Source: Escherichia phage HermannAdler_Bas98. From it: DNA of 64,000 nucleotides. Numbering within the stretch: the stretch's first letter is position 1; each line of letters opens with the position of its first letter. Location of the stretch: the sequence record PQ850608.1; one strand, 5' to 3'. The translations under genes and the position numbers were made by a program. Shown piece after piece: positions 1 to 64,000 of this stretch. The notes beneath the pieces are model-generated. The model made no database searches. It saw only the letters and a program-made list of their open reading frames with translations, and was not told the DNA's origin.

Positions 1-1428
1 ATGTACCAGTTGAATCCTGCTTTAAAAGAAGTCTGGAAGACAAAAGCGCGATACAAAGTAATATACGGCGGTCGTGCATCTTCCAAATCGCACGATGCCG
101 CTGGTTTTGCTATTTATTTGGCGGCAAACTTCAAATTAAAATTCCTTTGCGTTCGACAATTCCAAAACAAGATTTCTGAATCTGTATATACTCTATTAAA
201 AGACAAAATAGAGATTTCTGATTTCAAAGATGAGTTCAATTTATTAAAGAACTCTATTGAACATAAAAGAACTAAATCTGAATTTCTATTTTACGGTATC
301 GCACGTAACGTTGATGAAATCAAATCAACGGAAGGTGTTGACGTCCTTTGGCTGGAAGAGGCGCACGCGCTTACTGAAGAACAGTGGGACATTATTGAGC
401 CGACAATCCGTAAAGAAGGGTCAGAAATATGGATCATCTTTAACCCTGATGAAGAGGCCGATTTCGTCTACCAAAACTTTGTTATGCGACCACCGAAGAA
501 TGCCATAGTTAAAAAGATAAACTGGCAAGACAACCCATTCTTGTCGCAAACAATGCTGGATGTTATCGCAGGCATGTACGAGCGCGACCCGAAAAAGGCA
601 GAGCACGTTTATGGCGGCGTGCCGAAGACTGGCGGCGATAAATCTGTAATCAACCGTGCATTCGTTAAGGCCGCTCTTAATCTCCACAAACACCCTACGC
701 TGGGCTGGAGTTTGTCAGGGTCTAACCGTATAGGATTTGACGTAGCGGACGATGGCGACGACCTTAACGCCACTGCATTCGTCACAGGAAACGTATTGCG
801 CGGCATCAAGACGTGGGAAGGTCTGGAAGATGAATTGTTGAAATCGGCAAGCGGAGTTTGGAAAGATGCGCTTACATTTGGCGCTTCTATAACTTATGAC
901 GCCATCGGTGTCGGCGCTTTTGCTGGTTCAAAATTTGATGAACTAAACGAGTATGCAATACATGAAAATCCATCATTTCCAAGAATCGAATTTAATGCGT
1001 TCAACGCGCAAGGGTCTGTTGATGATCCTGATGACGTTTTTCTTGAGCTACCACACGTTGAAATACTCAATAAAGACCATTTCGCAAACATAAAAGCGCA
1101 AAAGTGGACTGAAATTGCAGAGAGATTCAGAAAGACATACGAATATGCAACTGGGCAAGCCGTATATCCGACTGATGAATTGATTTCAATCGACACCGAT
1201 GGTATACCGGAACTTGGGATTCCAGCTTGGACTACTGAAGAGATTGAGACGTTTCTTTTTGAGATGTCAGCGCCGCGCAAAGATACGTCTGTTCTTGGCA
1301 AGTTCAAAGTTGAATCCAAAAAGGATATGGCAAAGCGTGGAGTCAAATCACCTAACAAAGCGGACGCAGCAATCATGGCATTGATGAAACCAATCGTTGC
1401 AGCATCCGGCTTCTTCTCTAACCTTTAA
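1..1428 (+). CDS. terL: Terminase large subunit (may be 5'-truncated by window edge)
   Basis: 475 aa; N-terminal P-loop-like GGRASSKSH; immediately upstream of portal gene; typical packaging-module position. Confidence 0.8.
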   Translation: MYQLNPALKEVWKTKARYKVIYGGRASSKSHDAAGFAIYLAANFKLKFLCVRQFQNKISESVYTLLKDKIEISDFKDEFNLLKNSIEHKRTKSEFLFYGIARNVDEIKSTEGVDVLWLEEAHALTEEQWDIIEPTIRKEGSEIWIIFNPDEEADFVYQNFVMRPPKNAIVKKINWQDNPFLSQTMLDVIAGMYERDPKKAEHVYGGVPKTGGDKSVINRAFVKAALNLHKHPTLGWSLSGSNRIGFDVADDGDDLNATAFVTGNVLRGIKTWEGLEDELLKSASGVWKDALTFGASITYDAIGVGAFAGSKFDELNEYAIHENPSFPRIEFNAFNAQGSVDDPDDVFLELPHVEILNKDHFANIKAQKWTEIAERFRKTYEYATGQAVYPTDELISIDTDGIPELGIPAWTTEEIETFLFEMSAPRKDTSVLGKFKVESKKDMAKRGVKSPNKADAAIMALMKPIVAASGFFSNL

Positions 1429-1431
1429 CAA

Positions 1432-1671
1432 TCAAAGCATTCCGTGCTGAAGGTCAAGCTTTCTTGCGGCAAACGACCTGGCACGGAATCGCTTACCCGC
1501 TCTCACCGCCTGCCGAATCTTCTTTTGCATACACTTACGGTCAAAATCGTTGCGGTCAACGGCTTCGAGTAAATCCCGACGCAAAGCACCTAGTGTCGCC
1601 TTTTCGGATAATTCTACGCCCAGCGCGGCTGCAACGTCTTTCAAAACATCGAGTTCGGTTAACGTTCTCAT
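1432..1671 (-). CDS. Hypothetical protein, antisense to structural module
   Basis: 79-aa ORF, 4-bp overlap with upstream minus-strand ORF 1668-2084; basic C-terminus; no recognisable motif. Confidence 0.35.
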   Translation of the reverse strand: MRTLTELDVLKDVAAALGVELSEKATLGALRRDLLEAVDRNDFDRKCMQKKIRQAVRAGKRFRARSFAARKLDLQHGML

Positions 1672-2084
1672 TTGATGATCCCCTTGATGTCTGATTCTGC
1701 CATAAAGATTGGAGTGCCGCCGCCAGGAACAATCGAGCGCGTTACTTTGTCGAACATATCGTTCTCTTCAACTTGAATACGATAAAATTTATTTTTGGAT
1801 GAAGATGGGCACAATCCAATAAATTTACCAATGCCGCGAACGCATTCATCTTCAAAGTATACTGTTTCACCTTGAATGGATTCGATGTTTTCAACCGGAT
1901 ACACCTTGCGACCTAAAAGCCACTCATCCATGGTCGCCTGCAACACGTTTCGCGCATCCAAAATCCAAGGGTCAACTGTGGCGCCTTCATATCGCGAAGC
2001 AGTGGCTTTTGCCAGTTCTTCATATTCGCATACGTTAACGACTTCGCCGTTGTGCAAGACGACAAATACAATTGTTGTGCTCAT
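1668..2084 (-). CDS. Hypothetical protein, antisense to structural module
   Basis: 138-aa ORF on opposite strand between terminase and portal; AT-rich divergent region 2085-2246 upstream. Confidence 0.4.
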   Translation of the reverse strand: MSTTIVFVVLHNGEVVNVCEYEELAKATASRYEGATVDPWILDARNVLQATMDEWLLGRKVYPVENIESIQGETVYFEDECVRGIGKFIGLCPSSSKNKFYRIQVEENDMFDKVTRSIVPGGGTPIFMAESDIKGIIK

Positions 2085-2179
2085 TTCAATCTCCTTTCGT
2101 TTGGTTAACTAAAATATAACTCAAAATGATACAAAAGCAAAATATTTTATGAACTATTTATGATCACCATACATATCAT

Positions 2180-2208
2180 TTGCTTACAAACACATGAATA
2201 TTTATAAT
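2180..2208 (+). promoter_or_regulatory. Sigma70-like promoter TTGCTT-N17-TATAAT upstream of portal gene
   Basis: -35 TTGCTT at 2180-2185, 17-nt spacer, -10 TATAAT at 2203-2208, followed by RBS AGGTGG and ATG at 2247. Confidence 0.6.
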
Positions 2209-2246
2209 ATAGATTGATTCCCTTTCACTGTCAGGTGGCGTTAACA

Positions 2247-4622
2247 ATGAAAATTCTTGGCATAAAACTCTGGGAGAAGACGCAACCAGAAGCCGAACCA
2301 GCGGAGATGCCGCCAGGCGACCCATTGGCACCGTTTGAACGCCTTGAAAGGCGCGGCAGCGGTCAACGCTGGGAAAAGACTGAAAGCAATCGACCGACCT
2401 TTAAAACGGTTGATGACTTCCCTTTATATGAGCCTGATATTAATGGCGATGGTGTTGCAATCATAAAAGGTCGTTCAGTCGATTCCGCAACAGTATCCAA
2501 AAAGGTTATGGATAATGCCTTAAAGAACATCAGTTCAGAAGGGCAAGTCAACCCATACACAGTACCTATTCAACTTCAAAACTGGTATTTGTCACAGTCA
2601 TTCATCGGCTATCAAGCTTGTGCCATCATCGCACAGCATTGGCTGGTGAACAAGGCGTGTTCCATGGTAGGCCGCGATGCGGTCCGTAAAGGTTGGGAAG
2701 TCAAATCCAGTTCTGAGTCAGAATTGTCAGTACAGGCAAGCGAACGCCTAAAGCAAATTGATAAAGAATTTAATATCAAAGAGCACTTAGTTGAAGCCGA
2801 ACGATTCAAAAATATTTTTGGTATCCGCGTCATCATATTTGATGTGCGTAGCGATGACCCAGAATATTACAGCAAGCCTTTTAACATTGATGGCGTGACA
2901 AAGGGGTCTTATAAGGGAATCATTCAGGTTGACCCTTATTGGATGATGCCGTTTCTGACGTCTGAAAACACAGCAGACCCTGCATCACAGCACTTCTATG
3001 ACCCAGAATATTGGGTAATCAGCGGACAACGTTATCATCGCAGCCACCTCATAATCTTGCGCAACGATGAGCCAGCCGATATTCTCAAGCCGACTTATAT
3101 TTACGGCGGCATTCCTCTGACTCAGCAGATTTATGAACGCATCTATGCCGCTGAACGTACCGCCAACGAAGCGCCATTGCTGGCGATGTCCAAGCGTACA
3201 ACGACGCTGCGGACCGACGTTGACAAGGCTATTGCCAATGAGCGGTCTTTTGCAGAACGTCTGATGATGTGGATCAAGTACCGCGACAACTATGCAGTCA
3301 AAGTGCTTGGCCAAAAAGAAGAGATGGACCAGTTTGACATCAACTTGTCAGACTTCGACAGCATCATCATGAACCAGTACCAGCTGGTGGCCGCAATCGC
3401 AAAAGTTCCGTCGACAAAACTGTTAGGGACGTCACCTAAAGGCTTTAACGCCACTGGTGAGTTCGAGATGGTCAGCTATCACGAAGAATTGGAAACTTGT
3501 CAGCAGCACGATTTGACGAAGATTCTGGACCGTCACTATAAAATCCTTTTGAAATCTGAAGGTGTTGAAGTCGACGTTAAAGTGGCATGGGAGCCAGTTG
3601 GTTCACTTACTGCTACTCAGCTTGCAGAGATTAACGACAAACGAGCGAATACTGGTAAGACTCTCATTGATGCTGGCGTCATCTCCCCTGATGAAGAGCG
3701 CGACCGCATCAAGGACGACAAAAACAGCGGCTACAACCGTCTGCCGGAAGATGCAGCGGAAGAAACCCCAGGGATGTCTCCAGAGAACATGGCGTTGCTT
3801 GGCAAGTCTGCTGGTGAAGTGCTGCAAGGTAAGGCTGATATTGAACAGGCTAAGGCTGATGTTGTCAAGATGGGCGGCCAGTTCTATAGCGAGACTGGTA
3901 TCATGCCGGAAGGTGCCGCGCGCGGTGAGTTGGCAGAAAACCCTGACAGGGCACCAGTTGAGATTAACATGGATGATACCGATGACGAATCAAGCCATCA
4001 CGTTGATGTCCTAACGCAACTGAAAGAAGGTCTGGAGGGTATTGCTGACTATTACCTTAAAGAAGGTCAGGATGTGGATTTTGACCCTCAAAAAGATGCA
4101 AGGTCGGTGCAACCGTCTACGCTTCCAAGCGTAAAAGGAAATGTCGTAAACTTGCGACACAATGTAGGGAAGATGGATGCCGCATCGCTGCCTAAGATGA
4201 AGTTGCACGGGATGATTCTTGGTATTGAGAATCCTCGCAACAGCATTCGCAGGGGCAACAGCCTTGATGGTGAATGGGCAGTTAAGATGCCGCACCATTA
4301 CGGATTTATCAAAGGCACCAAGGGCGCTGATGGTGATGAAGTCGACTGCTTTGTTGGACCAAATATGAAGTCGCCTAAAGTATTCATCATTAACCAAAAT
4401 GATAATTATTCTGGCGAATTTGATGAACACAAGTGTATGCTTGGATTTGATTCAGCAGAAGAAGCGAAAGAAGCTTATCAGGCGTCATTTGGTAACGGTT
4501 GGAACGGATTTGACTCAATCCACGAATTGGATGTCAACTCATTCAAGGAGTGGTTGAAGGGTGATTGCTCTCAAGCATATGGAGCACTCAACAATCCTAC
4601 TAATTCACCGAAGCAAGGTTGA
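2247..4622 (+). CDS. Portal protein with extended C-terminal domain
   Basis: Large ORF directly after terminase; start refined to Met12 of track ORF behind RBS AGGTGG; about 790 aa is longer than typical portals, C-terminal roughly 180 aa looks like an extra domain. Confidence 0.7.
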   Translation: MKILGIKLWEKTQPEAEPAEMPPGDPLAPFERLERRGSGQRWEKTESNRPTFKTVDDFPLYEPDINGDGVAIIKGRSVDSATVSKKVMDNALKNISSEGQVNPYTVPIQLQNWYLSQSFIGYQACAIIAQHWLVNKACSMVGRDAVRKGWEVKSSSESELSVQASERLKQIDKEFNIKEHLVEAERFKNIFGIRVIIFDVRSDDPEYYSKPFNIDGVTKGSYKGIIQVDPYWMMPFLTSENTADPASQHFYDPEYWVISGQRYHRSHLIILRNDEPADILKPTYIYGGIPLTQQIYERIYAAERTANEAPLLAMSKRTTTLRTDVDKAIANERSFAERLMMWIKYRDNYAVKVLGQKEEMDQFDINLSDFDSIIMNQYQLVAAIAKVPSTKLLGTSPKGFNATGEFEMVSYHEELETCQQHDLTKILDRHYKILLKSEGVEVDVKVAWEPVGSLTATQLAEINDKRANTGKTLIDAGVISPDEERDRIKDDKNSGYNRLPEDAAEETPGMSPENMALLGKSAGEVLQGKADIEQAKADVVKMGGQFYSETGIMPEGAARGELAENPDRAPVEINMDDTDDESSHHVDVLTQLKEGLEGIADYYLKEGQDVDFDPQKDARSVQPSTLPSVKGNVVNLRHNVGKMDAASLPKMKLHGMILGIENPRNSIRRGNSLDGEWAVKMPHHYGFIKGTKGADGDEVDCFVGPNMKSPKVFIINQNDNYSGEFDEHKCMLGFDSAEEAKEAYQASFGNGWNGFDSIHELDVNSFKEWLKGDCSQAYGALNNPTNSPKQG

Positions 4623-4623
4623 T

Positions 4624-5475
4624 ATGGCTTTTAAAGCTTCGAAAAAACGTGAACGCCGCTTACCCGATAGAGTCGGGCGCGGCAGTCCGATAATCCCATC
4701 CAACGCAATCGCGATGGCCTATCGTCGTGAGATGAAAGGTCTTTGCTATGCGATGATTGACGACTATCAAGAAGGAATTGCTGAGTGGCTTGAAAAGAAG
4801 CAGGTAAAAAAATTCTTTGCGCAAGACTCTGCTGATTCAACTTTTCAAACCTTGATGAAGCGCCTTCAACTGAAATGGGCAAAAGCATTCGCCCGTGTCG
4901 GGTCAAAGATTGCCGCAGATTTCATCAAGTCAGTTGAAAAGGGCGCGACTTCTGCTACATTTGCAAGTCTTAAATCTGCAGGAATAGAAGCGCCAAAAGC
5001 CACATATAATAAATTCGTTGAGAACACTCTTAAAACAAGCGAGACGTTCAACACGACTTTAGTGACTAAGGTTGGCGAGGATATTCACAACAGGGTGTAC
5101 GAAGCGGTGATGCTTTCGCTGACTTCGCCAGACCCAGCGCAACAAGGCACGTCCGGCATTCAGGCGGCATTAAGGCATGTAAAACACTTCTCTGCAAAAC
5201 GCGTAGACCTTATCGCCAAAGACCAAACGAGCAAACTTTATTGCGTATTAAGTGATGAAAGAATGCGACAGAATGGCGTTGAGGAATTTGAGTGGGCGCA
5301 TTCAGGAGCAGGAAAAGAGCCGCGAATATCGCATGAGCATGTCGATGGGATGAGATTCAAGCTTGATGACAAACGCTTATGGGAAGTAGGTGGAGAACTT
5401 AAGTTCAAAAAGGGTGACATCGGTCCTCCTGGATGGGCGATACACTGCAAGTGCAGAAAAATACCAATTATCTGA
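4624..5475 (+). CDS. Head morphogenesis protein (Mu F / SPP1 gp7-like minor head protein)
   Basis: Position immediately after portal with 1-nt gap; size about 283 aa; family call by gene order and general sequence character. Confidence 0.55.
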   Translation: MAFKASKKRERRLPDRVGRGSPIIPSNAIAMAYRREMKGLCYAMIDDYQEGIAEWLEKKQVKKFFAQDSADSTFQTLMKRLQLKWAKAFARVGSKIAADFIKSVEKGATSATFASLKSAGIEAPKATYNKFVENTLKTSETFNTTLVTKVGEDIHNRVYEAVMLSLTSPDPAQQGTSGIQAALRHVKHFSAKRVDLIAKDQTSKLYCVLSDERMRQNGVEEFEWAHSGAGKEPRISHEHVDGMRFKLDDKRLWEVGGELKFKKGDIGPPGWAIHCKCRKIPII

Positions 5476-5482
5476 GGTCATT

Positions 5483-6403
5483 ATGACGATACCAATCAAC
5501 ACATTCCCTCTATCTGGACAAACTCCAGTCTTGCCTGCGGTGTATGCTAATGGCTTGGCAATTGTCTCAGAATTCACTTCTGATAAAAACTTGATTGTTC
5601 CACTGAGCCCGCCGCTTGCATCAGGGTATAACTCAGTAGGTCAATTCTTTATGATTGGAAATGATGGCGATTCGACCAGCAAGCCTAATCTGACATTGTC
5701 TGTACCTAAGATGGACATCACAGACGTTCAAACTGGCTTGACTGCATCAACAATCACCATTGCTTTTGGAGAAGCGGTGATTATAGGAATGGAGTCTGGA
5801 GGGTCCAAGAATGCTGTCGCCGTTAAGGTAGTCAAATCCATCGACAACCAATACACGTTACCAGCTGCGACGGCTTCCGTTCTCGGCGGCGTCAAAATAG
5901 GAAGCGGAATAAGCGTCGCAGGTGACGGTACAATTAGCGTCACCCAATACTCATTGCCGATTGCGTCAGCATCTACTTTAGGCGGCGTAAAGGTCGGTAC
6001 AACTCTATCAATTGATGGTTCCGGTGTGCTTAACGCAGCGGAAAGCACCGTCCAGAATGCCACGAACAGTGTTAGCAATCCTCCAACCACTTTGGTTAAT
6101 CTGGCGACCTTAAACCTTCCTGCAGGAAAGTGGCTTGTGACGGCAAGTCAGTTGACTGTCGCGACAGCAGGAATTCAAGCGAATACCGGAATTACATCCA
6201 AATTGTCAACAAGCGATTCAGATATTACGGATGATGCATTTACGATGTCAGCTGGCATTCGGGCTGCAGGTCGTTTCGGCGGCAATATTCCAACAAAGAT
6301 AATTACTCTTGCCGCTCCTGGCGATGTGTATCTAAACTATCAATGCACAGATGCGTTGACATCTACCGTTTACGGACAGATCACCGCAATCAAGCTGAAC
6401 TAA
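5483..6403 (+). CDS. Structural protein with Gly/Ser/Thr/Val-rich internal repeats
   Basis: Internal repeated segments (SVLGGVKIGSGISV / STLGGVKVGTTLSI); RBS GAGGT before ATG. Confidence 0.45.
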   Translation: MTIPINTFPLSGQTPVLPAVYANGLAIVSEFTSDKNLIVPLSPPLASGYNSVGQFFMIGNDGDSTSKPNLTLSVPKMDITDVQTGLTASTITIAFGEAVIIGMESGGSKNAVAVKVVKSIDNQYTLPAATASVLGGVKIGSGISVAGDGTISVTQYSLPIASASTLGGVKVGTTLSIDGSGVLNAAESTVQNATNSVSNPPTTLVNLATLNLPAGKWLVTASQLTVATAGIQANTGITSKLSTSDSDITDDAFTMSAGIRAAGRFGGNIPTKIITLAAPGDVYLNYQCTDALTSTVYGQITAIKLN

Positions 6404-6579
6404 AGAGGAAGTTATGCAAAAGATTATTCAGTCACGTTATGTTAAAGTGCGAAATATTAATTGCAACTCTTTGCTTTCTTGGAAATGGGCCGTTTACGAC
6501 TCGATGTTAATTGGCGTTTTAGTTGCAGGAGTGCTATTTAATATTCACTGAATTCATCGGCAAAGGATTGCCGCGAGTT

Positions 6580-6870
6580 TTATACGTATAATGACGTATC
6601 ATCCGTATCAAGTAAGTTATTGTTTTCAAAAGAATCTTACGGATGATACGGATGATACGCGTTGCCGCCGTACTATATAGGAATTCAAATAAATTAATTT
6701 AAAATTATATATCTAATTTAATTTTATTTTTTTATAAACTCTTATATATGAAAAGTATCCGTATCATCCGTATCATCCGTAGCACACCAGTGATAGCGCG
6801 GCTTATACACCGATACGGATAAAAATACGCCTCATTTTATCCGTATCATCCGTATCACACTAATAAAGGC
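6580..6870. repeat. Iteron array flanking AT-rich spacer (copy A of a duplicated element)
   Basis: Multiple direct and inverted copies of CCGTATCAT / GGATGATACGGATGATACG around an AT-rich core (AATTAATTTAAAATTATAT...TTTTTTT); homologous to 58900-59170. Confidence 0.7.
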
Positions 6871-6914
6871 GCGGCTATATTGGTTGTTATACATATTCAA
6901 ACCATAATTATTGT

Positions 6915-6943
6915 TTGCCTAAGTTTTTTTCATTAGATATAAT
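6915..6943 (+). promoter_or_regulatory. Sigma70-like promoter TTGCCT-N17-TATAAT upstream of scaffold/capsid genes
   Basis: -35 TTGCCT 6915-6920, 17-nt spacer, -10 TATAAT 6938-6943; RBS GAGGGTGG then ATG 6973. Confidence 0.6.
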
Positions 6944-6972
6944 ACACAATACTTATTTGAGGGTGGATGCGA

Positions 6973-8388
6973 ATGCAAACGGCACGCGAAATTGACAAAA
7001 ATGGATTCTTGACGATTATGGGTTGTCCAATTTCGTCATTTGGCATTTTTGATTATTCTGCTGGTCAAGTCGGTCTTGATGGTGATCCGAATCGCATCGT
7101 AAAAGTCTATCGCCCTGAGTCAGCGGTGAAAGACCCCGAAGCGATAGATTCATTCAAAAATATCCCTTTCATCGACAATCACGAAATGCTTTCTGGATTT
7201 GAAGGTGATGAGGATAACACAGCACCCGAAGAGTATGGAGTTGATGGCGTTCTGACTGGCAATGTTTATTATGACAAGCCATGGATGCGCGGCGACCTTA
7301 AAGTGTTTAGCCGTCGTCTGAAGAAGGCCATTGATTCTGGAAAGGTTGACTTGTCTTTGGGCTATGACTGTGAATTCATCATACAGTCTGGAGAGTTTGA
7401 CGGGCAGCCGTATGAAGTGGTGCAGACAACTCTTCGCGGCAACCACATTGCTCTCGTGGACGTTGGTCGAGTACCAGGTGCACGGGTGCTGGATGGTCGT
7501 TGCTTTGACCATCTTTGTTTGACGACTGTAACACCATCCAACGAGGATTTAGACATGCCAAAACCGTTAAAAGGTAAAGCGCGTGATAATGCTGTTGAAC
7601 AGCTGAAATCACTGATCCCTGCGCTCGAACAATTTCTGAACGAAGAGAGTACTGAAGCTGCTCATCAGGACGAAGTTGAAGTGAAAGCAGAAGAGAAGGA
7701 CTCAACCGAAAATCGTGAAGAAGTAATGGTTGATCCAGAAGTCAAGGCAGAAGCAGAAGAAACCCCAGAAGGTGAAGAGAAGTTTGAAGTTGAAACTGAA
7801 TCTCACGCTGGCGGCGAACTTCCGCAATTGATCAGCCAAATCGAAGCACTTATTGCAAAACTGAAAGGTGGCGCGGTAGGTGATGAAGAAGAAGTTGAAG
7901 CCGAAGTCAAAGACGAAGAAGAAGTTGAAGTCAAGGCTGAAGATGTATCACCTTGCGACAAAGCTGAAGATGTGGTTAGCGGCCTGCAAAACAGCAACGT
8001 AAAGGGGGCTTCGGTCGAAAAAGATGACAAACCGACAAAAGCGGCGAAAGCGTCGCCAGGTCCAGCAAAAGGGGAACACTCAATGGCATCTGATTCAGCA
8101 GTTGCTGCTTTCTACGCTGATTCTGCTCGTAAGAATAGCCTCTACCAGCGCCTGTCTAAAGTTGTTGGTGCCTTTGATCATGCAACTATGGACTCCAAGT
8201 CCGTAGCGAAATATGGCGCTAAAAAGTTAGGCTTGAAGTGCGTTGATGGTGCTGAGTTTGACGTGGTGGATAATTATCTGCGCGGCGTTGAGCACGGTCA
8301 AAAACAGCGTGTAGTCGCAAAACAAAAGGCCGCTGCGGATTCTGCAGCAACTGACGAAGCATTTGAAGCTTGGTTGAAAGGGGAATAA
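6973..8388 (+). CDS. Scaffold-like / prohead-associated protein with acidic Glu/Val/Lys-rich repeat region
   Basis: Globular N-terminal domain followed by low-complexity acidic repeats (EEVEAEVKDEEEVEVKAED); located just upstream of capsid genes. Confidence 0.5.
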   Translation: MQTAREIDKNGFLTIMGCPISSFGIFDYSAGQVGLDGDPNRIVKVYRPESAVKDPEAIDSFKNIPFIDNHEMLSGFEGDEDNTAPEEYGVDGVLTGNVYYDKPWMRGDLKVFSRRLKKAIDSGKVDLSLGYDCEFIIQSGEFDGQPYEVVQTTLRGNHIALVDVGRVPGARVLDGRCFDHLCLTTVTPSNEDLDMPKPLKGKARDNAVEQLKSLIPALEQFLNEESTEAAHQDEVEVKAEEKDSTENREEVMVDPEVKAEAEETPEGEEKFEVETESHAGGELPQLISQIEALIAKLKGGAVGDEEEVEAEVKDEEEVEVKAEDVSPCDKAEDVVSGLQNSNVKGASVEKDDKPTKAAKASPGPAKGEHSMASDSAVAAFYADSARKNSLYQRLSKVVGAFDHATMDSKSVAKYGAKKLGLKCVDGAEFDVVDNYLRGVEHGQKQRVVAKQKAAADSAATDEAFEAWLKGE

Positions 8389-8390
8389 AC

Positions 8391-9008
8391 ATGACTTTCC
8401 AAACTAGTGTAGGCCGTCAATATACAACTGGCTTTCCTGGCGACATCGTTCGCGACGGCCCACAGCGTGGGAAGCCAGGTCGAATCGTTAGCGCCAACGA
8501 TGGTGCAAACGTAAACGCCATCAGCCGTGTGTTCGGTTTTAAAGATGACGTATCTTTAATGGGTACTGGTCAAACCAAAACCTTGGGCGCGCAGGACTTT
8601 GAAGTTGAACTGGGCGGCACCAATTACTATGGCATCCTTGGCAACAGCAAGCGTTACGCTCTGTATGGCAACTCTACTGGTCCTTTGGGCGCCAGCATGG
8701 TTCTGCCTCAATATAGCGAAGGCGAGTTCTATGATATGTGCACGGGCCTCGTAGTTGAAGTATTCAACCCAAGCACCAGTCCGCAGACGCTGAACTACGG
8801 CGACCTGCTCGCTTATGTACCTAAAGGCATTTCCAGCGGTAACAACCCGAACAACTTGCCTATCGGTGCAATTATCGCCTACACTGGCTCACTGCCAACT
8901 GGCATGGTTGCCATTCCAGGCGGTATCGTGATTGACCCGACTGCTATTGCCCTTTCCGGCCCAAGCGTCCAGTCTTCCACTTATACCACTGTACAATTGA
9001 CTCGTTAA
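8391..9008 (+). CDS. Hypothetical head protein (possible decoration or minor capsid protein)
   Basis: ORF between scaffold-like gene and major capsid gene; start at Met8 of track ORF, abutting upstream stop. Confidence 0.45.
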   Translation: MTFQTSVGRQYTTGFPGDIVRDGPQRGKPGRIVSANDGANVNAISRVFGFKDDVSLMGTGQTKTLGAQDFEVELGGTNYYGILGNSKRYALYGNSTGPLGASMVLPQYSEGEFYDMCTGLVVEVFNPSTSPQTLNYGDLLAYVPKGISSGNNPNNLPIGAIIAYTGSLPTGMVAIPGGIVIDPTAIALSGPSVQSSTYTTVQLTR

Positions 9009-9022
9009 TAGGCAGGTGAATA

Positions 9023-10162
9023 ATGACTCGCATTAGCCAAACACACTCTCGCCTCCCAGCGAGCAAGGTGCGCCCTTTTGATATGCAATCCGTCACCGAC
9101 GCGGCTGTTTCCCAGCTTGCTCGTATCGGTATTGTGTTTGATTCCGCGATTGTGCGTGATCAGATTGAGCACTTAAACCGTGCAGGCGCTTTTCGCGTAG
9201 GTGACGCCGCGTTTACTGCGCCGCAGACTACTCCGTCAATCCCGACCCCGTTGCAGTTCCTGCAGCAGTGGTTGCCTGGCTTCGTCAAAATCATGACCGC
9301 TGCTCGTAAAATCGACGAGCTGGTTGGTATTGATACTGTTGGTCAGTGGGAAGATGCAGAAATCGTTCAGGGTATCGTTGAACCAGCTGGCACCGCAGTT
9401 GAATATGGTGATTTCACCTCTATTCCTCTGGCAAGCTGGAACGTAAACTTTGAACGTCGTTCTATCGTTCGTGGCGAAATGGGCATGGCAGTTGGTATGC
9501 TGGAAGAAGGCCGCGCGTCTGCGATGCGTCTGAACTCCGCAGAAACCAAGCGCCAGCAGGCTGCTGTATCTCTGGAAATCATGCGTAACGCAATCGGCTT
9601 CTATGGTTGGTACAACGGGAATAACCGCACGTTCGGATTCCTGAATGATCCAAACCTGCCAGCGGCGATGACTTCCAACACCACTTCCGGCTGGGCTACT
9701 GCGACCTTCCAACAGGTTACTGCAGACATCCGTTTGATGGTTCGTCAAATTCGTGTGAACTCTCAGGACCAGATTGATCCAGAGAAGGTTGACATGACTC
9801 TTGCGCTGCCGACTAACTCTATCGATTGGCTGTCCAACACCACTGACTTCGGTATTTCTGTACGTGACTGGATCACCCAGACTTATCCGAAGATGAAGAT
9901 CAAATCTGCACCGGAACTCAACGGCGCACTTGGCAGTGACCCGACTTTCTTGAACGTGGCATACCTGTACGCTGATCACATTGATTCCTCAATCGATGGC
10001 TCAAGCGATGATGGTTCCGTATTCAGTCAGCTGGTTCAGACCAAGTTCATGACTCTGGGCGTTGAAAAGCGTGCTAAGAGCTATGTCGAAGACTACGCAA
10101 ACGCAACAGCAGGCGTTCTGCTCAAGCGTCCTTTCGCAGTCGTCCGTATGACTGGTATTTAA
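9023..10162 (+). CDS. Major capsid protein (putative)
   Basis: 379 aa ORF in canonical position after scaffold; followed by hairpin at 10188-10217. Confidence 0.6.
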
Positions 10163-10187
10163 TTGCTGTGATTACACAGTAAAACAC

Positions 10188-10217
10188 ATGGGGCGTGGTC
10201 GAAAGGCTTCGCCCCAT
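10188..10217 (+). terminator. Hairpin (ATGGGGCG...CGCCCCAT) downstream of capsid gene
   Basis: 8-bp GC-rich inverted repeat; no clear U-run, so may be attenuator or processing site rather than strong terminator. Confidence 0.4.
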
Positions 10218-10277
10218 ATCAATAGACCTCAAGGGCTGTAGGGGCTTATCTGAGGCTTATATAAATAGGACTACAAA

Positions 10278-10742
10278 ATGTCAAAATACATCGTTTCAAC
10301 TATGTCTATGTCAGTTAACTACACTTTCTATACGGAAGTGAAAGAAAACCCGAATGCAAAAGCTGGTTCAGGCGCTCTTCCAAATATTCGCAAACAGATT
10401 CTAATCAAGGGCGGCGCTGGTCTTACTTCAGCAACTTCCGGCTTTGGTGAAATGGCAAAAGGCGCTGACGGTGCACCTTTGTGGACTCCTGAAGGAATCG
10501 TCACCGTTGTAAGCGATGCAGATTTTGAGCATCTGAAAGATCATCACGTGTTTAAGCAGCATCTTGAAAAAGGTTTGGTGAAAGTCGTAAATCACGACAT
10601 TGTTGGCAATCACAAGGCCGTCGCTAAAGAAGTTCGCGGCATGTCAGACGACCCGTTTGCGCCTATGACGCGCGAAACTGCTGACAAGCGCATCAAGGTC
10701 AAATTGAGCGGCGACCAAGAAGATGATTTATTCCGCGTTTAA
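10278..10742 (+). CDS. Hypothetical structural protein
   Basis: 154-aa ORF in head-tail joining region, same-strand tandem array. Confidence 0.45.
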   Translation: MSKYIVSTMSMSVNYTFYTEVKENPNAKAGSGALPNIRKQILIKGGAGLTSATSGFGEMAKGADGAPLWTPEGIVTVVSDADFEHLKDHHVFKQHLEKGLVKVVNHDIVGNHKAVAKEVRGMSDDPFAPMTRETADKRIKVKLSGDQEDDLFRV

Positions 10743-10756
10743 ATAAGGTGAATGCC

Positions 10757-11212
10757 ATGTCATTAGATTACGAAAAGTTCAGAATTAAATTTCCACAGTT
10801 TGCTGATCAGGTCAAATTCCCTGACGCAACACTTCAAGTATTCTATGACATGGCATGTGAATTTATTGAATCACAAGACAGTCCTTGTCGTGTTTTAAAT
10901 GGCAGTAAATTGGAGCTGGCATTGGAATATATGACGGCTCATCTTTTATGCATAGCCGCAGACCAACAAGTGTCTGTGTCTTCTGGTGACGGAGTTGAAC
11001 AAGGCGGCTTCGTGACTGGCGCAACAATTGGTGACATCACAGTGAACAAAGTCGCGCCGCCTGCGAGTGATGGCTGGGAATACTGGCTATCAAGCACTCC
11101 ATATGGCATGGCGCTGTGGGCGCTTCTTCAAGCACTGGCCGTTGGCGGCTTGTCATTCGGCGGTCTTCCAGAGCGTGAGGGATTTCGTAAAATTGGTGGG
11201 GTGTTCTGGTGA
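10757..11212 (+). CDS. Hypothetical structural protein (head-tail connector region)
   Basis: ATG at Met4 of track ORF behind RBS AAGGTG. Confidence 0.45.
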   Translation: MSLDYEKFRIKFPQFADQVKFPDATLQVFYDMACEFIESQDSPCRVLNGSKLELALEYMTAHLLCIAADQQVSVSSGDGVEQGGFVTGATIGDITVNKVAPPASDGWEYWLSSTPYGMALWALLQALAVGGLSFGGLPEREGFRKIGGVFW

Positions 11213-11595
11213 GGATTCCTGGCGTAAACTTATATCGAGTTGCGACAAAGGTTATCGGTCGCCAACCGATTCAATATTACATGTACAAGGGGCGCACCCT
11301 TGATAAGATGCGCAACTATGCCACTACATATGAAGAACCAATCACCTTACTTGCTTCGGTGCAGGCTGTACTTCGAAACCAATACGTTGAGCTTGGCTTA
11401 GAGCTTCAAAAGAACTATGTCAAAATCTGGGTGGACAAAGACGTTGTTGACCTTGACCGCGACGCTTCCGGCGACTATTTTGTGTTTGGTGGCAAAACGT
11501 ACAAGATGGAAGATGAAACGACATGGTTTGACCAAGATGGTTGGACGTCTTGCCTTGCCGTGGAAGTAAAACAAAGCTTTCCAGTGTCTACTTGA
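11209..11595 (+). CDS. Hypothetical structural protein
   Basis: Apparent GTG start overlapping upstream stop (GTGA); tandem array. Confidence 0.4.
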   Translation: MRIPGVNLYRVATKVIGRQPIQYYMYKGRTLDKMRNYATTYEEPITLLASVQAVLRNQYVELGLELQKNYVKIWVDKDVVDLDRDASGDYFVFGGKTYKMEDETTWFDQDGWTSCLAVEVKQSFPVST

Positions 11596-11602
11596 GGTGT
11601 AT

Positions 11603-12178
11603 ATGACAGATGTCGACCTGATTGACATGCTGGCAACGCGAATTGAAGAAGGTCTGGCGGCGTATAGTCGTGCAGACCTTTCTGCTGTTCCGGTCCAGAA
11701 AAAATACCAACCGACTCAACAGGGCATTCCGACTGGTGATCAGATTTGGTTTAACCTTTTATTCTCAGTCCCATTCGGTTGGTCAATGAGAAAGAATGAA
11801 TTTGTCAATGATGAATCTCAATTCGTTAATGGCAAATTTAAAGATATTGAAGATCAGATATATGCAACACGTTTTCAAATTAGCGGCTTATTTCCAGAAG
11901 TTCCTGGCAATCCAGAAAAGCCTACGGCTAATGACGTTTTGACTTATTTAGCAAGATTCATAACCCACAAGGCTAATTTGAGGGATTGGTTTAAAAGGCA
12001 TCAAGCTTCAGTATATAGAGTCGACATGAACAACAATGAAAAGTTCTATGACGACATGTCTCAGTTTGAATCGTTTCCTTCTTTTGATTTGGTAATCCTT
12101 CACAGAAACGCAATTTCAATTGACACGCCTGCTGTTGCAAGAGCTGTTAATAACGATTTAGGCGATATTCCGGTGTGA
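11603..12178 (+). CDS. Hypothetical structural protein
   Basis: ATG behind RBS GAGGTG; 191 aa. Confidence 0.45.
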   Translation: MTDVDLIDMLATRIEEGLAAYSRADLSAVPVQKKYQPTQQGIPTGDQIWFNLLFSVPFGWSMRKNEFVNDESQFVNGKFKDIEDQIYATRFQISGLFPEVPGNPEKPTANDVLTYLARFITHKANLRDWFKRHQASVYRVDMNNNEKFYDDMSQFESFPSFDLVILHRNAISIDTPAVARAVNNDLGDIPV

Positions 12179-12179
12179 T

Positions 12180-12665
12180 ATGACAAAATCAAAAATGATA
12201 GAAAAACAGATAAAGGCGCTTCAATCGATGAAGGGTCTTACTGTTGAAGCAGGATGGTTTGATTCTACCAGATACCCTTCAGAAACTGGTGGGGAAGGAA
12301 TGTTGGTGTCAGAAGTCGCGCGGCTTAATGAATTTGGTCACATAGCCGTTTTGAACTTTGGGCAAGGGCCAGTCAGGGTAGAAGTGCCACCCAGACCATT
12401 CATGAGATATGCCTATGAATTATTCGTTAGTGAGCGCAGTGAAATAGAGAATAAAATTGCTAAAAAGATTTTTTCCGGTAAAATAGACGCTAGACAGGCA
12501 TTAGGTCAGATTGGGCTTGCGATGGAAGCAAAGATTGTCGAATCAATTAAAAACGGACCTTGGCAAAGAAACGCCAGATATACCGTGCGTGTGAAAGGAT
12601 TCGACAAACCTTTAATTCACAGCGGCCTTATGTGGCAATCTGTCAACAGCCAAGTCATTAAATAA
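12180..12665 (+). CDS. Hypothetical structural protein (tail completion region)
   Basis: ATG abutting upstream stop; 161 aa. Confidence 0.45.
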   Translation: MTKSKMIEKQIKALQSMKGLTVEAGWFDSTRYPSETGGEGMLVSEVARLNEFGHIAVLNFGQGPVRVEVPPRPFMRYAYELFVSERSEIENKIAKKIFSGKIDARQALGQIGLAMEAKIVESIKNGPWQRNARYTVRVKGFDKPLIHSGLMWQSVNSQVIK

Positions 12666-12677
12666 GAGGACACCGAC

Positions 12678-14216
12678 GTGATCAGTCAATCTCGTTATAT
12701 TAAAATTGTATCAGGGGTCGGAGCAGGCGCGGCTGTTGCAGTTCGCAAACTGTCGCTTCGCATCATGACTTCCAATACAGTTCTGCCGCCAGGCATTGTC
12801 GCAGAATTTTCAACTGCTGATGCCGTTGGATCATATTTCGGTTTTTCTTCCGAAGAATACAAGCGTGCAGCACTGTATTTCGGATTCATCAGCAAGCAAA
12901 TCAACTCGCCTGATTCAATCAGCTTTTCTCGCGTTGTATCCACGGCGATTCCTGCAATGGTTATCGGCGACACTGAGCCTAAAACGCTTGCTACTTTCCA
13001 GGCATTCACTGGCGCTATCTTAAGCATCACTTATGACGGCACAGACTACCTGACTGACGCCATCAACCTTTCAGCGGCAACAAGTCTTGCCAACGTAGCG
13101 GAACTTTTGGAAACGGCAATCAACACTAAGTTTGCAGCAGAAGGTGGCACGTCGGTGCCTGCACTTGCTGATGCAGAAGTGTATTGGAATGCCAACACCC
13201 AGCAGTTCACTTTGGAAGCCGCTACGTCGACCGCTGGCGCTGGAAACCTTTCGATTAACGTCACAGGTCAACCGACAGACCCATCTCAGGCGCTTGGTTG
13301 GACGACTACTGGCACCGTTACGGTTGCTGGCCAGGGTGTAGCAAGTCCGGTAGAAGCCATCGCGGCATCTGTGGAGATTTCCAACAACTTTGGCTCATTC
13401 CTTTTCGCTGGAGCAGACCGAACGCTGGAAGAAATCACAGCCGTTGCAGCTTGGACTCACTCGCAGAACAACATGTACATGTATCTGTTCTCGACTGCAT
13501 TCGCCAACATCGGCTCATACTATACCGCGTTGAAAGGTTACTCAGGCGTTGGTATGATGATCCGTGCAACTAACCTCGCGAATGATTACATCGACCAGGC
13601 ACCTGCTGAAATTCTCGCGGCGACAAACTATAACACTGTAAATGCAACTCAAAACTACATGTATTATCAGTTTGAAACGCGAAATGTAACCGTATCGACT
13701 GATTCACGCGCAGATACTGCTGATCAAAACCGTGCAAACTATATCGGTGCGACTCAGCAAGCTGGTCAAACTCTCGCGTTCTTCCAGCGTGGTGTTCTGA
13801 TGGGCGGGTCTACCGCAGCAGTTGATATGAACACTTATGCCAACGAGATGTGGCTTAAATCTGCTATCACTTCTCAGCTGTTCAGCATGTTCTTGAATCT
13901 TGGTCGCGTGCCTGCAAACGAAGAAGGCAAAGCAACTGTACAAGCAATGATTCAAGTTGCTGTTGACAATGCGAAGGTTAACGGCACCATCTCTGTCGGT
14001 AAGGCGCTGACGGAAATCCAGAAACAGTACATCACGCAAACTTCCGGTGATAACACTGCTTGGCGGCAGGTTGAGACTATCGGTTATTGGTTGACTGTCG
14101 ATTTTGACACTGAAACCACTTCCGATAACCGCACCGAATACTATGCAACATACACGCTAATCTACTCTAAAGATGATGCTGTGCGTCGCGTTGAAGGTCG
14201 TGACGTTCTTATTTAA
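12678..14216 (+). CDS. Tail sheath-like protein (putative)
   Basis: 512-aa protein immediately upstream of tube-like gene; RBS AGAGGA before GTG start; resembles DUF3383-type sheath proteins by recollection, not searched. Confidence 0.55.
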   Translation: MISQSRYIKIVSGVGAGAAVAVRKLSLRIMTSNTVLPPGIVAEFSTADAVGSYFGFSSEEYKRAALYFGFISKQINSPDSISFSRVVSTAIPAMVIGDTEPKTLATFQAFTGAILSITYDGTDYLTDAINLSAATSLANVAELLETAINTKFAAEGGTSVPALADAEVYWNANTQQFTLEAATSTAGAGNLSINVTGQPTDPSQALGWTTTGTVTVAGQGVASPVEAIAASVEISNNFGSFLFAGADRTLEEITAVAAWTHSQNNMYMYLFSTAFANIGSYYTALKGYSGVGMMIRATNLANDYIDQAPAEILAATNYNTVNATQNYMYYQFETRNVTVSTDSRADTADQNRANYIGATQQAGQTLAFFQRGVLMGGSTAAVDMNTYANEMWLKSAITSQLFSMFLNLGRVPANEEGKATVQAMIQVAVDNAKVNGTISVGKALTEIQKQYITQTSGDNTAWRQVETIGYWLTVDFDTETTSDNRTEYYATYTLIYSKDDAVRRVEGRDVLI

Positions 14217-14222
14217 ATAATT

Positions 14223-14240
14223 GCCGCCGTAACTGGCGGC
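14223..14240 (+). terminator. Short hairpin between sheath-like and tube-like genes
   Basis: GCCGCCGTAACTGGCGGC inverted repeat; no U-tract; possible attenuator. Confidence 0.35.
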
Positions 14241-14263
14241 CATCTCTCTGAGAGGAATCTGTA

Positions 14264-14731
14264 ATGATTAACGTTTCCGGTTTTGGCGCTTCGATTCGTT
14301 TGGTAGCATCAAACACTTTCCCTAATGGTGTGACCCTTTCTGATTTTGCAGATGATGCTGATCCGATTGACGCGCCGGACCTGCAAATCTCTGAGGCTGC
14401 AATGGGCCTTAACGGTGACTTAGTAGTGTGGAACCGTGCAAACCCGCTTGAAGTAGGTGTGAACATCATCCCTACTTCTGAAAGTGATGTCAACTTGGAC
14501 GTTCTTGCAGCCGCAAACCGCGTAGGCAAGCGCAAGAACTCCGCAAAAGACGTGATCACACTTGTGCTGACTTATCCTTCTGGAATGGTTATCACGCTAA
14601 ACAAAGGCACCTTGACAACTGGTTCAGTAATTCCTGGCATCCAGTCTCAAGGTCGTGTGAAAACACGTCAATATCGCTTCAAGTTTGAGAACGTAGTCAA
14701 AACTGGCGTGAGCAACCAAGAGATTTTATAA
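14264..14731 (+). CDS. Tail tube-like protein (paralog 1)
   Basis: 155 aa; N-terminus MINVSGFGASIRLVA...; clear paralog of 15682-16179; follows sheath-like gene. Confidence 0.55.
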   Translation: MINVSGFGASIRLVASNTFPNGVTLSDFADDADPIDAPDLQISEAAMGLNGDLVVWNRANPLEVGVNIIPTSESDVNLDVLAAANRVGKRKNSAKDVITLVLTYPSGMVITLNKGTLTTGSVIPGIQSQGRVKTRQYRFKFENVVKTGVSNQEIL

Positions 14732-15060
14732 TGTATCAAATACCACTTGACAGCGTACCTAACCAGAATATCAGCTTTAACGTTGACGGTGCATATTGGC
14801 AGTTGCACATTTTTGCCGCTATCGAGCATATGTGTGCCGACGTATATCGCAATGGTGAACTTTTGATTCAAGGGGTGCGCTGTTTTGGTGGTATCCCAAT
14901 GGTGCCTTATAAGTATCTCATGATTGGGTACGGTAATTTCATTTTCGACAGCGTACCTGATTATGAAAGGTTTAACTCTGGCGGCTGTAATCTATATTAC
15001 ATGTCAGAATCTGAGTTGGCTGAATTCCAGGCCACTGCTGAAGCGGAGTTTGCAATTTGA
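14731..15060 (+). CDS. Hypothetical protein
   Basis: 109-aa ORF, start abuts upstream stop. Confidence 0.45.
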   Translation: MYQIPLDSVPNQNISFNVDGAYWQLHIFAAIEHMCADVYRNGELLIQGVRCFGGIPMVPYKYLMIGYGNFIFDSVPDYERFNSGGCNLYYMSESELAEFQATAEAEFAI

Positions 15061-15413
15061 CAACTCTAACCATTGAAGTGAACGAAAATAATGACCTTTT
15101 TCTACCTGATGGAAGAAACTTAAATATTCTTTCAGGAGAAAAAGCGATGGTGCAAGTAATCAAGGCCGCGCATCAGATGCGACTTGGTGAAGACTTGTAC
15201 GATATAGAAAACGGGGTCGATTATTTGGGGACCGTTTTCAAGTCGCCCGTTGACGAAGACGGTGCGCGAAAGTCGATTGCAGATGCTATTCTGAAGAAAG
15301 CAGACGTTGCCGGAATCGACTCATTGACTGTCACCATCCAAAACGGTATCCTTGGATTCACTGCAGAAGTGGTGACTATTTATGGCGAACGTATAAAGGT
15401 GAGTAATCAATAA
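15057..15413 (+). CDS. Hypothetical protein
   Basis: Apparent TTG start overlapping upstream stop; start uncertain (internal ATG about 90 nt downstream possible). Confidence 0.35.
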   Translation: MTTLTIEVNENNDLFLPDGRNLNILSGEKAMVQVIKAAHQMRLGEDLYDIENGVDYLGTVFKSPVDEDGARKSIADAILKKADVAGIDSLTVTIQNGILGFTAEVVTIYGERIKVSNQ

Positions 15414-15679
15414 TGGCACAAGTAATTCATTTTGCAAATGGCGTCATGAAATTTGGCGAAAAATTTGAAGACGCATCAGAGCTGTTTAATAAGAAGGTTG
15501 AGCCTGTTACAGAAATCAAAGAGCAGGTCGAAGAAAAGTCCGTTGAACAAAAACTCGATTTTGATTCCATGAGCGTTTCAGAATTGAAGTCTTATGCCAA
15601 AGAAAATGGCATCGACATCAAGGGTCTTTCTTATAAGGATGAAATTCTTGCTGCAGTTAAATCTGCATCTGCGGAGTAA
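15413..15679 (+). CDS. Hypothetical small acidic protein
   Basis: 88-aa ORF, ATG overlapping upstream stop. Confidence 0.45.
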   Translation: MAQVIHFANGVMKFGEKFEDASELFNKKVEPVTEIKEQVEEKSVEQKLDFDSMSVSELKSYAKENGIDIKGLSYKDEILAAVKSASAE

Positions 15680-15681
15680 AC

Positions 15682-16179
15682 ATGGTCAATATTAGTGGAT
15701 TTGGCACAAGCATTAGAATTGTCGCTCTTCAATCTTTTCCTGTTGGGCTGAATATCAGTTCTTTGTCTGATGACCAGGATTCGCTAATTATTGAGGAAGT
15801 TGAATCAGTAGGTTATCAACTTACTTACGACGGCGGCATTTGCATATACGACAAAGCCGCCGTCGTTCGCGTATCCATTGCGGTCATTCCAAACACTGAA
15901 GATGACATAAATCTTAAGCTTTTATTATCTGCCCGTAAAGGTGGATTCAAGTGGTTGCCAATTCAGGATGTGACATCGATGCTCATTACATATCCTGACG
16001 GTGGAAGGGTGGCATTCTCTAACGGAACGATAATCAGCGGTCCGCTTGGTGACTCCATAGAGCAATCAGGCCGTCGCAAGACAAACCGATACACATTTGT
16101 GTTTGCCAGCTACGGTGGCGCACAGAGCACGTCTCAAATTGCCAAGGGCGTGGTGCAAAGCATATTGGGGTCCATTTAA
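15682..16179 (+). CDS. Tail tube-like protein (paralog 2)
   Basis: 165 aa; N-terminus MVNISGFGTSIRIVA... and shared motifs (ITYPDG, RYTFVF vs ITLNKG, RQYRFKF) with 14264-14731. Confidence 0.55.
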   Translation: MVNISGFGTSIRIVALQSFPVGLNISSLSDDQDSLIIEEVESVGYQLTYDGGICIYDKAAVVRVSIAVIPNTEDDINLKLLLSARKGGFKWLPIQDVTSMLITYPDGGRVAFSNGTIISGPLGDSIEQSGRRKTNRYTFVFASYGGAQSTSQIAKGVVQSILGSI

Positions 16180-16712
16180 TGGCTATCGATTTACTGTCAT
16201 ATAGTCTATCAAACAGAAGCTTCACGATAAAGAGCTTCAACCTTGGAGAAGTATCCACGCTTGGATGGGCCATAGTCAACGTCAAAATAAGACTCCAAGC
16301 GAAGATATTCAAAAACCAAAGGGAAGACGGCAGCTATATTGTCGATGGCAGAGTAAAGATGCCGCGAATACTCACTGTCACCGTGATAGCTCAGACGAAA
16401 AGCGCATCAGATGCAATAGCTAAGATGTTGCAAAACAGGTCGACTATATACACAATTAATTCCCGTGGTCTAATATTCGAACGTATGGTGCTGCAAAATA
16501 ACAACTTCAGCCAGGACGCTGACAATATAACGTCTCAGCCCATACAATTGGTCTTCCATGAGATATTAACACAGCAGGATGTGTCTATTCAAACAGCGCA
16601 GGCAGGCGACTCAACAGTAATAGAGCGCGGCATTGCATACATAAAAGAAACTTCTGCCAGCGTCACTGGCGTCGCTACAAAGGTGATGAATGGTATCAAG
16701 GGGATGTTCTGA
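16179..16712 (+). CDS. Hypothetical tail protein
   Basis: 177-aa ORF, translationally coupled (ATG overlaps stop). Confidence 0.45.
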   Translation: MAIDLLSYSLSNRSFTIKSFNLGEVSTLGWAIVNVKIRLQAKIFKNQREDGSYIVDGRVKMPRILTVTVIAQTKSASDAIAKMLQNRSTIYTINSRGLIFERMVLQNNNFSQDADNITSQPIQLVFHEILTQQDVSIQTAQAGDSTVIERGIAYIKETSASVTGVATKVMNGIKGMF

Positions 16713-17272
16713 TGGACTTCGTTTCGATTCTGCTTTCTGGTCAATCTTTGACCATAACGAATGAGTCAACAGGTCTTCCTGTCTGGACAAGGCTTTCACC
16801 TGTTTCTGCAGAAATAACATCCCCAGCAGAAACAACTCAATTCCCTCTTGCTGGTACAGCCATGCAGGTTGTCGAAGTATCAAGCACGTCATCAGTAAGC
16901 AATTTACAGGCGGCAAAGGTTGTAATGCCAGCCCATATGGCGTTAAACGTAATTTGCAATGACCAGTCTACAATTGAAAATATCATAAATTCATTTGATG
17001 ATGACGAAGTCACATTTTCAATAACTTCACGAAGCATCATTGCCAGTAAAATGTCGATGTCCGACGTTGAAATAACCCAGTCAGAAGAAAACTTGAATGG
17101 AGTCTCAATAGTAATAACTTTCGAGCAAACGTCATTTAGCATTCAAGGAAGCTTCGACCCTAAACAATCTGCAGACGAATCATCAAATGGTGTTGCTATT
17201 AAAGAACCAGTCAGTTTGACTACAACTGTGAGTTCGTTATATAATAAAATAAAATCAACAGTAGGAATATAA
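16712..17272 (+). CDS. Hypothetical tail protein
   Basis: 186-aa ORF, coupled. Confidence 0.45.
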   Translation: MDFVSILLSGQSLTITNESTGLPVWTRLSPVSAEITSPAETTQFPLAGTAMQVVEVSSTSSVSNLQAAKVVMPAHMALNVICNDQSTIENIINSFDDDEVTFSITSRSIIASKMSMSDVEITQSEENLNGVSIVITFEQTSFSIQGSFDPKQSADESSNGVAIKEPVSLTTTVSSLYNKIKSTVGI

Positions 17273-17273
17273 A

Positions 17274-17690
17274 ATGAAGATCACCAACAAACAAACTGGT
17301 CGTACAGTAGAAATTAAAATCAGCAAAATGACTGCGATGGAAGGCTGGAATATTCAGCGTCGCTTTGTCGAATTTGCAATGTCGAAAGACCCTGCGTTTC
17401 GTTCAGAGTATACGATGGAAGTGTTGAGCTTCGCAAAAGTCGAGCTTGATGTGGGCCAAGAAATCCCATTAAGCACTGGTGCACTAATTGACAACCATCT
17501 TGGTGACTGGGAAAACCTTAAAGAAGTCTTCGAAGCAGTCCTCATGGAGAACGGTATAAACCCAGATACTCACGCCGAGCGTGAAGGCTACTGGGAACAA
17601 GCTGGCGGCGAAATGGCTGCAGCATTCATCGGCGAATCGATGCGATTAATCGCGCCATTCCTCAGCGGCGAGACTCCAAACAAGGGGTAA
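17274..17690 (+). CDS. Hypothetical protein (possible tail assembly chaperone by position)
   Basis: 138-aa ORF immediately upstream of tape-measure-like gene. Confidence 0.4.
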   Translation: MKITNKQTGRTVEIKISKMTAMEGWNIQRRFVEFAMSKDPAFRSEYTMEVLSFAKVELDVGQEIPLSTGALIDNHLGDWENLKEVFEAVLMENGINPDTHAEREGYWEQAGGEMAAAFIGESMRLIAPFLSGETPNKG

Positions 17691-17693
17691 ACT

Positions 17694-19874
17694 GTGTCTG
17701 ACTCATTAGAAAAATTTGTGCTTCAATATACGGTGGACTTGAAAGAGTCCATCAATCGTCTTGAGCAATTGCAAGATAAGGTTGATCAGACAAACAAAAA
17801 GGCAAAATCCGCTGGCAAAGATTTCTCTGGAGCATTCAAAGATGTTTTTGGCGAGCTAAAGCCGCTTACTGGTGAGCTAGGGTCAATTGACGGAATACTT
17901 GCGCGGCTGACATATCGTTTTGCCGCGCTCGTTCCTGTTGTCGCAGGATTGGCAGTCGTCGTCAAATCCATCGTTGATGTTCGAAAAGAATACGAAGCGC
18001 AAAGAAAGCTTGGTTTTGAAGCCGGACTCTCTCCAATGGGTGTCGAACAACTACAACGACAGTTGAATGAAAGTTCAGGTGGCATCCTTGGCGCACAGGG
18101 GTCGCGAGACTTAATCAGCAAAGCTTCTAATCTGGCATTCAATGCATACACCAACCCCGATGTGATGAACAAGGACAACTTGTTGTTGAACAAGATGGGG
18201 ACAAGTCCTTTCAACAGTAACGGCGGCATCAAAGACACGAATCAGCTGCTTGATGAAATTGGAACAAAGCTGAGAAGTGTGAATGAGCAAACCGCTCGTG
18301 CTATTGGTGCTCTGGCAGGTTTTACCGCCGATGAAGTCCGCGCCCTTCGCGAGCGCAACCAGTCTGTGAAAGAAAGCACACGCATAAGCGATGAGGAAAC
18401 GGCAAAGCTGCAGCGCCAACAAGCTGCTCTTGAGACTATACGAAATAGTATGGGGCAAATTCAAGAAGATTGGCGGCGTATTGAGCTGGTTATCGGTGAA
18501 AACGTCATGCCTGCATTCTCGACGCTTGTCAGCAAAACCGCCGATACAGTCGAAGGATTCCAGATGATGTTCCAAAGAATGTCTGACGGATGGAGCGAAT
18601 TTGTCGACAATTTCATCGCTGACTTGAAACACCCGTTTGATAAACAGGCGGCTGTTAACGAGCGTCACGAGCGTGCCGTTGATAGATGGATCACGCAGAT
18701 GGCCGAAGGCGATGTGAAACGCCAGAGGAACCAGGAGCAAAACGCAGCTGAACAACGTTCTGCGCAAGCACTTTTCACTCGCGATATAAACCTGTTTTCA
18801 AGCGCCGTTTCAACATTTGCTGGCGTCATTGATGAGCGACAAGCATGGGCTGCATGGGCTGGTGAAATAGGACGAAGCGCAGGTCAATCTGCTATGCCTG
18901 GAACACCAGCACTAAGTACTGGCGCGACCGTAGGTAACAACTTGGGATCAGGCAATCCGACCGCTTACGACTCAATCTATGAGGAAGCATCCAAGCGTTA
19001 TGGAATCCCTGTTGCGATGATGAAGGCCGTAACAGAAGTCGAATCTGGATTCAACCCAAATGCCGTAAGCGGAGCAGGTGCGACCGGACTGATGCAAATC
19101 ATGCCTTCCAACTTCAAGGGTCTTGGTATCACAGACGGCAACGACCCTAGACAAAACATTATGGGCGGCGCTCAACTGTTGAAAGAGTATTTAAACGCTG
19201 CCAACGGCGATTGGAATCTTGCGCTGACGATGTATCACGGTGGCTACGACCGCAGCGGCTGGGGCAAGAATACACGCGCTTATCCTGGAAAGGTCATGGC
19301 CGCTCTCGACCGACAATCCAATGGTGAGTATGCCACGGCAGCGCCGCAAGGTGCACCAGTTACTCCAGTACTTAGCGGTAGCGGAGCGGAAGCACCAAAG
19401 GGAAGCTATGCACCAGTACAAGGCCAATCGCGCCAAACGGTGCAATACAGGCAATTGCAAGAAGCCATTGCAGGATACCTGAACGTACCAGTTGAGCAGT
19501 TGATGCAGGGACAAGTCAACAAAGGTGATATTGACTTTGCTCAAACTTACCTTAAGCTTGGAACGCAAAGGGATTATATTAAAAATATGCAGCTGGCTTC
19601 AACTCCAGGTGTAAGACCGAACATTCAAGCCGAAGCGATGAAAAACGCTCGTCTTGCTGCATTCCAACTTGAAGCATTCCAGAAATACGGCGGCGACCTT
19701 TCCGCGAATAGTCGACCTGGTGGGCGTGATATTACTATGGGTCAGAAAAACGTTGTCATCAACGTCAACGGCGCTCAAGACCCACGCAGCACGGCATTCG
19801 AAACGAAACGGGTGCTTGAACAAGATGATATCAACGACATAAACAACCTTACTGCTACACCTTTGAAGTGGTGA
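17694..19874 (+). CDS. Tape-measure-like tail protein with lytic transglycosylase (SLT) domain
   Basis: 726 aa; coiled-coil-rich N-terminal part; C-terminal region has SLT-like signature (EVESGFNPNAVSGAGATGLMQIMPSNF ... TMYHGGYD). Confidence 0.7.
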   Translation: MSDSLEKFVLQYTVDLKESINRLEQLQDKVDQTNKKAKSAGKDFSGAFKDVFGELKPLTGELGSIDGILARLTYRFAALVPVVAGLAVVVKSIVDVRKEYEAQRKLGFEAGLSPMGVEQLQRQLNESSGGILGAQGSRDLISKASNLAFNAYTNPDVMNKDNLLLNKMGTSPFNSNGGIKDTNQLLDEIGTKLRSVNEQTARAIGALAGFTADEVRALRERNQSVKESTRISDEETAKLQRQQAALETIRNSMGQIQEDWRRIELVIGENVMPAFSTLVSKTADTVEGFQMMFQRMSDGWSEFVDNFIADLKHPFDKQAAVNERHERAVDRWITQMAEGDVKRQRNQEQNAAEQRSAQALFTRDINLFSSAVSTFAGVIDERQAWAAWAGEIGRSAGQSAMPGTPALSTGATVGNNLGSGNPTAYDSIYEEASKRYGIPVAMMKAVTEVESGFNPNAVSGAGATGLMQIMPSNFKGLGITDGNDPRQNIMGGAQLLKEYLNAANGDWNLALTMYHGGYDRSGWGKNTRAYPGKVMAALDRQSNGEYATAAPQGAPVTPVLSGSGAEAPKGSYAPVQGQSRQTVQYRQLQEAIAGYLNVPVEQLMQGQVNKGDIDFAQTYLKLGTQRDYIKNMQLASTPGVRPNIQAEAMKNARLAAFQLEAFQKYGGDLSANSRPGGRDITMGQKNVVINVNGAQDPRSTAFETKRVLEQDDINDINNLTATPLKW

Positions 19875-19878
19875 TAAT

Positions 19879-20751
19879 TTGAAAAAGAGAATCCTTAAAG
19901 TCACCTTATCTATGCCGGATGGCACAAGCCAAGTGCTTGATGAAGGATTGATGCTTAGATGCCGAATCAAAAAGGCAGCACTTTCCGTGCAAAATAAGGC
20001 CACAATCGAAGTCGCAGGATTGACAGGGTACTTGAGAGAGTACCTGCTTTCCAACTTCACCGCATTCAACAAACGTCTGCGTGATCAAGGCCAATTGGCG
20101 GCGAATTACGTCAACGTAACAATTGAAGCTGGATATAGAGAAGGCAACGTTGTTAGCAGCAACTTGGTATACAAGGGACAGGTGACGACTGTCGAGATAA
20201 CAGCGCCGCCGCCGAACATCGTCATACGCATCACTTGCTACACCAACCAGATAAACAGGACTAAGTTTATCACTCAAGCTGCACCGTCAAACCCAACCTT
20301 CAAAGAGTTTGTGGAGTGGTCAGCAAAGCAAATGGATATTGATACTGTTATATGCGATACGTCGATTAACAATCAACGTCTTGTGAACCCAGGCCGAACA
20401 ACATATGTTGCAGCAGCCTTGCTGCTTGAGATTCAGAACTATCAAAGGAACTCTATTGCGGCATATATCGATGATGATACGCTCATCGTCAAGGATAAAG
20501 ACAAAATTCTGAATCCAGAACAGATAACGGTGATTGAGGAATTTGTCGGAATACCGATGTGGAACGAGTGGGGCGCTGACTTCACTTGCATGTATAACGC
20601 GGATTTGAAGCTTGCCCAAGGTGTGAAATTCAAATCAGTCTTAAACCCAAGCTTGAACGACACCACATTCGTCATCATGCAACTTGAATATGATTTAGCA
20701 AGTCGTGATGACATATTTACGGTGACGGGCGGCGTTGCACCATCGGCCTAA
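19879..20751 (+). CDS. Hypothetical tail/baseplate protein
   Basis: 290-aa ORF after tape measure; apparent TTG start, start uncertain. Confidence 0.45.
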   Translation: MKKRILKVTLSMPDGTSQVLDEGLMLRCRIKKAALSVQNKATIEVAGLTGYLREYLLSNFTAFNKRLRDQGQLAANYVNVTIEAGYREGNVVSSNLVYKGQVTTVEITAPPPNIVIRITCYTNQINRTKFITQAAPSNPTFKEFVEWSAKQMDIDTVICDTSINNQRLVNPGRTTYVAAALLLEIQNYQRNSIAAYIDDDTLIVKDKDKILNPEQITVIEEFVGIPMWNEWGADFTCMYNADLKLAQGVKFKSVLNPSLNDTTFVIMQLEYDLASRDDIFTVTGGVAPSA

Positions 20752-20753
20752 AT

Positions 20754-21275
20754 ATGAGAAAGAATAAAGTAATTGAGTTGTTTGGAGTTACTTATGAAAT
20801 ACATCAATTCAGCGCAATAGATGCGTTTGAAATGGTTGATGCGATAAGCATATTAACTCCACTTGAATTATTAAGTGAATGTCATGTTATTAAATATGAC
20901 GGAACTAAAGTCAGGTTGAATTCTGAGAAGGCCATCAGTGAAGAAGTGAAAAGTGTGCCAAATCACTTGCCGCCCAACCTTGTATTGAAAGTTCTAATGG
21001 AAGCGGTAAAGAAGCACAATTTTGGATTCCTCAGTGATTGGAAAGGCACTAAGATTCCAAATAGATTCTTGGCTGATGTTCCGACCGTAGAGCCTAATTA
21101 TCTTGAGCCGATGGTTGCAAGCCTAATAAACAATGGTCTTGCTTCGTTAAAAGAATTGGAAGAATATTATTCATTGCGTGATGCATTCGCTATGTTTGAT
21201 GGACTAATAGCAAAATCACTTAATGAAGCCTACTCAAACGAAGCTGCCATTAAAGAATCAAAGTCAAATCGCTAA
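20754..21275 (+). CDS. Hypothetical protein
   Basis: 173-aa ORF, ATG start. Confidence 0.45.
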   Translation: MRKNKVIELFGVTYEIHQFSAIDAFEMVDAISILTPLELLSECHVIKYDGTKVRLNSEKAISEEVKSVPNHLPPNLVLKVLMEAVKKHNFGFLSDWKGTKIPNRFLADVPTVEPNYLEPMVASLINNGLASLKELEEYYSLRDAFAMFDGLIAKSLNEAYSNEAAIKESKSNR

Positions 21276-21279
21276 AATA

Positions 21280-21308
21280 TTGCTTATAGACTCCTTATAG
21301 ATTATAAT
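21280..21308 (+). promoter_or_regulatory. Sigma70-like promoter TTGCTT-N17-TATAAT with inverted repeat overlapping downstream RBS
   Basis: -35 TTGCTT 21280-21285, -10 TATAAT 21303-21308; inverted repeat AGACTCCTTATA / TATAAGGAGTCT pairs promoter spacer with the AAGGAG RBS of the next gene. Confidence 0.5.
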
Positions 21309-21332
21309 TTGTTGATCAGATATAAGGAGTCT

Positions 21333-22061
21333 ATGATGGCAGAAAAGTTAACCCAACTTACAAGCCCCAACCAAACTGACAAATCAAGTATGTTTGCCGC
21401 GCTGCAGGGAATGCTGGACCGTGGCAAGTATACCACTGACGGCATGATTCCTGCACAAGTAATATCTTATGACCGCAAACAGAATTTAGCAGTCATAAAG
21501 CCTGTTATTCATTTCGTAAGTCTTGATGATAAACCAGTGGAGCGTCAACCACTGGTGTCAATTCCTGTATTGGCAATCGGCGGCGGCGGCTTCGTAATCA
21601 ACTTTCCTCTGAAAGAGGGTGATTTGGGCTGGATATTCGCTGGCGACCGCGAGTTGTCGACATTCCTTGAAGAATTGAAGCCGACCGCGCCTACCAATGG
21701 CCGCGCGAAAACTTTCGCTGATGGACTGTTCATACCGGATGTATTTCGAAAATACACCATAAGCGGAGAGGATGCAGGCTCAATGGTGATCCAGTCACTC
21801 AGCGGCGCTGTCCGCATTGCATTAAGTGATGACTCGATAAACATAACTGCATCGGCTGGAGTAAATGTGAAAACACCAATAACCACTATCGACCAACAAT
21901 TGATAGTTAATGGAAAGGCAACGTTCAATGGTGGTATAGAAGGGAAAGAAGGAACGACGGCAACGCTTCCGACTGGTACAACAATCGGCGGCACAAATGT
22001 ATCCACTCACGGTCACATAGGTAACGGACCTGGAAACAGAACTGGGGATATGATAGAATGA
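21333..22061 (+). CDS. Baseplate spike / gpV-like protein (putative)
   Basis: Start at Met9 behind RBS AAGGAG; Gly-rich beta-type sequence; position upstream of J-like gene. Confidence 0.45.
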   Translation: MMAEKLTQLTSPNQTDKSSMFAALQGMLDRGKYTTDGMIPAQVISYDRKQNLAVIKPVIHFVSLDDKPVERQPLVSIPVLAIGGGGFVINFPLKEGDLGWIFAGDRELSTFLEELKPTAPTNGRAKTFADGLFIPDVFRKYTISGEDAGSMVIQSLSGAVRIALSDDSINITASAGVNVKTPITTIDQQLIVNGKATFNGGIEGKEGTTATLPTGTTIGGTNVSTHGHIGNGPGNRTGDMIE

Positions 22062-23329
22062 GTGCACAATATTCTTACATAGTAAGCACTGGTGTAATAA
22101 CCATCGACACAGCCGATTTGCTGGCTGACGTTCAAAGTGAATGGATTGAGTCATTAGGGGTCGGGCTTGACGTTGATGCCTCGACACCGCAAGGCACCCT
22201 AATCGCGACAGAGACTTTGGCAAGAACTTCAGTCATGAAGAACAACGCCGAGCTGGGAAGTCTCATCAACCCTAATTATTCATATGGCGTATACCTTGAT
22301 GCCATCGCGGCATTGCTTGGTATTGAGCGAACGAAAAACATCAGCACGATGTTGAAAGGAATTACCGCAGAAGGAACGCCGCTGTTGGAAATTCCTGCTG
22401 GAAGTTTGCTGACGGATTCAAACGGTACATACTGGTATGTTCTTGAAGACGTTCAAATCACTTCGACTGGCAAGACAAGCAATATGACTCTTGCATCAAA
22501 AGAGTATGGCTCATTTACTGTTGCACCTGATGAAGAGTTTACCGTGGTGCAAGGATATGACGTCATCGGATGGTCAAGAACGTATTCAACATCAGCAACG
22601 ACGACCGTACCAGGTACGCAATACATGGGCGACGGAGCGTTAAAGGCCGCTCGCGTTAAGCGCCTTTACCAGCAGGGAATTGCATCGCTTGGTGCTATTC
22701 GCGCTCGCGCCATGTCGGTCGACGGCGTGGAATCGGTGATGGTCGTAGAGAACGACACGGGATTGCCTGGAACGGTGCGCGGCATCACCTTTTCAACGCC
22801 TAACGGTGTCTGGGTGTGCGCAAGCGGAACGTTCGATAAGCAAGTCTTTGCTGAGACTATTTTCAAGGCAAAGATGGGTGGCCAGCCGTGGGACTTTGGT
22901 GCTACCAACCAGGGTGATCCAGTCAACTCGCCTGATGGAATAGAAGTTGTCGACGAAGAATCGCAACTGTCTTATTTCGTAAAGTTCAACACTGCTGTCA
23001 TATATGACTTGTATGTCGATATTACTGTTGTAAGAGGCACCGCAACCGCCGATGCCGAATCTATTATTGCCGCTGTGTTGAATTACGGTAATGGAAATTT
23101 TAACGGCGAGCAAGGATATGCAGTGGGCCAATCTCAATCTTCTTTTGAGATTGCTTCAGCAGTGTCTTGCGAGTATCCAGGTCTGTACATCAAAGATTGC
23201 AAAATTGCAGCAGTAAAAAGCGGACAGGCAGCGCCAAATTATCCATCCGATTACGGCAGCGAGTGGATTGCCAACCCTTGGGATAAGGCGAATACTATGC
23301 GCGGCTTCATCAACGTTAAATTTGTGTGA
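22058..23329 (+). CDS. Baseplate J-like protein (putative)
   Basis: 423 aa, coupled to upstream gene, upstream of tail fibre genes. Confidence 0.5.
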   Translation: MSAQYSYIVSTGVITIDTADLLADVQSEWIESLGVGLDVDASTPQGTLIATETLARTSVMKNNAELGSLINPNYSYGVYLDAIAALLGIERTKNISTMLKGITAEGTPLLEIPAGSLLTDSNGTYWYVLEDVQITSTGKTSNMTLASKEYGSFTVAPDEEFTVVQGYDVIGWSRTYSTSATTTVPGTQYMGDGALKAARVKRLYQQGIASLGAIRARAMSVDGVESVMVVENDTGLPGTVRGITFSTPNGVWVCASGTFDKQVFAETIFKAKMGGQPWDFGATNQGDPVNSPDGIEVVDEESQLSYFVKFNTAVIYDLYVDITVVRGTATADAESIIAAVLNYGNGNFNGEQGYAVGQSQSSFEIASAVSCEYPGLYIKDCKIAAVKSGQAAPNYPSDYGSEWIANPWDKANTMRGFINVKFV

Positions 23330-23335
23330 GGAACT

Positions 23336-26074
23336 ATGCAAAAGTTTGACACAAACCTGTTGCAAAACCTTAAGTGGATGCAGAACAATGCACCAAACAT
23401 TACATCTTTGGTGCAAAAGAAAAGTGACTGGTATGAAAGATACCAAGATCAGTTTTGGACTGACTGGTACAATAACATTTTTAACATTGACACTTGTGAT
23501 GCAATGGGCATTTATATTTGGTGCGACATTCTTTGCATACCAAGAGACTTTGTGGACTTAAGCAATTATGAGCACAACTGGGCGTTTGGACCGACGCGCG
23601 ACAACTTTGAAGGTGCGGACAACATCGGCGGCAACTTCTTTGGTGCTGGCGGGAAGGTTGTAAAGAATATCGAAGAAGCGCGCATACTTCTTAAGCTTCG
23701 TTATCTGACGCTTACAAGTGATGGTCGCATCGAAAGTATCAACCGCATGCTTAAGTGGATTTTCAACCGTGGAGAGGCTTGGGATTACTCTTCATCACGC
23801 TACGCATACGTGACCGACAACACTCAAGGTGCGGTGTCTTCATCTGAATCAACAAATGGATCATTCCTTCTATACGACTGGCAGGGGTCGACTGAGATTC
23901 AGCACGATTATAAGCAGATACTTTTAAGCCATGGCAACAACGCCGGACTGACTATCAGCGGAGTGTCAGGCACCGTGTCACGGATGGCGCACCCAGATTG
24001 GTACTCATGGGGGAATGGTTCCGGCACAGGTCTTGTCGGCGGCGACACCAGACAGTATGGTGGGCCTGATTACTATGGGCAGTTGTGTGGTGATTACCCA
24101 GGCGAGGCCATAGAGAATTTTGCCAACGCAGTAAGGGTCATCAAGACGGCTTCAAGCGGTGATCCTGTGTATTCTTTGGCCAATAATCCAAGTGCCAAAT
24201 CAATTTCGCTTCCTTCGCAGGCTGGCGTCAACGTTTGCTATAGCTTCTACATAAAGGTGCTTTCTGAAAATGTCGCTTCTGTTTCTGTTACAGAGAATAG
24301 TGATGCATCGAGTAATGGAAAGCTGTTTGACCCCGTCACTGGCCAGTTCAACTTGGACCCGTCATTGAGTTATTTCATCAAAGGCAAATTCGATGGAGTA
24401 AGAAGGGAATCAAACCGTGGTGGCATAAAAGCAATTGGCGGCGATTGGTATCGAATCTGGATTGTAGAGCAGACGGCAACCGCTGCTTCTGGAGTAAGTA
24501 CCAGCTTTTCAATAGAGTTGAAGGCGACTGCCGCTGGATCAACTCAAACTCGTGAATTGCCTGAAGGGTCTGATGCTCTTTTGTTTGGATACTCGATTTG
24601 CGTCTGCGACCCTGTTCAGAATCCAAATGGACCTGAGCCTTATTTTTATGGAACGCAAAACCCTCCTTCTGACGGAACAGCAATCCTGTCTGTAACGGCG
24701 GGAACACTCAATAACATCTCCTGTGCAAACGGACCGCTGACGACAAGAAACGGTGTGGTTGGCGAGTCATTCATGCAACCTGGCTCATCACTTGCATACT
24801 CTGGCTCAATCGGTGGCTACCCGTACCCAGGGAACGCCACGCTGATTGCAGAGACTGATGGAATCAGACGCTCATGGAACGTTAGCAGGCTGGATGGAGT
24901 ACCGCCGCCGCCGACCGCCGACTATTACATGGAATACGTCATCGGACCTTATTTCGCCAACAACCTGTCTGACAACTTTAAGACGCTAGTTGGCGACAGG
25001 AATGAAGGATTCTTGCCAGCAAATGCCGGAATACGTTGGCAGCTTTACCAAGAAGTCGCAGACTTATCTGATATTGATTTGACCGTCAGCAACATAACAG
25101 ACACGCGAGTAGGATTCGAAACGGAAGGTGTCGCATGGATTAACACTGACGGCATCATCAGAGTTGGCGGCATTAACGAGTGGCCGCTGAACAACTTCAA
25201 CGGTGTGATACGCCAGCTTGAATCTTTGAAAGGTGTAAACCAGGTCGTCGACGGCGCACTTGTCAACGACTATTCAATCTCAAAAGCATCAAGAGATGAC
25301 TTTGGTCGTGAAATACCACGCGCGCCAATCACTAACTATTGGCGCTACACACAGCCAAATGACGGTACATCTTTTGGCAATATCATTGAGGATGGCGCAA
25401 ACACTGTCACAGCGACGCCAATCAGCGGTGCGCCCAACCAGTTCCCATCATTCAAGCTTTCCGCTACAATAGGGACTGTGCCAGCATCCGGTTATGCACG
25501 CGCTGTGCTTGCTACTAAATACACTGGCACCCTGACTGGCCCTTTGTCATTTATCGCAATAGTCAAAAACAACACGGTTAACGGTCAAAAACTTTTTGTA
25601 ACTGTACCGGATGGGATGGGTGGCTATATCCCTAAATTCTACAACATAGGCGCAGGTGATTTGCAACGTATCGAAATTGACCTTGCCGCTGAGATTGTTG
25701 AAGGCGCTACCTGGGATGGATCAACAGGCGGCATCAGCATCGGTTTGATATCAGGGAAAGACTTGCCGACCGAAGTTGGTACGACTCTTGAACTTGATAT
25801 TTTAAGCTTGATGCTTGTGTCTGGTAGTACGATGAATGCGCTTGCAATTTCAACAAGCGAAGATTTTGCAAAGAAAACTGCGACTTCTATATACATCAAA
25901 AACCCAGGATCACTTGCCACTGGAGTTCAATTGATTGCTTCTAATGGTGATGTTGTAGCAACAGTAAACTTTCCGAGAAGTGCTGCTGGTGGTTATGTTT
26001 CAAGCATGAACATAACTGACTTAACTGGTGATTGGGCATCAACCCTTTTATCAAAAATTAAATACATCGTGTAG
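23336..26074 (+). CDS. Tail fibre protein (large)
   Basis: 912 aa, Gly/Ser/Thr/Asn-rich, downstream of baseplate genes. Confidence 0.55.
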   Translation: MQKFDTNLLQNLKWMQNNAPNITSLVQKKSDWYERYQDQFWTDWYNNIFNIDTCDAMGIYIWCDILCIPRDFVDLSNYEHNWAFGPTRDNFEGADNIGGNFFGAGGKVVKNIEEARILLKLRYLTLTSDGRIESINRMLKWIFNRGEAWDYSSSRYAYVTDNTQGAVSSSESTNGSFLLYDWQGSTEIQHDYKQILLSHGNNAGLTISGVSGTVSRMAHPDWYSWGNGSGTGLVGGDTRQYGGPDYYGQLCGDYPGEAIENFANAVRVIKTASSGDPVYSLANNPSAKSISLPSQAGVNVCYSFYIKVLSENVASVSVTENSDASSNGKLFDPVTGQFNLDPSLSYFIKGKFDGVRRESNRGGIKAIGGDWYRIWIVEQTATAASGVSTSFSIELKATAAGSTQTRELPEGSDALLFGYSICVCDPVQNPNGPEPYFYGTQNPPSDGTAILSVTAGTLNNISCANGPLTTRNGVVGESFMQPGSSLAYSGSIGGYPYPGNATLIAETDGIRRSWNVSRLDGVPPPPTADYYMEYVIGPYFANNLSDNFKTLVGDRNEGFLPANAGIRWQLYQEVADLSDIDLTVSNITDTRVGFETEGVAWINTDGIIRVGGINEWPLNNFNGVIRQLESLKGVNQVVDGALVNDYSISKASRDDFGREIPRAPITNYWRYTQPNDGTSFGNIIEDGANTVTATPISGAPNQFPSFKLSATIGTVPASGYARAVLATKYTGTLTGPLSFIAIVKNNTVNGQKLFVTVPDGMGGYIPKFYNIGAGDLQRIEIDLAAEIVEGATWDGSTGGISIGLISGKDLPTEVGTTLELDILSLMLVSGSTMNALAISTSEDFAKKTATSIYIKNPGSLATGVQLIASNGDVVATVNFPRSAAGGYVSSMNITDLTGDWASTLLSKIKYIV

Positions 26075-26084
26075 AGGAACGGCA

Positions 26085-27872
26085 ATGCCAACACTTATTA
26101 ACAGACCTTTCGCGCAAAGCGGTGATGTATCCGTGGTGCCGGATGCAAGCCCAAGCGGTTATGTGAACTTCCAGCGCGGCTACACCCCTGACTATGCACT
26201 TGCGCTGGAAGCCGGAAACGTCGCTGCGAAAGCAGTTGAACGTGAGTCGATGAACTGGTTGCTGAATCTGATCACCGACAACCTTATGTTCATCCAGGAC
26301 CACGGCGCTCAACAGTATTTCTCGTCTGACTTGAAGCCAGATGGATACCCGAAAAATGCCATCGTTGTCAGCAACTCTGGCACCCCTTCAGCGCCTGAAT
26401 GGCGCATTTTCCAGAGCGTGGTTGACGGCAACACCAGCGCAGTACCAGCTAACGGCGAAACGGAATCTTGGCAAGAATTGACGCTGCCTAGCGAAGCGCG
26501 AAAATATATTCCTATGCCTGCTGGCGGCGATGCGCAAAACCCGTATTTTGTTCGCGGACTGATTTCAAACTTTGTGGACTTTGATAATATCACGACTTCC
26601 ACAACTATTGTTATTCAATCTGACGCAGTCGCCGCTCTATGCTCTAACATCCCGAACGCGGTTGGTGCGACGAAGGTTGCAGGTCGTCTACAGGTTTGCG
26701 CTTGGCAGGTTGATGCGCAGACTTTCGCCCTGCAACAATACACGTCAATGAACGGATATGTTTTCACCCGCTCTTATACGTCTGGTGCTTGGAGTGCTTG
26801 GATTCAAAATGCAACTGTTCAAGACGTGCAAATCGGCACGCCGAATCTTGCATCAGGTAAAGGCGCACAAGATATAATCCTTACCGTTCCGGCAGGTTAT
26901 GCATGGCCGCCGTCAGCAGGTAGTCGCCTGACAATTGTCAATGATGTAACGACTACCGGACCTGTTACCGTGACCATTGGTGCAAACAAAGTTGCAGTCC
27001 TTGGATTCGACGGCGGCGAGCTGCCAGCAGGGTCCATCGTCGGCCTTCTTCCTTTTACTATTATTTATGACGGCACCGTTTGGCGTCTTCTTCAAGCATT
27101 CGGCGCGGCGCAAATCGGTGTCGATGCTAGTGAGCCGCAACAGTTTGTTACAAAGCGCCAACTCGATGCTCTGGCCGCGAAGTTGATCACTATGGGTGAT
27201 GTGTTCGAAGTCGGTGAGACTCGATTCTTGACTAATGGCACCAACCCAAATACTAAACTGGGCGCTTACGGTCAGGTATGGACCAGATTGCCTGATAACA
27301 TGGTCATCAGGACGTCTGGCACGGCAAGAAACGGTCTTGACACTGGAGGTGCAGACTCTGTTACTCTTACTGCCGCCATGCTTCCTCTGCACAATCACAG
27401 CGTGAACATAACTACGCGACAAAGTGGTCCATGGTCCAATACCACTGGAGACGCAGGCAACCATAACCACACAGGCGATACCAGTCAAAACGGTGCTCAC
27501 GTGCACGGAATGGATTCAGCAGGTAACCACCACCATGACAGTAGCTGGGGTGAAGCAAATACGAATGATGCGCGGTATGGCGTGTATGATGGGACGCACA
27601 ACAACTTCGGAAGTCGAAAGGGCGGCGACTGGGACAACTATAAATACAACACCTCAACTAACGGCAACCACGTTCACAATATTCAATCTTCTGGGTCACA
27701 CACTCATGGGTTGAATATAAATTACGCTGGCAATCACAGCCATGGATATACCCTCCCCGCTCACACTCACGATGTGGTCGGTAACACTGGCGATGCAGGG
27801 CAGTCCGTCCCAACGGCTGTTTCAACTCTGCCGCGATATGTCGTCTTGAACGGCTGGTACAGAAGCGCATAA
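26085..27872 (+). CDS. Tail fibre protein with C-terminal His-x-His repeats
   Basis: Start at Met20 behind RBS AGAGGA; C-terminal region has repeated HxH motifs (HNHSVN, HNHTGD, HVHGMD, NHHHD, HVHNIQ, HTHGLN, HSHGYT, HTHDV) like metal-coordinating fibre tips. Confidence 0.6.
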   Translation: MPTLINRPFAQSGDVSVVPDASPSGYVNFQRGYTPDYALALEAGNVAAKAVERESMNWLLNLITDNLMFIQDHGAQQYFSSDLKPDGYPKNAIVVSNSGTPSAPEWRIFQSVVDGNTSAVPANGETESWQELTLPSEARKYIPMPAGGDAQNPYFVRGLISNFVDFDNITTSTTIVIQSDAVAALCSNIPNAVGATKVAGRLQVCAWQVDAQTFALQQYTSMNGYVFTRSYTSGAWSAWIQNATVQDVQIGTPNLASGKGAQDIILTVPAGYAWPPSAGSRLTIVNDVTTTGPVTVTIGANKVAVLGFDGGELPAGSIVGLLPFTIIYDGTVWRLLQAFGAAQIGVDASEPQQFVTKRQLDALAAKLITMGDVFEVGETRFLTNGTNPNTKLGAYGQVWTRLPDNMVIRTSGTARNGLDTGGADSVTLTAAMLPLHNHSVNITTRQSGPWSNTTGDAGNHNHTGDTSQNGAHVHGMDSAGNHHHDSSWGEANTNDARYGVYDGTHNNFGSRKGGDWDNYKYNTSTNGNHVHNIQSSGSHTHGLNINYAGNHSHGYTLPAHTHDVVGNTGDAGQSVPTAVSTLPRYVVLNGWYRSA

Positions 27873-27880
27873 GGTGATTT

Positions 27881-28525
27881 ATGATTAATGCAAACGTAAT
27901 ATCTAAAGGGACCGGATGCAGCATGGATGTTGCTGAAAAATGGGTCGACCCCTTCAAGCAGGCTTGTGAGCACTACGGAATCAAAAGCAAGAATGCCATC
28001 GCTGCGCTGCTTGCAAACGTAGGAGTGGAAACAGGCAGTCTGAAGACCTTTGTGGAAAACCTGAATTATTCCGCTCAAGGTCTTGCTAATACGTGGCCTA
28101 GCCGTTACAGCGCCAGCGGTCGTTTCGGTGGCGCACCAAACTCCTTGGCATTGTCGATTGCCCGTAAACCAATGGAAATCGCCAATAATACATATGCAAA
28201 CCGAATGGGAAATGGTTCGGTAGCATCTGGCGACGGTTGGAAGTACCGTGGCCGTGGTGCCATTCAGCTGACTGGAAAGGATAACTATGCAGAGTATTCA
28301 AAGCAATCAGGGTATGACGCATTGAATAACCCTGACATTTTGACTGAGCCGAAATACATTGCTGACAGCGCGGCATGGTTCTTCAAGAACAGCGGTTGCA
28401 TTCCACTTGCCGATGCGGGCGCATTTGATTCGACCGTGAAGCGGATTAACGGGGCCGCGCCAAATACGGCTAACCATGGGGATTTGCGACGGAAGCGTTA
28501 CAAGGAAGCACTAGCAGTTATGTAA
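27881..28525 (+). CDS. Endolysin, GH19 chitinase-like lysozyme
   Basis: Signature YRGRGAIQLTGKDNY typical of glycoside hydrolase family 19 muramidases; 214 aa. Confidence 0.8.
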   Translation: MINANVISKGTGCSMDVAEKWVDPFKQACEHYGIKSKNAIAALLANVGVETGSLKTFVENLNYSAQGLANTWPSRYSASGRFGGAPNSLALSIARKPMEIANNTYANRMGNGSVASGDGWKYRGRGAIQLTGKDNYAEYSKQSGYDALNNPDILTEPKYIADSAAWFFKNSGCIPLADAGAFDSTVKRINGAAPNTANHGDLRRKRYKEALAVM

Positions 28526-28526
28526 G

Positions 28527-28558
28527 AAAAGGCCCATATGGGCCTTTGTTTATTTTAC
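28527..28558. terminator. Bidirectional rho-independent terminator between convergent blocks
   Basis: AAAAGGCCCATATGGGCCTTTGTTTATTTT: perfect GC-rich stem flanked by A-run and T-run. Confidence 0.75.
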
Positions 28559-28762
28559 GGCTTCAACCTGGACGGGCGGCGCGGAACTTGTATCGATGTC
28601 TGGCAAGTCGAAGTAATACCCCGCCATGCCAATCACGCCAACAATCGCGGCCCGTGCCACCTTGTTGCTAATTGACTCCCCAATAAGCTTTACCAACAGG
28701 GACAAGATTTGAGACGTCAAAGCCTTTTTCAGCCTTTTGTTTTCTTCCAAATCTTTCTGCAT
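28550..28762 (-). CDS. Small membrane protein (holin candidate, weak)
   Basis: About 70 aa from Met7 of track ORF; one hydrophobic segment (ARAAIVGVIGMAGYYF); convergent with endolysin. Confidence 0.3.
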   Translation of the reverse strand: MQKDLEENKRLKKALTSQILSLLVKLIGESISNKVARAAIVGVIGMAGYYFDLPDIDTSSAPPVQVEAVK

Positions 28763-28776
28763 AACTACCACCCATG

Positions 28777-29319
28777 TCAACGCACATCCTGTGTCTTAAC
28801 ATTACCTGAAGCATCTCTTAATGGCAGTGGATAGTAGGCCATTTGGTAGTCTGATACGCCTTCAACATGATAAAACACGATTACGTCTTTGCTGTTGATG
28901 AGCATGTTAACGACATCTGATTTATCTTCTGGAGTGAGTATGAGTGCGCCGCCTGTCCTGCTGTCTACTGCAACAGGGTATGTCTTATCGACAAGGCCGC
29001 TGTCCAATGTATTATACCTGACAACGATTTCAGGGGCATCAACTTTTGCAATTGACATTCCGAACACAAACGACACGACTTGGCGACCGCGATCATTCAT
29101 TACGCACATCTTTTCCTTGTCAAACCTTTCCTTTATCACATCGTATTTATTCCAGCAAAATTCGAACGATTGGCCGTTGTTAAAATATCTCGTTAACACT
29201 TTGGCATTACTATTTGGCGGCGTAAACATACTTTCAGCCGCTGCACTTTTGGTGAAGAACAAAACTGTCAGCATAGCCATGATGATGATCAAAACAATCT
29301 TTAAGTTTTTCGATTTCAT
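28777..29319 (-). CDS. Secreted / periplasmic protein with signal peptide
   Basis: N-terminus MKSKNLKIVLIIIMAMLTVLFFTKSAAAES is a classic signal peptide; 180 aa. Confidence 0.5.
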   Translation of the reverse strand: MKSKNLKIVLIIIMAMLTVLFFTKSAAAESMFTPPNSNAKVLTRYFNNGQSFEFCWNKYDVIKERFDKEKMCVMNDRGRQVVSFVFGMSIAKVDAPEIVVRYNTLDSGLVDKTYPVAVDSRTGGALILTPEDKSDVVNMLINSKDVIVFYHVEGVSDYQMAYYPLPLRDASGNVKTQDVR

Positions 29320-29396
29320 TATAATTCACCTTTTGATTACGAATATTAATAGTATAGGCCGAAGGTTTTGAAAGTAAATAAGGCGAAAGGTAAATA

Positions 29397-29424
29397 AAAG
29401 AAAAGCCGGAGATTTCCGGCTTTA
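29397..29424 (-). terminator. Rho-independent terminator for minus-strand operon
   Basis: AGCCGGAGATTTCCGGCT hairpin with T-run on minus strand (A-run on plus). Confidence 0.6.
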
Positions 29425-29495
29425 TGTATACACTGTATATTAAATTCTATAAAACGACGCGATAGATTATCCGCACCAATTACTTATCTAGTGTC

Positions 29496-30470
29496 TTAAA
29501 AATACTCCATATCGGTAATATCACGGAAGCATTTATACAAAGCAGAGCGCGGCACGTCGACGATGCCAAAGTTAAAGAATTTATACGTTAGGTATTTATC
29601 GCGATAGTTCTCGCGATTCTCCCAAAGCATTTTACGCTCTGCCATAGGCATTGAACCAGCGGAGACGCGGAAAGGAATCATTTCACCTTTCTCATCCACA
29701 TATTTTGGATTGACGACTACGAATGAGCCAAGGTATCCTTTCGCAACTAAACCTTCAGCCTCTTTTGAACGCTTGGTGCGACCCAATTCGTCAATGAATG
29801 CTTCGTTGTTGTTCTCCATCATCTCAACGAAGTCTATGATCAACCCTTCTTCATCGGTCCACGGCTTGTCCTTCCACACATCACGTGACTTCGGCGTCGC
29901 GCGGCCATGCTTATATTTGCCCGTCCAAGACTTGCCATACAAGCCTTCATAGCCAAGCTGGTCTGCTTCGATTTGCATTGCCGCGTACTGGTCCATATTT
30001 TCGATGTTGCGATATTCGAGAGCGCGAAGGAATGGACGTCGGCCATGGTCAATGAGATGTTGATTGACCTCAGCAACACGTCGATTGTACTTCTCATAAC
30101 GGGCCGAGAATGGCAAATCAGGTTCGCTAAAGTCATCAAACACCCACCATGTAAAGTTAGTGATTGCATCAGTGTTCATGCATGCAGTATAGGCCTGTTG
30201 CATGACGTTCTTGTCATTTGGATTGCCGTCGATTAGCTCTCCATCAAGTCCGTGAATTAATTCACCCAAGAAGAGGAACTCTTTTTTGATTTGAATGTTG
30301 CGCAGCGCCATGCCGGACGTGCCCATTGGCAAGTTGTCATACGCCATTGCGCGTATGCCATCGACCTTGAATGACAATCCGCAAGGCAGCGGCACGTCTT
30401 CGCCGCGCTCGATTATTTGCTTACGCTGGCAACCCTTCATTGGTTTTAATGCTTTGATTTCTCCTGCCAT
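29496..30470 (-). CDS. ATP-dependent DNA ligase
   Basis: Adenylation motif I KVDGIR (FKVDGIRAMAY); start at ATG behind RBS AAGGAG; about 324 aa. Confidence 0.8.
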   Translation of the reverse strand: MAGEIKALKPMKGCQRKQIIERGEDVPLPCGLSFKVDGIRAMAYDNLPMGTSGMALRNIQIKKEFLFLGELIHGLDGELIDGNPNDKNVMQQAYTACMNTDAITNFTWWVFDDFSEPDLPFSARYEKYNRRVAEVNQHLIDHGRRPFLRALEYRNIENMDQYAAMQIEADQLGYEGLYGKSWTGKYKHGRATPKSRDVWKDKPWTDEEGLIIDFVEMMENNNEAFIDELGRTKRSKEAEGLVAKGYLGSFVVVNPKYVDEKGEMIPFRVSAGSMPMAERKMLWENRENYRDKYLTYKFFNFGIVDVPRSALYKCFRDITDMEYF

Positions 30471-31063
30471 CACTCAAACTCCTTATTCATCACTTGTTCC
30501 AGCGCATAGGCGTAATCCTGATCAGTCGATTTGATAAACGTGCCGTTGTACATGACGCCTTTGCGGTCTTTGATGTCTTCGTAGGCAGCTTGCGCACAGT
30601 CGGATAAGCGAAGGCCATAATCATGAGCTACGCCGGAAAGGTAATCGACTGCGGCCATGATGGTGACGTCAATATCCATGGTTTGATTCTTGGCAATAGC
30701 ATCACCAAGTCGTCCAAGGGTCTTTGCCAGGCGAAGGATAAATGAATGAGGGTGAGCGCCTTTATCAGCGCAACCGCCGCCATTAATGTTTTCGATTTCA
30801 GCACCGTTTTGCGCTGCCAGGATGGTCAACACAACAAGGCAATCGCCAATGTCGTCCTTAATTGCAGCTTGCAAGTCACAGATGGCCTGCTCTGTATATC
30901 CAATTTCAGGGTCGAAGAACACAAGGTCATGGAGTTGATCAACGTGGTCGGTTAACTCCCCAAACTCGCTGATAAGCTTCGGGTATTGGTCCTTAAGGTC
31001 GCAACCTTGGATGATGTTACGGTCAGAAGCCCACTGGCGAATGTTTGCATAAATCTGTTTCAT
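30470..31063 (-). CDS. MazG-like nucleotide pyrophosphohydrolase (putative)
   Basis: All-alpha character with EFGEL and DIGDCLVVL motifs resembling MazG EExGE / GDxL signatures; ATGA overlap with ligase. Confidence 0.5.
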   Translation of the reverse strand: MKQIYANIRQWASDRNIIQGCDLKDQYPKLISEFGELTDHVDQLHDLVFFDPEIGYTEQAICDLQAAIKDDIGDCLVVLTILAAQNGAEIENINGGGCADKGAHPHSFILRLAKTLGRLGDAIAKNQTMDIDVTIMAAVDYLSGVAHDYGLRLSDCAQAAYEDIKDRKGVMYNGTFIKSTDQDYAYALEQVMNKEFE

Positions 31064-31578
31064 TTATTTTCCTTTGATGCATTGAATTGATCGATTTTTA
31101 TTTTAGCCTGATTATAAGTATCAATCAAGCCATTAACTTTCTCTTTTAATCGATTTGTTTCTGCGGCGAACTGAACAAGAAATCTGACATCTTCTTCTGA
31201 TAGTCCACAGTTTCCTTCTGGGATAGAGAGGCGTCCAGTGGTCGCAGAGTCGGGCACACTCCTGAGTAACTCACGGGAGCAGCTGAGTTGCTCGCGCAGC
31301 TTGATATTCCCAGACTTGTAACGAGCAATAGTGTCATCAGCAACCAGTTGCGCTTCCTGGCGACCTTTCTCATATGCCGATGCCGATTCAACCTGTAAAG
31401 ATGCAATTTGCTCTTCGAGTGCATTTATCTTGTCCTTACGCTCATTAAGCGATGTCAGATATTGATTATCCTTGGCCAGTGATGCGTTGGTTTGCTGCAG
31501 GTCTTCAACGTATGATCCAGCGGCAAACGCGCCAACAAGGGCCAGAATCTTCAGGAGCGGTACAATTCTTTCTATCAT
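31060..31578 (-). CDS. Rz: Rz-like i-spanin
   Basis: N-terminal transmembrane segment (IVPLLKILALVGAFAAGSYV), coiled-coil periplasmic region, 172 aa, with embedded out-of-frame lipoprotein ORF. Confidence 0.6.
   Translation of the reverse strand: MIERIVPLLKILALVGAFAAGSYVEDLQQTNASLAKDNQYLTSLNERKDKINALEEQIASLQVESASAYEKGRQEAQLVADDTIARYKSGNIKLREQLSCSRELLRSVPDSATTGRLSIPEGNCGLSEEDVRFLVQFAAETNRLKEKVNGLIDTYNQAKIKIDQFNASKENK
31146..31337 (-). CDS. Rz1: Rz1-like o-spanin lipoprotein, embedded in Rz in another frame
   Basis: From Met30 of track ORF: MTLLLVTSLGISSCAS has signal plus lipobox (ISSC), Pro-rich; entirely inside 31060-31578. Confidence 0.55.
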   Translation of the reverse strand: MTLLLVTSLGISSCASNSAAPVSYSGVCPTLRPLDASLSQKETVDYQKKMSDFLFSSPQKQID

Positions 31579-31635
31579 GATGCACCAGATAAATAAAAGG
31601 CCGCCAATCGGCAGCCTTGTTGATTTGATTGTCGA

Positions 31636-32496
31636 TTAAAACTCTTCTGCGTCGGTCGGAGTTTCATTGACAGGACCAGCGGCACCGCTTGCTTCTTCCT
31701 GCTTGCTGCGGTCGATGTTGACGTTGCCGCCCACTACGTCATTGTGGAATGCCTTGGCGACTTCGTACAGACCTTTGTCCTGCACCAGACCTTCCAACTC
31801 AAACTTCAGAACGGACCAGGTGTTGCCGTCTTTGGACTGAGATGCAGTGCCCATGCGAACAATGTTCATAAAGGTCGGCGGCGTTTTCAGGCCCTGCGGA
31901 GTCTGAACTTTCTTCTGCTGCAGAGCGGTCATCAGCATGCGAGACGGCTTGATCATGGAAGAAGTCAGGGACAGCATTGCGCTACCAAATTCACCCGTTT
32001 CTTCGTTCAACAGAATCACGAAGTGGTTACGTGTATCTGCATAGTAAGGAGATTTCTTCTCGTGCACTTTGCCGTTTTCGTCCGGCACAAATACCTTACC
32101 GTTGATCTCAACAGCGCGGCCTGCCGCGACTTCTGCATCAACGTGCTCTTTGGTGAATTCACCTTTAAAGCCTTTATCGTCGGACTCGCGACCGCCCCAA
32201 AGGATGAAGGTGCGTTTGAATGCGCAAGGGATGATCTGCACGCCTTTCTTGCCGTCATACAACTCACCAGTGACGGTGTTGTACAGCATGCCAGCTTTTG
32301 CGCCAGGAACGTGTTTAGGATCATCTTCGTCGACCATAGGTGACATCTTCTGCAGGACGACGATAAAAGGAATGGCATACGCATCGGCATCGGCACCTTC
32401 AAAACCAGCGCCAAAATCGGTCATGTCGACAAAATCAGCCATAGCGGACATCTGGGTGTTTTTCACTGCAACTTCGGTGGTTTCTTTCTTAGACAT
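31636..32496 (-). CDS. Single-stranded DNA-binding / annealing protein (putative)
   Basis: 286 aa with acidic C-terminal tail ending ...TDAEEF, as in SSB-type proteins; located in replication block. Confidence 0.45.
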   Translation of the reverse strand: MSKKETTEVAVKNTQMSAMADFVDMTDFGAGFEGADADAYAIPFIVVLQKMSPMVDEDDPKHVPGAKAGMLYNTVTGELYDGKKGVQIIPCAFKRTFILWGGRESDDKGFKGEFTKEHVDAEVAAGRAVEINGKVFVPDENGKVHEKKSPYYADTRNHFVILLNEETGEFGSAMLSLTSSMIKPSRMLMTALQQKKVQTPQGLKTPPTFMNIVRMGTASQSKDGNTWSVLKFELEGLVQDKGLYEVAKAFHNDVVGGNVNIDRSKQEEASGAAGPVNETPTDAEEF

Positions 32497-32555
32497 TTGA
32501 TATTTTCCTATAGTATCAAGTTTCGTGGCAACCTGATTTCAAGATAAAGGTTAAA

Positions 32556-33113
32556 TTACTTTTTGCTTTTAGGCAAGGTTATTTTAGCTTCTTTGTATTC
32601 AAAAACGCTAATATCTTCACTAACTGGATTGCCTGCTTCCAGCTGTTCTTTTACAAACGACTTCAGTGTAGCAGAATGAACGCCTTGTTTCAATGTGGCT
32701 TCAACACCATCTTCACGCAGCGCGGCAACAATCTCTTGCGCCTGTTCGATTTCTTCGCGACCGAACTCAGCCGTGACGCTGGACTTGATCAGGCCGCCGT
32801 AACCGTTGTTGACAAGCCAATCGAAAACTTTTAATTCGTTTTCTTTCTTGATCGAAGCATTCACCTTGGACTCGACCTTGATTTTGGTCTTGTCCTCAAG
32901 CTTGATCTCAGACACGCCAAGCTCCTCCATAACGCCAGGAAGCAGAACAGTTTTGATTTCACTGATGCGCTGCTTTTGCATATCAGCTTCATCTTCAAGC
33001 TCTGTCAAAGCCTCTTGGCGTTCTGCCAGTTCAGATACTAAGCGCGCAAGGCGCTCTTGAATGCTCTCAGGAGCGACCTGCGGCAAATCATCTTCCCAAT
33101 TAATATTGCTCAT
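32556..33113 (-). CDS. Hypothetical protein with N-terminal coiled coil
   Basis: 185 aa; between SSB-like and helicase genes; no confident motif. Confidence 0.45.
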   Translation of the reverse strand: MSNINWEDDLPQVAPESIQERLARLVSELAERQEALTELEDEADMQKQRISEIKTVLLPGVMEELGVSEIKLEDKTKIKVESKVNASIKKENELKVFDWLVNNGYGGLIKSSVTAEFGREEIEQAQEIVAALREDGVEATLKQGVHSATLKSFVKEQLEAGNPVSEDISVFEYKEAKITLPKSKK

Positions 33114-33373
33114 ATTTTACCTTCTTGCATTAACCCTTCAACACGGGTCATTTGATAACGTTCAGGTTTCCAAGCAGCCAAAGCCTTCTCAGCGCCTTTT
33201 AAGGTTTTATACGCCTTGATGCCAGGCATAATAACGGTATTCACCCCAGCACCGTTGCCATGATCAAACTCTTTAACAACGCGAAACATTCCGTCAATTT
33301 CTTTGACCAAAAGACGTTTGAAAGCGATTGCGCCAGTAGCTTCATTTTTGTAACGTTCAAGGATGCGTACCAT
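33110..33373 (-). CDS. Hypothetical small protein
   Basis: 87-aa ORF, ATGA-type overlap with downstream gene, RBS AGAGGA. Confidence 0.45.
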   Translation of the reverse strand: MVRILERYKNEATGAIAFKRLLVKEIDGMFRVVKEFDHGNGAGVNTVIMPGIKAYKTLKGAEKALAAWKPERYQMTRVEGLMQEGKI

Positions 33374-33387
33374 TTTGTATTCCTCTG

Positions 33388-33417
33388 TTTCGTTTCGATG
33401 AAGTAATTATGACTCAT
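33388..33417 (-). promoter_or_regulatory. Conserved inverted-repeat element upstream of RBS (copy 1)
   Basis: GTTTCGATGAAGTAATTATGACTCATC, closely similar to element at 40537-40570; sits just 5' of the RBS of gene 33110-33373 on the minus strand. Confidence 0.45.
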
Positions 33418-33447
33418 CTTCCGTGACAAGTCAAATTATTTTTGATA

Positions 33448-34971
33448 TTAATTCATCTTTTTGCCGTCGAGGATGTGATCAGCAAGCATAGATTTCATGC
33501 TCAGTGAACGCTGAATTTCTTCGTCGATGGTATCAACACCAATAAAATCAACATACAACACGCTTGATTTGGTGCCGATGCGGTGATTTCGGTCTTCGGA
33601 TTGCTTGCGCAACTCGTTGTCATAGTTGCAAGAATAATAGATTGCCAAGTCAGCGGCGGTAAGCGTGATTCCGATGCCTGCCGCAGCTGCGTGACACACC
33701 AACACTTGCGTTCCACCGTTCTCGACTGTGTTTTTCTGGAAGTCATCAATCAAGAACTCGCGCTGCTCTTTTGATGTTTCACCGTTGTACGCACCAGTGA
33801 CCACGCCTTCAGACTCAAGCCAATCCTTAATCTGGTTCATCTCTTCCTTAAAGATGGCCCACACGATGAATTTGCGCTCTGGGTCGTCTTCCAGCACCCC
33901 TTCCACATAGTCCTTAAAGGCCGTGAATCGTGGGTTGTCTTCCATGTAGACCATCTCATCATACACCTTAACAAAGCCTGATGTCACCTGCTTCATCTTG
34001 GTGCGAGATGCGATCATCTCAAACTTAACGTTTTCTTCTTCGCCTTTGTACTCCATCAAATAGTTGTACTCATTCTTGAGTTCATCGTAGACATCGCGCT
34101 GCTTAGGCGACAACTCGAAGTCGATAAACTTGTACACCTTCTCTGGAAGGTCCGGCAAGTATTCCGCTTTTGTCGCGCGGAAATAGTGCGGCTCCATCAG
34201 CCGGATAAGCTTGTCAAGGTTTTTGTACATCGGTCGACCAAACTGGTCTTTGCGCGGCACTTGCGGAATGCCATAACCGTTGCCGCCGATTTTCTTGAGA
34301 ATGGCCTGCATCTCTGGGTCGTGCGCTTCAAGTAGAACTGTGAATTCAGAGTTGAATGCACGGAACGATTTGGTGCCAAGCAAGCCAGCTTCAAGGAAGT
34401 GATATTGCATGTAAATATCAGCAGGCGAGCGTGGCAGCGGCGTACCAGAAAGGATTCGACGGGCCTTTGCCAGCCGTCCCAATTCCACAACCTTGATGGA
34501 GCGTTTGGCTGTGTTATTTTTGATACGCGTCGATTCATCAATGATCATCAAACAGCGGTATTTCTTCAAGACCGACTCAATGTGTTGATAACCGACTGGT
34601 GTGTTGACGGTGTCAATGTTGAATGAGAAGATGCGCGCAGGCACTTCGCCTTCAGGGTAGTGATCAGCAAACATCTTCTCCCAAAGCGCCTTGCCCTTTT
34701 TAGTCTTCATCTTGTCATTGCCGCGCCAGTAATGCCCAATCCACTTGATGGAAAGGTGCTCTGGCGCTTCACGACGAATCCAGTTTGAGTGGACACCGTT
34801 TGGAGCAATAACAACCATGGCATCAAACGCGCCAGCAGTGAAGTGCTTTTCAAACTCTGCCAAAGCAGTCCAGGTTTTGCCAAGACCCTGCTCCATAAAA
34901 TAAGCAAAGTATTTTCTGCGGCCTGCTTTATCAAGCGCCAATAATTGGTGGCGCATTCCTTGTGTTTTCAT
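33448..34971 (-). CDS. SNF2-family helicase / ATPase
   Basis: Walker A GLGKT (EQGLGKTW), DExx box MIIDESTR, 507 aa. Confidence 0.8.
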   Translation of the reverse strand: MKTQGMRHQLLALDKAGRRKYFAYFMEQGLGKTWTALAEFEKHFTAGAFDAMVVIAPNGVHSNWIRREAPEHLSIKWIGHYWRGNDKMKTKKGKALWEKMFADHYPEGEVPARIFSFNIDTVNTPVGYQHIESVLKKYRCLMIIDESTRIKNNTAKRSIKVVELGRLAKARRILSGTPLPRSPADIYMQYHFLEAGLLGTKSFRAFNSEFTVLLEAHDPEMQAILKKIGGNGYGIPQVPRKDQFGRPMYKNLDKLIRLMEPHYFRATKAEYLPDLPEKVYKFIDFELSPKQRDVYDELKNEYNYLMEYKGEEENVKFEMIASRTKMKQVTSGFVKVYDEMVYMEDNPRFTAFKDYVEGVLEDDPERKFIVWAIFKEEMNQIKDWLESEGVVTGAYNGETSKEQREFLIDDFQKNTVENGGTQVLVCHAAAAGIGITLTAADLAIYYSCNYDNELRKQSEDRNHRIGTKSSVLYVDFIGVDTIDEEIQRSLSMKSMLADHILDGKKMN

Positions 34972-35390
34972 GACAATTCCTCTAAATACTTGATGATGTG
35001 ATGAATAGTTCCCTTCACGATTATCTCACGTTGAACGTCTGCAGTATTATAACGCTTTAATTCAATAGAAGGGTGGACTAAATAAAACATCTTCTCAGAA
35101 TCAACCTTAAGCAAAACGAATGATGGGTATCGCCAATCATTCCACGAAGAAAGGAAGCTGCACTGTCCTTTCTCAAATGCATTTCTGAAAGGTGCAGTGG
35201 TGGCCCTTGCAGGCCACGATTCAAAGAACTTCATTTCAAGCCAAAAGCCGCGCCCTTTCCGGTTGGTGCCGATTACGTCCGGCACGCCATCACCAGTCAT
35301 TGACTCGATTCGTTGAAGCTTCAATACTGATTCTGAATGCTTCTTCAAAGGTACGAATATGTATTTCTGCTCACGGTTATTTGTTGCCAT
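34968..35390 (-). CDS. VRR-NUC domain nuclease (PD-(D/E)xK)
   Basis: GDGVPDVIG ... GRGFWLEMK matches the D...ExK active-site pattern of VRR-NUC; 140 aa. Confidence 0.6.
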   Translation of the reverse strand: MATNNREQKYIFVPLKKHSESVLKLQRIESMTGDGVPDVIGTNRKGRGFWLEMKFFESWPARATTAPFRNAFEKGQCSFLSSWNDWRYPSFVLLKVDSEKMFYLVHPSIELKRYNTADVQREIIVKGTIHHIIKYLEELS

Positions 35391-38274
35391 CTGGATACAC
35401 CTGTTTGATCACGTCAACGATGAACATGTCAATGCCTTCAAGCTTACGACCTTTCATCAGGAAGAATGCGCCGTTCCCGACGTTTTCAGCAATGTACTTC
35501 CCGTACTTCTGGAACTTCTCTGGACGAATCCTGAAGCGCATTGGCGAGTCGGTCGAGTCGTCTTTGCACATAAGGTCAATGAACTGAGTCTCAAGCTTGT
35601 TTCCATACTGGTCAAACTCTGCGTAGCGGCCATCAGCTTGAAGACCCTTTTTAAGTTTGCCGTGCTTTGTATAAATGCCGCGCTCAAGACGTTTACGGAT
35701 GCGTGTTGCTTCGTTCTCGTCCGCAAGCACTTTCTTTGTCAACTTGCCGATTACTATTGCGCGCTCGTCATCACCGACTTCCTTCATCTGGCGTATTGAA
35801 GCGCCGGACGTCACACCAATCAGATACGGGTCATTATACGCCCAGCCAAACTTTGTGTGCATCTCTGTAAGGTCGCCGTATTTGACTTCAGCATTGGCCA
35901 ATGCGTCCTTTTGCTTCTGCGTTAAGGTTCCGGCTTCACGCGCTTCGATGTACTTCATCGCCTTCACCATTCCGTACCCTTTCGCGTTCATAATGCCGCC
36001 GATTAGCTTTCCGTTCGCGATTGTCCAGTTCATTGAAGAGTGATCAGGGTCGATTGGAACGTAATCCACGCCTTCCTTCGCAAGTTCACGTAATATCGCA
36101 ATCGTCTGGTCTTCGTCCTTAGCAGCGCGTAAGCAGGCTGCGGCAAATTCCAACGGGTAGTGTCGCTTAAGCCACAATGTCCAGTAGGTCACGACCGCGT
36201 ATGACACGGAGTGTGACTTGTTAAAGCCCCATGACCCGAACGTAGCCATCGCTTGCCAAAGCTTTCTTGCATCCGCTTCCGGTACTCCGTTATTGATTGC
36301 GCCTGCAACAAAGTCCTCGCCAAGCTTGTTAAAGTATTCTTCACCCTTACGGCCTGACATCGCCTTACGCACAGCTGACGTTTTCGCCCAGTCAAATGAA
36401 CCAATCTCTTTAACCACGGCCATGATTTGCTCTTGGTAAAGAAACACGCCGTAAGTCTCTTTCAAGTACGGCTCAAGCTGCGGCACGTCGTACTCAATCG
36501 GCGCACGTCCTGCCGCGCGTTCAATGTATTTCTGGGCCATACCGGATGACAACGGGCCAGGTCGACCCAAAGCTGTCAGGTTGTCGATTTTGTTAAAGTT
36601 GTCGACGTGCACAAAGTTTGTTACTGAGCGTACAGCGTCACCTTCAAACTGGAAGATGCCTGACATCTTGTTTTCGTTAAGAATGTCAAGTACGCTTTGA
36701 TCATCAAGCTTGATTCCGTAGAGCGTTTCAGCATCAATAACGCCTGTATCAGAAATAATGCCGAGAGTACGAAGGCCCAGCGCATCAAGCTTCAAAAGGT
36801 TAAGGTATTCGCTGTCAGGCTTATCGATTTGTGCAATCCCTTCCGCAGTTACAGTACAGTAATCAGAGATTGGGTCATTACACACAATGATTCCCGCTGC
36901 GTGAACACCTGTGTGAGACGGGTGAATCTCAAGGTCACCCATGCAACGCGCGGCGTCAGGATATTTCGCCACGAACTCTTGGCCCGTGGTCGTTGTTGCA
37001 AAGGTATCCTCCAGGCCGTGGCCATAACGGGCGTCACCTGACGAGTATTCAAGCAGTGCGTTTTTAATGTTGGCCGTTTCGTGGTATCCAATGTTGAACT
37101 TCTTACCAACCTGCGCCATTACTGAGTTGGCCTTAAGCGTGTTGATGTTGCCAAGCTTTGCAACATTCATTTCGCCGTATTTCTCTTTAAGATAATCAAA
37201 CACCATATAGCGTTTGGTATCTTCAAAGTCGATGTCGATGTCAGGGAGGTCGGCGCGGCTTACGTCGATGAATCGGGCAAACAGCAGCTTATACGGGATT
37301 GGGTCCACTTCCGTGATGCCGAGGCAATAGCAAACAAGTGAACCAGCCGATGAGCCGCGAGCAGGACCGACGAGCATTTTTGTTTTTGCGAATCGTACAA
37401 GGTCCGCTACTACCAGAAAGTATGAGTCGAAATCTTTCAGCTGAATCTGGTGAATTTCTTCGTTGAAGCGGTCCTCATATTCCTGAGTCCATTCTTTGAT
37501 GTGACCTGCTTTGAGACGGTACTCCATCCCCTCACGCGCAAGCTTTACCATATCACCAGCAAGGTGGATAATCGGTGCCTTGCGTAATTTCAGGTCAAGT
37601 CCGACTATGCCGTTTGCTATGTCAACAGCATTGGCCGTTGCCTGATTCAGCTCATCTTCCGTCAAGATGCCTTTAAGCTGTTTGCGCAAGTCTTCCGCGT
37701 CAACGATGCAGTGCGGCTTGACCGTGTCGCGCACTTCCCAAGCATAAGCAAAGTCAACGTGCTCAGGTGAAGGCATGTGGTTGTATCCGGTTAAAACCAG
37801 CGGCCTTCCACCGCTACGATGAGCCAATGCCTGGCGCTTTGCCAAAAGGAACGATGATGGGTTGACGTCTATATAGTCGTAGTCCTCTGGCCGCAGCAAC
37901 TCCACGGCACCGCCACAGAATTTAACGACGCCATCGAGCGCCCCGAACTCTGCACGGGTAAGTCCACCGCGCTGCGTTGCAAGTGTTGTAGCGTTGTAAA
38001 AAGATTTTAAGTCAAGGGCCAATATCCAAGCCTTCGGTTTGAATCCCTTTTTCGGGTCCGCATCAGGGTCGATGATTGGAATCTCCATTCCAAACATAGG
38101 CTTAATATCATTTTTCTGGCATTCCTTTTCCCAGCGAACGTGACCCCATGTATTGTTATCAACTAATGCCGCGACTTCGCAGCCCAACTCTTTGAGCCGT
38201 GCTATAATTTCAGGATGCCGTCCATATACTTCTTTGAACGTGTAACCGCTGCGAACTCTCAATTGTGGAAACAT
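35377..38274 (-). CDS. dnaE: DNA polymerase III alpha subunit (DnaE-type)
   Basis: 965 aa; PHP N-terminus; GPARGSSAGSLVCYCLGITEVDPI matches DnaE conserved block. Confidence 0.9.
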   Translation of the reverse strand: MFPQLRVRSGYTFKEVYGRHPEIIARLKELGCEVAALVDNNTWGHVRWEKECQKNDIKPMFGMEIPIIDPDADPKKGFKPKAWILALDLKSFYNATTLATQRGGLTRAEFGALDGVVKFCGGAVELLRPEDYDYIDVNPSSFLLAKRQALAHRSGGRPLVLTGYNHMPSPEHVDFAYAWEVRDTVKPHCIVDAEDLRKQLKGILTEDELNQATANAVDIANGIVGLDLKLRKAPIIHLAGDMVKLAREGMEYRLKAGHIKEWTQEYEDRFNEEIHQIQLKDFDSYFLVVADLVRFAKTKMLVGPARGSSAGSLVCYCLGITEVDPIPYKLLFARFIDVSRADLPDIDIDFEDTKRYMVFDYLKEKYGEMNVAKLGNINTLKANSVMAQVGKKFNIGYHETANIKNALLEYSSGDARYGHGLEDTFATTTTGQEFVAKYPDAARCMGDLEIHPSHTGVHAAGIIVCNDPISDYCTVTAEGIAQIDKPDSEYLNLLKLDALGLRTLGIISDTGVIDAETLYGIKLDDQSVLDILNENKMSGIFQFEGDAVRSVTNFVHVDNFNKIDNLTALGRPGPLSSGMAQKYIERAAGRAPIEYDVPQLEPYLKETYGVFLYQEQIMAVVKEIGSFDWAKTSAVRKAMSGRKGEEYFNKLGEDFVAGAINNGVPEADARKLWQAMATFGSWGFNKSHSVSYAVVTYWTLWLKRHYPLEFAAACLRAAKDEDQTIAILRELAKEGVDYVPIDPDHSSMNWTIANGKLIGGIMNAKGYGMVKAMKYIEAREAGTLTQKQKDALANAEVKYGDLTEMHTKFGWAYNDPYLIGVTSGASIRQMKEVGDDERAIVIGKLTKKVLADENEATRIRKRLERGIYTKHGKLKKGLQADGRYAEFDQYGNKLETQFIDLMCKDDSTDSPMRFRIRPEKFQKYGKYIAENVGNGAFFLMKGRKLEGIDMFIVDVIKQVYPDGNK

Positions 38275-38816
38275 TATTTACTCCAGATGTCATATACGCC
38301 AATTTGTTGGCAGACTTTGTGCAGTAATATTACGTCGTCTAATGCACGGTGCTTCTGTTCATATTTTCCGAAATATAATTCATACAGCTCTTGAAGCTTA
38401 ACTCTTCGGCCAAAAATAGGCAAGGTTTGCTCGACCGTACAAACGTTTATTTCTGGGAAATTAACATCATCAAGTGTAAGTCCTTCGCGCTGTAATGCAT
38501 AATCAAGAATGTTTTTATCGAACGCATGGTTGTGCGCGATAGTGGCATCAGTTTTCTTGAAGATTTCTTTTAGCTGTGGAACGAAGTTGATGAATGGTGG
38601 ATTGCACTCAAGGTCTTCATTGGTTAATCCGGTAATCTTTGTAATGATTTCTTCAATCACAATTTCAGGATTAATTATGAATTCAAACGTTTCAAGAATC
38701 TCTTTGCCGTCCGTCAACAGGCCTGCAAATTCAATAGGGCGCGGCTGCATTCCAAGCGGCGCTTTCGGGTGCACGGTCAGTCCGGTTGTTTCGAAGTCAT
38801 AAGGGAGAAATAACAC
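38274..38816 (-). CDS. DnaQ-like 3'-5' exonuclease
   Basis: Exo I motif FDFETTGL; GTG start behind strong RBS AGGAGG; overlaps dnaE start. Confidence 0.7.
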   Translation of the reverse strand: MLFLPYDFETTGLTVHPKAPLGMQPRPIEFAGLLTDGKEILETFEFIINPEIVIEEIITKITGLTNEDLECNPPFINFVPQLKEIFKKTDATIAHNHAFDKNILDYALQREGLTLDDVNFPEINVCTVEQTLPIFGRRVKLQELYELYFGKYEQKHRALDDVILLHKVCQQIGVYDIWSK

Positions 38817-38827
38817 ATTAGCCTCCT

Positions 38828-38853
38828 ACAAAAAGGCCGCCCATTAGGACGGC
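38828..38853 (-). terminator. Hairpin terminator downstream of 38871-39422 (minus strand)
   Basis: GGCCGCCCATTAGGACGGCC hairpin followed on minus strand by T-run. Confidence 0.5.
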
Positions 38854-38870
38854 CACAGATTCACGATTCG

Positions 38871-39422
38871 TTATACAGTGTACGGAGTACCTTCTTGATT
38901 CAAGCGCACGATAAACTTCAAATCAACGCCGATGATTTCACGCGTATCAAAGATCACATAGTTGTAACGACGTTGGCCAGCGATGTTTGGGTTGGTGTGA
39001 GAATCAGTTACGACTTCCTGTGCAACCTGAATGCCTTCTTCGCTAAAGAACTTACGCCATTCAGCAAGTTCAGCAGCAGTCACGTGCATACCAAGGTGGC
39101 TGACCTGATTATCGTGCGCATCGAGCATGTCGATGTTTTCATTAATCCAGTTGCAACCTTTTGTGTAGTCAAGGATTTCAAGCTCAAGAGGCTTACCAGC
39201 GCCGCCATCAGTACCGTTGCCAGCCTGATAGTTGAAGCGCAAGTCAGCTTCATTGGTGCAATCGCCGCGCTGACCTTTAAAGTCATCAGCTTCAAATACG
39301 CGACCAGTAGCAACAACGTGATCATGGAACCACTCTGTCAGGCCGATTTTAGCCAGGAAGTCCTGAGCGCGTTGAGCATCTGGAATGGACAGGGCGATTT
39401 GTTCAATTTTAAAATGTGGCAT
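38871..39422 (-). CDS. Hypothetical protein, VOC/glyoxalase-like fold suspected
   Basis: 183 aa; N-terminal MPHFKIEQIALSIPD...FLAKIGL pattern reminiscent of VOC enzymes; weak. Confidence 0.4.
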   Translation of the reverse strand: MPHFKIEQIALSIPDAQRAQDFLAKIGLTEWFHDHVVATGRVFEADDFKGQRGDCTNEADLRFNYQAGNGTDGGAGKPLELEILDYTKGCNWINENIDMLDAHDNQVSHLGMHVTAAELAEWRKFFSEEGIQVAQEVVTDSHTNPNIAGQRRYNYVIFDTREIIGVDLKFIVRLNQEGTPYTV

Positions 39423-39442
39423 TTTGTTTCCTTAATTAAATA

Positions 39443-39658
39443 TTATTGATTAATTACTGTGTTGTCTTCGTCCTGTTTCTTTTCAGGAGCGGGTGTGACA
39501 ACTTCAAATTTAGGTTTGGGTAATTCACCTTTAGCGCCTGGGACTTCAACGACAATCTTTTTGTCAGGCTCAACAGGATTTGGAACTTCAAATTTGATTG
39601 TGTATCCTAATACAACAAGAAGCACTAAACCGATTACCGCTACCCAGGCTTTGTTCAT
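39443..39658 (-). CDS. Small membrane-anchored Pro/Lys/Glu-rich protein
   Basis: N-terminal TM (AWVAVIGLVLLVVLGY) followed by Pro-rich extended segment; 71 aa. Confidence 0.45.
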   Translation of the reverse strand: MNKAWVAVIGLVLLVVLGYTIKFEVPNPVEPDKKIVVEVPGAKGELPKPKFEVVTPAPEKKQDEDNTVINQ

Positions 39659-39660
39659 GG

Positions 39661-39828
39661 TTATTCGCCCTTATCTTTGCCTTCTATGGAATAAGTCTCA
39701 ATGGAACCGACGCGCTCGTGGTTAACCTTTGCGTTTTCGATTCTTATTACTTCAAATCCAACGCCTTCTTGATCAATCTTCACTTCTGCCACGTCGCCAA
39801 TCACTTCTACAACAACTTTGATAGTCAT
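39661..39828 (-). CDS. Small hypothetical protein (about 55 aa, below track length cutoff)
   Basis: Read by eye as MTIKVVVEVIGDVAEVKIDQEGVGFEV...; fills gap between flanking genes; coordinates approximate within 1-2 nt. Confidence 0.3.
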   Translation of the reverse strand: MTIKVVVEVIGDVAEVKIDQEGVGFEVIRIENAKVNHERVGSIETYSIEGKDKGE

Positions 39829-39831
39829 GAT

Positions 39832-40515
39832 TTATTTCCCAAATGGAATATCAGTACCAGACATAAAGCGCCATGCGCCCGTAATTAAGATATGGCGAAT
39901 GAAGTCAGCAATTACTTGCGGCTCAGTCTCCAATCCATTCATCAATGCCTTTTTCTGGTATTCAGCGGCGTATTCAGGAGTCCATCCGCGAGTCGCGCAA
40001 ACAGCATCTTCAATCTGTTTAGACATACCAGTGCCGCGCAACTTGTTAGGACTAATAGAGAATACCGTGATGCCGTATTTAGGCGTAAGCTCGTGAGCCA
40101 TCTGCTTGCTAATCATAAGCGCAGCAGCCTTGGATGCATTATAACACAAGCTGGACGTCATAGGAATATGCGCAGCGTTAGAAACGATATTGATCACAAA
40201 ACCTTTGTTGTCGATAAGACTTTTCAGCGCGGCCTGAGTCGTGTTGACGAAAGAGAAGGCGTTGGTGTGCATAACGCGATTGAACTCTTCGTAGTTAACA
40301 TCTTCGAACCAGTTGTTGGAGTTGACGCCAGCGCAGTTGATCAAGCCTTCTACATCATATGGGCTTAAAATTTCTTTCATCTGTTTAGCGTCGCGGACGT
40401 CATATCCGTATGCTGAATCGATTCCAAGCACGTTATGACCGTAAGCGCCAAGGGTGTCAAAAATAGATTTACCAAGACCGGAATTGGAACCTGTTACAAC
40501 AATTACTTTTTTCAT
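39832..40515 (-). CDS. Short-chain dehydrogenase/reductase (SDR) family oxidoreductase
   Basis: Rossmann motif TGSNSGLG near N-terminus and catalytic YNASK (YxxxK); 227 aa. Confidence 0.8.
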   Translation of the reverse strand: MKKVIVVTGSNSGLGKSIFDTLGAYGHNVLGIDSAYGYDVRDAKQMKEILSPYDVEGLINCAGVNSNNWFEDVNYEEFNRVMHTNAFSFVNTTQAALKSLIDNKGFVINIVSNAAHIPMTSSLCYNASKAAALMISKQMAHELTPKYGITVFSISPNKLRGTGMSKQIEDAVCATRGWTPEYAAEYQKKALMNGLETEPQVIADFIRHILITGAWRFMSGTDIPFGK

Positions 40516-40536
40516 TTATTTATCCTTTTTGGACTT

Positions 40537-40570
40537 CGTTTCGATGAGGTAAATATAACTCATCGAAACG
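40537..40570 (-). promoter_or_regulatory. Conserved inverted-repeat element upstream of RBS (copy 2)
   Basis: Perfect 12-bp inverted repeat CGTTTCGATGAG...CTCATCGAAACG with 10-nt loop; just 5' of SDR gene RBS on the minus strand. Confidence 0.5.
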
Positions 40571-40580
40571 CACAAGTAAA

Positions 40581-41456
40581 CTATTTATTGAAATTAATAT
40601 TATGGGTGTTAACAAGACGTTCACACATGGCGCTATAAACACCATCGTCGTGTATTGAGTCTTCGTGCTTCAGGCCGCTGATTGCGAAGCGTGTAAGCTT
40701 GACAATCTTAAGCTCGAACAGATGCCACATGTGGTAGTCTTCCGGTGTCTTCAAAGTTACGCCATTAGGGAACAACACCTGCATAACCTGACCTACCATC
40801 ACAGCGTTATCGCCATAAACGGCATTGCGCTCACGGAAGGTCGCGGCCATCGCATCAAGAATATCAGCAGCGGTTGCTGGGGCTTGTTGTTCAACTTCAA
40901 CAAGTTTAGTCTCTTCTTTCCCTGTTGCACTTGGATCAACTGCTAATTGTTGCACCACTTCACCTGCCTTGCAAAGATTAAATGTAAAGGCGATTTTATT
41001 TTGCGCCATGGAATTATAGTGCAAAGCTTCTTCTTGCATCCGCGCGAGTACGTCTTGTCGGTCGTCGAATACATTGATGATTCGATAATCGCCGTGCCGC
41101 AAAGCGTGCGATAGCCATGCAGATTTCATAATAGTTGATGGACGTTTGTCGCCATAGTCTCTCATCTTGATTGTAAATTCATCAAAAGGGAAAACATTGT
41201 CCAGACGTTCAAAAGTCACTTGTCTGTATTTTTCTGGCCTTGCAGTCCAATATTCAACCGCCTCACCGCGAAGAGATGCCGACTCTACTGCTGATGCAAT
41301 GTGAGGATAGAACTGATCATAACCAATACCGCTGTGATAGTCATCATAGTCTGACAACGGACCTGCCACCTTGATGCGGTCTAAGCGCCAACGGTCATCA
41401 AACAGCGTTCCGTCAAGGTCGAATACGTTTAAGATTTCGCTGTTTTTAATGCTCAT
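40581..41456 (-). CDS. HAD-superfamily phosphatase with C-terminal extension
   Basis: N-terminal motif I FDLDGTLFD (DxDGT); 291 aa, C-terminal half unassigned. Confidence 0.6.
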   Translation of the reverse strand: MSIKNSEILNVFDLDGTLFDDRWRLDRIKVAGPLSDYDDYHSGIGYDQFYPHIASAVESASLRGEAVEYWTARPEKYRQVTFERLDNVFPFDEFTIKMRDYGDKRPSTIMKSAWLSHALRHGDYRIINVFDDRQDVLARMQEEALHYNSMAQNKIAFTFNLCKAGEVVQQLAVDPSATGKEETKLVEVEQQAPATAADILDAMAATFRERNAVYGDNAVMVGQVMQVLFPNGVTLKTPEDYHMWHLFELKIVKLTRFAISGLKHEDSIHDDGVYSAMCERLVNTHNINFNK

Positions 41457-42262
41457 CCTTTTGATACTCCATCTTTAGCAACTGGATTGTTGGTGATTGG
41501 CATTGCACTCCAAAACTGGATGCGCAACTCTTCTTGCTGTGCCGTGGTATCCATCCAATCACGATACCAAGGGCAATGGGCTTTGCCATGACGAGGAAAC
41601 GCGCATTTACCCATACCGATGCATTGCGGCTGTAATAGTGGATTTGCCCACGGGTGCACCTTGAGGACTTCCGCAACCATTGCGCGGAATACTTCTTGAT
41701 ACTCGCCTTGGGTGCGCGTGCACAAGCGGTTTGACGCCATCTGCTGCAGCGTGCGCAAGTTGAACTTTGCCATGATATGCGTTTGCATATTAGAAGGCAA
41801 CACGGCACGTGCATCTTGAATCTCTGCGCCAGCCGCGCGAAGCTCTTGGTATAGAGCGTCAATCGTGGCCATCGCATCATCCCACTTCTCTGCCAATGAG
41901 TGATTTCTTATGTGCACATCATCAAATGCATTTTCATCATTGCAGTCAAAAGGGTGCTCGAATGCCTTCGGACGAATCGCATCAAATGCAGACGACTCCT
42001 GAGCGCGGCTGGTGCGTTCTTGATATGCGCCTGTGCGTGTGCGTACCATCTGATGGGTCATGTTCTTTGATACAGCTGTGATATCAAAGATATAGTCCAC
42101 AAAGTCAAAAGGAGACCTGATTGTATCAAGCATGTAGCGCCAGTGCTCTTGCTTCTCTGATTCTGTCATCTCAGAGACTGGCTTACCAGTCATGCGCGTG
42201 TTCTTTGTTTCCAGCAAAAGGTCAAGTGCATCTTGGGTGTATCGAATTAATTCAACTTTCAT
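41453..42262 (-). CDS. Divergent ThyX-like (flavin-dependent thymidylate synthase family) protein
   Basis: Aligns by eye to the ThyX core: QMVRTRTGAYQERTSR where ThyX has the RHR-x7-S motif, and RAVLPSNMQTH...R.L..M...R against the second ThyX block; Cys-rich C-terminal tail CIGMGKCAFPRHGKAHCPWY. Confidence 0.65.
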   Translation of the reverse strand: MKVELIRYTQDALDLLLETKNTRMTGKPVSEMTESEKQEHWRYMLDTIRSPFDFVDYIFDITAVSKNMTHQMVRTRTGAYQERTSRAQESSAFDAIRPKAFEHPFDCNDENAFDDVHIRNHSLAEKWDDAMATIDALYQELRAAGAEIQDARAVLPSNMQTHIMAKFNLRTLQQMASNRLCTRTQGEYQEVFRAMVAEVLKVHPWANPLLQPQCIGMGKCAFPRHGKAHCPWYRDWMDTTAQQEELRIQFWSAMPITNNPVAKDGVSKG

Positions 42263-42275
42263 TTTAATTATCCTA

Positions 42276-42722
42276 TTAACGGTAATTCACTAGTTGCTGA
42301 TCACCAGAGAAGGTGCAATGATAAACGAATTGTGCGTTATAAAGCAACTGAAAACTTTTCTTTGGTTCATTATTAGAACTCATTGATGTAAAGATTTCTG
42401 CACCAGAACGGTTTTCACCAATCAGGTTAATAAAGTCGCCAGTTGAACGAGGCTGAACGAAAGTGAAACGCTGCATCCACGGAGTCCGGTTGGCACCTTT
42501 TCCGGTGAATCCCTGAATCTGAATATTCAGACCTTCTTGCTCGTTCACACCGATGTAAGTGGTAATTGTTGCGCCAGTCGTCGCTGCAGTCTTGCCGTCC
42601 ATCGCTTCGCAATCGTAAACAGCGATTGAATCGGAAGTACGGACAGCGGCTTCAGTCGCTTCCATATACATGGTTCCGAGAATAGCAGTTGCGGCAAGCG
42701 CGATTCCAGTGATGCGTTTCAT
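42276..42722 (-). CDS. Secreted protein with signal peptide
   Basis: N-terminus MKRITGIALAATAILGTMYMEA; 148 aa. Confidence 0.5.
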   Translation of the reverse strand: MKRITGIALAATAILGTMYMEATEAAVRTSDSIAVYDCEAMDGKTAATTGATITTYIGVNEQEGLNIQIQGFTGKGANRTPWMQRFTFVQPRSTGDFINLIGENRSGAEIFTSMSSNNEPKKSFQLLYNAQFVYHCTFSGDQQLVNYR

Positions 42723-42787
42723 TTTCGTTTCCTCTATGAGTTCTGCTTCAATGATTAAAGTATACGCCCATTGAAGCAGAAAGCAAA

Positions 42788-43783
42788 TTATTTATTAGCA
42801 ATATAAGCAAATTTTTGATAGTTATTTGCTTTGATGAGTTTTTCAACTTCAGCAAGGTCATGAGCGACGTCATCAAGCAAAATGTTTCGCCAAGTAGCGA
42901 ATCGACCGACACTAAATACGTTCAAATCCATGGTCAGTTGCAGGAGTAGAGCGTGTCGCAAGTCTTTCGGAATGTCGACAATCTTGCCATACTTCTGGTC
43001 GACCTTTTCAACTTCTTCGAGAGCGATGTCACTCCATGATAGGCCAAAGGCTGTCAATACTTCGTCAACTTCTGCACGCAACTTAATGTCACGGTAACGA
43101 GTAATGCCGCCAGCGGCTTCAACTGCGGCTTCACTTACGCTAACCAAAGGAATTGTTTCGATGATCAGCGTGTCACCAGTGATTGATGCGCGGTAAGTTC
43201 TGACGGAGTAGTCAGGGAAGTAAATTGTCTGATACAACTCACACTTACGTTTAATCTTAAAGCGGTAAACACGAATGTTTGCTTTATCAAATGAAAAATC
43301 AAGCTTTTGATCAATCCCAGCCAGCTTCATCATAACTGGCAGCGGCGACGTGTTGATGATTGGCGTCTCGCTATAGCCGCAAAGAGTATCAACAGGAGTA
43401 TTAAAGAATATGCGGTCGCCCAGTTTGTCGACAAGCTGATCATAAAAGTCATCAGGCGCAATATAACGCGTTGCAGTTTTAAGCTTCATGATTGAACGGC
43501 TGCCAAACTGATTGGTGACCTTCATGGAATACATATTGGCAAGGTTGATTGGACAATGGTCGTGGTAGTAGTTGCCGCGAAAATACACAGCCTTGTCAAC
43601 TGTCACGGCCTTAAAAGGGATTCCGGTAATACGGCTTACTTCTTCGCCGCGAAAGCGTAGCAGTGCCTTGTGCTGTGGCGCTCGCTCCCCTGCTTCGTAC
43701 ACAATAGAGTTCGGGAAGTGACACGCGGTGATAAGTCCTGCCAAACCGCCGCCGATAATCATTACAGGTTGTTTCATGTTCAT
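42788..43783 (-). CDS. FAD/NAD(P)-binding oxidoreductase
   Basis: Dinucleotide-binding GxGxxG at N-terminus (MIIGGGLAGL) followed by acidic residue pattern; 331 aa. Confidence 0.6.
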   Translation of the reverse strand: MNMKQPVMIIGGGLAGLITACHFPNSIVYEAGERAPQHKALLRFRGEEVSRITGIPFKAVTVDKAVYFRGNYYHDHCPINLANMYSMKVTNQFGSRSIMKLKTATRYIAPDDFYDQLVDKLGDRIFFNTPVDTLCGYSETPIINTSPLPVMMKLAGIDQKLDFSFDKANIRVYRFKIKRKCELYQTIYFPDYSVRTYRASITGDTLIIETIPLVSVSEAAVEAAGGITRYRDIKLRAEVDEVLTAFGLSWSDIALEEVEKVDQKYGKIVDIPKDLRHALLLQLTMDLNVFSVGRFATWRNILLDDVAHDLAEVEKLIKANNYQKFAYIANK

Positions 43784-43863
43784 TTGTCCTTTGTGGGTGA
43801 TATGAGAAGTATAATAGCTAAATTATTTTACAGCAACAAGTCATTTCTATTTAGTACAGACGA

Positions 43864-43890
43864 AAAAAGACCCACAACAAGTGTGGGTCA
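43864..43890 (-). terminator. Rho-independent terminator (minus strand)
   Basis: GACCCACAACAAGTGTGGGTC hairpin, T-run on minus strand (AAAAAA on plus). Confidence 0.6.
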
Positions 43891-43917
43891 ATTACCGCTA
43901 TATAACCGTCCTACAGG

Positions 43918-44763
43918 TTATTCCGCTTGATCACCGTCTTCGGCATCGTCGTTGGATTCAACATCGACAAACTCGATGTGGCCCATCTCTTCCAGCTTGC
44001 TCAGGTAGGAGCGAACGGAAGCGCCAAACAGCTGATCTTTAACTTTCTCGCCCAGCTCATCGATAGACTGCGCCACGCCAACTTCGCCTTCTTTGATCGC
44101 CGCCAGAACGCGCCCACGGGTGGAGTGCTCCTGCGGCTGGCTCAGGCCGTTGCCAGTGTAGATGAAGTGAGTAGCTTTTGCACGGCGCTGACCGTTTGCC
44201 TTTTTGGCAGCCTTGCGCTCTGCGATGGCTTTGCGACGTTCTTCAGCTTCTTTCTTACGCTGTTCTTTTTGCTGTTCTGCAGCTTCTTTCGCCGCGATCT
44301 TAGCAGCTTCACGCTCTGCCTTGCGTTTCGCTTTCGCTTCTTCTTTAGCCTTCTCTTTTTCGGCCTTTGCTGCAGCACGGGCTTGATCACGCTCTGCTTT
44401 CTTAGCAGCAGCTTGTTCAGCTTTCAGGCGCTTGGCTTCTTCTTTGGCCTTTGCCTTTTCGATTTCTTTTGCTGCTTTAGCGGCTTCACGCTCTGCTTTC
44501 TTAGCAGCAGCCTTTTCTGCACGCTCTTTAGCTTTCTTAGCTGCTTCTTCAGCACGCTTCTGAGCCTTCTCATCAGCAGCCTGTTTGCGCTTCAGCGCGG
44601 CTTCTTCACGCTTGGCTTGTTTTTCCTGCTCACGCTTCTGGCGTTTTTCTTCGGCTTCTTTCTTTTTAGCCAGGCGTTTTTCTTCAGCCACGCGACGACG
44701 TTCTGCTGCGGCTGCTTGTTTTTCTTCTTTAGATAATACTTTGATTGCTTCGGCCATATTCAC
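43918..44763 (-). CDS. Lys/Glu/Ala-rich repeat protein with globular C-terminal domain
   Basis: About 200 aa of KEA-rich low-complexity helix-like repeats (AEEKRLAKKKEAEEKRQK...), then an ordered domain with acidic tail; underlying DNA has tandem repeats. Confidence 0.55.
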   Translation of the reverse strand: MNMAEAIKVLSKEEKQAAAAERRRVAEEKRLAKKKEAEEKRQKREQEKQAKREEAALKRKQAADEKAQKRAEEAAKKAKERAEKAAAKKAEREAAKAAKEIEKAKAKEEAKRLKAEQAAAKKAERDQARAAAKAEKEKAKEEAKAKRKAEREAAKIAAKEAAEQQKEQRKKEAEERRKAIAERKAAKKANGQRRAKATHFIYTGNGLSQPQEHSTRGRVLAAIKEGEVGVAQSIDELGEKVKDQLFGASVRSYLSKLEEMGHIEFVDVESNDDAEDGDQAE

Positions 44764-44916
44764 AGTCCTTAAATAAATTAGTTTATTTTATATTCCCCGT
44801 TTGGGATAACTTAATTATGCCTTCAGTCGCCGCCAGTAGCAACTAAAAACTATGGCGGCAATGCCACTTTAATTAAACTGATTTTCAGTTTTATTTTTCG
44901 TAAATTTACGTCAACA

Positions 44917-46101
44917 TTAACGCGCTTTCAAATCACGGTACACGGTCAGATTCTTCTTAGCACGGGTGATAGCGGTGTACATCATCTTGGAGTACGGAAC
45001 GCCGCGCAGGATTTCTTCCAGCACGCACACATTGTCCCACTCGCTGCCTTGCGATTTGTGCACCGTGATGACATAGCCATAGTCCATGCCTCCAACAGCG
45101 CGTTGCGCTTCTTTGCGCACTTCCTGATCAGTAGAGAAGGAAAGAGGATTGATCTTCACCTTTATATCTTTACCATCAGTTAATGAACGTAAGTTGACAT
45201 ACATTATTTCATTCGACTCATCTTCATCCCTTTCGAAGTCCGGCACTGGCTCATAGCTAATAACAATCCCTTGCTCGCCATTACAGAATCCTGGCCCGTG
45301 TTGGTTGAAGGTGCAAATAACCTTCTCACCGATTCCTGGCATTGGCGTTATACGTCCGCTCACTTGCCGTAATAATGAATTCCATTTATCTTTTGTGCTA
45401 TTATAGGAGCAAATAATTTGATCATCTTCGCCCATGAATTTCTTCAATGCAGTAACGCGCGGCGATTCTGCCAATACTTTGACGTCATCGTATTCACGCG
45501 GAGGAAGGCGGTTGCCTTGGCGCACGAAGAAGGAGGCGCGGATTATATTGGACTCTTTCCCTTGCCGCATGATTTCTGTTAACAGTACGTCAACGGCATC
45601 TTCAGTAAAGTAGGCGGCGGCTTTTACCGGAGGGACTTGTCCAATGTCGCCTAATGCCAGGACAGGGATGCGGTGATCAAGAAGGCGCTCTGTGTCCCAC
45701 TCGCCAACCATCGACGCTTCATCGAGTACAACAAGATGCGGCCTTTCATCCAGCTTTGACTTTCTCGAAAAGATTGGCTCATTGTCGTCATTTACGCCGC
45801 GCACGTTATAGATGAACTGGTGAAGGGTCTTAGCGCCACGACAGCCTTTTTGCTTTAATCGGCTTGCAGCCTTTCCGGTCGGCGCAATATAGATAGCTCC
45901 ATACTCACCGACACAACGGCGCACAATCTCGCGAGCAATAGAGGTTTTACCAGTCCCTGCATAGCCAGCAATGAAAAACACGCGCTTCGTCGTTTTACCG
46001 TCCTGCAATCGCTTGTACCATGCAACGGCTTTCTCGATGGCGTCGATTTGTTGCGCGTTAAACTGAATCACTGGCTCATCATTAAATTCTGGAATGTTCA
46101 T
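44917..46101 (-). CDS. RecD/Dda-like superfamily 1 DNA helicase
   Basis: Walker A GYAGTGKTS, Walker B VVLDEASMV, C-terminal TVHKSQGSEWD motif. Confidence 0.8.
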   Translation of the reverse strand: MNIPEFNDEPVIQFNAQQIDAIEKAVAWYKRLQDGKTTKRVFFIAGYAGTGKTSIAREIVRRCVGEYGAIYIAPTGKAASRLKQKGCRGAKTLHQFIYNVRGVNDDNEPIFSRKSKLDERPHLVVLDEASMVGEWDTERLLDHRIPVLALGDIGQVPPVKAAAYFTEDAVDVLLTEIMRQGKESNIIRASFFVRQGNRLPPREYDDVKVLAESPRVTALKKFMGEDDQIICSYNSTKDKWNSLLRQVSGRITPMPGIGEKVICTFNQHGPGFCNGEQGIVISYEPVPDFERDEDESNEIMYVNLRSLTDGKDIKVKINPLSFSTDQEVRKEAQRAVGGMDYGYVITVHKSQGSEWDNVCVLEEILRGVPYSKMMYTAITRAKKNLTVYRDLKAR

Positions 46102-46427
46102 TATAACTCCACTACGCTGTCAAGGTCCAGATATACTGGAATAAAATGGCAATCTTCTTTTCGTTCAAACATCTCACCATCAACATGGCTGAAGAAAACA
46201 GTTGTGTTTGGTATCTTCCATCCTTTCTCGTCGCGCACTAAGTACGCCATGGATTCAACAGGGATGTACAGCGATACCGGATTTGCGGCAAAAATAAATT
46301 TGATTCTGTCTGGTTGACCCAGAAATCGCATGATTGTTAGGCTTGAATTCAATCTTGTATTAAGGAAGGACTCAACGATTCCGACGTGTGTTGCACGTTC
46401 GCGTTGCTTCGTCTCTTTTTCGTTCAT
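46101..46427 (-). CDS. Hypothetical protein
   Basis: 108-aa ORF, first gene of minus-strand block adjacent to divergent promoter region. Confidence 0.45.
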   Translation of the reverse strand: MNEKETKQRERATHVGIVESFLNTRLNSSLTIMRFLGQPDRIKFIFAANPVSLYIPVESMAYLVRDEKGWKIPNTTVFFSHVDGEMFERKEDCHFIPVYLDLDSVVEL

Positions 46428-46530
46428 TTCAGGCGACCTTTGTTAGTGCGGAAATATTTTCTGATAGTATAATTGCAGATATAGTATAAAGCAAAGTAAA
46501 TCGAAATTGTGAACTAAATGGTAAATATTG

Positions 46531-46558
46531 TTGACTTTGTATCACTCAATATTATACT
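46531..46558 (+). promoter_or_regulatory. Sigma70-like promoter TTGACT-N16-TATACT in divergent intergenic region
   Basis: -35 TTGACT 46531-46536, -10 TATACT 46553-46558, then RBS GAAGGAAAG and ATG 46588. Confidence 0.55.
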
Positions 46559-46587
46559 GCAGGTATTGATCACCGAAGGAAAGAAAG

Positions 46588-47670
46588 ATGGCTAGTTTAA
46601 GAGAAGAAGCAAAAATAATCGAAGAGTTTTTGACGGAACTCCAAAGAGGCATTCCAGAAGACGAACGCGTCATGACCGTGTTTGCGCCTGAAGCGACAGT
46701 GCAGACTGACGAGCGCGGCAAGAAGATCAACAGCAGCTTCTGGCCTAAGCCTTGGAAGTTGGGCAAGTCGCTCATGCAGCACCAAAACGGCTATGCGTGC
46801 ATCAGTTCAATGCGTAAGTCTCCCAACCCAAAGACGGGTGAGATGCGATACTGGCGTACAGAGTCGGCCTTTGGTCACGGCATGGCGATGATGGTCGACG
46901 ACATCGGTCACGGTAAAGGGTCCAAAGGCGATTTAGATTTGGAATTCTTTTTTGAGCGACTGAAGCCGACTGTCATCGTCGAGACTTCACCGAACAACCA
47001 CCAGCTTTGGTACTTCTTTAAAGAACCGATTGACCATCTTATTCAGTTCAAAGCGTTCCTTGGGTCTTTCGTTAACATGGTACTCAAGAAGGGCGGCGAC
47101 AACACGATTAAAGACGTAACGCGCGTGGGCCGTGTTCCTGGGTGCATCAACAACAAGCGTGTGACTCACGACGGCCCCTATAAATATGTCGATGAGAACG
47201 GCGACCCGTTCCGCTGCCGACTTGTCCATGCAGACTACTCATTGCGCTACACCATCGAAGACATTTGTCAGGCATTTGGCTTTCACGTCGTCATGCCGCA
47301 AAAGCGTGAGATTCAAATTGACGTCGATGAATACAAGTATGATGCTGTTTGGTATAAAATAGCCCAGCAGATTCTATCGCGCAACAAAATGGGTGAAGGG
47401 TCTGATGGCGACGTCATCGAGAACATGTCAGGCAAGTGCCGCATAATCTGTCCTTGGGGTGAAGAACACACCAACGGCGACCCGTATGGCGCTTACTTTC
47501 GCGGCCCTATTCCTGGTGCAGAACATGAGTTTGTGTTCGGTTGCGCCCACGACTGTCACCGGAAAGGGGAAGGCAAGAAAGGTTGGACTGCTTTTGTTGA
47601 AGCAATCGTCATGCCTTATATTGAGAATCAACTTGACATGATAAATCGTCGTGCAGGTGGCATAAAATAG
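46588..47670 (+). CDS. Primase-like protein (archaeo-eukaryotic primase-type suspected) with C-terminal Cys/His cluster
   Basis: Acidic DxD-type motif MMVDDIGHG, SPNNHQLWY block, C-terminal CPWGEEH...CAHDCH metal-binding cluster; adjacent to VirE-like P-loop protein. Confidence 0.45.
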   Translation: MASLREEAKIIEEFLTELQRGIPEDERVMTVFAPEATVQTDERGKKINSSFWPKPWKLGKSLMQHQNGYACISSMRKSPNPKTGEMRYWRTESAFGHGMAMMVDDIGHGKGSKGDLDLEFFFERLKPTVIVETSPNNHQLWYFFKEPIDHLIQFKAFLGSFVNMVLKKGGDNTIKDVTRVGRVPGCINNKRVTHDGPYKYVDENGDPFRCRLVHADYSLRYTIEDICQAFGFHVVMPQKREIQIDVDEYKYDAVWYKIAQQILSRNKMGEGSDGDVIENMSGKCRIICPWGEEHTNGDPYGAYFRGPIPGAEHEFVFGCAHDCHRKGEGKKGWTAFVEAIVMPYIENQLDMINRRAGGIK

Positions 47671-47728
47671 TTTGCTTTTATTTTCATAGCAACTATAATC
47701 ATTTTATGAACTGAAGCAGAGGTGATTC

Positions 47729-47875
47729 ATGCAAAGCGAAGAATTGAACATCGAGGTTGAATGTCTGTTAAAGTCGTTAGAACCTAAACCAGCAGAGCTT
47801 CCGACCCTTCAAGGAGTCATGGCTCACCATCAAGCGGCTGCGGCCCAACACTACTCTGAATTTGTTAAGGAATAA
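47729..47875 (+). CDS. Small hypothetical protein (48 aa, below track cutoff)
   Basis: ATG behind RBS GAGGTG; stop 3 nt before next ATG. Confidence 0.3.
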   Translation: MQSEELNIEVECLLKSLEPKPAELPTLQGVMAHHQAAAAQHYSEFVKE

Positions 47876-47877
47876 AA

Positions 47878-48168
47878 ATGAACGAACCAAAAATGATGAC
47901 CGTTGAAGAAGCACAAAATCTTCGTGTTGAAAACGAGCTTAAGCTTGTCAACCAGATTCTTCCCTTGTTTGCAGGCTACGCAGTGGAGGAAGTTGTTGGT
48001 GCAATCCTTAACGTATCCACGCATGTCGCTATGAATCTTCAGGCCGAACGATTCAACACGCTGCTGACTATTAAAAACCTTACGGTCAGTGCAACGTTCA
48101 CCGTTGAGCCAGTCAATTTTGACGAAGCTTCAGCCGCGATTCAACAGCAAAGAGATCAAGAGGTGTAG
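47878..48168 (+). CDS. Hypothetical protein
   Basis: 96-aa ORF in same-strand array. Confidence 0.4.
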   Translation: MNEPKMMTVEEAQNLRVENELKLVNQILPLFAGYAVEEVVGAILNVSTHVAMNLQAERFNTLLTIKNLTVSATFTVEPVNFDEASAAIQQQRDQEV

Positions 48169-48169
48169 C

Positions 48170-48433
48170 ATGGGCGCTTTCCGTAACGAGTTCATCTGGA
48201 ACGTTACCAGCAATCTCTCGACCTGCCCTAACTGTGCAAGCGATGTTATCAAGGTGCGGCAACATCGCAACGCGGAGGAAGGTGCCTGGGAAGATGGCGA
48301 CCTTGTAGAGTGCCAGTGCTGCTCTCATGAAGGAGTTGTTGAGCTTCAAGCTGGTGAAGGTTGCCCACCAGCAGAGCGCACAGCACGCGTTGAATGGGAT
48401 GCGACAGACTCCATTGGTGATCCTCAACAGTAA
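48170..48433 (+). CDS. Small Cys-rich (zinc-binding-like) protein
   Basis: CPNC ... CQCC spacing suggests a zinc ribbon; start at Met28 of track ORF. Confidence 0.4.
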   Translation: MGAFRNEFIWNVTSNLSTCPNCASDVIKVRQHRNAEEGAWEDGDLVECQCCSHEGVVELQAGEGCPPAERTARVEWDATDSIGDPQQ

Positions 48434-48552
48434 ATTTAGGTATAGATACTTATGAAAGCCGTAAAGAAATACACATTAATCATTTCCCTTGTTATCATCC
48501 TGGGGCTATTATATGTATTGGATATGGCATATTATTTGGCAGGGGTGAGTAA

Positions 48553-48843
48553 ATGAATATTGTAATTCTTTATGGTGAAAATATCAGCGATGACGACATC
48601 GAAGTTGCCGTTGATGTTTACGGTATCGATGAGGTGAAACGTGTTGAAGAAATTAGTGGCGCAAATCTCAATGAGATTGTCAAAGAAGCTGGCTGTCCTT
48701 CGGAAGAGATTCTGGTGGTTACTAACGATGACCTGTCTTCTATGGATCATTTGCGCCGCATCTTCACCGATTGCCAATACCTTCATGCTGTTCAATCAGT
48801 AAACAAATTGAGAAAGGCATACGCTGACCAATTTCCTTGCTGA
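48553..48843 (+). CDS. Hypothetical protein
   Basis: 96-aa ORF. Confidence 0.4.
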   Translation: MNIVILYGENISDDDIEVAVDVYGIDEVKRVEEISGANLNEIVKEAGCPSEEILVVTNDDLSSMDHLRRIFTDCQYLHAVQSVNKLRKAYADQFPC

Positions 48844-48979
48844 TAGTTCACCAGTTATATTGCTTTAAATTGAGTTTTACTATATTAATATACAACGCCA
48901 GATTTCTGGCGTTTATTTACCGCACCCTGAAAGGATATATCCATGCAACAATATAACAAAGCCGTATCAGGAGGATTAA

Positions 48980-50650
48980 ATGTCAATTAATAATGACAAT
49001 CTTCCAGAGGATACAGGTGATGAATTTGGTGCAATCTTTGACGAAATTCAAGATGCAGGCGTTTCGGAAGAAATGCAGGCAGCAGAGCAGCAAGGCACCA
49101 GAGCTAAAATCAGCCTTCAACACAAAGCCGTTGAAAAAGATTCAGAGCGCATGGAATGCTACGGTGAAGAAGACTTGGTTGAAAGAGCACGCTTGCTCGC
49201 CTCACTTCAGGTAATCAAGTTCCCTCACTACAAGCCTACCAAAGATGACTTCGTTCTACAGGCAGACCGGACGAGTGACATGAACCGTTATGCGGTTTTC
49301 GACGCGTTGTTTGATAAGGGAAGTGGCGTTGTTCCATTCCCTCACAAAGATACTTTTCGTGGGCGCTTAGTCGACCATCGCGGCGAAACTTTCACCGACC
49401 GGACGTTGGAAGTCACAGAGATAGTTGCCGCTGTCGACGCAGCAGGTCTGTCCAACCCAAACTCACGTCAGGTAGCTCAATCCTATAAGGAATGGGCTAT
49501 GCGTTATCAGCGTGACGACCTGATGGACTTCTTCTACAAGAAGCTGCCTGAATGGGACGGTACTGCGCGCATTGAGAAATACCTTATCGAGCTATTCCGA
49601 CCGTTCGATACAGAGTTAAACCGACAAATCGGTGTGTATTTTTGGCTATCGCTCTACAACCGACTGACCAACCCTGGCTGTCAAGCGCCAATCTCCATCG
49701 CGCTCATCGGCGGCCAGAACGCAGGGAAGAGTTATTTTAGCAAGCTACTTTGCGAAGCTATTATGAACGACCGCCACGCAACACCGATTCCGTTGAACTT
49801 AGCCGCGCAGAACTTCAACCCGTTCTTGCGAGCTATTACGGGTCGCTCAATTATCGCGAACGTCGGCGAGATGACAGGCTTTAAAAAGGCCGACATCGAA
49901 AACATGAAAGCATTCCTGACTAAGACGGAAGATGACCTGGACTTCAAATTTGAAGATACTCAGGTTAAACCACGCCAGTGGATTGCTATCATGGACGGCA
50001 ACGAATACGCAGGCATGCAGCGTGATGACACGGGCAACCGTCGTGTGTATCCTATCTTTGTTGGCCAACTCGCTGACAAGGACGGGCAACCGAACTGGTC
50101 GAAAGATTTCCAAGCTGACCTTTCCACTTTGAAAGAAGACGTTTGGCAGTTGATGGCTGAGTGCGCTGCATGGATGGAGAAGCACGGCGAAGCAGGCTAT
50201 AACGCGTTTGTTGGTGAAACATCTCGCATGCTTACTGAGTTCAGTAAAAACGAAATGGAACGTGCACGCGGCGTTATTCGTGATGAGATGGTTGACAACG
50301 ACCTTGTTGAAGTCGTCATCACCGCGCCTTATGACCGACATCACAGCGGACGCTGGCACATCACCAGTGGTGCTATTGCTATGGGATTCAGAGCGAAGTG
50401 CGGCAAGTCGCCTTTCTCTCGTACCCTTGCGCCGCACATGTCGAAGCTTGGTTTTGAGCCTGCGACCTATCGCAACCAGCGCGGTTACTTTACGCCGCTG
50501 ATTAAGAATGAAGCAGGGGAATACATTTCCGACTTGATGACCATCTTAGCGTATCTTATCCGTGATGAGTCTGACCCTGAAGATATTGAATTCTTGAAGA
50601 AGGTTATCGAGCGTAAACGTTCTTTGGGAAGAGATAAGGATGAATTCTGA
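48980..50650 (+). CDS. VirE-like / primase-associated P-loop NTPase (putative replicative helicase)
   Basis: Walker A IGGQNAGKS; 556 aa; RBS AGGAGG; adjacency to primase-like gene. Confidence 0.55.
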   Translation: MSINNDNLPEDTGDEFGAIFDEIQDAGVSEEMQAAEQQGTRAKISLQHKAVEKDSERMECYGEEDLVERARLLASLQVIKFPHYKPTKDDFVLQADRTSDMNRYAVFDALFDKGSGVVPFPHKDTFRGRLVDHRGETFTDRTLEVTEIVAAVDAAGLSNPNSRQVAQSYKEWAMRYQRDDLMDFFYKKLPEWDGTARIEKYLIELFRPFDTELNRQIGVYFWLSLYNRLTNPGCQAPISIALIGGQNAGKSYFSKLLCEAIMNDRHATPIPLNLAAQNFNPFLRAITGRSIIANVGEMTGFKKADIENMKAFLTKTEDDLDFKFEDTQVKPRQWIAIMDGNEYAGMQRDDTGNRRVYPIFVGQLADKDGQPNWSKDFQADLSTLKEDVWQLMAECAAWMEKHGEAGYNAFVGETSRMLTEFSKNEMERARGVIRDEMVDNDLVEVVITAPYDRHHSGRWHITSGAIAMGFRAKCGKSPFSRTLAPHMSKLGFEPATYRNQRGYFTPLIKNEAGEYISDLMTILAYLIRDESDPEDIEFLKKVIERKRSLGRDKDEF

Positions 50651-51297
50651 TGAATAAAGCAATCAACATCGCTAAATTCTTTCAACATCTTGGTGAACTG
50701 AACAAAGAAAGTGACGTTCACGGCGAAGAAATGAACCGGATGATCTCAACCGTGTTGCGTGGCTTTGGTTATGATAAGGACTCAATCACTTGCAAGCGTA
50801 CAAAGCTTGTTGATGAGTCTTATCTTTACTACGTAGAGCTGCGCATCGGGAAAGATGTGATGATCATTGACCCTAAACTGGAAGGGGCGCACTGTTTTGG
50901 CGCTCACCCTCGTGCGAGTGAATTCAAGGGGCGCGGTCGCAACCGAATCCAGAAGCTTGATGACGCAGGCGACTTGAACATTGCAATGTTCCTTAAAGAG
51001 TTCCTTGCGCTACCGAAGGTTGCATCATCCACTGGCCGTGATGACCCTTGCAAGATTGGATTCAGAACTAAAGATTTGCGCAATGCGCTACGCAAGAAGG
51101 GATTTGTGCCTTCTTATGACAACGTCGCCGCGCTGATGGCTTCAATGGAGGAAGCTGAAGCAATGGATAAAGTGCGCGGCTATTTCCTGAATACAGGCTT
51201 CACCATGTATGAATGGCACACGAAGGGATTGACTGTCGCCGACTTCATCTATTCATTAGAGCAGAAGTATGTACGCAATATGCAGGCCACAGGATAA
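50650..51297 (+). CDS. Hypothetical protein
   Basis: 215-aa ORF, ATGA overlap with upstream gene. Confidence 0.45.
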   Translation: MNKAINIAKFFQHLGELNKESDVHGEEMNRMISTVLRGFGYDKDSITCKRTKLVDESYLYYVELRIGKDVMIIDPKLEGAHCFGAHPRASEFKGRGRNRIQKLDDAGDLNIAMFLKEFLALPKVASSTGRDDPCKIGFRTKDLRNALRKKGFVPSYDNVAALMASMEEAEAMDKVRGYFLNTGFTMYEWHTKGLTVADFIYSLEQKYVRNMQATG

Positions 51298-51336
51298 TTA
51301 TCATCAAAATATTTGCTTTTCTGACGAGGTGATATT

Positions 51337-51561
51337 ATGATTAATTTAGACAGGATTGAGTTAGCACTTAGTACCTTAATCAAATATTACCAGTTTGCTT
51401 TTAAGGCTAGTTTGTTTGGCTTGTTCAATCCTCATCAAGCAGCAAAGGCGCGAAGCAATGCCAACCGCCTGCGCTGCACTGGTATAGTTATCCACGACCG
51501 GATATTGACAGAGGGTAGATTCAGCCATGAATACACAAGGGAGAATAACAAAGCAACGTAG
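51337..51561 (+). CDS. Hypothetical small protein
   Basis: 74-aa ORF behind RBS GAGGTG. Confidence 0.35.
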   Translation: MINLDRIELALSTLIKYYQFAFKASLFGLFNPHQAAKARSNANRLRCTGIVIHDRILTEGRFSHEYTRENNKAT

Positions 51562-51736
51562 GGCTTTACAAGTCCTCATCCACTACCTGTCACGCCTTTA
51601 TCCAACGGCGCACGAGCAGAATCCAGCAACTGGTCATCTGTTTAAGCGCCGTAACCTTTCGCTAAAAACATTCGCTTTAATCCAACATGACCGCTACCTG
51701 GACGGGCGCTATTGCGGCCCGAAGGATTCTCTATGA
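51527..51736 (+). CDS. Hypothetical small basic protein
   Basis: 69-aa ORF overlapping neighbours; weak. Confidence 0.3.
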   Translation: MNTQGRITKQRRALQVLIHYLSRLYPTAHEQNPATGHLFKRRNLSLKTFALIQHDRYLDGRYCGPKDSL

Positions 51737-52011
51737 TTACTACATACAAAGTATTCTTCGTCAAGTGCACATCATCTATTGATGACCAATTTACTGCTGG
51801 CAAGAATTATCCCGTGATTTCTGAGTCAAAGCTAGATATAATCTTGAACGATCATGAAATCTATGAGCCGATGCCAGCGACTGCGTTTGATGTTATCGGT
51901 CACGTTCGGATTAAGACGAATGTTGAAACGATGCATGATCCGTTGTTCAAGAAGCAAATTAAGAATGCCATGCAAGACTTTTGCGCGGCTATGTTTAAAT
52001 ATTATAAGTGA
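51712..52011 (+). CDS. Hypothetical protein
   Basis: 99-aa ORF. Confidence 0.4.
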   Translation: MRPEGFSMITTYKVFFVKCTSSIDDQFTAGKNYPVISESKLDIILNDHEIYEPMPATAFDVIGHVRIKTNVETMHDPLFKKQIKNAMQDFCAAMFKYYK

Positions 52012-52018
52012 GTTGAAG

Positions 52019-52240
52019 ATGAGCAAGAAAACCCTTAAGGCTGGCGACCGTATCCGTTGGGTATCAGGACAGCACATGCGTGCAGGCACCATCCTTGAGC
52101 TGGACGAATACCTTACCGATTCGCGCGGTCGTAATCACTACCGTGTAAGAATCGATACAGTAAAAGAAGATGACAAGTCGCTGGTTGGTGAAGTCGTCAT
52201 TGTAACTCCACGTCAAATAAAGGCGGCTTGTGAAGCATGA
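52019..52240 (+). CDS. Hypothetical small protein
   Basis: Start at Met56 of track ORF (MSKKTLKAG...). Confidence 0.4.
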   Translation: MSKKTLKAGDRIRWVSGQHMRAGTILELDEYLTDSRGRNHYRVRIDTVKEDDKSLVGEVVIVTPRQIKAACEA

Positions 52241-52392
52241 ATAAATATCAATTTAACGATAATAAAATCAGTAAGGCAGACGCAATCAAGCAGCTTCGCC
52301 GCGTACTTGAAGCCAGCGGCCATACGAAAGAGCGCGCACGCGTCCTAGCCAAAGAACATTATAAACGTTTTGTGTCACAAATCAGAGGTTAA
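52237..52392 (+). CDS. Small hypothetical protein (51 aa, below track cutoff)
   Basis: ATGA overlap with upstream stop; ends 2 nt before next ATG. Confidence 0.3.
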   Translation: MNKYQFNDNKISKADAIKQLRRVLEASGHTKERARVLAKEHYKRFVSQIRG

Positions 52393-52394
52393 TT

Positions 52395-52889
52395 ATGATC
52401 ATCCATCGCCCTTTAATGTTAAACAAAGAAGAGTGTGAAGAAATTTTACACGCATTGAGACGTGCAGAAGCAGATGTTAACCTTCGTGTAAGGGTAAGAG
52501 ACTTCATCATGAAGGAGTTTGAAAGTGATGATGTTGACTATGCCATTGATGAATTGCTGAAGCGCAACGTCAAGGGTGCAACAAGACCTATTCACCATCA
52601 ATCACGTTGCGTACAAGTTCCTATTCAAACTTATGTTGATAAAAAGCCGCGCCTTAAGCCTGTTCCGGCTGATAAGATAGAAGTTGGTGACGTTATTGTT
52701 TGCGTATATTACGGCAGTCAGATTTTCAATGCTGTTGTGGTAAGGCGATACAGCATAAACGGTTGCCAATACATGGAAGTGACAAACACAAAGAAAGAAC
52801 CTGGCAGCTTGAACGTGGCTTACGCATTAAGTGAATGCAGCAGTCCTTCTTGCACTCTTTATAAGGTACTCGACCATGGCTCATGTTAA
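52395..52889 (+). CDS. Hypothetical protein
   Basis: 164-aa ORF. Confidence 0.45.
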   Translation: MIIHRPLMLNKEECEEILHALRRAEADVNLRVRVRDFIMKEFESDDVDYAIDELLKRNVKGATRPIHHQSRCVQVPIQTYVDKKPRLKPVPADKIEVGDVIVCVYYGSQIFNAVVVRRYSINGCQYMEVTNTKKEPGSLNVAYALSECSSPSCTLYKVLDHGSC

Positions 52890-53223
52890 AGACGAAGTGC
52901 TTTTTGGCGCAGAGATTAAGAAACGTGTCAGAGAAATGGCAGGAGAAGAAAGAATGAAGCCGTTGCGAAAAGGTTTTGATCACATCAATGGCGTATCCGG
53001 CACGAAGGAGATGGGCGTGTTGGTAAAAGACATTCGCATTGGCGATGTCATGGTCATCGACCGACAAGCGCGCGTCGTTATCCAGGTGCAACCGAACGAT
53101 GATGAAGGTTGTGTTCTATTGAAGCTGAAGAAGCTTTCATCCAGCCCAGCGAAGGCCGTCATCAAGAAGGTATGGCCCGAAGGATTACGCAAACTCATTC
53201 GTCGACCCGTGGAGAATGTTTAA
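52876..53223 (+). CDS. Hypothetical protein
   Basis: Start at Met16 of track ORF. Confidence 0.4.
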   Translation: MAHVKDEVLFGAEIKKRVREMAGEERMKPLRKGFDHINGVSGTKEMGVLVKDIRIGDVMVIDRQARVVIQVQPNDDEGCVLLKLKKLSSSPAKAVIKKVWPEGLRKLIRRPVENV

Positions 53224-53459
53224 TGGAAGATTATATTAACGCGATGTATATGGCATTCTATGTCGTGCAAATTCCCAATGGCGCGGTATTCTATGGCGAG
53301 TATACCTTTGACGTTCAATATGACGTTTCAGAGCGTACAGTGTTAACAAGGGAGCTAATCGCGGACCTTAAGGACGACATCAAGCGCGTCGCGCGGCAGC
53401 AGTTCAATTTAGATGACACCGTAATCGTTCGCATTACCGGAATAACAGAGGTGCAGTGA
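53223..53459 (+). CDS. Hypothetical small protein
   Basis: Start at Met39 of track ORF, abutting upstream stop. Confidence 0.4.
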   Translation: MEDYINAMYMAFYVVQIPNGAVFYGEYTFDVQYDVSERTVLTRELIADLKDDIKRVARQQFNLDDTVIVRITGITEVQ

Positions 53460-53788
53460 TGACCCGTGATCAGATACTCGCCGCGCATGAGCGTGGGTTG
53501 ATAAAGGAAGTGTGGAAGAAGGCCAATGCCTTTGCTGATTCTTATTACTTCTTAAAGAAGTGCATAAAAGAAAATGCAAGAATGGGCAATACAGTATTGA
53601 CTTTTAATCTTCTTTCTTATGGCGAAAAGCTTAATGCAATATATGCTTGTCGACTAGCCAGCATGAAGTTCGATAGAGGAAATGACGGAGAGTTGACCAT
53701 CTATCGATTCTCCCACAGGACGGGAGATACAAAGATAACAAGGACGCGTGACCAGATAGAGATTGACTTACTCCACTATGCAAAATGA
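53456..53788 (+). CDS. Hypothetical protein
   Basis: 110-aa ORF followed by terminator. Confidence 0.45.
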   Translation: MMTRDQILAAHERGLIKEVWKKANAFADSYYFLKKCIKENARMGNTVLTFNLLSYGEKLNAIYACRLASMKFDRGNDGELTIYRFSHRTGDTKITRTRDQIEIDLLHYAK

Positions 53789-53792
53789 ATAT

Positions 53793-53828
53793 CAAAAAGG
53801 TGAGCTAAATGCTTGCCTTTTCTTTTAT
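53793..53828 (+). terminator. Rho-independent terminator (repeated module, copy 1)
   Basis: AAAGGTGAGCTAAATGCTTGCCTTTT hairpin (G-U wobble pairs) with U-run; 30-nt core identical to copy at 55332-55365. Confidence 0.6.
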
Positions 53829-53873
53829 CAATACTTATACTCTTTTCATCAAGACGAACAAGTGAGGTGAATT

Positions 53874-54191
53874 ATGATTTACTTAGGAATGGACGAAGAT
53901 GCGCACAAAGACCTTTCAAGGGTGCCAAACGTTAAGTTAGACACAGCCGTACACATCAAGCCTTGGCCAATCGTCCACCCAAACGTAGTTGTACCAGTCG
54001 CGCCTGGCACGCGTTACGTGGCCATTGATGACGACGGAGTCATTCACTGTTATTCGGAAAAACCAAAGTACATAGAGCAATATCACGGTTGGTTCTTGGA
54101 TGAGCGTGCAATGGCGCGTTACTGCGGCGAAGTCGGTCTGGAAGGCTGGGGATTCAAGGCTAGTGAATCGTGTGTCGAGGTGCAATTATGA
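53874..54191 (+). CDS. Hypothetical protein
   Basis: 105-aa ORF behind RBS GAGGTG. Confidence 0.45.
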   Translation: MIYLGMDEDAHKDLSRVPNVKLDTAVHIKPWPIVHPNVVVPVAPGTRYVAIDDDGVIHCYSEKPKYIEQYHGWFLDERAMARYCGEVGLEGWGFKASESCVEVQL

Positions 54192-54406
54192 ATGCCGCGC
54201 TGGGTAAGCTGTCTTTCAACAAGCGTAATGAGCTGAGAATGGTGTCGCGCTTTCAACAAACATATTCATCACTAATAAAGATTACAAATAAGGCCGACTC
54301 TCGTGTTTGCTCTAAAGAAGAATGGGAAGAATTGAACGAGCGTCGTAAACAATTACAACATGCCGCATTCAAGCTGCAGCAATATGCTATGGAGTATGCA
54401 AAATGA
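54188..54406 (+). CDS. Hypothetical small protein
   Basis: Start at Met7 of track ORF. Confidence 0.4.
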   Translation: MNAALGKLSFNKRNELRMVSRFQQTYSSLIKITNKADSRVCSKEEWEELNERRKQLQHAAFKLQQYAMEYAK

Positions 54407-54687
54407 AGATGCAAAGATGTCCCCATTGCTTGTCCACGATGCAGCTTACTGCTGAAGAATATTTACATCACGTTAACGTTTGTGAGGCTAATCCTGAAAA
54501 CTCGACGCGTTACTATTATCATTATCACGCAGAAGCGGAAGATGGATCAGGCGCAACAGGCATCGTCACCACTAAAGAAATGGTGATAACTAAAAAGGCA
54601 TATGAAAGCTTGCTGGAGACGATTAAAGAAGTTTCTGGCAAAGAAATCACCTGTATTAAATCTTTATCTTTCTTGCACGAGGTATAA
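54403..54687 (+). CDS. Small CxxC zinc-ribbon-like protein (paralog A)
   Basis: MKMQRCPHCLSTMQLTAEEYLHHVNVCEANPENS; paralogous N-terminus to the next gene. Confidence 0.45.
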   Translation: MKMQRCPHCLSTMQLTAEEYLHHVNVCEANPENSTRYYYHYHAEAEDGSGATGIVTTKEMVITKKAYESLLETIKEVSGKEITCIKSLSFLHEV

Positions 54688-54688
54688 A

Positions 54689-55072
54689 ATGAGAATGAAG
54701 CGTTGCCCTTACTGCCACGATGTGATGCATCTTCCACACGAAGAGTTTGTGCAGCACATGACTAACTGTGATAAGAATCCTAATAGCGAAAGCCAACTTG
54801 AAGAAAGAATGTTTCTTGTGTCATTCAAAGCTTCTGCTTATGAAGTGCAACGGGCTTACGGCGCACCAAGTACGATTTACTGTCCAACAACATTGAGAAG
54901 CGACATCGACTCAATTCAGCTTGCGGCCTGGATTAACGTTAAGGAAGGCATCACGCCGCACTTTATTGCGCGCATCCAATCTCAGATTCTACAAATGAAG
55001 CGCGAATACAACCGTGACATCACTGAAGTGAAGGTGCTGTCTATCACGCCGATGAATAAGGAGTTGCCGTGA
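54689..55072 (+). CDS. Small CxxC zinc-ribbon-like protein (paralog B)
   Basis: MRMKRCPYCHDVMHLPHEEFVQHMTNCDKNPNSES; start at Met30 of track ORF, 1 nt after upstream stop. Confidence 0.45.
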   Translation: MRMKRCPYCHDVMHLPHEEFVQHMTNCDKNPNSESQLEERMFLVSFKASAYEVQRAYGAPSTIYCPTTLRSDIDSIQLAAWINVKEGITPHFIARIQSQILQMKREYNRDITEVKVLSITPMNKELP

Positions 55073-55329
55073 ACAAGGGTCCGATGACTAAGTTAGCCGT
55101 TGCCGCGCGGAAGCTTCGACAAGCCGTTAATGGGTCGCGGCCCGTGGCGTTAACACTCGACGATGCAAAGGCACTGGTAGAGCTACTCGACGAGCACAAC
55201 CGACGCAAGAATCTGGAGAACACATTACGCTGGCGCGTTACTCCGAAAGGGCGGGAGAGCGAAAAGAAAGCTTACTTGCGGCGCAAACTAAGGTCGGTCG
55301 GCCTTCACGAAGAGGCGAAGAATATTTAA
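55069..55329 (+). CDS. Hypothetical small basic protein
   Basis: 86-aa ORF followed by terminator. Confidence 0.4.
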   Translation: MNKGPMTKLAVAARKLRQAVNGSRPVALTLDDAKALVELLDEHNRRKNLENTLRWRVTPKGRESEKKAYLRRKLRSVGLHEEAKNI

Positions 55330-55331
55330 TT

Positions 55332-55365
55332 CAAAAAGGTGAGCTAAATGCTTGCCTTTTTATTT
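55332..55365 (+). terminator. Rho-independent terminator (repeated module, copy 2)
   Basis: Same 30-nt hairpin core as 53793-53828, followed by TTTTTATTTGCCTG. Confidence 0.6.
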
Positions 55366-55401
55366 GCCTGTATTATACTTAGTTCATCAAGCAAAGGAGA
55401 A

Positions 55402-55710
55402 ATGATTATGAGTTACGACGAAAGGTTTGGCAGAAGCGGATTATTTCATGACGCTGTACACAAAGACAGCAAAGATGTTGTCTGCGCATTCAAGGTTGAT
55501 TCTTACGGTACGCTGAAACCATTTAAGGTCGGCGAAACATACAAGCTGTTTCACGGATGGTTGACGCGTCGCAACAACTTGCCTGACATGGAAGTCTGGT
55601 GGATAGAATACAAGGGTCAGGCTCATCGTTGCAAGGTTGTAGAGGTGCGCGGCGTGGAATACTATCAATCTGTTATCAGCGGCTTTGTTTTTAAAGAGGG
55701 TGAGCTATGA
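55402..55710 (+). CDS. Hypothetical protein
   Basis: Start behind RBS AAAGGAGA. Confidence 0.45.
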   Translation: MIMSYDERFGRSGLFHDAVHKDSKDVVCAFKVDSYGTLKPFKVGETYKLFHGWLTRRNNLPDMEVWWIEYKGQAHRCKVVEVRGVEYYQSVISGFVFKEGEL

Positions 55711-55892
55711 GTACCGAAGTCCACAACGCATCAGCCTTGGTCAGCTTTTACCGTAACAAAGGCGTGTCACTCGTTAAAACGCCGCAAGGCATGCTGTTCT
55801 TTGGCACGCGCTTCCTTAAGGCTTCGGAGCGTGAAACGCTGTCCAAGTTCGACCAGAAAACATTACACGCAGTTTGGAGAAGACAACCATGA
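55707..55892 (+). CDS. Hypothetical small protein
   Basis: 61-aa ORF coupled to neighbours. Confidence 0.3.
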   Translation: MSTEVHNASALVSFYRNKGVSLVKTPQGMLFFGTRFLKASERETLSKFDQKTLHAVWRRQP

Positions 55893-56125
55893 CATCCAAC
55901 CTTAAGGCCCGTTTATTATTCATCAAGCCGCATGTGCCGTATAAGATTAGTAAGCGCACCTGGCTTAACATTTACAACCGCAGCGGCGACCGTTGTTTGT
56001 ACAAGGCGAAGCGGCGCAAGAAGGTATATTTAAAGGCTGTGATGTCGCAGCCAGTCGATGCATTCATCGTCGGCGAAAATGAATTATCAATCGGCTATCA
56101 AATTGAACTCGGAGTAAAGAAATGA
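55889..56125 (+). CDS. Hypothetical small basic protein
   Basis: Start at Met6 of track ORF. Confidence 0.35.
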   Translation: MTSNLKARLLFIKPHVPYKISKRTWLNIYNRSGDRCLYKAKRRKKVYLKAVMSQPVDAFIVGENELSIGYQIELGVKK

Positions 56126-56625
56126 AAATCGAACAACTCGAAGCAGTATTGGAAATGGCTGTTAAAGCAGGCGCAATCAAAAGCTGGCATCGCGAGAAGT
56201 CGGATGACGCCGCGCACTTTTGTCGCAACTTCTATATCGTTGGCAACCTTAATGACCACTACACCATCGAGTGGTATACTAATATGATGACGCTTAAGTC
56301 GCGCACCATGGAGCTTTGGTGCAATGACATTTGCTTATCCAACACTCATCCATCCTACGACGTGGCATTGGCATTCTATTACGGAAGTCATCAACCAGTA
56401 GCCCACATTGGTGAGAAGCACGAACACCTGAAGGCGGGACCAGAAGATTCAATGGAAGGTTGGATTGAATGGTCTGGCGGCAAGAATCCGGTGCCTGGTA
56501 AAAAGGTCATGTTGATGTGGAGGAATGGCGCAAAGTCATCATACGCTTTCAATTCAAAAGGATACATATGGACTCACGACGGAAGCACCCATGACATCAT
56601 TGCTTATCGCGTCGTGGAGGAATAA
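56122..56625 (+). CDS. Hypothetical protein with conserved C-terminal W-GG-NPVPGK domain
   Basis: C-terminal about 55 aa (WIEWSGGKNPVPGKKV...IIAYRVVEE) shared with 57507-57932. Confidence 0.45.
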   Translation: MKIEQLEAVLEMAVKAGAIKSWHREKSDDAAHFCRNFYIVGNLNDHYTIEWYTNMMTLKSRTMELWCNDICLSNTHPSYDVALAFYYGSHQPVAHIGEKHEHLKAGPEDSMEGWIEWSGGKNPVPGKKVMLMWRNGAKSSYAFNSKGYIWTHDGSTHDIIAYRVVEE

Positions 56626-56966
56626 TGGAAGAGCAAGAAGGCCGTGAGCTAACGTTCGATGAACAGATGGCCGAACTTCAGCGCACATCGCCGCTGCGCG
56701 GTAAGGTTGTTGACATCGAGGCAAGCGAATCCAACCTCACCCAGTGGCGGCTCATGTGCACCAGCGCAGGCAAAGAGTTGTCAAGCTTCAAAGTCGGTCA
56801 GTCTTATTTGCTTTATGAGGCAAAAGGACTTATTATTGATGGAAGGCAAATCGTCTTCACTGTAGTCAGCGGAATGCGTTGGTTCGTGAAGCGTGATGTC
56901 GAGGGTCGTGACATGTTTGTCGCAGGCTTTCCAGAAACAAGATTCCAATTGGAGAAGGTTAAATGA
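56625..56966 (+). CDS. Hypothetical protein
   Basis: 113-aa ORF, ATG overlapping upstream stop. Confidence 0.45.
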   Translation: MEEQEGRELTFDEQMAELQRTSPLRGKVVDIEASESNLTQWRLMCTSAGKELSSFKVGQSYLLYEAKGLIIDGRQIVFTVVSGMRWFVKRDVEGRDMFVAGFPETRFQLEKVK

Positions 56967-57295
56967 AATTGAAATGGTATGTGGACCCTGAGCCGACAGG
57001 CTCATACAGGTCATTCCAACGTCGCGGCTGGCCGATTTGTTACAGCGGCAATCCCGATAAAGAAGACTGCGAGGTGCTTGCCGCGATAGTAAGTCTTAAT
57101 CATGACGGCTATGAAGGCCACTACGCGAGAGCAACCAACCTTCGTCTCAAGGTGCGCATCCATTTCAAGGTCGCAGGCGAGGACCGCACCGGACTCTCCA
57201 AGGAAGAGTTCAGCAGCATTGCCGAAGCAAAGGCATGGCTCAAGGCGTTCTACAAGAACAATCCTAAATTTTATCCAACTAAGGGTGCATTATGA
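56963..57295 (+). CDS. Hypothetical protein
   Basis: 110-aa ORF. Confidence 0.45.
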   Translation: MKLKWYVDPEPTGSYRSFQRRGWPICYSGNPDKEDCEVLAAIVSLNHDGYEGHYARATNLRLKVRIHFKVAGEDRTGLSKEEFSSIAEAKAWLKAFYKNNPKFYPTKGAL

Positions 57296-57510
57296 CCGAT
57301 AATCAATACGCAGTCGGGCAACGTGACATCGAGCAACTCGACGAGGGCGGCTATTATACGCGCCACATCTATGCCATGACTCATGAAGGACTTTACAGCA
57401 AGTCGGACATCGCCGCTGAACTGGCCCATCGTGACTTGCAAATTGACCTTCTCAAGATAGAAATTCAAAACTTACGCAACACCCTGTTAAACACCTGGAG
57501 CTTAAAATGA
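57292..57510 (+). CDS. Hypothetical small protein
   Basis: 72-aa ORF. Confidence 0.4.
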   Translation: MTDNQYAVGQRDIEQLDEGGYYTRHIYAMTHEGLYSKSDIAAELAHRDLQIDLLKIEIQNLRNTLLNTWSLK

Positions 57511-57932
57511 TACAGCGTTACGACCTGACATATGACGTGGCATCAGACGATTTCGCCGTCACTCCCGTTCCAGAAAGTCATGAAGGACGTTTTGTTGCAT
57601 ATGAGGACTATGAATCACTACTCAAGCTTAATGAGTCGCTAACAAAAGAGATTGAGCAATACCGCGAGCGCATCAAAGCCGCTGAAGATGTTATCAAGCT
57701 TTTTAGCGAGGCTGTTGAGAAATACAAGGAGCGCAACGTGCCGATTAAGGAGGAAGCGTGGACCGTGTGGTTTGGTGGCGTGAATCCGGTGCCTGGGAAG
57801 ATGGTTGAGTTTGAATTACTCAACGGTTATAAATCAAAAGGTGCTGTTCCTTCGGATAGTTTGACATGGGATAAAGTCACAAGCCCGACTGGTGCAAAGA
57901 TTGTTGCTTATCGGGTCGTTAAGGAGGGGTGA
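57507..57932 (+). CDS. Hypothetical protein with conserved C-terminal W-GG-NPVPGK domain
   Basis: C-terminal WTVWFGGVNPVPGKMV...IVAYRVVKEG paralogous to C-terminus of 56122-56625. Confidence 0.45.
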   Translation: MIQRYDLTYDVASDDFAVTPVPESHEGRFVAYEDYESLLKLNESLTKEIEQYRERIKAAEDVIKLFSEAVEKYKERNVPIKEEAWTVWFGGVNPVPGKMVEFELLNGYKSKGAVPSDSLTWDKVTSPTGAKIVAYRVVKEG

Positions 57933-58381
57933 TGGGTAACAAGCTTATCGCCGCTGGTTGGGCCATACCGAAGTGGGCTCATCGTGCGCACTACTTTGAT
58001 GAAGGAGAAGTGCAAAGCCTTTGCGGTCGCGCAACATACTTTGGTGATGAGCGCGTCAGCGGCGATTACATCGACTCGCTTTTAGGCAAAGGTGATTGCA
58101 AGAAATGTCAGGATATATTAAGAGATATTCTAACGCAAAAAGGACTGCTTGAGCTTGATGAGTCGGAGGAAGTAATAGAGCTTAAGCTTGAAGCCAATCA
58201 CCTTATTAATATGTTCAAGAATTATTACTCAACGAATATGCGCTCAAAGATGCGTGAGGAAGTAATAAAAGAGGTGCTCACTTACAATCCGTTAAGGATG
58301 AATAAAACTAAACTGAAGAAGTTTAATGCAATAGTAAGAAAGGAATTTAGACGGCTTGGAGTGAAGAATTTTATATTTTAA
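57929..58381 (+). CDS. Hypothetical protein
   Basis: 150-aa ORF followed by strong terminator. Confidence 0.45.
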   Translation: MMGNKLIAAGWAIPKWAHRAHYFDEGEVQSLCGRATYFGDERVSGDYIDSLLGKGDCKKCQDILRDILTQKGLLELDESEEVIELKLEANHLINMFKNYYSTNMRSKMREEVIKEVLTYNPLRMNKTKLKKFNAIVRKEFRRLGVKNFIF

Positions 58382-58396
58382 TTATGATTAATGTTA

Positions 58397-58422
58397 AGAG
58401 GGCCGATTGGCCCTTTTTATTT
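58397..58422 (+). terminator. Rho-independent terminator
   Basis: AGAGGGCCGATTGGCCCTTTTTATTTGCCTG: perfect GC stem plus U-run; same downstream TTTTTATTTGCCTG as at 55352. Confidence 0.7.
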
Positions 58423-58899
58423 GCCTGTGTAATGGGAGGCTTTTGTGGTTATTTACGATTCAAGGCTGTAATTTAAGAGAGCGAAAATATTATAATAATT
58501 TATCAAGATTATTGCATATTGTGGCAATCAACGTTTATACGTATTTATGACAGTTTAATCCACTAAATAATACGGATAGAACAGTGAGGAAAATACAGCG
58601 GTGTATTTTAGTGTAAATATTGAATCAAAAATAAATAATTATGGTGCTATTATATACGCAGATTGTTTGTAATTTATAGGATATTTTATCGTGGAGTATT
58701 GGCTAACGGTGCGTTAGCCGTGGGTCTTGGTGCTTGTGGTGTTGATGCTCAGAATTTTAATAATGTTTTTAGTTTTAGTAATCGTAGTCAATGATGATAC
58801 GTATAAGAAAATGAGAGTCACCCCTTCACAGGATATTGTACCGTGGCCCTGTGGTGCGCCGCGCCTGGGATTGCTGGTATACACTGGTGCTATTTTGCC

Positions 58900-59170
58900 G
58901 CGAAGGCAGTCATTCATACGTATCATGACGTATCATTGGGCTATTGATTTATAAGGAAAAATACGCTGATACGGATGATACGGGTGCAAACATAATATAT
59001 ATAGAATTCCAGAAAATTAATTAACTCCATTTTGAATTAATTTAAATTAATTTTTTTCTACATCCTCATACTTATACTAAACTTATATTCATACGTATCA
59101 TCCGTAAGATATAAGTAAAAACAAGGACTTGCGGCAATACGGATGATACGTCATGATACGCTTCGACCAG
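58900..59170. repeat. Iteron array flanking AT-rich spacer (copy B of a duplicated element)
   Basis: ACGTATCATGACGTATCAT, GATACGGATGATACG, CAATACGGATGATACGTCATGATACG around AT-rich core (AATTAATTAACTCCATTTTGAATTAATTTAAATTAATTTTTTT); collinear with 6580-6870. Confidence 0.7.
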
Positions 59171-59364
59171 CCAGCAGCGGCTAAGTCATTGATTTGCATA
59201 GCAAGCGGCGAAAGGGATGGATTTCTTTTATACGTATCAAACAGTACACCACGCACCACGGTCCGCAATCCTATTTGCAATATGATTTGTGTACGTTTAT
59301 AGCCATAATGAACATCAATCTGCACTTGAATATAATGTCCATCCATTGTATAATTCACACTATT

Positions 59365-60575
59365 AATTTGCACTATGGGATTTTGCACTATGAGTCAAGA
59401 TTATGTAGCGATGCCTGAAGACTTTGAAGACCCGCGATTCGCAGAGCACAATCAGGCTTTATTCGATGAGTTCATTGACCTTGTTATTCAGGGTCATGAC
59501 ATGCGCGCAGCTTTTGCACTAGTATTTGGAATGGAAGTTGCAACGGATAACTACACTGGCCAGCGAATCCTTTGCACGCAACGCAATCCATACTACAAGA
59601 TGCGCTTCAAAAAGCGTATGGAAGAGATGCCACTCAAGGATTTGTGGAGCGTAAAAGGTGCAATTCACAATTTGGTCAAGCTTGTGCGTGATCCAGAAGT
59701 CGCGGCGTCAGCCAAGCTTAATGCTATTCGTGAACTGAATATCATCTACGGCATCACGATGATTGATGAAAACGGCAATAGTAAAATGGGCCGTTCTATG
59801 GACGATTTCTACAAGGATTTTGGAGAGGCTGCCAAAGAAGGAGAGCAATTCTCCCGCCACTAGCCAATTTGCACTATAAAACGGCCCTAGAACACATGTT
59901 CTCCACTTCTAGGGCCATCGGTAATACGACGGGGAAGGTCGCACCCATAAACGCGTTAGAAAGTGTATTATTATAAGTCATCTTTTAGTCGCTTTACGTA
60001 ACAATTTACGACCTTCAACCGTCCAATCGAACGACTCCACCAGCAGATTCGCACTATAACCTAAGACGATGCGCCCTTTCTCGTTATCGACCCGCCAACA
60101 AGTCTCGAATAGCATTCGATTTGCACTATTAACTATTGCCGCAACGCGCGTAGGGTAAGCGCAATTTGCACTATGGTCGTAAAGGGATAAGGTGCGACCA
60201 CTTCCGATGGACAATGTAGCGATGAGAATAAGCGTATTCATAAGCCACCAATTTGCACTATGAAAAGCGACCCCGAAGGGCCGCCATTCGATTAGATAAT
60301 CTGGAAGGTGTAGGACTTGTTGCCGAACTCGAAGTTCAAGCGTCCAGCTTCTTTAAGCTTCATGCGGAAGCGAATGTGCTTGCTATCCGGTAATCCCAGC
60401 GCGGCGAAGGCTACGCGGACCGATTTGAACTCGCCTACACCCTCGACCATAACGCCGTTACGGGTGAGACGCTTTTGCGCCACTTCCTTATTATCCCAAC
60501 TTTTTGCAATACCTTCGCTATTCGAACGGCGATGGGAAGGAGTTCCATTTTGCACTACGCAATTTGCACTATCGT
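59365..60575 (+). repeat. Dispersed cluster of 11-bp motif ATTTGCACTAT (at least 8 copies, same orientation)
   Basis: Copies read near 59365, 59381, 59867, 60046 (ATTCGCACTAT variant), 60120, 60166, 60251, 60547 and 60559; several lie inside predicted minus-strand ORFs. Confidence 0.6.
59390..59863 (+). CDS. Hypothetical protein
   Basis: 157 aa from Met6 of track ORF; start codon overlaps an ATTTGCACTAT motif copy. Confidence 0.45.
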   Translation: MSQDYVAMPEDFEDPRFAEHNQALFDEFIDLVIQGHDMRAAFALVFGMEVATDNYTGQRILCTQRNPYYKMRFKKRMEEMPLKDLWSVKGAIHNLVKLVRDPEVAASAKLNAIRELNIIYGITMIDENGNSKMGRSMDDFYKDFGEAAKEGEQFSRH

Positions 60576-60918
60576 TTAAGCCGCTCTTAACGAAGGCTTC
60601 ATACTCTTCATCGCTCATCGCGTCGAGTTCTTCCTGGGTCGGCTCAGCCTTTTTAACGACCGCACGCGCCTTATGCGTTTTTACATCACTGGACACTTCC
60701 TCACGCGGCTTCGCGTCGGGAATGGGCGATTCGTTGGACGGCTCATCGAGCGCGTTTAAGGACTCGATTAACGCGATTACGCGAGTCTCGGCGGTCCGGC
60801 GGTCCGCAAATTTCTTAATCGGCTTCGAACCGGAATTTGCATTATAAAATGCAACGAGGTCGGCGGTCTTAGTTGCGATAACGTCGCCGCTAGTAGAAAA
60901 GCGATTTAAGCTAACCAT
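60292..60918 (-). CDS. Hypothetical protein
   Basis: 208-aa ORF in CpG-rich terminal segment; contains two motif copies on the opposite strand. Confidence 0.4.
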   Translation of the reverse strand: MVSLNRFSTSGDVIATKTADLVAFYNANSGSKPIKKFADRRTAETRVIALIESLNALDEPSNESPIPDAKPREEVSSDVKTHKARAVVKKAEPTQEELDAMSDEEYEAFVKSGLNDSANCVVQNGTPSHRRSNSEGIAKSWDNKEVAQKRLTRNGVMVEGVGEFKSVRVAFAALGLPDSKHIRFRMKLKEAGRLNFEFGNKSYTFQII

Positions 60919-60998
60919 AATAAACTCCTATTTGTTAGGGCGCTAGGCGCGAAAGAATTTTATTAAAGCGCCGCGCACGACGCTCTAAAAATCCTCTC

Positions 60999-61313
60999 TT
61001 ACTCTTCGTCGTCTTCGATTAATTCGAGGGCGAAGGCGTAAGCTTTGCTATCGTAATTAACTAAAACGGCGAGTTCGAACTCGTTAATAAACGCCGTTTT
61101 ACCGCATAAATTTAATTCCGCATCGACTTCGAAGAATCCGTTTTCGTCGCGCTCTAAGCGAGAAGCAGCGAGTTGCTCGATTACCGTCGCGTCGTTAATT
61201 TCTTCGCCTAAGCGAACGCCGGAGAATTTCGCGAGAATTTCGCCGTAAGTAAGCGTAACGCCCTGGACTTCGGCGGCGGCGTTTTCGAGGGTAAAGCGGG
61301 TAACGATAGCCAT
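60999..61313 (-). CDS. Small acidic hypothetical protein
   Basis: 104 aa, acidic with C-terminal EDDEE; good coding character. Confidence 0.45.
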   Translation of the reverse strand: MAIVTRFTLENAAAEVQGVTLTYGEILAKFSGVRLGEEINDATVIEQLAASRLERDENGFFEVDAELNLCGKTAFINEFELAVLVNYDSKAYAFALELIEDDEE

Positions 61314-61537
61314 AATAAACTCCTAGTTGGGAGAGGCGTTAACGACCTATTCGTTAACTCATCCCGTCCCGATATGAGTACATTATAATATAGTGTAGAA
61401 AAAAGTAAAGCACTTTTTCGATAAAAATGCGATAAATTATTTTATCTTTTTTCTTTACTTCTTCGTACACTCGCGTATACTTGTTTATATCGAGACGGGC
61501 GATGGCCCTTTCTTCTACTAGCATCGGGAGCTTTATT

Positions 61538-61840
61538 ATGACTACTTTAATCTCTTCCATCCTTACTTACGACGAAGACCGCTTAACCGTTCGCTCTCTT
61601 ATCGCCGCCGTTAACGCGGAACTAGAATCTAGCGCCATTAAGGTCCGCGCGGTCGCCTTCATCGGCCTTTCCTTCGACGATATGAAGTATGCCGAACGTA
61701 GCGCCATCCGCTTCGCGAAGACCGACGACGAAGCCGTTACCCTTATCGAGACGGTTACGCCGCGCGGCGAAGCGTTAATTATCGTCGAGTATATCGACGT
61801 AGAAGGCGATAAATCTTATAAACATTTTATCGCAGAATAA
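61538..61840 (+). CDS. Small acidic hypothetical protein
   Basis: About 100 aa from Met20 of track ORF; preceded by shared promoter-like element. Confidence 0.4.
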   Translation: MTTLISSILTYDEDRLTVRSLIAAVNAELESSAIKVRAVAFIGLSFDDMKYAERSAIRFAKTDDEAVTLIETVTPRGEALIIVEYIDVEGDKSYKHFIAE

Positions 61841-61852
61841 CGAAAAAAGTGC

Positions 61853-61881
61853 TTTACTTCTTCGTACACTAAGACTATAAT
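61853..61881 (+). promoter_or_regulatory. Sigma70-like promoter TTTACT-N17-TATAAT containing shared element CTTTACTTCTTCGTACACT
   Basis: -35 TTTACT 61853-61858, -10 TATAAT 61876-61881; the 19-nt element also occurs at 61452-61470 upstream of 61538 gene. Confidence 0.5.
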
Positions 61882-61948
61882 GTTTTATATCGAGAGGGGA
61901 TGAGGTAGCGAATAGGTCACTACCCTCCCGACTAACTAGGAGAATATT

Positions 61949-62239
61949 ATGATTACTTTAGCCGCTATCCGTTCCGCTCGCGTCGAAACTTCCGAAAACT
62001 CTAACGTATTTGGCGAAAAACTTAAAAACGTTTATCTCTTTAACGTAGATGCGACTATCGAGGAGCTTCACAGTCCTATCGATTTTAGCGAATTTACGGA
62101 ACTCGAAGAGGAAGATATTTCTACCTTCCGCGTTACTATCGAAGGCAAGGTTTATTTTGCTACGGAGTTCGGCGGCGAATATCTCGCGGTATCCGAAGGC
62201 GAAGGCCGTTACTCTTTCTTTAAAATCGTTTCCTTATAA
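61949..62239 (+). CDS. Small acidic hypothetical protein
   Basis: 96 aa, Glu-rich; RBS AGGAG before ATG; followed by terminator. Confidence 0.45.
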   Translation: MITLAAIRSARVETSENSNVFGEKLKNVYLFNVDATIEELHSPIDFSEFTELEEEDISTFRVTIEGKVYFATEFGGEYLAVSEGEGRYSFFKIVSL

Positions 62240-62257
62240 TACCCTTCCGTTACTAAT

Positions 62258-62286
62258 AGGCCGCGCTTAGTCGCGGCTTTTCTTCG
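62258..62286 (+). terminator. Rho-independent terminator
   Basis: GGCCGCGCTTAGTCGCGGC hairpin then TTTTCTT. Confidence 0.6.
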
Positions 62287-62937
62287 TCCCTATCTCGATG
62301 CGCTCCTACGCGAAAACTCCTTTATCCTTCCCTTCGTCGTCGCATAATCTTCTTCGAGATGCGTCTTAGTTCGCATAACAGGTATTACGTTAAATGGAGA
62401 ACATCGCGTAAGTCCTTGTTTTATATAGACACCTATATCGGACCGTTAGGGCGGGTCGCGTAAGTCGTTGTTTTATAAAGGCACAAAACTTTCCCTTCGT
62501 TCCGAACTAAAACGAGAAATATGCCGACCCTTCGCCCGAAAATAGTACGTATGCGAAATTACATTCATCTCGAATAATCCCTCCCGATATTATCCTACAC
62601 GCAATCATTCGCTTTCGAATCATTATGCTTCATATTATTATGCGTCGAATCATTCGCTTTCGAATTGTAACGCTGGAAACTGTAACGTCGATTGATTATT
62701 GCGTTCGTGTGGTTTTTATGGCATGGGTCTTTTGGTGCGTTTTGCTACTTGATGGAATTTGCGGTACACTAATCAAAATACGACACATTTGGTCCACTAA
62801 CTTTTCAAAGAAAAAGTCCTAGACAGTACCGTACTATTTTGTACCCACAGGAAATTTGCAGTACACTCCTGAGCGGCAGGCAAAATAAAGGGCCGCACTA
62901 AGCGACCCACGATTCACGGTTAAATCAGCAACACCCA

Positions 62938-63318
62938 CTATTCGCTCTTATGGGCATCACCAAAGCCATCCGCAATCTGGCTGATCAATGATTCAATGGA
63001 CACAGTTTTACCAATTGATCGAGCGGTAATAGCAAGCATATTATCAATCAAACCATGATTGGATGCATATGGTCCAGGTTTTGAATCATCTTCAGGACAA
63101 CCAAAAAGCTGGTCGCGCAAACTTTCGAGAGAACGCTCAATATTTTCCAGCTTCTCTTCTAAATCAGATTGGCGACGTAAAACCCATGTTAAGTCTCGGT
63201 TGCCGACTTCCAATCCATCGAAATCGCAAGCTGGAACGTCAATTTTAATACTTGGATTAAAAGCAGTACCGCTGCCTTTAGTATATTTGTGGTGATTGCG
63301 ATCAATAGTTTGTGACAT
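62938..63318 (-). CDS. Hypothetical protein
   Basis: 126 aa from Met23 of track ORF, behind RBS AAAGGT; C-terminal coiled-coil-like region. Confidence 0.45.
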   Translation of the reverse strand: MSQTIDRNHHKYTKGSGTAFNPSIKIDVPACDFDGLEVGNRDLTWVLRRQSDLEEKLENIERSLESLRDQLFGCPEDDSKPGPYASNHGLIDNMLAITARSIGKTVSIESLISQIADGFGDAHKSE

Positions 63319-63360
63319 ATCATTACCTTTAATATTTGGGTGATTAACAATAACTATAAT

Positions 63361-63380
63361 AAAGCCGCATAGCGCGGCAT
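63361..63380 (-). terminator. Hairpin terminator (minus strand)
   Basis: GCCGCATAGCGCGGC hairpin with T-rich run on minus strand. Confidence 0.45.
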
Positions 63381-63497
63381 TCAAATCGGTTTGTTAATTG
63401 TAACGATTGAATTTACTTATCCAACCAATCAATAAGCGCAATCATAGCAACAACAAATACTGCGCTGATTGCTAATATGATCAAGAACATCACAAAA

Positions 63498-63734
63498 TCA
63501 ACATTCATCAATCGATACCAATTGTGCAGGGTCGCCGGATACAGTTGCGCCGATGATACCCATATGAGAGAAAAATTCTGAATAAACTTCTTTCCAGTAC
63601 TTGCGCGCAGCTTTCTGGGCTTGCCCTTTGCGCTTGTAGCTTTTACCTTGGAAGATGAAGCGGTCGTTTGCTGCGTTATATTCCACCACACCTTCCAGCC
63701 ATTGTAAGAAAGCTACTGATTCATTTTGATTCAT
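63498..63734 (-). CDS. Hypothetical small protein
   Basis: 78-aa ORF. Confidence 0.4.
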   Translation of the reverse strand: MNQNESVAFLQWLEGVVEYNAANDRFIFQGKSYKRKGQAQKAARKYWKEVYSEFFSHMGIIGATVSGDPAQLVSIDEC

Positions 63735-63741
63735 GTTAACC

Positions 63742-63939
63742 TCAACAATCTAATAAGAAAATTTTTAACCAGCTTTCTGCAACCTCGCGGCCCGTAGCCA
63801 ATCGGTCGGTATTTTCCATTGGTCTGGATTTACCGCATGGCAATCCTTTCTGTAGTTGTGTCCCACTGCCAATTCTTATCCAAATTTCCCCATCCTTGTC
63901 GACGTAGGCTTGGCAACCCATAATATCAAGTCTACTCAT
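63742..63939 (-). CDS. Hypothetical small protein
   Basis: 65-aa ORF; upstream region runs off window. Confidence 0.35.
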   Translation of the reverse strand: MSRLDIMGCQAYVDKDGEIWIRIGSGTQLQKGLPCGKSRPMENTDRLATGREVAESWLKIFLLDC

Positions 63940-64000
63940 TAGGGTGTTAAAAACCTTGAGCCTTTCTTTGGCGATGTTGGCTGTTCCTCCATTTCTTGGA

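Follow-up and report, generated by a model that had tools for sequence, protein, structure and literature searches.

In the genome of Escherichia phage HermannAdler_Bas98 (PQ850608.1), two very similar sequence elements, at 33.4 kb (site 1) and at 40.5 kb (site 2), precede two genes of the minus strand, which raises the question of what a phage gains from such a repeated intergenic element. The window, the whole stretch of 64,000 nucleotides analyzed here, belongs to Wifcevirus, an E. coli myophage and kin of the Pseudomonas PB1-like phages. A sequence-only reading had described a conserved inverted repeat and had proposed an intercistronic processing site, a translational operator or a middle-promoter element.

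Anatomy of the two copies

The element is present at both places on the minus strand, as GATGAGTCATAATTACTTCATCGAAACG at 33418..33391 and as GATGAGTTATATTTACCTCATCGAAACG at 40564..40537. A degenerate 28-mer with up to three mismatches has exactly two matches in the window, whereas 0.00 are expected (100 shuffles), and motif searches of the window revealed no further copies. The sequence-only reading had suggested that the full genome be searched for additional copies; in the window and in the complete Wifcevirus genomes the search ended with these two sites, apart from site 2 matching itself as a palindrome. At 16713-16728, a 16-nt match lies outside any promoter context and was rejected as an extra copy. 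The copies are identical at 27/30 positions of the core and at 35/48 positions from the -35 to +13.

Both copies occupy short gaps between minus-strand genes, 74 nt from the helicase stop codon to an 87-aa ORF at site 1 and 65 nt from the PNK stop codon to a FabG-like ORF at site 2. In each case the Shine-Dalgarno sequence and the ATG follow directly, as had been claimed for the position 5' of a ribosome-binding site. On the minus strand, each copy displays an AT-rich stretch, TTGACT or TTTACT, 17 bp and CATAAT or TATATT, followed by six bases ending in TC, ATCGAAACGAA, a Shine-Dalgarno sequence and an ATG. This layout suggests that each copy is a sigma70-type promoter with a short leader. The features of site 1 are the following.

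33435..33446, minus strand: AT-rich, UP-element-like stretch ATCAAAAATAAT, just upstream of the -35 and 3' of the helicase stop codon (33448-33450)
33429..33434, minus strand: -35 hexamer TTGACT, whose 17-bp spacing to the -10 is kept in relatives
33411..33432, minus strand: spacer hairpin GACTTGTC / acggaa / GATGAGTC, from folding and covariation
33406..33411, minus strand: -10 hexamer CATAAT, aligning with ...GATGCGGCATAAT of promoter P025 of phage 14-1
33387..33399, minus strand: predicted start A (33399) and leader ATCGAAACGAAAC, by homology with the mapped 14-1 starts P006, P009 and P028
33381-33386 and 33371-33373, minus strand: Shine-Dalgarno sequence AGAGGA and ATG
33110..33373, minus strand: 87-aa ORF, putatively served by site 1
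32556-33113, minus strand: DUF7307 gene, 3' of the 87-aa ORF

Site 2 is arranged as follows.

40581-40593, minus strand: AT-rich stretch within the 3' end of the PNK gene
40575..40580, minus strand: -35 hexamer TTTACT, adjoining the PNK stop codon TAG (40581-40583)
40559..40570, minus strand: 5' arm CGTTTCGATGAG of a 12-bp perfect inverted repeat, in the promoter spacer and upstream of the predicted start
40552..40557, minus strand: -10 hexamer TATATT, in the 10-nt loop of the inverted repeat
40537..40548, minus strand: 3' arm CTCATCGAAACG, comprising the last 3 bases before the predicted start and the first 9 transcribed
40534..40545, minus strand: predicted start A (40545) and leader ATCGAAACGAAG, by homology
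40523-40527 and 40513-40515, minus strand: Shine-Dalgarno sequence AAGGA and ATG
39832..40515, minus strand: FabG-like short-chain dehydrogenase gene, putatively served by site 2

For the 87-aa ORF no Pfam match was obtained. By eye, it is possibly related to a 76-aa ORF downstream of P028 in phage LBL3.

The perfect 12-bp stem at site 2 was recovered by inverted-repeat search and by folding, and between the two sites a 12-bp repeat bracketing the -10 is found at site 2 only. At 33.4 kb a repeat of this type comprises only 6 bp (GATGAG vs TTCATC) with one G.T pair; therefore, the proposed conserved inverted repeat is fully developed at one site only. What is common to both copies is instead the proximal spacer, the -10, the discriminator, meaning the six bases that separate the -10 from the start, and the initial ~12 bases of the transcript. 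Here, the 6-nt discriminator is pyrimidine-rich and ends in TC, and the conserved initial transcribed sequence is A(+1)TCGAAACGAA. The likeness of the two copies exceeds what sigma70 recognition needs. At the site 1 locus, the structure conserved across relatives is the spacer hairpin, which extends from the 3' part of the -35 through the first base of the -10, its 8-bp stem filling the spacer.

Promoters and leaders in related phages

A promoter consensus scan calls both sites, each with a 17-bp spacer, with 10/12 matching positions at site 1 (TTGACT-17-CATAAT) and 9/12 at site 2 (TTTACT-17-TATATT). Hexamer matches alone are weak evidence, with 32 promoter-like sites in the region vs 26 expected by chance. 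Both sites lie in an intergenic gap with an ATG 26-30 nt downstream, and the hexamers and their spacing are retained in MTx, PB1-like and metagenomic relatives. In relatives whose DNA polymerase is 45-66% identical, the -35/17/-10 arrangement is present at both positions while the rest has diverged. The -35, the -10 and the 17-bp spacing are invariant across relatives and the stem sequences are variable.

For phage 14-1, start sites have been mapped by ONT-cappable-seq, and P025 (...GTAGCCGTATCAAGGAAGATGCGGCATAATATCTACT), which was assigned to the sigma70 class (Putzeys et al., 2024, PMC10914365), is the counterpart of site 1 in position as well as in sequence. The mapped transcripts of P006, P009 and P028 begin with A(+1)TCGAAACG and start at the A of C[A]TCGAAACG (PMC10914365; bioRxiv 10.1101/2023.10.13.562163, Table S3). 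Here, the upstream regions as listed end at the A, and the following TCGAAACG was read from the 14-1 T004 row for P009 and, for all three promoters, from the closely related LBL3. Homology with these mapped starts is the basis for predicting the start sites in the window. Site 2 has no mapped counterpart, the 14-1 table holding no start site just downstream of the PNK gene of that phage. For four other sigma70-like promoters of 14-1, reporter assays in E. coli and P. aeruginosa showed activity in the absence of phage factors (PMC10914365). Both sites are probably active with E. coli sigma70; judged by their sequence, they look like plain host sigma70 promoters and not like a MotA-type design. 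The idea of a middle-promoter element is supported as regards the promoter, by the hexamers 17 bp apart and the mapped 14-1 counterpart of site 1, and nothing indicates the "middle" class.

The shared leader extends beyond these phages. A promoter class was defined by a -10, 6–7 nt with a pyrimidine as the last base, A(+1)TCGAAACG, and a Shine-Dalgarno sequence with a start codon within ~30 nt, and both sites fit this definition. Within the window, the pattern is exact at site 2 and at a promoter at 42.7 kb, and has one mismatch at site 1. A(+1)TCGAAACG located 6–7 nt after a -10 was found at 4 sites in LBL3, 2 in MTx, 1 in the metagenomic contig L054 and 7 in phage Rogue1, as well as in 50 IMG/VR contigs. 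The module of -10, start and leader is hence also present in Pbunavirus (14-1, LBL3), in Serratia phage MTx and, in many copies, in T1-like Drexlerviridae, and the same leader starts promoters of unrelated genes in four separate phage groups. The T1-like consensus matches only 31 of the 5,426 E. coli genomes, and these partially, so that mimicry of a core promoter or leader of E. coli was rejected. A literature search by motif sequence returned primers only; its scope excludes Ceyssens et al. (2009), reported to list conserved intergenic motifs of PB1-like phages. A keyword search of the main text of PMC10914365 found neither a shared leader nor promoter hairpins there.

Two further promoters of the window are built in a comparable way.

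42741..42787, minus strand: third, diverged class member TTTGCT-17-TATACT, positional counterpart of 14-1 P028
42752, minus strand: predicted start A of the 42.7-kb promoter, with the leader ATTGAAGCAGAAC
42769-42781 / 42741-42753, minus strand: 13-bp perfect inverted repeat bracketing the -10 of the 42.7-kb promoter
21280..21334, plus strand: promoter of analogous design in the structural module, TTGCTT-17-TATAAT
21286-21299 / 21321-21334, plus strand: 14-bp perfect inverted repeat with the -10 of the 21.3-kb promoter in its loop

With four in the 64 kb, perfect inverted repeats of at least 12 bp are a rare feature, and three of them bracket the -10 of a TTGnnn-17-TAnnnT promoter-like site.

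The hairpin and its possible roles

As RNA, the 12-bp stem of site 2 has a predicted folding energy of -21.7 kcal/mol (z = -5.6). For the spacer hairpin of the site 1 locus, 89.8% of cells are paired, compared with 30–42% in slid registers, both sides have changed in 7 of the 9 pairs, and the observed score was reached by 0 of 500 shuffles, in a small set of related sequences that includes one manual addition, L028. C(UUCG)G tetraloops occur among the spacer-type hairpins, and G.U pairs are present on the sense strand only. At site 2, the natural 3' arm variants CTCATTGAAACG (Bas99) and CTCATCGAAATG (Bas101) keep the pairing through G.U. The T1-like copies covary as well (GGGGTA/TACCCC, GGGATA/TATCCC, GGGTGT/ACACCC). 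LBL3 harbors an 11-bp repeat, TCGATGAGGTG...CACCTCATCGA, around a -10, with a core common with site 2; a search for variation of this repeat via its downstream protein retrieved only 3 loci. Compared with shuffled sequences, promoters of the ATCGAAACG class have a mean z of -2.37, with p <= 0.05 in 62% of them. That all promoters of this phage group carry hairpins was rejected, since 25 sigma70-class sequences of 14-1 have a mean z of -0.30, which resembles the other start-site classes; the hairpin enrichment is a property of the ATCGAAACG class only.

The 5' arm of site 2 (40559-40570) precedes the predicted start at 40545, and that of site 1 (33425-33432) precedes the one at 33399. Due to this, the promoter's own transcript would lack the hairpin, and only read-through RNA (or DNA) can form it. 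At neither site does the hairpin appear to switch translation. For site 2, an unpaired Shine-Dalgarno sequence is predicted with a probability of 0.41 both in read-through RNA and in the promoter's own transcript, and for site 1 the two values are 0.22 and 0.19, respectively, so that the proposed translational operator is not supported at these two sites. The hairpin is also not a terminator. As had been noticed, neither stem has a U-tract on its 3' side; the stem is followed by AAGTCCAAAAAGG at site 2 and by ATAATTACTTC at site 1, and a terminator scan lists neither site. For 14-1, no termination sites were mapped at P025, P028 and P006 (PMC10914365). A known RNA family was rejected, with 0 Rfam matches at or above the gathering score across the whole window.

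Taken together, both copies are probably internal promoters of the sigma70 type, used by the host RNA polymerase and overlapped by a read-through hairpin, within the Wifcevirus minus-strand cluster for replication and nucleotide metabolism. Site 1, starting at A 33399, would drive two genes that follow the helicase, the 87-aa ORF and the DUF7307 gene, and site 2, starting at A 40545, would drive the FabG-like gene downstream of PNK. The inverted repeats would then be a second layer over the promoter class. At site 2, the -10 would stay in the loop of a stem in which the spacer pairs with the discriminator and the beginning of the transcribed sequence. At the RNA level, the hairpin may serve as an intercistronic boundary element of the read-through transcript, either as a barrier against exonucleases or as a processing site that parts the upstream from the downstream message. 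An intercistronic processing site, as proposed from the sequence, is thus a possible role for the hairpin, confined to read-through RNA.

A role in RNA need not come in addition to a promoter. If the element were only an intercistronic RNase III or RNase E site, or an mRNA stabilizer, within one long transcript, the hexamers would be coincidental. The stable stem without a U-tract, its position 10–15 nt after the upstream stop codon, and the covariation, the UUCG tetraloops and the G.U pairs, which point to selection at the RNA level, would fit. Nevertheless, the hexamers and the 17-bp spacing are invariant in relatives where the stem sequences vary, and the 14-1 counterpart is a primary, cap-enrichable 5' end. 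Furthermore, classical RNase III sites comprise roughly 20 bp, with about two helical turns of double-stranded RNA as a feature, and are longer than the 12-bp stem of site 2; that of site 1 has 8 bp. As a sole explanation the RNA element is therefore improbable, while it is compatible with the promoter as a second function beside it.

Perfect palindromes are equally compatible with roles at the DNA level. Here, the repeat over the -10 might be an operator that binds a dimeric repressor of the phage or the host and shuts off or times both promoters. The perfect 12-bp palindrome of site 2 is centred on the -10, the two copies have sequence on both flanks of the -10 in common, and the LBL3 repeat around a -10 has the same TCGATGAG/CTCATCGA core. 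However, at site 1 the left half-site is missing (6 bp paired, one G.T), and the arms at 42.7 kb, at 21.3 kb and in the T1-like copies are unrelated and change in a compensatory manner, with loops of 4–21 nt. Since such arms and loops cannot be explained by a single protein that reads a fixed sequence, and since it is only on the sense strand that the natural variants of the arms fit G.U pairing, an operator appears unlikely; the promoters do not all carry the same two half-sites at a fixed spacing. The same asymmetry between the strands bears on a cruciform switch, in which the supercoiled repeat would extrude and sequester the -10 in the loop, coupling the promoter to the superhelical state. 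The bracketing repeats of the window are perfect Watson-Crick repeats of 12, 13 and 14 bp with the -10 in AT-rich loops, and a precedent is said to exist in an E. coli promoter controlled by cruciform extrusion, attributed to Horwitz and Loeb in 1988. Yet the variants in Bas99, Bas101, L165, L117 and L141 yield G.T on the sense strand only and therefore A.C mismatches on the other strand. Loops of 10–21 nt, as found here, are unfavorable for extrusion, and the UUCG loops of the spacer-type hairpins are typical of RNA, which makes this switch very unlikely. Finally, recombination or gene conversion could have copied one promoter region, leaving the extra similarity and the repeat without a function of their own. 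Just two copies are present per genome and the core is mosaic-like, with GGAAGATGAG of site 1 shared with 14-1 P025 and AACGAAGT...AAAGGA of site 2 shared with MTx. Such a remnant is very unlikely, as the leader recurs at promoters of unrelated genes in the four phage groups, LBL3 has a repeat with the same core, and the Wifcevirus core is nearly invariant while spacer position 33422 is freely C, G or T.

A broader reading is tentative and somewhat less probable than not. The two promoters with their read-through hairpin could be members of a compact promoter/leader cassette, previously unrecognised as a unit and under sequence-specific selection, consisting of the -10, a C/T-rich discriminator, A(+1)UCGAAACGAAAC and the Shine-Dalgarno sequence. 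It would range over unrelated phages of gamma-proteobacteria, namely T1-like siphoviruses and the PB1-like, MTx and Wifcevirus myoviruses. In such a cassette, selection would act on the first 9–13 transcribed bases, and the leader could be a tag by which a factor of the host or the phage recognizes phage messages, or a signal for initiation and escape. A spacer segment complementary to discriminator and leader would yield a hairpin in read-through RNA only, which would mark or insulate the transcript isoforms.

For this genome, the promoter interpretation would make a transcription map out of two so far unexplained repeats. The replication cluster would be split by internal host-type promoters at ~43.8, 42.7, 40.5 and 33.4 kb and divided by terminators at 43.87, 38.84 and 31.6 kb, and the FabG-like accessory gene would have a promoter of its own. 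Hairpins embedded in promoters, conserved by compensatory change and missing from the promoter's own transcript, could plausibly allow a compact phage genome, at little cost, to handle read-through messages and locally initiated ones differently.

Comparison with known systems

Fold-back inhibition, reportedly described for IS10 and IS50 by Davis, Simons and Kleckner in 1985, follows the logic predicted for both sites: with its 5' arm located before the start site of the element, the hairpin is restricted to transcripts entering from outside. In IS10, the ribosome-binding site is covered by the 3' arm, which blocks translation. A comparable sequestering of the Shine-Dalgarno sequence is predicted at the 21.3-kb promoter only and not at sites 1 and 2. 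At 21.3 kb the 3' arm contains the Shine-Dalgarno sequence of a baseplate gene, which is predicted to be unpaired with a probability of 0.00 in read-through RNA and of 0.80 in the transcript of the promoter itself. The retroregulation by lambda sib and the RNase III sites of the T7 early genes involve longer hairpins, which are proven RNase III substrates. By analogy, they resemble the sites in lacking a U-tract and in that a hairpin present in one isoform or between cistrons would decide the fate of the RNA; in contrast to the sites, they do not overlap the -10 of a promoter.

Counterparts are also found among the phages themselves. P025 of 14-1 shares with site 1 the position downstream of the helicase, the -35/17/-10 layout, GGAAGATGnGnCATAAT and the spacer hairpin, and the start A of P006, P009 and P028 matches the prediction for sites 1 and 2, although 14-1 differs from the window in host and genus. 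In P028, the repeat of the site 2 type is weak (GATCAGG vs CCTCATC, 6/7 paired). In 14-1, a hairpin is located between the upstream box and the -10 of a ATCGAAACG-class promoter at T004/P009, and the same is seen in Rogue1 at 44.85 kb. These hairpins have a U-tract on the 3' side, which the stems at sites 1 and 2 lack; termination has been mapped at T004, 24 nt before the start of P009 (PMC10914365).

In T1-like phages, a 21-nt intergenic direct repeat, aaATAGCACnnnTTGnTAAAA, has been described (German et al., 2024, PMC11447400), with its function named among the open questions by the authors. Both in Rogue1 and in T1-like contigs, aaATAGCACnnnTTGnTAAAA lies ~15–22 nt upstream of a TGnTATAGT -10, followed by 6 nt, ATCGAAACGAAAC and a Shine-Dalgarno sequence. 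The module of -10, start and leader is the same as in the window, and a hairpin often pairs the spacer with the discriminator. aaATAGCACnnnTTGnTAAAA itself is absent from the window, where one match with 3 mismatches, in a coding region, compares with 2.7 expected by chance; in the place of the 21-nt repeat, Wifcevirus has a normal -35 at 17 bp. If the broader cassette reading is true, the unexplained 21-nt repeats would be the upstream box of this promoter class, and the leader shared by the mapped 14-1 starts and the T1-like coliphages makes this question testable.

Two probable host-type promoters in the replication block

The repeated element lies in a minus-strand block of replication and nucleotide-metabolism genes (about 28.5 to 46.4 kb), which encodes a Dda-like helicase, thymidylate synthase, polynucleotide kinase/phosphatase (PNK), a FabG-like reductase, DNA polymerase and its exonuclease subunit, a helicase, a MazG-like pyrophosphatase and a ligase. 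The gene order of the window is collinear with the annotated relative Bas100, and region 33000-41000 is 94-97% identical to the Wifcevirus Escherichia phages (WFC, ECML-117, FEC19, Bas99-101), whose genomes have a size of ~68 kb. Distant kin are the Pseudomonas PB1-like phages (Pbunavirus) and Serratia phage MTx, with identities of 50-56% for the helicase and 60-66% for the polymerase. The cluster is split by canonical intrinsic terminators, and between the one at 38.84 kb and the exonuclease, polymerase and helicase genes directly after it no recognisable promoter is present.

Terminators and the two copies of the element, the latter read on the coding strand
28528-28547, bidirectional terminator where the cluster and the endolysin gene converge
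29402-29423, minus strand, intrinsic terminator
31597-31618, minus strand, intrinsic terminator
38835-38854, minus strand, intrinsic terminator
43869-43889, minus strand, intrinsic terminator
Site 1 (~33.4 kb), minus strand, between the helicase gene and an 87-aa ORF: ATCAAAAATAAT-TTGACT-17 bp-CATAAT-TACTTC-ATCGAAACGAAAC-AGAGGA-ATG
Site 2 (~40.5 kb), minus strand, between the PNK and FabG-like genes: TTTCAATAAATAG-TTTACT-17 bp-TATATT-TACCTC-ATCGAAACGAAG...AAGGA-ATG

Both copies were confirmed where the sequence-only reading had placed them. A degenerate 28-mer with up to 3 mismatches matches the window at these two sites versus zero expected by chance, and their cores are identical at 27 of 30 positions. 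The search for extra copies that it had called for, covering the window and complete Wifcevirus genomes, returned none beyond sites 1 and 2. In the complete genomes, BLAST found three places, site 2, a palindromic self-match of site 2 and site 1, and therefore each Wifcevirus genome carries two copies.

A consensus scan called both sites sigma70-like, which is weak evidence alone because the promoter scan of the region found 32 sites versus 26 expected by chance. Comparison of relatives argues more strongly for promoters. In MTx-like, PB1-like and other relatives the -35, the 17-bp spacer and the -10 are kept at both positions and the remaining sequence has diverged. Furthermore, among 80 metagenomic relatives of the helicase, TTGCCG-17-CATAAT is present just past the helicase stop codon in many lineages.

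For Pseudomonas phage 14-1, primary 5' ends have been mapped by ONT-cappable-seq (Putzeys et al., PMC10914365). Its promoter P025 (start 40195, minus strand; upstream sequence AATATGTAAATCAGTAGCCGTATCAAGGAAGATGCGGCATAATATCTACT; class sigma70; Putzeys et al., Table S3) is the one downstream of the PB1-like helicase and aligns with site 1 (GGAAGATGAGTCATAAT versus GGAAGATGCGGCATAAT). The listed upstream regions of the 14-1 promoters P006, P009 and P028 end in A (Putzeys et al., Table S3). Directly after that A, TCGAAACG is seen for P009 in the row of the 14-1 termination site T004 and for all three promoters in the close relative LBL3, and the same sequence comes after the discriminator, the six bases between -10 and start, at sites 1 and 2. 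By homology, transcription in the window would start at A 33399 (site 1) and A 40545 (site 2), with predicted leaders of 26 and 30 nt. Of the middle-promoter element proposed earlier, the promoter thus holds, on the hexamers, the relatives and the mapped 14-1 counterpart of site 1, and its type appears to be that of the host. In sum, the element probably forms the core of two promoters of host type, members of a class with experimentally mapped starts in a related phage, and as such it is ordinary.

A variable accessory slot follows shortly after the site 2 promoter: at 39443-39828 (minus strand), a pair of small ORFs (71 and 55 aa) lies between the glyoxalase-like and FabG-like genes. These are missing from Bas100 and Bas101 (~310 bp difference), and Bas99 has one small ORF in the slot.

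Start and leader in other phage groups

The class is described by a module of a -10, 6-7 nt, A(+1)TCGAAACG and a Shine-Dalgarno sequence. It has four occurrences in LBL3, two in MTx, one in a distant metagenomic contig (L054) and seven in Rogue1, a T1-like phage, and is also present in 50 IMG/VR contigs, nearly all of 43-53 kb, a length that corresponds to T1-like genomes. A third, diverged member in the window, at 42.7 kb with the leader ATTGAAGCAGAAC, corresponds in position to 14-1 P028. The idea that the module copies a core sequence of E. coli was rejected, since partial matches at most were obtained (31/5,426 E. coli genomes). The conservation of start and leader sequence in unrelated phage groups is real.

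In T1-like phages (loci L116-L165 and Rogue1), an extended -10 (TGnTATAGT) lies ~15-22 nt downstream of the 21-nt repeat aaATAGCACnnnTTGnTAAAA and is followed by 6 nt, ATCGAAACGAAAC and a Shine-Dalgarno sequence; in Rogue1 this arrangement is present at 528, 26462, 36796, 38167, 43694 and 44855. Phage TLS carries the repeat at 18 places between genes, and its function was named an open question (German et al., 2024, PMC11447400). Due to its position upstream of the extended -10 and the ATCGAAACGAAAC that follows, it seems to form the upstream box for a class of promoters. It is not present in the window.

At 16713-16728 (minus strand), antisense to a structural gene, 16 nt match the site 2 leader exactly (ATCGAAACGAAGTCCA; ~0.002 such matches expected by chance), and no promoter hexamers are present upstream of this match.

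Inverted repeats around the -10

The window contains four perfect inverted repeats of at least 12 bp with short loops, compared to ~0.1 expected by our own rough estimate. In three of them the arms flank the -10 of a promoter of the form TTGnnn-17-TAnnnT; the remaining one belongs to an iteron-like array near 6.8 kb. The best repeat at the window's 400 promoter-like matches has usually 4-6 bp, which makes the bracketed promoters with 12-14 bp clear outliers.

Further promoters and the bracketing repeats
42741-42787, minus strand, TTTGCT-17-TATACT-TTAATC-ATTGAAGCAGAAC
21280-21347, plus strand, TTGCTT-17-TATAAT upstream of a baseplate gene
Site 2, bracketing repeat of 12 bp, 10-nt loop
42.7 kb, bracketing repeat of 13 bp, 15-nt loop
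21.3 kb, plus strand, bracketing repeat of 14 bp, 21-nt loop

Of the conserved inverted repeat described previously, the perfect 12-bp stem at site 2 stands, and the site 1 counterpart has only 6 bp including a G.T pair. At site 1 the spacer is filled by another hairpin (GACTTGTC/acggaa/GATGAGTC). In a gap-free, hexamer-anchored alignment of 12 orthologous promoters, 89.8% of cells are paired versus 30-42% in slid registers, seven of nine pairs show both-side changes and 0/500 shuffles match the observed score; such covariation sets are small, related and partly picked after inspection. Several lineages carry C(UUCG)G tetraloops, and a U.G pair in six sequences would be a C.A mismatch on the opposite strand. 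At site 2, arm variants among sequenced Wifceviruses are found only in Bas99 and Bas101, both C-to-T opposite G, resulting in G.U in the sense RNA. A relative of this repeat, TCGATGAGGTG/gctgaggtatagt/CACCTCATCGA, surrounds a -10 in LBL3. In T1-like copies the spacer pairs with the discriminator through covarying arms (GGGGTA/TACCCC, GGGATA/TATCCC, GGGTGT/ACACCC). Promoters of the ATCGAAACG type fold more stably than shuffles (mean z of -2.37), with p <= 0.05 in 62%, which is only indicative because the sequences are related. Promoter-embedded hairpins kept by compensatory change are real. Like the conservation of the leader, they are undescribed in the literature searched.

A hairpin in every promoter of these phages was rejected, the 14-1 sigma70 promoters having an overall mean z of -0.30.

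Similar arrangements were observed elsewhere. A metagenome contig from a distant relative, Ga0318542_10002348 (L037; helicase 43% identical), has the design of site 2 at the position of site 1: downstream of its helicase gene, the -10 of TTGACA-18-GATTAT is enclosed by a perfect inverted repeat of 14 bp (GTTCAGTTCTATGA / TCATAGAACTGAAC). In phage YuA, the phage-specific promoters P006, P008, P010, P012 and P013 (CTTTACTTCTTCGG...CACTATACTT; Table S3, bioRxiv 10.1101/2023.10.13.562163) are flanked by short complementary segments that differ among copies (GGGGC/GCCCC, GCGGG/CCCGC, CCAC/GTGG), and may be another instance of pairing around a promoter box.

The iteron-like array (6760-6870) in the non-coding gap 6552-6966 (415 bp) consists of the 9-mer ATCCGTATC / GATACGGAT in both orientations. 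Within it, a perfect inverted repeat of 13 bp (6812-6824 / 6835-6847) is present, and GCGCGGCT(T)ATA occurs twice. The array may be an origin of replication or a set of binding sites for a regulator.

Possible role of the hairpin

The 5' arm precedes the predicted start at all of these promoters, and therefore the promoter's own transcript lacks it. The stem could form only in read-through RNA, the transcript entering from the upstream gene, or in single-stranded DNA. The stems start 6-15 nt past the upstream stop codon. The translational operator suggested by the sequence-only reading can be discarded for sites 1 and 2, since partition-function folding predicts unchanged Shine-Dalgarno accessibility. 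The hairpin may best be read as a boundary element that works at the RNA level in read-through transcripts, and would act through end protection or processing of this RNA. Less well supported are a cruciform that depends on supercoiling and an operator for a repressor. The restriction of G.U pairs to the sense strand speaks against both, and arms that are unrelated among promoters yet covary count against the operator in particular.

At the 21.3-kb promoter, the -10 lies within the loop of the inverted repeat and the 3' arm is the Shine-Dalgarno sequence, for which partition-function folding gives an unpaired probability of 0.00 in read-through RNA versus 0.80 in the own transcript. Its ortholog in another lineage (L101/L103) has the same design with unrelated arms (ATCTCTCCCGGTG / CACCGGGAGAGAT).

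In comparison to known systems, 14-1 T004 with P009 and the 44.85-kb locus of Rogue1 have true terminators in the same slot of this promoter class, whereas the stems of sites 1 and 2 lack a U-tract, as had been noted from the sequence. No termination site was mapped in 14-1 at P025, P028 or P006. For the 21.3-kb promoter, the folding model suggests the same logic as the fold-back inhibition of IS10, in which read-through RNA would hide the Shine-Dalgarno sequence.

Follow-up and report, generated by a model that had tools for sequence, protein, structure and literature searches.

In the 5-hmdU-derived pathways of phages M6, ViI, PaMx11 and ΦW-14, part of the T is replaced by a bulky C5-methyl-linked group that blocks nucleases, and these pathways use a ThyA-type dUMP hydroxymethylase, a P-loop 5-hmdU DNA kinase and aGPT-Pplase transferases to append amino acids or polyamines (PMC8989533). 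In phages of the SP-15, YerA41 and Carin-5 type, which are large, most T is replaced by sugar-decorated thymidine (5-dihydroxypentyl-uracil derivatives), and ThyA-type enzymes and blocks of glycosyltransferases are present (PMC12686479). In contrast, the Pbunaviruses F8 and 14-1, from a group of Pseudomonas therapy phages related to the phage examined here, were shown in 2025 to contain sugar-type thymidine derivatives of 362 and 390 Da, described as a tetrose sugar-alcohol and a cyclised aldopentose, which replace about a quarter of T at TG sites; no biosynthetic gene is named for them (END-nuclease preprint, PMC12191111).

Considering these systems, we examined an enzyme block in a 64,000-nucleotide stretch of Escherichia phage HermannAdler_Bas98 (PQ850608.1; the window). 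The window is a Wifcevirus, an E. coli myophage distantly related to Pseudomonas PB1-like phages. An earlier note, made from the sequence alone, had described here a co-oriented run of VOC-like, SDR, HAD phosphatase, divergent ThyX and FAD oxidoreductase genes with two secreted or membrane proteins and a nearby MazG-like gene, and had proposed a non-canonical pyrimidine or DNA-modification pathway based on flavin-dependent C5 chemistry plus redox and phosphatase steps. The gene block that it described is real. Its interpretation was only partly supported, by circumstantial evidence that was not available to the note.

Gene content and boundaries of the operon

All open reading frames of the block were found on the minus strand, and two strong terminators bracket them as one discrete transcription unit (table 1). 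The first gene encodes a flavoprotein of unknown function, and it is followed by an atypical ThyX, a HAD/DUF6378-like fusion, an SDR and a VOC protein.

Table 1. Features of the operon and its borders (positions in the window)
Position	Strand	Length	Feature	Evidence
43918-44763		281 aa	Conserved K/E/A-rich gene between the block and the RecD-like helicase	
43869-43889	-		Intrinsic terminator closing the upstream K-rich gene; 5' boundary of the operon	8-bp stem followed by TTTTTT; annotated at the same place in phage Mansfield
42788-43783	-	331 aa	FAD-binding protein (phrog_4828), UGM/PPOX/amine-oxidase-type fold; first gene	Orthologue of PB1/F8 ORF65
42276-42722	-	148 aa	ORF with a signal-peptide-like N-terminus, in the variable slot between the flavoprotein and ThyX	No Pfam or PHROG hit
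41453-42262	-	269 aa	Atypical ThyX (flavin-dependent thymidylate synthase fold)	Pfam Thy1 E=1.7e-29; TIGR02170 78.1, below the cut-off of 87.9; RTR(X)7T rather than RHR(X)7S
40581-41456	-	291 aa	HAD/DUF6378-like protein (whole gene)	
40890-41456	-		N-terminal HAD phosphatase domain, PNKP-phosphatase type, no kinase domain	HAD_PNKP 33.4 bits against a cut-off of 27.6; DLDGT at residue 13; phrog_4889 E=8e-120
40581-40889	-	about 100 aa	C-terminal helical domain, DUF6378-like	Y20, K59, R62, D72, S73, D76 and Y80 invariant
39832-40515	-	227 aa	Classical short-chain dehydrogenase/reductase (SDR)	adh_short E=2.6e-31; TGSNSGLG at residue 8, YNASK at residue 125
39661-39828	-	55 aa	Small ORF, variable filler	No family hit
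39443-39658	-	71 aa	Small ORF with an N-terminal hydrophobic segment, variable filler	No family hit
38871-39422	-	183 aa	VOC-fold protein resembling methylmalonyl-CoA epimerase and glyoxalase I; last gene	
38835-38854	-		Intrinsic terminator directly after the VOC gene, ahead of DnaQ; 3' boundary	8-bp stem with 7 G-C pairs, followed by TTTTT; annotated in Mansfield

The C-terminal domain of the HAD protein had not been noticed in the earlier note; it is the most widely conserved part of the gene. It occurs as a stand-alone protein of 95-120 aa in many relatives and is fused to a different HAD domain in Rhizobium phage RHph_TM40. A stand-alone homologue matched DUF6378 at E=4.5e-5, below the cut-off. 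Its fold could not be resolved: only a weak POU-specific-like hit (E=0.0035) was obtained, and hhalign gave no match to the MazG-like protein of the window. The SDR has only generic FabG-like relatives.

The description of the first gene as an FAD oxidoreductase, as the earlier note had it, cannot be narrowed to a function. The best structural neighbours of the flavoprotein are UGMs, which use a flavin-N5-sugar iminium, but it fails the Pfam GLF model and is as close to PPOX and amine oxidases as to UGM. Phage Mansfield annotates it as UDP-galactopyranose mutase, and this raises the possibility that the block remodels host-cell glycans, with a UGM-like mutase, a reductase, an epimerase and a sugar-phosphate phosphatase altering nucleotide-sugar pools or the O-antigen, for superinfection exclusion or to avoid adsorption of progeny to debris, helped by the small secreted or membrane proteins. 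The BASEL Wifceviruses depend on O16 O-antigen (PMC11990801). This O-antigen contains galactofuranose, the enzyme types are typical of sugar pathways, and two ORFs have signal- or membrane-like N-termini. However, the core is conserved in phages of Pseudomonas, Xanthomonas, Rhizobium, Ralstonia and others with unrelated surface glycans, it is coupled to ThyX and the replication genes, not to lysis or tail genes, and the secreted ORFs are not conserved. We regard this reading as very unlikely.

Conservation of the flavoprotein-ThyX-HAD core

The order flavoprotein, ThyX, HAD/DUF6378, (SDR, VOC), DnaQ, Pol was found to be near-universal. ThyX followed the flavoprotein in 55 of 55 IMG/VR loci with at least 4.2 kb downstream, and HAD/DUF6378 was present in 41 of 42 loci with at least 7 kb downstream. 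SDR and VOC occurred together in 32 loci, and only one locus had one without the other. The SDR is an accessory gene that travels with the VOC gene; it is present in Wifcevirus, Kyle, Serratia, Erwinia and Xanthomonas relatives, and both genes are absent from Pbunavirus. In contrast, homologues of the 148-aa, 55-aa and 71-aa ORFs and of the MazG-like gene were detected only in Wifcevirus loci, the 55-aa and 71-aa ORFs in only some Wifceviruses, and PB1 has five unrelated small ORFs in the slot between the flavoprotein and ThyX. Thus, the secreted or membrane ORFs and the MazG-like gene, which the earlier note had brought into the picture, are not part of a conserved pathway.

The core is conserved across the whole PB1-like supergroup and beyond, and the pair or triad also recurs outside the PB1-type replication module. 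In Rhizobium jumbo phages RHph_TM30/TM40 it sits beside dUTPase and RNR genes, and in a contig with a different backbone (L066) the order is DUF932-flavoprotein-ThyX-terminase, with no Pol or DnaQ. RHph_TM30 is listed among phages whose polymerase resembles those of the T-hypermodified phages YerA41 and SP-15 (PMC12686479). Nevertheless, most of the synteny could be vertical inheritance within one phage supergroup.

In 69 members of the ThyX family, Q75, R78, R80, R90, R147 and R174 (T. maritima numbering) are invariant, whereas the substitutions H53→I, H79→T/S/N, Y91→V/A and H178→R hold across the family and S88 is mostly T (52 of 69). H53 is the folate-stacking residue. Because every dUMP-binding arginine is kept, the protein may be an ordinary thymidylate synthase. 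According to this assumption, the block would be a nucleotide-supply module in which ThyX boosts dTMP for fast replication, the flavoprotein supports it, for example as an amine-oxidase-like supplier of one-carbon units or as a flavin reductase, the HAD protein is a nucleotidase or a 3'-phosphatase for DNA ends, and SDR and VOC are auxiliary metabolic genes; the hypermodification of relatives would be encoded elsewhere, among unknown ORFs or by host enzymes. The FAD-binding arginines of ThyX are also retained, the protein passes the Pfam threshold, the module sits in the replication region (next to dUTPase and RNR genes in the Rhizobium phage), and the HAD domain is of the PNKP phosphatase type. 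Moreover, conserved unknown ORFs exist that could carry the real modification activity, namely phrog_4783, phrog_4730, Pam3 gp33/gp34-like proteins and the K-rich protein. On the other hand, ThyX is not known to need a protein partner, three conserved histidines are replaced in every family member, and the score lies below the equivalog cut-off. A flavoprotein family of more than 1000 clusters, without an assigned role, is strictly coupled to this ThyX subfamily, and a co-inherited SDR and epimerase-like pair has no place in dTMP synthesis. This view also leaves both the Pbunavirus modification and the Wifcevirus restriction resistance without any candidate enzyme. We therefore consider it doubtful, although it is the strongest of the alternatives.

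A tentative link to thymidine hypermodification

We propose that the conserved core is the thymidine-modification module of the PB1-like phage supergroup, and that it would supply or install the sugar-type C5 substituent found on thymine in Pbunavirus DNA. This makes it the best candidate for the genes behind that modification, but the link is circumstantial, and we put the probability that the block makes a non-canonical thymidine at about 0.45. In this view, flavin chemistry would create an electrophilic one-carbon or sugar-carbon centre at pyrimidine C5, either by a ThyX-type flavin-N5 iminium transfer onto dUMP or by dehydrogenation of the thymine methyl group by the flavoprotein to a 5-methylene intermediate that an alcohol then traps. 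A tetrose- or pentose-derived unit would be joined to that centre, the HAD phosphatase would remove the phosphate of the sugar-phosphate or nucleotide intermediate, and, where present, the SDR (ketoreductase) and the epimerase-like VOC protein would tailor the sugar, which would explain why different lineages carry different adducts. Our analysis established the gene identities and folds, the operon boundaries, the conservation and the co-occurrence, and the Pbunavirus chemistry and the restriction resistance of Wifcevirus are taken from published work; that these genes are responsible, and every chemical step above, is inferred.

Wifceviruses resist EcoKI, EcoCFT_I, EcoRI, EcoRV and EcoCFT_II with no known protection mechanism (PMC11990801), and the proposed module would account for this. 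The Bas99 row of S2 Table lists site counts of 5, 3, 38, 8, 92 and 89, and the window itself has 17 EcoRI sites against 17.9 expected. However, in vivo EcoRI resistance does not fit a TG-only modification, because GAATTC has no TG and F8 DNA is cut by EcoRI. No other enzyme-like gene, and no TET/JBP, glycosyltransferase, methyltransferase or kinase family, was found in 20 other non-structural ORFs scanned with Pfam, 10 of which were also scanned with PHROGs, and the Bas99 record annotates none across the whole genome. HAD, SDR and epimerase-like VOC enzymes are typical sugar-tailoring activities, and flavoenzymes have precedents in phage DNA hypermodification, namely PaMx11 gp47 (PMC8989533) and a genuine UGM in a phage DNA-glycosylation cluster (PMC13326640).

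A possible sequence footprint was also observed. Of the 6-bp palindromes containing TG/CA, 0 of 16 are strongly depleted in the window (observed at most 0.25 of expected), against 25 of 48 others (Fisher p=8e-5), so that they escape an otherwise severe palindrome purge. The unmodified coliphage T7 shows 7 of 16 against 27 of 48 (p=0.4), while F8 and 14-1 go the same way as the window (p=0.03 and 0.02). This footprint is confounded, since TT/AA-containing palindromes are also exempt and the E. coli chromosome shows the same direction (0 of 16 against 11 of 48).

Other observations speak against the proposal. A TG-context modification that replaces about a quarter of T must be installed or selected on DNA, yet none of these proteins is an evident sequence-specific DNA enzyme or has a recognisable DNA-binding or base-flipping domain, the only hint being the weak POU-like match, and no glycosyltransferase is present. 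F8 and 14-1 carry different adducts, although their flavoprotein (97% identical) and ThyX (94%) barely differ and the HAD differences lie mostly in an acidic linker; the near identity of the first two also fits the nucleotide-supply reading. The most divergent gene between F8 and 14-1 in the 28-kb halves compared is ORF070, a Zn-finger and coiled-coil protein that Wifcevirus lacks.

There is another scenario, in which the flavoprotein alone is the DNA-level enzyme and dehydrogenates the methyl group of thymine at TG sites to an electrophilic 5-methylene intermediate, which a polyol or sugar hydroxyl then traps; ThyX and HAD would only feed the dTTP pool, and SDR and VOC would make the alcohol donor. 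By our calculation both published masses fit (T - 2H + tetritol = 362 and T - 2H + pentose = 390). It would explain a post-replicative, context-specific modification that leaves canonical T elsewhere, and it needs no kinase or glycosyltransferase. The flavoprotein has ten invariant Arg/Lys residues, PPOX-type relatives dehydrogenate carbons next to heteroaromatic rings, and flavoenzymes acting on DNA-borne bases are exemplified by PaMx11 gp47. However, there is no precedent for flavin-dependent oxidation of the thymine methyl group, for which the known enzymes are Fe/2OG dioxygenases (10.1101/2025.08.14.668559), no DNA-binding domain was detected, and the tight coupling of the flavoprotein to this particular ThyX subfamily is left unexplained. 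We regard this scenario as unlikely.

Comparison with described systems

The closest system is the Pbunavirus hypermodification, which is so far a phenotype rather than a defined system. F8, 14-1 and PB1 belong to the same supergroup and carry orthologues of the flavoprotein (39-41% identity), ThyX (50%) and HAD/DUF6378 in the same order next to DnaQ and Pol, and both groups show unexplained resistance to restriction enzymes. The modification is proven only for Pbunavirus, which lacks the SDR and VOC genes, and given the difference in EcoRI sensitivity the adduct or its sequence context may differ in Wifcevirus.

The 5-hmdU-derived pathways would share with the proposed module the outcome and the start from a thymidylate-synthase-family enzyme, and a flavoenzyme (PaMx11 gp47) can act on the DNA-borne base there. 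Their hydroxymethylase, kinase and transferase families were not detected in the block or in the ORFs scanned; here the homologue is ThyX-type, and the adduct in relatives is a sugar or polyol.

Compared with ThyX itself (PF02511 / TIGR02170), the fold, domain and nucleotide-binding residues are conserved, while the defining motif is altered and the protein is strictly coupled to an extra flavoprotein; the enterobacterial and Pseudomonas clade adds a Cys-rich C-terminal extension. For that flavoprotein, the closest described proteins are UDP-galactopyranose mutase and the PPOX/amine-oxidase flavoprotein superfamily.

With regard to SP-15, YerA41 and Carin-5, a tblastn search of the phage collection with the flavoprotein returned hits dominated by PB1-like and Rhizobium phages, a result that does not bear directly on these three phages. 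In both cases a polyhydroxy-alkyl or sugar substituent sits on C5 of uracil, as far as the Pbunavirus relatives are concerned, and the Rhizobium phages carrying the flavoprotein-ThyX-HAD triad have a polymerase related to that group.

Gene content of the flagged block

Considering that the flagged 4.9 kb is 92-95% identical at the DNA level to 28 Wifcevirus records, among them ManiWeber_Bas99, FEC19, WFC/WFH, ECML-117 and Mansfield, and that the window is collinear with the Bas99 genome from the terminase onward, the block was examined as part of a Wifcevirus genome. Wifceviruses are myoviruses of E. coli and Shigella of 66-72 kb that are distantly related to the Pseudomonas Pbunavirus (PB1-like) phages (PMC11990801). 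The earlier note had described a co-oriented run of metabolic-type enzymes beside the replication core, and this observation was confirmed: all ORFs that it named were found on the minus strand where it had placed them. Two strong intrinsic terminators on the minus strand, also annotated in Mansfield, bracket the block, which is therefore a discrete operon.

Coordinates of the features examined
Feature	Record	Coordinates	Strand
Flagged block	window	38871-43783	minus
Terminator at one end of the block	window	43889-43869	minus
Terminator at the other end of the block	window	38854-38835	minus
SDR	window	39832-40515	minus
HAD protein	window	40581-41456	minus
ThyX	window	41453-42262	minus
Cys-rich extension, C-terminal 65 residues of ThyX	window	41453-41650
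FAD oxidoreductase (flavoprotein)	window	42788-43783	minus
K/E/A-rich protein, 281 aa (phrog_4765)	window	43918-44763	minus
Endolysin	window	27881-28525
i-spanin/o-spanin pair (nested ORF)	window	31060-31578 (31146-31424)	minus
Pam3_Gp34 and DUF7307/Pam3 gp33-like proteins	window	31636-33113	minus
162-aa ORF (first of the phrog_4783 and phrog_4730 pair)	window	59375-59863	plus
208-aa ORF (second of the pair)	window	60292-60918	minus
Palindrome avoidance	window	1-64000
ORF070 of phage F8	L088 (F8 locus)	15894-17090
ORF70 of phage 14-1	L089 (14-1 locus)	15997-17301
96-aa gene between ThyX and HAD	L004/L010 (Pantoea phage Kyle)	9723-10013

The SDR is a clear classical member of its family (adh_short, 109 bits, E=2.6e-31), with the cofactor motif TGSNSGLG at residue 8 and the catalytic motif YNASK at residue 125. 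Its relatives are only generic FabG-like proteins, so no substrate can be assigned. The HAD protein passes the HAD_PNKP model (33.4 bits against a cut-off of 27.6) and has DLDGT at residue 13. Only the phosphatase domain matched, and no P-loop kinase domain was found, so the annotation as a polynucleotide kinase or polynucleotide kinase/phosphatase in many records is unsupported. Its C-terminal 100 residues form a DUF6378-like helical domain, the most conserved part of the gene, which is a free-standing protein of 95-120 aa in many relatives and is fused to a different HAD domain in the Rhizobium phage. This domain resembles DUF6378 at E=4.5e-5, below the threshold. We considered whether it was MazG-like, but an hhalign comparison with the MazG-like protein of the window gave no match, and a profile search of the PDB gave only a weak POU-specific-like hit. 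The VOC protein has the paired βαβββ modules of that superfamily in its predicted fold, although it scores below the Pfam Glyoxalase_4 gathering cut-off (17.2 bits against 27), and two of the 120 listed homologues carry PF13669.

The ThyX passes the Pfam Thy1 (PF02511) model (103.4 bits against a cut-off of 24.8, E=1.7e-29) but falls below the NCBIfam TIGR02170 equivalog cut-off, at 78.1 bits against 87.9. Instead of the ThyX motif RHR(X)7S, the window has RTRTGAYQERT at residue 74. The residues that bind and activate dUMP in T. maritima ThyX, Q75, R78, R80, R90, R147 and R174, are invariant in 69 of 69 distinct family members. In contrast, H53, which stacks on the folate in ThyX, is always Ile, H79 is Thr, Ser or Asn, Y91 is Val or Ala, and H178 is always Arg, while S88 is Thr in 52 members, Ser in 13 and Ala in 4. 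Judged from these residues, the ThyX is fully competent to bind dUMP. This leaves a doubtful but leading alternative to the modification hypothesis considered below, namely an ordinary dTMP-supply module whose flavoprotein assists ThyX, with the other genes being auxiliary. Moreover, the ThyX ends in a Cys-rich extension, QPQCIGMGKCAFPRHGKAHCPWY, that is shared by the Wifcevirus, Kyle, Serratia, Xanthomonas and Pbunavirus ThyX proteins and that may be a metal site. The Rhizobium, Ralstonia and several metagenomic members have an unrelated helix instead.

The FAD oxidoreductase has a GxGxxG motif but no Pfam family at E≤0.1, including GLF and NAD_binding_8, and no NCBIfam match. Neither phmmer nor a 33-sequence profile retrieved a PDB entry, and hhalign against an approximate E. 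coli Glf sequence aligned only the GxGxxG region of the FAD motif. We therefore rejected, as a family assignment, the annotation as UDP-galactopyranose mutase (UGM) found in some records. The protein belongs to phrog_4828, a family annotated as of unknown function. Its predicted fold class is firm, whereas no function could be derived from it. It has ten invariant Arg/Lys residues (R43, R45, K64, K88, R96, R106, R198, K267, R276 and R294), which suggests an anionic substrate.

Conservation of the module in related phages

The flavoprotein family is large, with 1911 homologues and 1135 clusters at 50% identity, almost all of 290-340 aa. A profile search of 1.84 billion proteins listed only near full-length members of the same family among its best 150 hits and gave no bridge to an annotated family. 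In the phage collection the family occurs in 361 records, which include all Pbunaviruses sampled, Wifcevirus, phages of Serratia, Pantoea, Xanthomonas and Vibrio, a 40-kb Ralstonia phage, and 200-kb Rhizobium jumbo phages. In PB1, F8 and 14-1 the order is flavoprotein, small ORFs, ThyX, a small ORF, HAD, DnaQ and Pol. In F8 the flavoprotein is gp65, ThyX is gp59 and HAD is gp57. In Kyle, a separate 96-aa gene annotated as a nucleoside triphosphate pyrophosphohydrolase lies between ThyX and the HAD gene, and PB1 has a 63-aa ORF58 at the same position, so that this slot next to ThyX is variable across the supergroup.

We fetched 80 IMG/VR loci holding the flavoprotein. Among those with at least 4.2 kb downstream of it, ThyX was found in 55 of 55. 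Among those with at least 7 kb downstream, HAD/DUF6378 was found in 41 of 42, SDR and VOC occurred together in 32, and only one of the two occurred in 1. Pbunavirus lacks SDR and VOC. The coupling does not depend on the replication backbone. In Rhizobium phage RHph_TM40 the three core genes lie within 7 kb, beside dUTPase and RNR genes, and in contig L066, one of the contigs carrying the pair, the flavoprotein and ThyX are adjacent between a DUF932 gene and the terminase, with no Pol or DnaQ. Nevertheless, much of the synteny could be inherited. A role in remodelling host glycans is very unlikely, given the conservation of the core across hosts with unrelated surface glycans and its strict ThyX linkage. 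The earlier note had also mentioned interleaved secreted or membrane proteins and a nearby MazG-like gene. The small secreted ORFs and the MazG-like gene were rejected as pathway parts, because the 148-, 71- and 55-aa ORFs and the MazG-like gene were detected only in Wifcevirus loci. Unrelated actinophages (records H93-H106 and H228-H235 of the phage collection, from Gordonia phages such as Gibbin and Lambo and Mycobacterium phages such as PBI1 and Gumball) carry both a FabG-like SDR, about 30% identical to that of the window, and a 'ThyX-like' gene about 5-6 kb apart, a second, independent SDR-ThyX association.

Other genes of the window were also considered. Twenty further non-structural ORFs were scanned with Pfam, 10 of them also with PHROGs, which gave only replication proteins and unknowns. 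No glycosyltransferase, methyltransferase, kinase or TET/JBP family was detected among them, and the curated Bas99 record names none either. The ThyA-type dUMP hydroxymethylase, 5-hmdU DNA kinase and aGPT-Pplase transferase of 5-hmdU-type systems were not detected among the block genes or in these 20 ORFs, although not every small ORF was covered and the libraries may lack models for some of these enzymes. The Fe/2OG TET_JBP domain of the TET/JBP (5mYOX) thymine dioxygenase route, with or without a ParB-like regulator, likewise gave no Pfam hit in the ORFs scanned. The flagged operon therefore holds essentially all the non-replicative enzymes of the genome. Among the remaining proteins, the 281-aa protein, extremely rich in K, E and A and with a globular C-terminal domain, lies directly upstream of the flavoprotein in most PB1-like loci that also carry the RecD-like helicase, and it could be a DNA-binding protein relevant to a DNA-level step. 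The ORFs of 162 and 208 aa (phrog_4783 and phrog_4730) are conserved between Wifcevirus and Pbunavirus as F8 gp076 and gp077 and are further unassigned candidates for a DNA-modifying activity. Two proteins matching the recently defined Pfam families Pam3_Gp34 (E=4e-86) and DUF7307/Pam3 gp33-like (E=3e-37) are conserved from Pbunavirus to Wifcevirus next to the UvsW-like helicase. Finally, an i-spanin/o-spanin pair, with the o-spanin embedded out of frame, sits inside the replication gene cluster between the MazG-like gene and the Pam3 gp34-like gene, far from the endolysin.

Thymidine modification in relatives and the palindrome footprint

Pbunaviruses are among the phages most used in Pseudomonas therapy, and their DNA was found only in 2025 to carry a new sugar-type thymidine hypermodification (preprint PMC12191111). 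F8 and 14-1 contain novel thymidine-derived nucleosides of 362 and 390 Da, described as a tetrose sugar-alcohol and a cyclised aldopentose, which replace about a quarter of T. F8 DNA is cut by EcoRI, HindIII, XbaI, DraI and BsaI. Pbunavirus is cited there as a family that homology-based prediction would miss, and no biosynthetic gene is proposed. Our literature search found no later assignment of these genes, and no ThyX-type hydroxymethylase, among the papers that could be searched. RHph_TM30, which carries the triad, is listed among phages whose polymerase resembles those of the T-hypermodified phages YerA41 and SP-15 (Carin-5 paper, PMC12686479). Wifceviruses resist restriction for no known reason. 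The Bas99 row of S2 Table gives site counts of 5, 3, 38, 8, 92 and 89 (column order inferred), and the window has 17 GAATTC sites against 17.9 expected. However, EcoRI resistance in Wifcevirus does not fit a TG-only modification.

To find the gene that sets the 362 versus 390 Da adduct, F8 and 14-1 were compared over 28-kb halves. The flavoprotein and ThyX are almost identical although the adducts differ, and the HAD differences lie mostly in an acidic linker, so the comparison was uninformative for this block. The most divergent gene in the halves compared was ORF070 (ORF70 in 14-1), with 56% identity where neighbours are above 91%. It encodes a Zn-finger (DnaJ CXXCXGXG-like) and coiled-coil protein, is lacking in Wifcevirus and absent from the window, and is a candidate specificity factor.

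The whole window is heavily purged of 6-bp palindromes. Eighteen of the 64 are absent, although each is expected 10-18 times, examples being AGATCT, TCTAGA, GGATCC, GGTACC, CTCGAG, GAGCTC and GCTAGC. Moreover, GGTCTC occurs once against 25 expected, and GATC 103 times against 247 expected. In contrast, ACGCGT, GACGTC, GTCGAC and TCGCGA, all TG/CA words and all TT/AA words are at or above expectation. Sites for ApaLI, FspI, NdeI and BsgI, which contain TG, for EcoRI, HindIII and DraI, which contain TT, and for MluI (ACGCGT), SalI (GTCGAC), AatII (GACGTC) and NruI (TCGCGA), which contain neither, all occur 15-57 times in the window. None of the 16 palindromes that contain TG/CA is strongly depleted, while 25 of the 48 others are (Fisher test).

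Strongly depleted 6-bp palindromes (observed at most 0.25 of expected) with and without TG/CA
Genome	With TG/CA	Others	p
Window	0 of 16	25 of 48	8e-5
T7 (unmodified, palindrome-poor)	7 of 16	27 of 48	0.4
F8	2 of 16	21 of 48	0.03
14-1	2 of 16	23 of 48	0.02
T5	2 of 16	8 of 48	1
E. coli chromosome (50 kb)	0 of 16	11 of 48	0.05

In the GC=4 stratum, the observed/expected ratio is 1.16 for TG-containing words and 0.40 for the rest, while T7 gives 0.21 and 0.12. This is what a protective modification at TG/CA would produce. It is only suggestive, however, because part of the effect is generic: TT/AA-containing words are also exempt, and the E. coli chromosome shows the same direction.

Possible function and comparison with known pathways

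Based on these results, we tentatively hypothesized, as the best-supported reading (probability about 0.45), that the operon is the thymidine-modification module of this phage supergroup. The interpretation of the earlier note, a non-canonical pyrimidine pathway built on flavin-dependent C5 chemistry with redox and phosphatase steps, is partly supported. The genes, their bracketing terminators and their co-occurrence were observed here, and the modified nucleosides of Pbunavirus and the restriction resistance of Wifcevirus were taken from the literature, whereas the responsibility of the operon for either, the activity of each enzyme, including any formation of dTMP by ThyX, and every chemical step are inferred. 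In this view, flavin-mediated activation at pyrimidine C5 would be followed by attachment of a tetrose- or pentose-derived unit, the HAD enzyme would then dephosphorylate the intermediate, and SDR and VOC would optionally tailor the sugar. There is, however, no evident DNA-level, TG-specific enzyme and no glycosyltransferase among the proteins scanned. The published masses fit several such schemes: T - 2H + tetritol gives 362 and T - 2H + pentose gives 390, or, equivalently, dU + 1-deoxypentitol-1-yl gives 362 and dU + hexosyl gives 390. A variant in which the flavoprotein alone is the DNA-level thymine-methyl dehydrogenase is unlikely.

The analogy between the UGM flavin-N5-sugar iminium and the ThyX flavin-N5-methylene iminium makes a combined mechanism chemically conceivable. 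In the most far-reaching form of the hypothesis, which is speculative and rather improbable on present evidence, the strictly coupled pair of phrog_4828 flavoprotein and His-less ThyX would be a previously unknown flavin-dependent route to C5-sugar- or polyol-substituted thymidine. It would merge UGM-type chemistry with ThyX-type transfer to uracil C5, or use direct flavin dehydrogenation of the thymine methyl group, and it would be independent of the 5-hmdU kinase/transferase paradigm. The pair is widespread, with more than 1000 protein clusters across PB1-like therapy phages, Wifcevirus and Rhizobium jumbo phages, and SDR and VOC would act as a plug-in pair that diversifies the sugar.

This analysis narrows the search for the genes behind the Pbunavirus modification, and for the reason why Wifceviruses resist restriction, to a five-gene operon and, within it, to a three-gene conserved core that is open to knock-out or heterologous expression. 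Expression in E. coli followed by nucleoside LC-MS on a resident plasmid is the screening format used for T-dioxygenases in 10.1101/2025.08.14.668559. Even if the core is not responsible, phrog_4828 remains a very large, strictly ThyX-linked flavoprotein family with no known function. If it is responsible, it would give a sequence marker for predicting hypermodified genomes in more than a thousand uncultured phage lineages, would explain sensitivity to END nucleases and escape from restriction, which matter when choosing therapy phages, and would provide new enzymes for making modified DNA. It would also define a new enzymology for DNA base modification. Phage thymidine hypermodification itself is already known, but here it would be built from enzyme families different from those of the known 5-hmdU pathways, with flavoenzymes taking the place of the kinase/transferase pair.

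Follow-up and report, generated by a model that had tools for sequence, protein, structure and literature searches.

An altered ThyX-like protein with four invariant cysteines, encoded among the replication genes of a Wifcevirus

Does a ThyX-fold protein that departs from the family's active-site signature still synthesize dTMP, or has it been put to another use? The question is raised by a gene within the replication module of Escherichia phage HermannAdler_Bas98, a Wifcevirus (E. coli myovirus), of which we analysed a window of 64,000 nucleotides (PQ850608.1). A first-pass annotation had assigned the protein to the ThyX fold, pointed to an altered RHR-x7-S motif and a Cys-rich C-terminal tail, suggested from these that it may not be an ordinary thymidylate synthase and proposed structure prediction as a check.

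The open reading frame, for which no strand had been given, was confirmed as a complete minus-strand gene (Table 1). It is no chance reading frame, since it differs from the orthologue of phage ManiWeber_Bas99 by 37 synonymous and 5 non-synonymous codons and each of the 28 matching Wifcevirus-type records has an orthologue; the codon comparison indicates that purifying selection acts on it. The fold assignment held as well. Pfam Thy1 (PF02511) matches residues 5-205 (E=1.7e-29, 103.4 bits at a cut-off of 24.8), PHROG 85 'thymidylate synthase' matches at 1.5e-37, and the AF2 model of the monomer (pLDDT 86.8, pTM 0.80) retrieved only ThyX structures among the 50 PDB matches listed by Foldseek (best E about 4e-10), with a TM score on the target of 0.72-0.76 for T. 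maritima ThyX. The score against the NCBIfam thyX equivalog TIGR02170 was 78.1 bits, below the cut-off of 87.9, while a four-Cys protein with canonical motifs (P0260) reached 158.3 bits.

Table 1. Positions in the window of the ThyX-like gene, its neighbours and the residues discussed in the text.
Feature	Position	Strand	Remarks
ThyX-like ORF, 269 aa	41453..42262	minus	ATG-to-TGA; TGA stop at 41453-41455
Variant motif R74-T75-R76-x7-T84-S85, then R86-A87	42008..42043	minus	R86-A87 correspond to T. maritima R90-Y91
I48	42119..42121	minus	aligns with T. maritima His53, which stacks on folate/flavin
A87	42002..42004	minus	aligns with T. maritima Tyr91, lid of the active-site loop and proposed general acid
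R152	41807..41809	minus	corresponds to T. maritima R147, a dUMP-binding residue; kept
R179-L180-C181	41720..41728	minus	catalytic-Arg equivalent (T. maritima R174), kept, and first invariant Cys
C-terminal cysteine knuckle C214-x5-C220-x9-C230	41573..41623	minus	CIGMGKCAFPRHGKAHC; pLDDT 93-95 for residues 201-250
HAD (PNKP-type phosphatase), 291 aa	40581..41456	minus	downstream of the ThyX gene; C-terminal part probably DUF6378
FabG-like short-chain dehydrogenase (SDR), 227 aa	39832..40515	minus	lineage-variable accessory gene of the kit
148-aa ORF	42276..42722	minus	hydrophobic N-terminus, no family match; between the flavoprotein and ThyX genes
Orphan GxGxxG protein, 331 aa	42788..43783	minus	phrog_4828, no Pfam family; two-domain FAD-oxidoreductase fold; upstream partner

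Alignment with T. maritima ThyX pairs R74-T75-R76 and T84-S85 of the phage protein with R78-H79-R80 and S88-G89. The stretch between them is TGAYQER, and residues 74-85 thus read RTR-x7-TS in place of the canonical RHR-x7-S, just as the first-pass annotation had spelled them; RTR is invariant in 121 of 121 close relatives. By the same alignment, residues with which ThyX binds and activates its ligands are kept, namely Q71, R74, R76, E82, R86, R152, N168-x-R170 and R179. Among these, Q71, R74, R86, R152 and R179 are invariant in the 121 relatives and correspond to Q75, R78, R90, R147 and R174 of T. maritima, to which dUMP-binding or activating roles are assigned (in part after PMC6514825). The substrate-binding and activating arginines and the flavin contacts are also invariant across the branch when it is clustered at 50% identity. 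A second group of residues is lost: isoleucine and alanine (I48, A87) occupy the positions of His53 and Tyr91. In the published description of T. maritima ThyX, strict conservation and a critical function are ascribed to Tyr91 and Ser88, mutation of Tyr91 makes flavin oxidation 1000-fold slower, and His53 stacks on the folate and hydrogen-bonds Tyr91 (PMC11940539). His70, at the position of T. maritima R74, was initially considered a further deviation and was dropped, as histidine is usual there, e.g. in M. tuberculosis ThyX and in the P0260 group.

How unusual these substitutions are was assessed on 130 representatives of the ThyX branch that includes the phage protein, a large and apparently mostly viral one; relatives retrieved at E <= 0.001 number 4,946. 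The middle residue of the R-x-R motif is Thr in 68, His in 27, Gln in 16, Ser in 9 and Asn in 6 of them, so that RTR is the commonest state rather than a rare one and the altered motif does not carry the suggestion of non-standard chemistry that had been based on it. The His53 position is occupied by Ile, Leu or Val in 114/130 and by His in a single representative, and Tyr is retained at the Tyr91 position in only 5/130. The first-pass annotation had itself named the finding that would speak against it, that such substitutions are common in bona fide ThyX enzymes; this is largely what we found, with the caveat that the commonness is that of a Thr-type branch for which the literature yielded no assayed member. 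When cellular genomes in GTDB were scanned with strict patterns, blind to distant relatives, the close family turned up on only one contig, of 595 bp.

The Cys-rich tail was likewise found, in a form other than that first described. The cysteines of the knuckle are spaced C-x5-C (CIGMGKC), not C-x4-C, and are followed by x4-H225-x3-H229-C230, where neither histidine is conserved (H78/W33/Y8 and H74/Q28/N6 at the two positions in the 121 sequences). A fourth invariant cysteine, C181, belongs to the ThyX domain itself and follows the catalytic-Arg equivalent R179 by two residues. Each of C181, C214, C220 and C230 is present in 121/121 relatives down to about 52% identity, and they most likely bind a structural metal, zinc or possibly an Fe-S cluster. 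The module is not a mark of altered chemistry: 111 of 120 relatives of P0260 have the identical C-x32-C-x5-C spacing, the canonical RHR-x7-S-x-RY is found in 100 of these 120, and some four-Cys proteins with canonical motifs are encoded on contigs >1 Mb. A tie between the tail and the altered active site could be ruled out, as the cysteines occur together with RHR, RTR, RSR, RQR and fully canonical motifs; in our reading, the module is an inheritance from a widespread four-Cys ThyX subclass. Hence neither RTR nor the Cys module discriminates the chemistry, because both are common in the ThyX family. In the PDB copy searched no solved structure spans the module and all ThyX alignments end before it.

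Both features that had raised the suspicion of a non-standard role therefore fail to bear it out, and the suspicion itself stays on other grounds: the lost His53/Tyr91 pair, the sub-cut-off TIGR02170 score, the company of the gene and the hypermodified thymine of Pbunaviruses. As to the company, the surroundings comprise genes for an exonuclease, DNA polymerase, helicases and ligase, and the start codon of the HAD gene overlaps the ThyX stop (ATGA). The ThyX-like gene recurs together with the FAD-fold orphan and the HAD phosphatase, and some lineages add an SDR or a SAM methyltransferase. The FAD-fold orphan adjoins or overlaps the ThyX-like gene, or lies one to a few genes away, in Wifcevirus, Pbunavirus, a Rhizobium jumbo phage and two metagenomic phages (32-39% identity across these phages), and the genus counts of the two genes in the phage database are the same (292 Pseudomonas, 26 Escherichia, 9 Serratia and 6 Xanthomonas). 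The fold search with the 331-aa model showed resemblance to NAD(P)H-binding flavoenzymes, e.g. UDP-galactopyranose mutase and renalase, and placed the protein in the FAD two-domain class without distinguishing among UDP-galactopyranose mutase, amine oxidase and renalase; PDB sequence searches with the 331-aa and 291-aa neighbours gave no useful match. Across the 43 kb examined of the near-identical phage Bas99, the annotation has no second thymidylate synthase. Rhizobium phage RHph_Y65 encodes dUTPase and ribonucleotide reductase at a distance of 3 kb from its orthologue, and other branch members with I/L48 and a non-Tyr residue at the Tyr91 position adjoin either a faint dUTPase-like match and a nucleoside deoxyribosyltransferase or a dCMP deaminase. 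Neighbours such as dUTPase, nucleoside deoxyribosyltransferase and dCMP deaminase are ordinary dTMP-pathway contexts.

The most likely reading, with moderate confidence, is that the protein is a lineage-specific, flavin-dependent dTMP synthase of a divergent, apparently mostly viral ThyX lineage and contains a structural metal site. FAD and dUMP are probably bound as in canonical ThyX, because the N-x-R flavin contacts are kept, as are all Arg and Gln residues needed for holding and activating dUMP. From within the replication operon, such an enzyme would provide the dTMP that replicating the phage genome (46% G+C in the window) requires. The hydroxyl of Thr75, standing in place of the RHR histidine, may take over a phosphate contact, and a metal on C181 together with C214, C220 and C230 could staple the C-terminal extension to the helix that carries Arg179. 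Whereas the fold, the conservation of residues, the spread of the motifs and the genomic surroundings are observed, catalysis, the metal and the way in which the missing His53/Tyr91 pair is made up for are inferred. Counted against the synthase are A87, T84 and I48 at the positions of T. maritima Tyr91, Ser88 and His53. The TIGR02170 score of 78.1 against 87.9 bits is counted likewise, and so is the company of flavoprotein, HAD, SDR and methyltransferase genes, which dTMP synthesis does not explain.

The alternative that survives best, though we judge it unlikely, is a neofunctionalised ThyX that activates dUMP on reduced flavin and releases a product other than dTMP, which would feed the thymine hypermodification of related phages. 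With the lid and His53 gone, the 5-methylene intermediate might be caught by water, giving 5-hydroxymethyl-dUMP, or by the hydroxyl of a polyol or sugar; alternatively, some other aldehyde might be loaded onto flavin N5 in place of the methylene from folate. The ThyX reaction does pass through an exocyclic methylene intermediate, formaldehyde is reportedly usable by ThyX directly (PMC8316439), and nucleophilic attack by glycine on an analogous methylene has been inferred for the ThyA-based hypermodification pathway (PMC8989533). Orthologues are annotated in Pbunavirus F8 and 14-1, where gp59 is the ThyX-like protein, gp65 the flavoprotein and gp57 the HAD protein, and RTR and the four cysteines were verified in phiKTN6. 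About a quarter of the T in F8 and 14-1 gives way to nucleosides with masses of 362 and 390 Da, described as sugar-alcohol and pentose derivatives, for which no biosynthetic genes have been proposed; by our arithmetic these masses equal 5-hmdU plus erythritol or a pentose, less water. No ThyA-fold dUMP hydroxymethylase or DNA 5-hmdU kinase is annotated in the regions of Bas99, F8 and 14-1 examined, and none was found in Pfam scans of the neighbouring ORFs. The SDR, HAD phosphatase, FAD-fold orphan and SAM methyltransferase also recur with the ThyX-like gene in unrelated phage lineages; yet the co-occurring genes all belong to one replication module and may be inherited as a block. The Pbunavirus modification is moreover specific to TG sites, which argues for a writer acting at the DNA level, whereas the phage protein keeps the arginines that bind a mononucleotide phosphate; three quarters of T stay ordinary, so dTMP synthesis is still needed; and sister sub-branches with I/L48 and no Tyr have the ordinary dUTPase or dCMP-deaminase neighbours. 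As for restriction, the sensitivity of Wifcevirus to EcoP1 agrees with a TG rule, there being no TG in the EcoP1 site (AGACC/GGTCT), but the EcoRI and EcoRV sites (17 and 3 in the window) contain none either and the two systems are resisted nonetheless.

Carried to its full extent, that the ThyX-like enzyme, lacking the Tyr91 lid and His53, installs the C5 carbon in a thymine-hypermodification pathway that is new, does without ThyA and is common to Pbunavirus, Wifcevirus and allied phages, the proposal becomes more doubtful still. The partners would be the flavoprotein, the HAD (DUF6378-like) phosphatase and a lineage-variable SDR or SAM methyltransferase, and the product a 5-(polyol/sugar-substituted methyl)-dU nucleotide; the variable accessory genes would then account for different adducts (362 Da in F8; 390 Da, with an extra methyltransferase, in 14-1). 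When F8 and 14-1 are compared, the methyltransferase, ORF12.1, is indeed present only in 14-1. The SDR was ruled out as the cause of the split between sugar alcohol in F8 and pentose in 14-1, as no Pbunavirus has it.

The recurrence of the FAD-fold gene also admits another arrangement, in which a dTMP synthase carries a redox Fe-S cluster on its four cysteines and the 331-aa protein, as a dedicated reductase, passes electrons through the cluster to the flavin of ThyX, which would then not depend, as canonical ThyX does, on oxidizing NAD(P)H directly. Its proximity in several phage lineages, the matching genus counts, the likeness to NAD(P)H-binding flavoenzymes and the place of C181 two residues from the catalytic Arg are consistent with this. 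We nevertheless hold it to be improbable, as the FAD-fold partner also accompanies ThyX-like proteins without any Cys (P0144). Nor does C-x32-C-x5-C-x5/9-C correspond to any classical Fe-S motif known to us. Our literature search found no link of ThyX with either hypermodification or Fe-S clusters. Finally, that the loss of residues critical in T. maritima and the score under the equivalog cut-off denote a catalytically impaired ThyX fold retained for something other than catalysis, for instance to bind nucleotide or flavin or to act as a regulator in the replisome, is very improbable, since substrate arginines and flavin contacts invariant down to about 52% identity are the pattern expected from selection on catalysis.

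If the protein is an ordinary synthase, there exists a large, apparently mostly viral ThyX branch that lacks the 'strictly conserved' His53 and Tyr91 and often the RHR histidine, and a widespread, probably metal-binding four-Cys module for which the PDB copy searched contains no solved structure. Both would revise textbook statements and bear on the ThyX mechanism and on inhibitor design. If it is not, the ThyX-like gene and its neighbours would be the first concrete candidates for thymine hypermodification in Pbunaviruses, mainstays of Pseudomonas phage therapy, and also candidates for the restriction resistance of Wifcevirus.

Among known systems, the PolB-type homologues of nucleoside-antibiotic pathways, which are UMP C5-methylases, set the precedent for a different pyrimidine nucleotide being acted on by a ThyX fold whose active site has been remodelled; they differ from the phage protein in being bacterial and in that their reaction is still a methylation. 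The ThyA-family dUMP hydroxymethylases of phages SP10, phiW-14, ViI and M6 (PMC8989533) act at the equivalent step, the addition of a C5 carbon to dUMP before replication, in phages whose T is hypermodified. Their fold and mechanism are unrelated (ThyA, folate-only, Cys nucleophile), and none of the partner genes of such pathways (5-HMUDK kinase and others) is annotated in the portions of Bas99, F8 and 14-1 examined. The four-Cys canonical subclass around P0260, whose named members are MAG proteins of Chloroflexota, Dehalococcoidia, Micrarchaeia, Rokuibacteriota and KSB1 (e.g. RLG72574.1), shares with the phage protein the spacing R-L-C-x32-C-x5-C-x5/9-C, but retains RHR-x7-S-x-RY and, in the closest P0260 relatives, His53 too. 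From canonical ThyX/FDTS (T. maritima TM0449, M. tuberculosis ThyX; PF02511, TIGR02170) the phage protein is set apart by RTR for RHR, Thr-Ser for Ser88-Gly89, Ala for Tyr91, Ile for His53, the sub-cut-off score and a C-terminal extension of 60 residues with the four-Cys site. Canonical ThyX is a homotetramer whose active sites form between subunits, and it converts dUMP to dTMP with FAD and CH2-THF. The two nevertheless have in common the fold, the dUMP residues (Q75, R78, R80, E86, R90, R147 and R174 in T. maritima), the N-x-R flavin contacts and a like genomic role beside replication and nucleotide-metabolism genes.

Homology and modelling agree with the first-pass annotation, which had taken the ORF as a ThyX homologue. 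The protein matches Pfam Thy1 over residues 5-205 (103.4 bits, E=1.7e-29) and PHROG 85 'thymidylate synthase' (1.5e-37), and a phmmer search of the PDB returned significant matches to ThyX chains only (best 3n0b, 4e-4). An AlphaFold2 model built with 43 homologues (pLDDT 86.8, pTM 0.80) has a predicted ThyX fold: Foldseek against the PDB found ThyX in 50/50 among the matches listed (E about 4e-10), with a TM on target of 0.72-0.76 for T. maritima ThyX. The NCBI thyX equivalog cut-off was not reached (78.1 vs 87.9 bits).

Aligned to T. maritima ThyX, QMVRTRTGAYQERTSRA stands opposite QWFRHRIASYNELSGRY, so that H79 is replaced by T75, S88 by T84, G89 by S85 and Y91 by A87 and, further upstream, H53 by I48, while Q71, R74, R76, E82, R86, R152 (R147 in T. 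maritima), N168-x-R170 and R179 (R174 in T. maritima) are kept. RTR, A87 and I48 are invariant among 121 sequences, to about 52% identity. In a structural study of 2025, Tyr91 and Ser88 of the T. maritima enzyme are described as "strictly conserved" and critical; mutation of Tyr91 slows flavin oxidation 1000-fold, and His53, stacked on folate or reduced flavin, gates the active site through a hydrogen bond to Tyr91 (PMC11940539). According to a review, this tyrosine acts as a lid that keeps solvent away from uracil C5 and flavin N5 (PMC6514825). Both His53 and Tyr91 are absent from the phage protein and from nearly its whole branch, a loss which the first reading did not see and which is a bigger departure than the change from RHR to RTR.

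When 1.84 billion representatives were searched with a profile, 4,946 relatives reached E <= 0.001; of the top 150, we scored the 130 in which both motif regions are covered. Among these 130 the middle residue of R-x-R is T in 68, H in 27, Q in 16, S in 9 and N in 6; the H53 position carries I/L/V in 114, while at the Y91 position V/A/F/T/I stand in 112 sequences and Tyr in no more than 5. The cysteine set (181, 214, 220) occurs alongside T (20), H (24), S, Q and others, and 47 Thr-type proteins lack both the set and the tail; the two features thus vary independently of each other. A strict-pattern scan of GTDB genomes for the close family with RTR and four cysteines returned one 595-bp contig, and this family looks phage-only. 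One metagenomic ThyX-like protein of the branch (P0163, 632 aa) has a group I intron endonuclease domain (TIGR01453, E=5e-12) in its N-terminal part, which suggests either fusion to a homing endonuclease or an intron mis-called inside a viral thyX.

Coordinates of the ThyX-like gene, its neighbours and related phage genes
Feature	Record	Position	Strand	Remarks
ThyX-like ORF	window	41453-42262	minus	ATG to TGA, 269 aa
Cysteine module	window	41573-41728		
HAD gene	window	40581-41456	minus	HAD (PNKP-type phosphatase) domain fused to C-terminal domain
FabG-like SDR	window	39832-40515	minus	
ORF with weak VOC match	window	38871-39422	minus	183 aa, between exonuclease and SDR
Flavoprotein	window	42788-43783	minus	331 aa, GxGxxG motif, phrog_4828, no Pfam family
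Lys/Ala/Glu-rich protein	window	43918-44763	minus	281 aa, phrog_4765, 'TolA' in some records
ORF12.1	phage 14-1 (L016)	6710-7207	minus	small SAM methyltransferase
Methyltransferase	metagenomic phage (L005)	8750-9292	plus	between ThyX-like and HAD genes

The window covers most of the genome (~68 kb) of a Wifcevirus, a myovirus of E. coli/Shigella, and 28 phage records match a 5-kb stretch around the ThyX-like gene at 93-96% identity. Compared with the top match, ManiWeber_Bas99, the ORF has 37 synonymous and 5 non-synonymous codon differences. It is preceded by AGGA 9-12 nt 5' of its start codon, and its stop overlaps the HAD start codon (ATGA), which suggests translational coupling. The gene lies in a minus-strand replication operon with the transcription order Dda-like helicase, Lys/Ala/Glu-rich protein, 331-aa protein, 148-aa protein, ThyX-like protein, HAD phosphatase, SDR, two small ORFs, 3'-5' exonuclease, DNA polymerase, helicases, MazG-like protein and ligase. 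The Lys/Ala/Glu-rich protein, with its long low-complexity stretch, is kept upstream of the module, and the Pbunavirus gene at the equal position is annotated 'structural protein'. For the 183-aa ORF, the match to the glyoxalase/dioxygenase (VOC) superfamily is weak and below threshold (E=0.0066, 17 bits vs a cut-off of 27).

The 331-aa protein has 1,911 relatives, with a Pfam domain in none among 120 matches listed, and its model (pLDDT 86) resembles UDP-galactopyranose mutase, monoamine oxidase and renalase (TM on query 0.5-0.62), a predicted two-domain FAD-oxidoreductase fold. This type of flavoprotein, the ThyX-like protein and a HAD_PNKP phosphatase recur as a set across unrelated phage lineages: as gp65, gp59 and gp57 of Pbunavirus phiKTN6, with all three at matching positions in F8 and 14-1; in the 207-kb Rhizobium phage RHph_Y65, close to the dUTPase and ribonucleotide reductase genes; in a gut phage with a cysteine-free ThyX-like protein; and in a metagenomic phage where a 321-aa flavoprotein homologue (38% identity) adjoins the ThyX-like gene. 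The two genes adjoin or overlap in two metagenomic phages, and genus counts in the phage database are equal for the flavoprotein and the closer ThyX-like matches (292 Pseudomonas, 26 Escherichia, 9 Serratia, 6 Xanthomonas). Since HAD and a DUF6378 protein are separate genes in the metagenomic phage, we infer that DUF6378 is the counterpart of the C-terminal half of the HAD fusion protein in Wifcevirus; no kinase domain was detected in this protein, so its annotation as 'polynucleotide kinase/phosphorylase' is doubtful. Phages with the SDR include Wifcevirus, Myosmarvirus, Pantoea, Xylella and Xanthomonas phages and also Gordonia (35) and Mycobacterium (28) siphoviruses, the last two being groups with ThyX-like genes of the branch; in Gram-negative myoviruses, too, the SDR family accompanies ThyX-like genes. 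Gordonia phage Yikes, whose SDR has a methyltransferase, a DnaE-type polymerase and a MazG-like gene nearby, and Mycobacterium phage Butterscotch are in both match lists. The SDR was absent from Pbunavirus in the phage database search. Because all these genes lie in replication modules, they may have been inherited together as a block instead of serving a common pathway.

DNA of Pbunavirus F8 and 14-1 withstands enzymes with TG in their site, and nucleosides of 362 and 390 Da, for which biosynthetic genes were not proposed, take the place of about a quarter of its T (2025 preprint, 10.1101/2025.03.31.646159). By mass, 5-hmdU (258) plus erythritol (122) less 18 gives 362 and 5-hmdU plus pentose (150) less 18 gives 390; C-linked isomers match equally well. 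As the only annotated pyrimidine-C5 enzyme in the examined parts of these genomes, the ThyX-like enzyme is a natural candidate for the hypermodification step and might be a modified-nucleotide synthase. Two observations speak for an enzyme that just makes dTMP and a modification written by something else: TG specificity implies writing at the DNA level, and 75% of T stays ordinary. We consider a modified-nucleotide synthase unlikely. The literature search found no paper joining ThyX to phage hypermodification. ORF12.1, present in 14-1 and absent from F8, is 40% identical to the L005 methyltransferase. In the phage database its type is confined to phages of Pseudomonas (58), Gordonia (45), Mycobacterium (26), Burkholderia (1) and Salmonella (1), groups which, Salmonella excepted, all have members of the ThyX-like branch. 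A difference of 28 Da, equal to two methyl groups, separates the modified nucleosides of 14-1 and F8, a match that comes from two phages only and may be coincidence. The window has 17 EcoRI, 3 EcoRV and 78 EcoP1 sites. Against composition-based expectation, XbaI (0, about 18 expected), EcoRV (18 expected) and GATC (103, 247 expected) sites are few and HindIII sites many (57, 18 expected); EcoRI is at expectation, though the genus is reported EcoRI-resistant.

The tail reads C214-IGMGK-C220-AFPRHGKAH-C230, hence C-x5-C and not the C-x4-C first claimed. C181, C214, C220 and C230 are invariant in the 121 sequences, H225 and H229 are not, and phiKTN6 gp59 keeps RTR, TS-R-A and all four cysteines with a 35-residue insert before the last. 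We used as query P0260, an archaeal-MAG ThyX with the cysteine set and canonical residues (158 bits on TIGR02170), and obtained 6,403 relatives. Among the best 120 of these, 100 have RHR-x7-S-x-RY and 111 have R-[LMIV]-C-x(20-45)-C-x5-C with a fourth cysteine 3-12 residues on, most often spaced as C-x32-C-x5-C-x5-C. The sources of these proteins are Chloroflexota, Dehalococcoidia, Micrarchaeia, Rokuibacteriota and other MAGs, with contigs of up to 1.4 Mb (some >1 Mb). The module is absent from every PDB ThyX, with D or S at the C181 position (T. maritima, M. tuberculosis) and alignments that stop before the tail, and the literature search found no paper tying ThyX to a metal cluster. The pattern R-L-C-x32-C-x5-C-x5/9-C (P0260 and the relatives P0398-P0516) may define an unrecognised metal-binding ThyX subclass.

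The alignment bears out the RTR-x7-TS motif. The reasoning from it and the tail to a non-ordinary enzyme fails, because both are common in ThyX relatives, but the enzyme may still be other than ordinary. On balance we lean towards a lineage-specific dTMP synthase with a structural four-cysteine metal site as most likely. An Fe-S or partner-reductase variant of a true synthase is a less probable reading than a modified-nucleotide synthase, and a non-catalytic ThyX fold is very improbable; a small share of the probability goes to none of these four. The C-x32-C-x5-C spacing of the phage protein is exactly equal to that of the four-cysteine canonical ThyX proteins, and the tail is thus an old, optional ThyX module and no mark of new chemistry.
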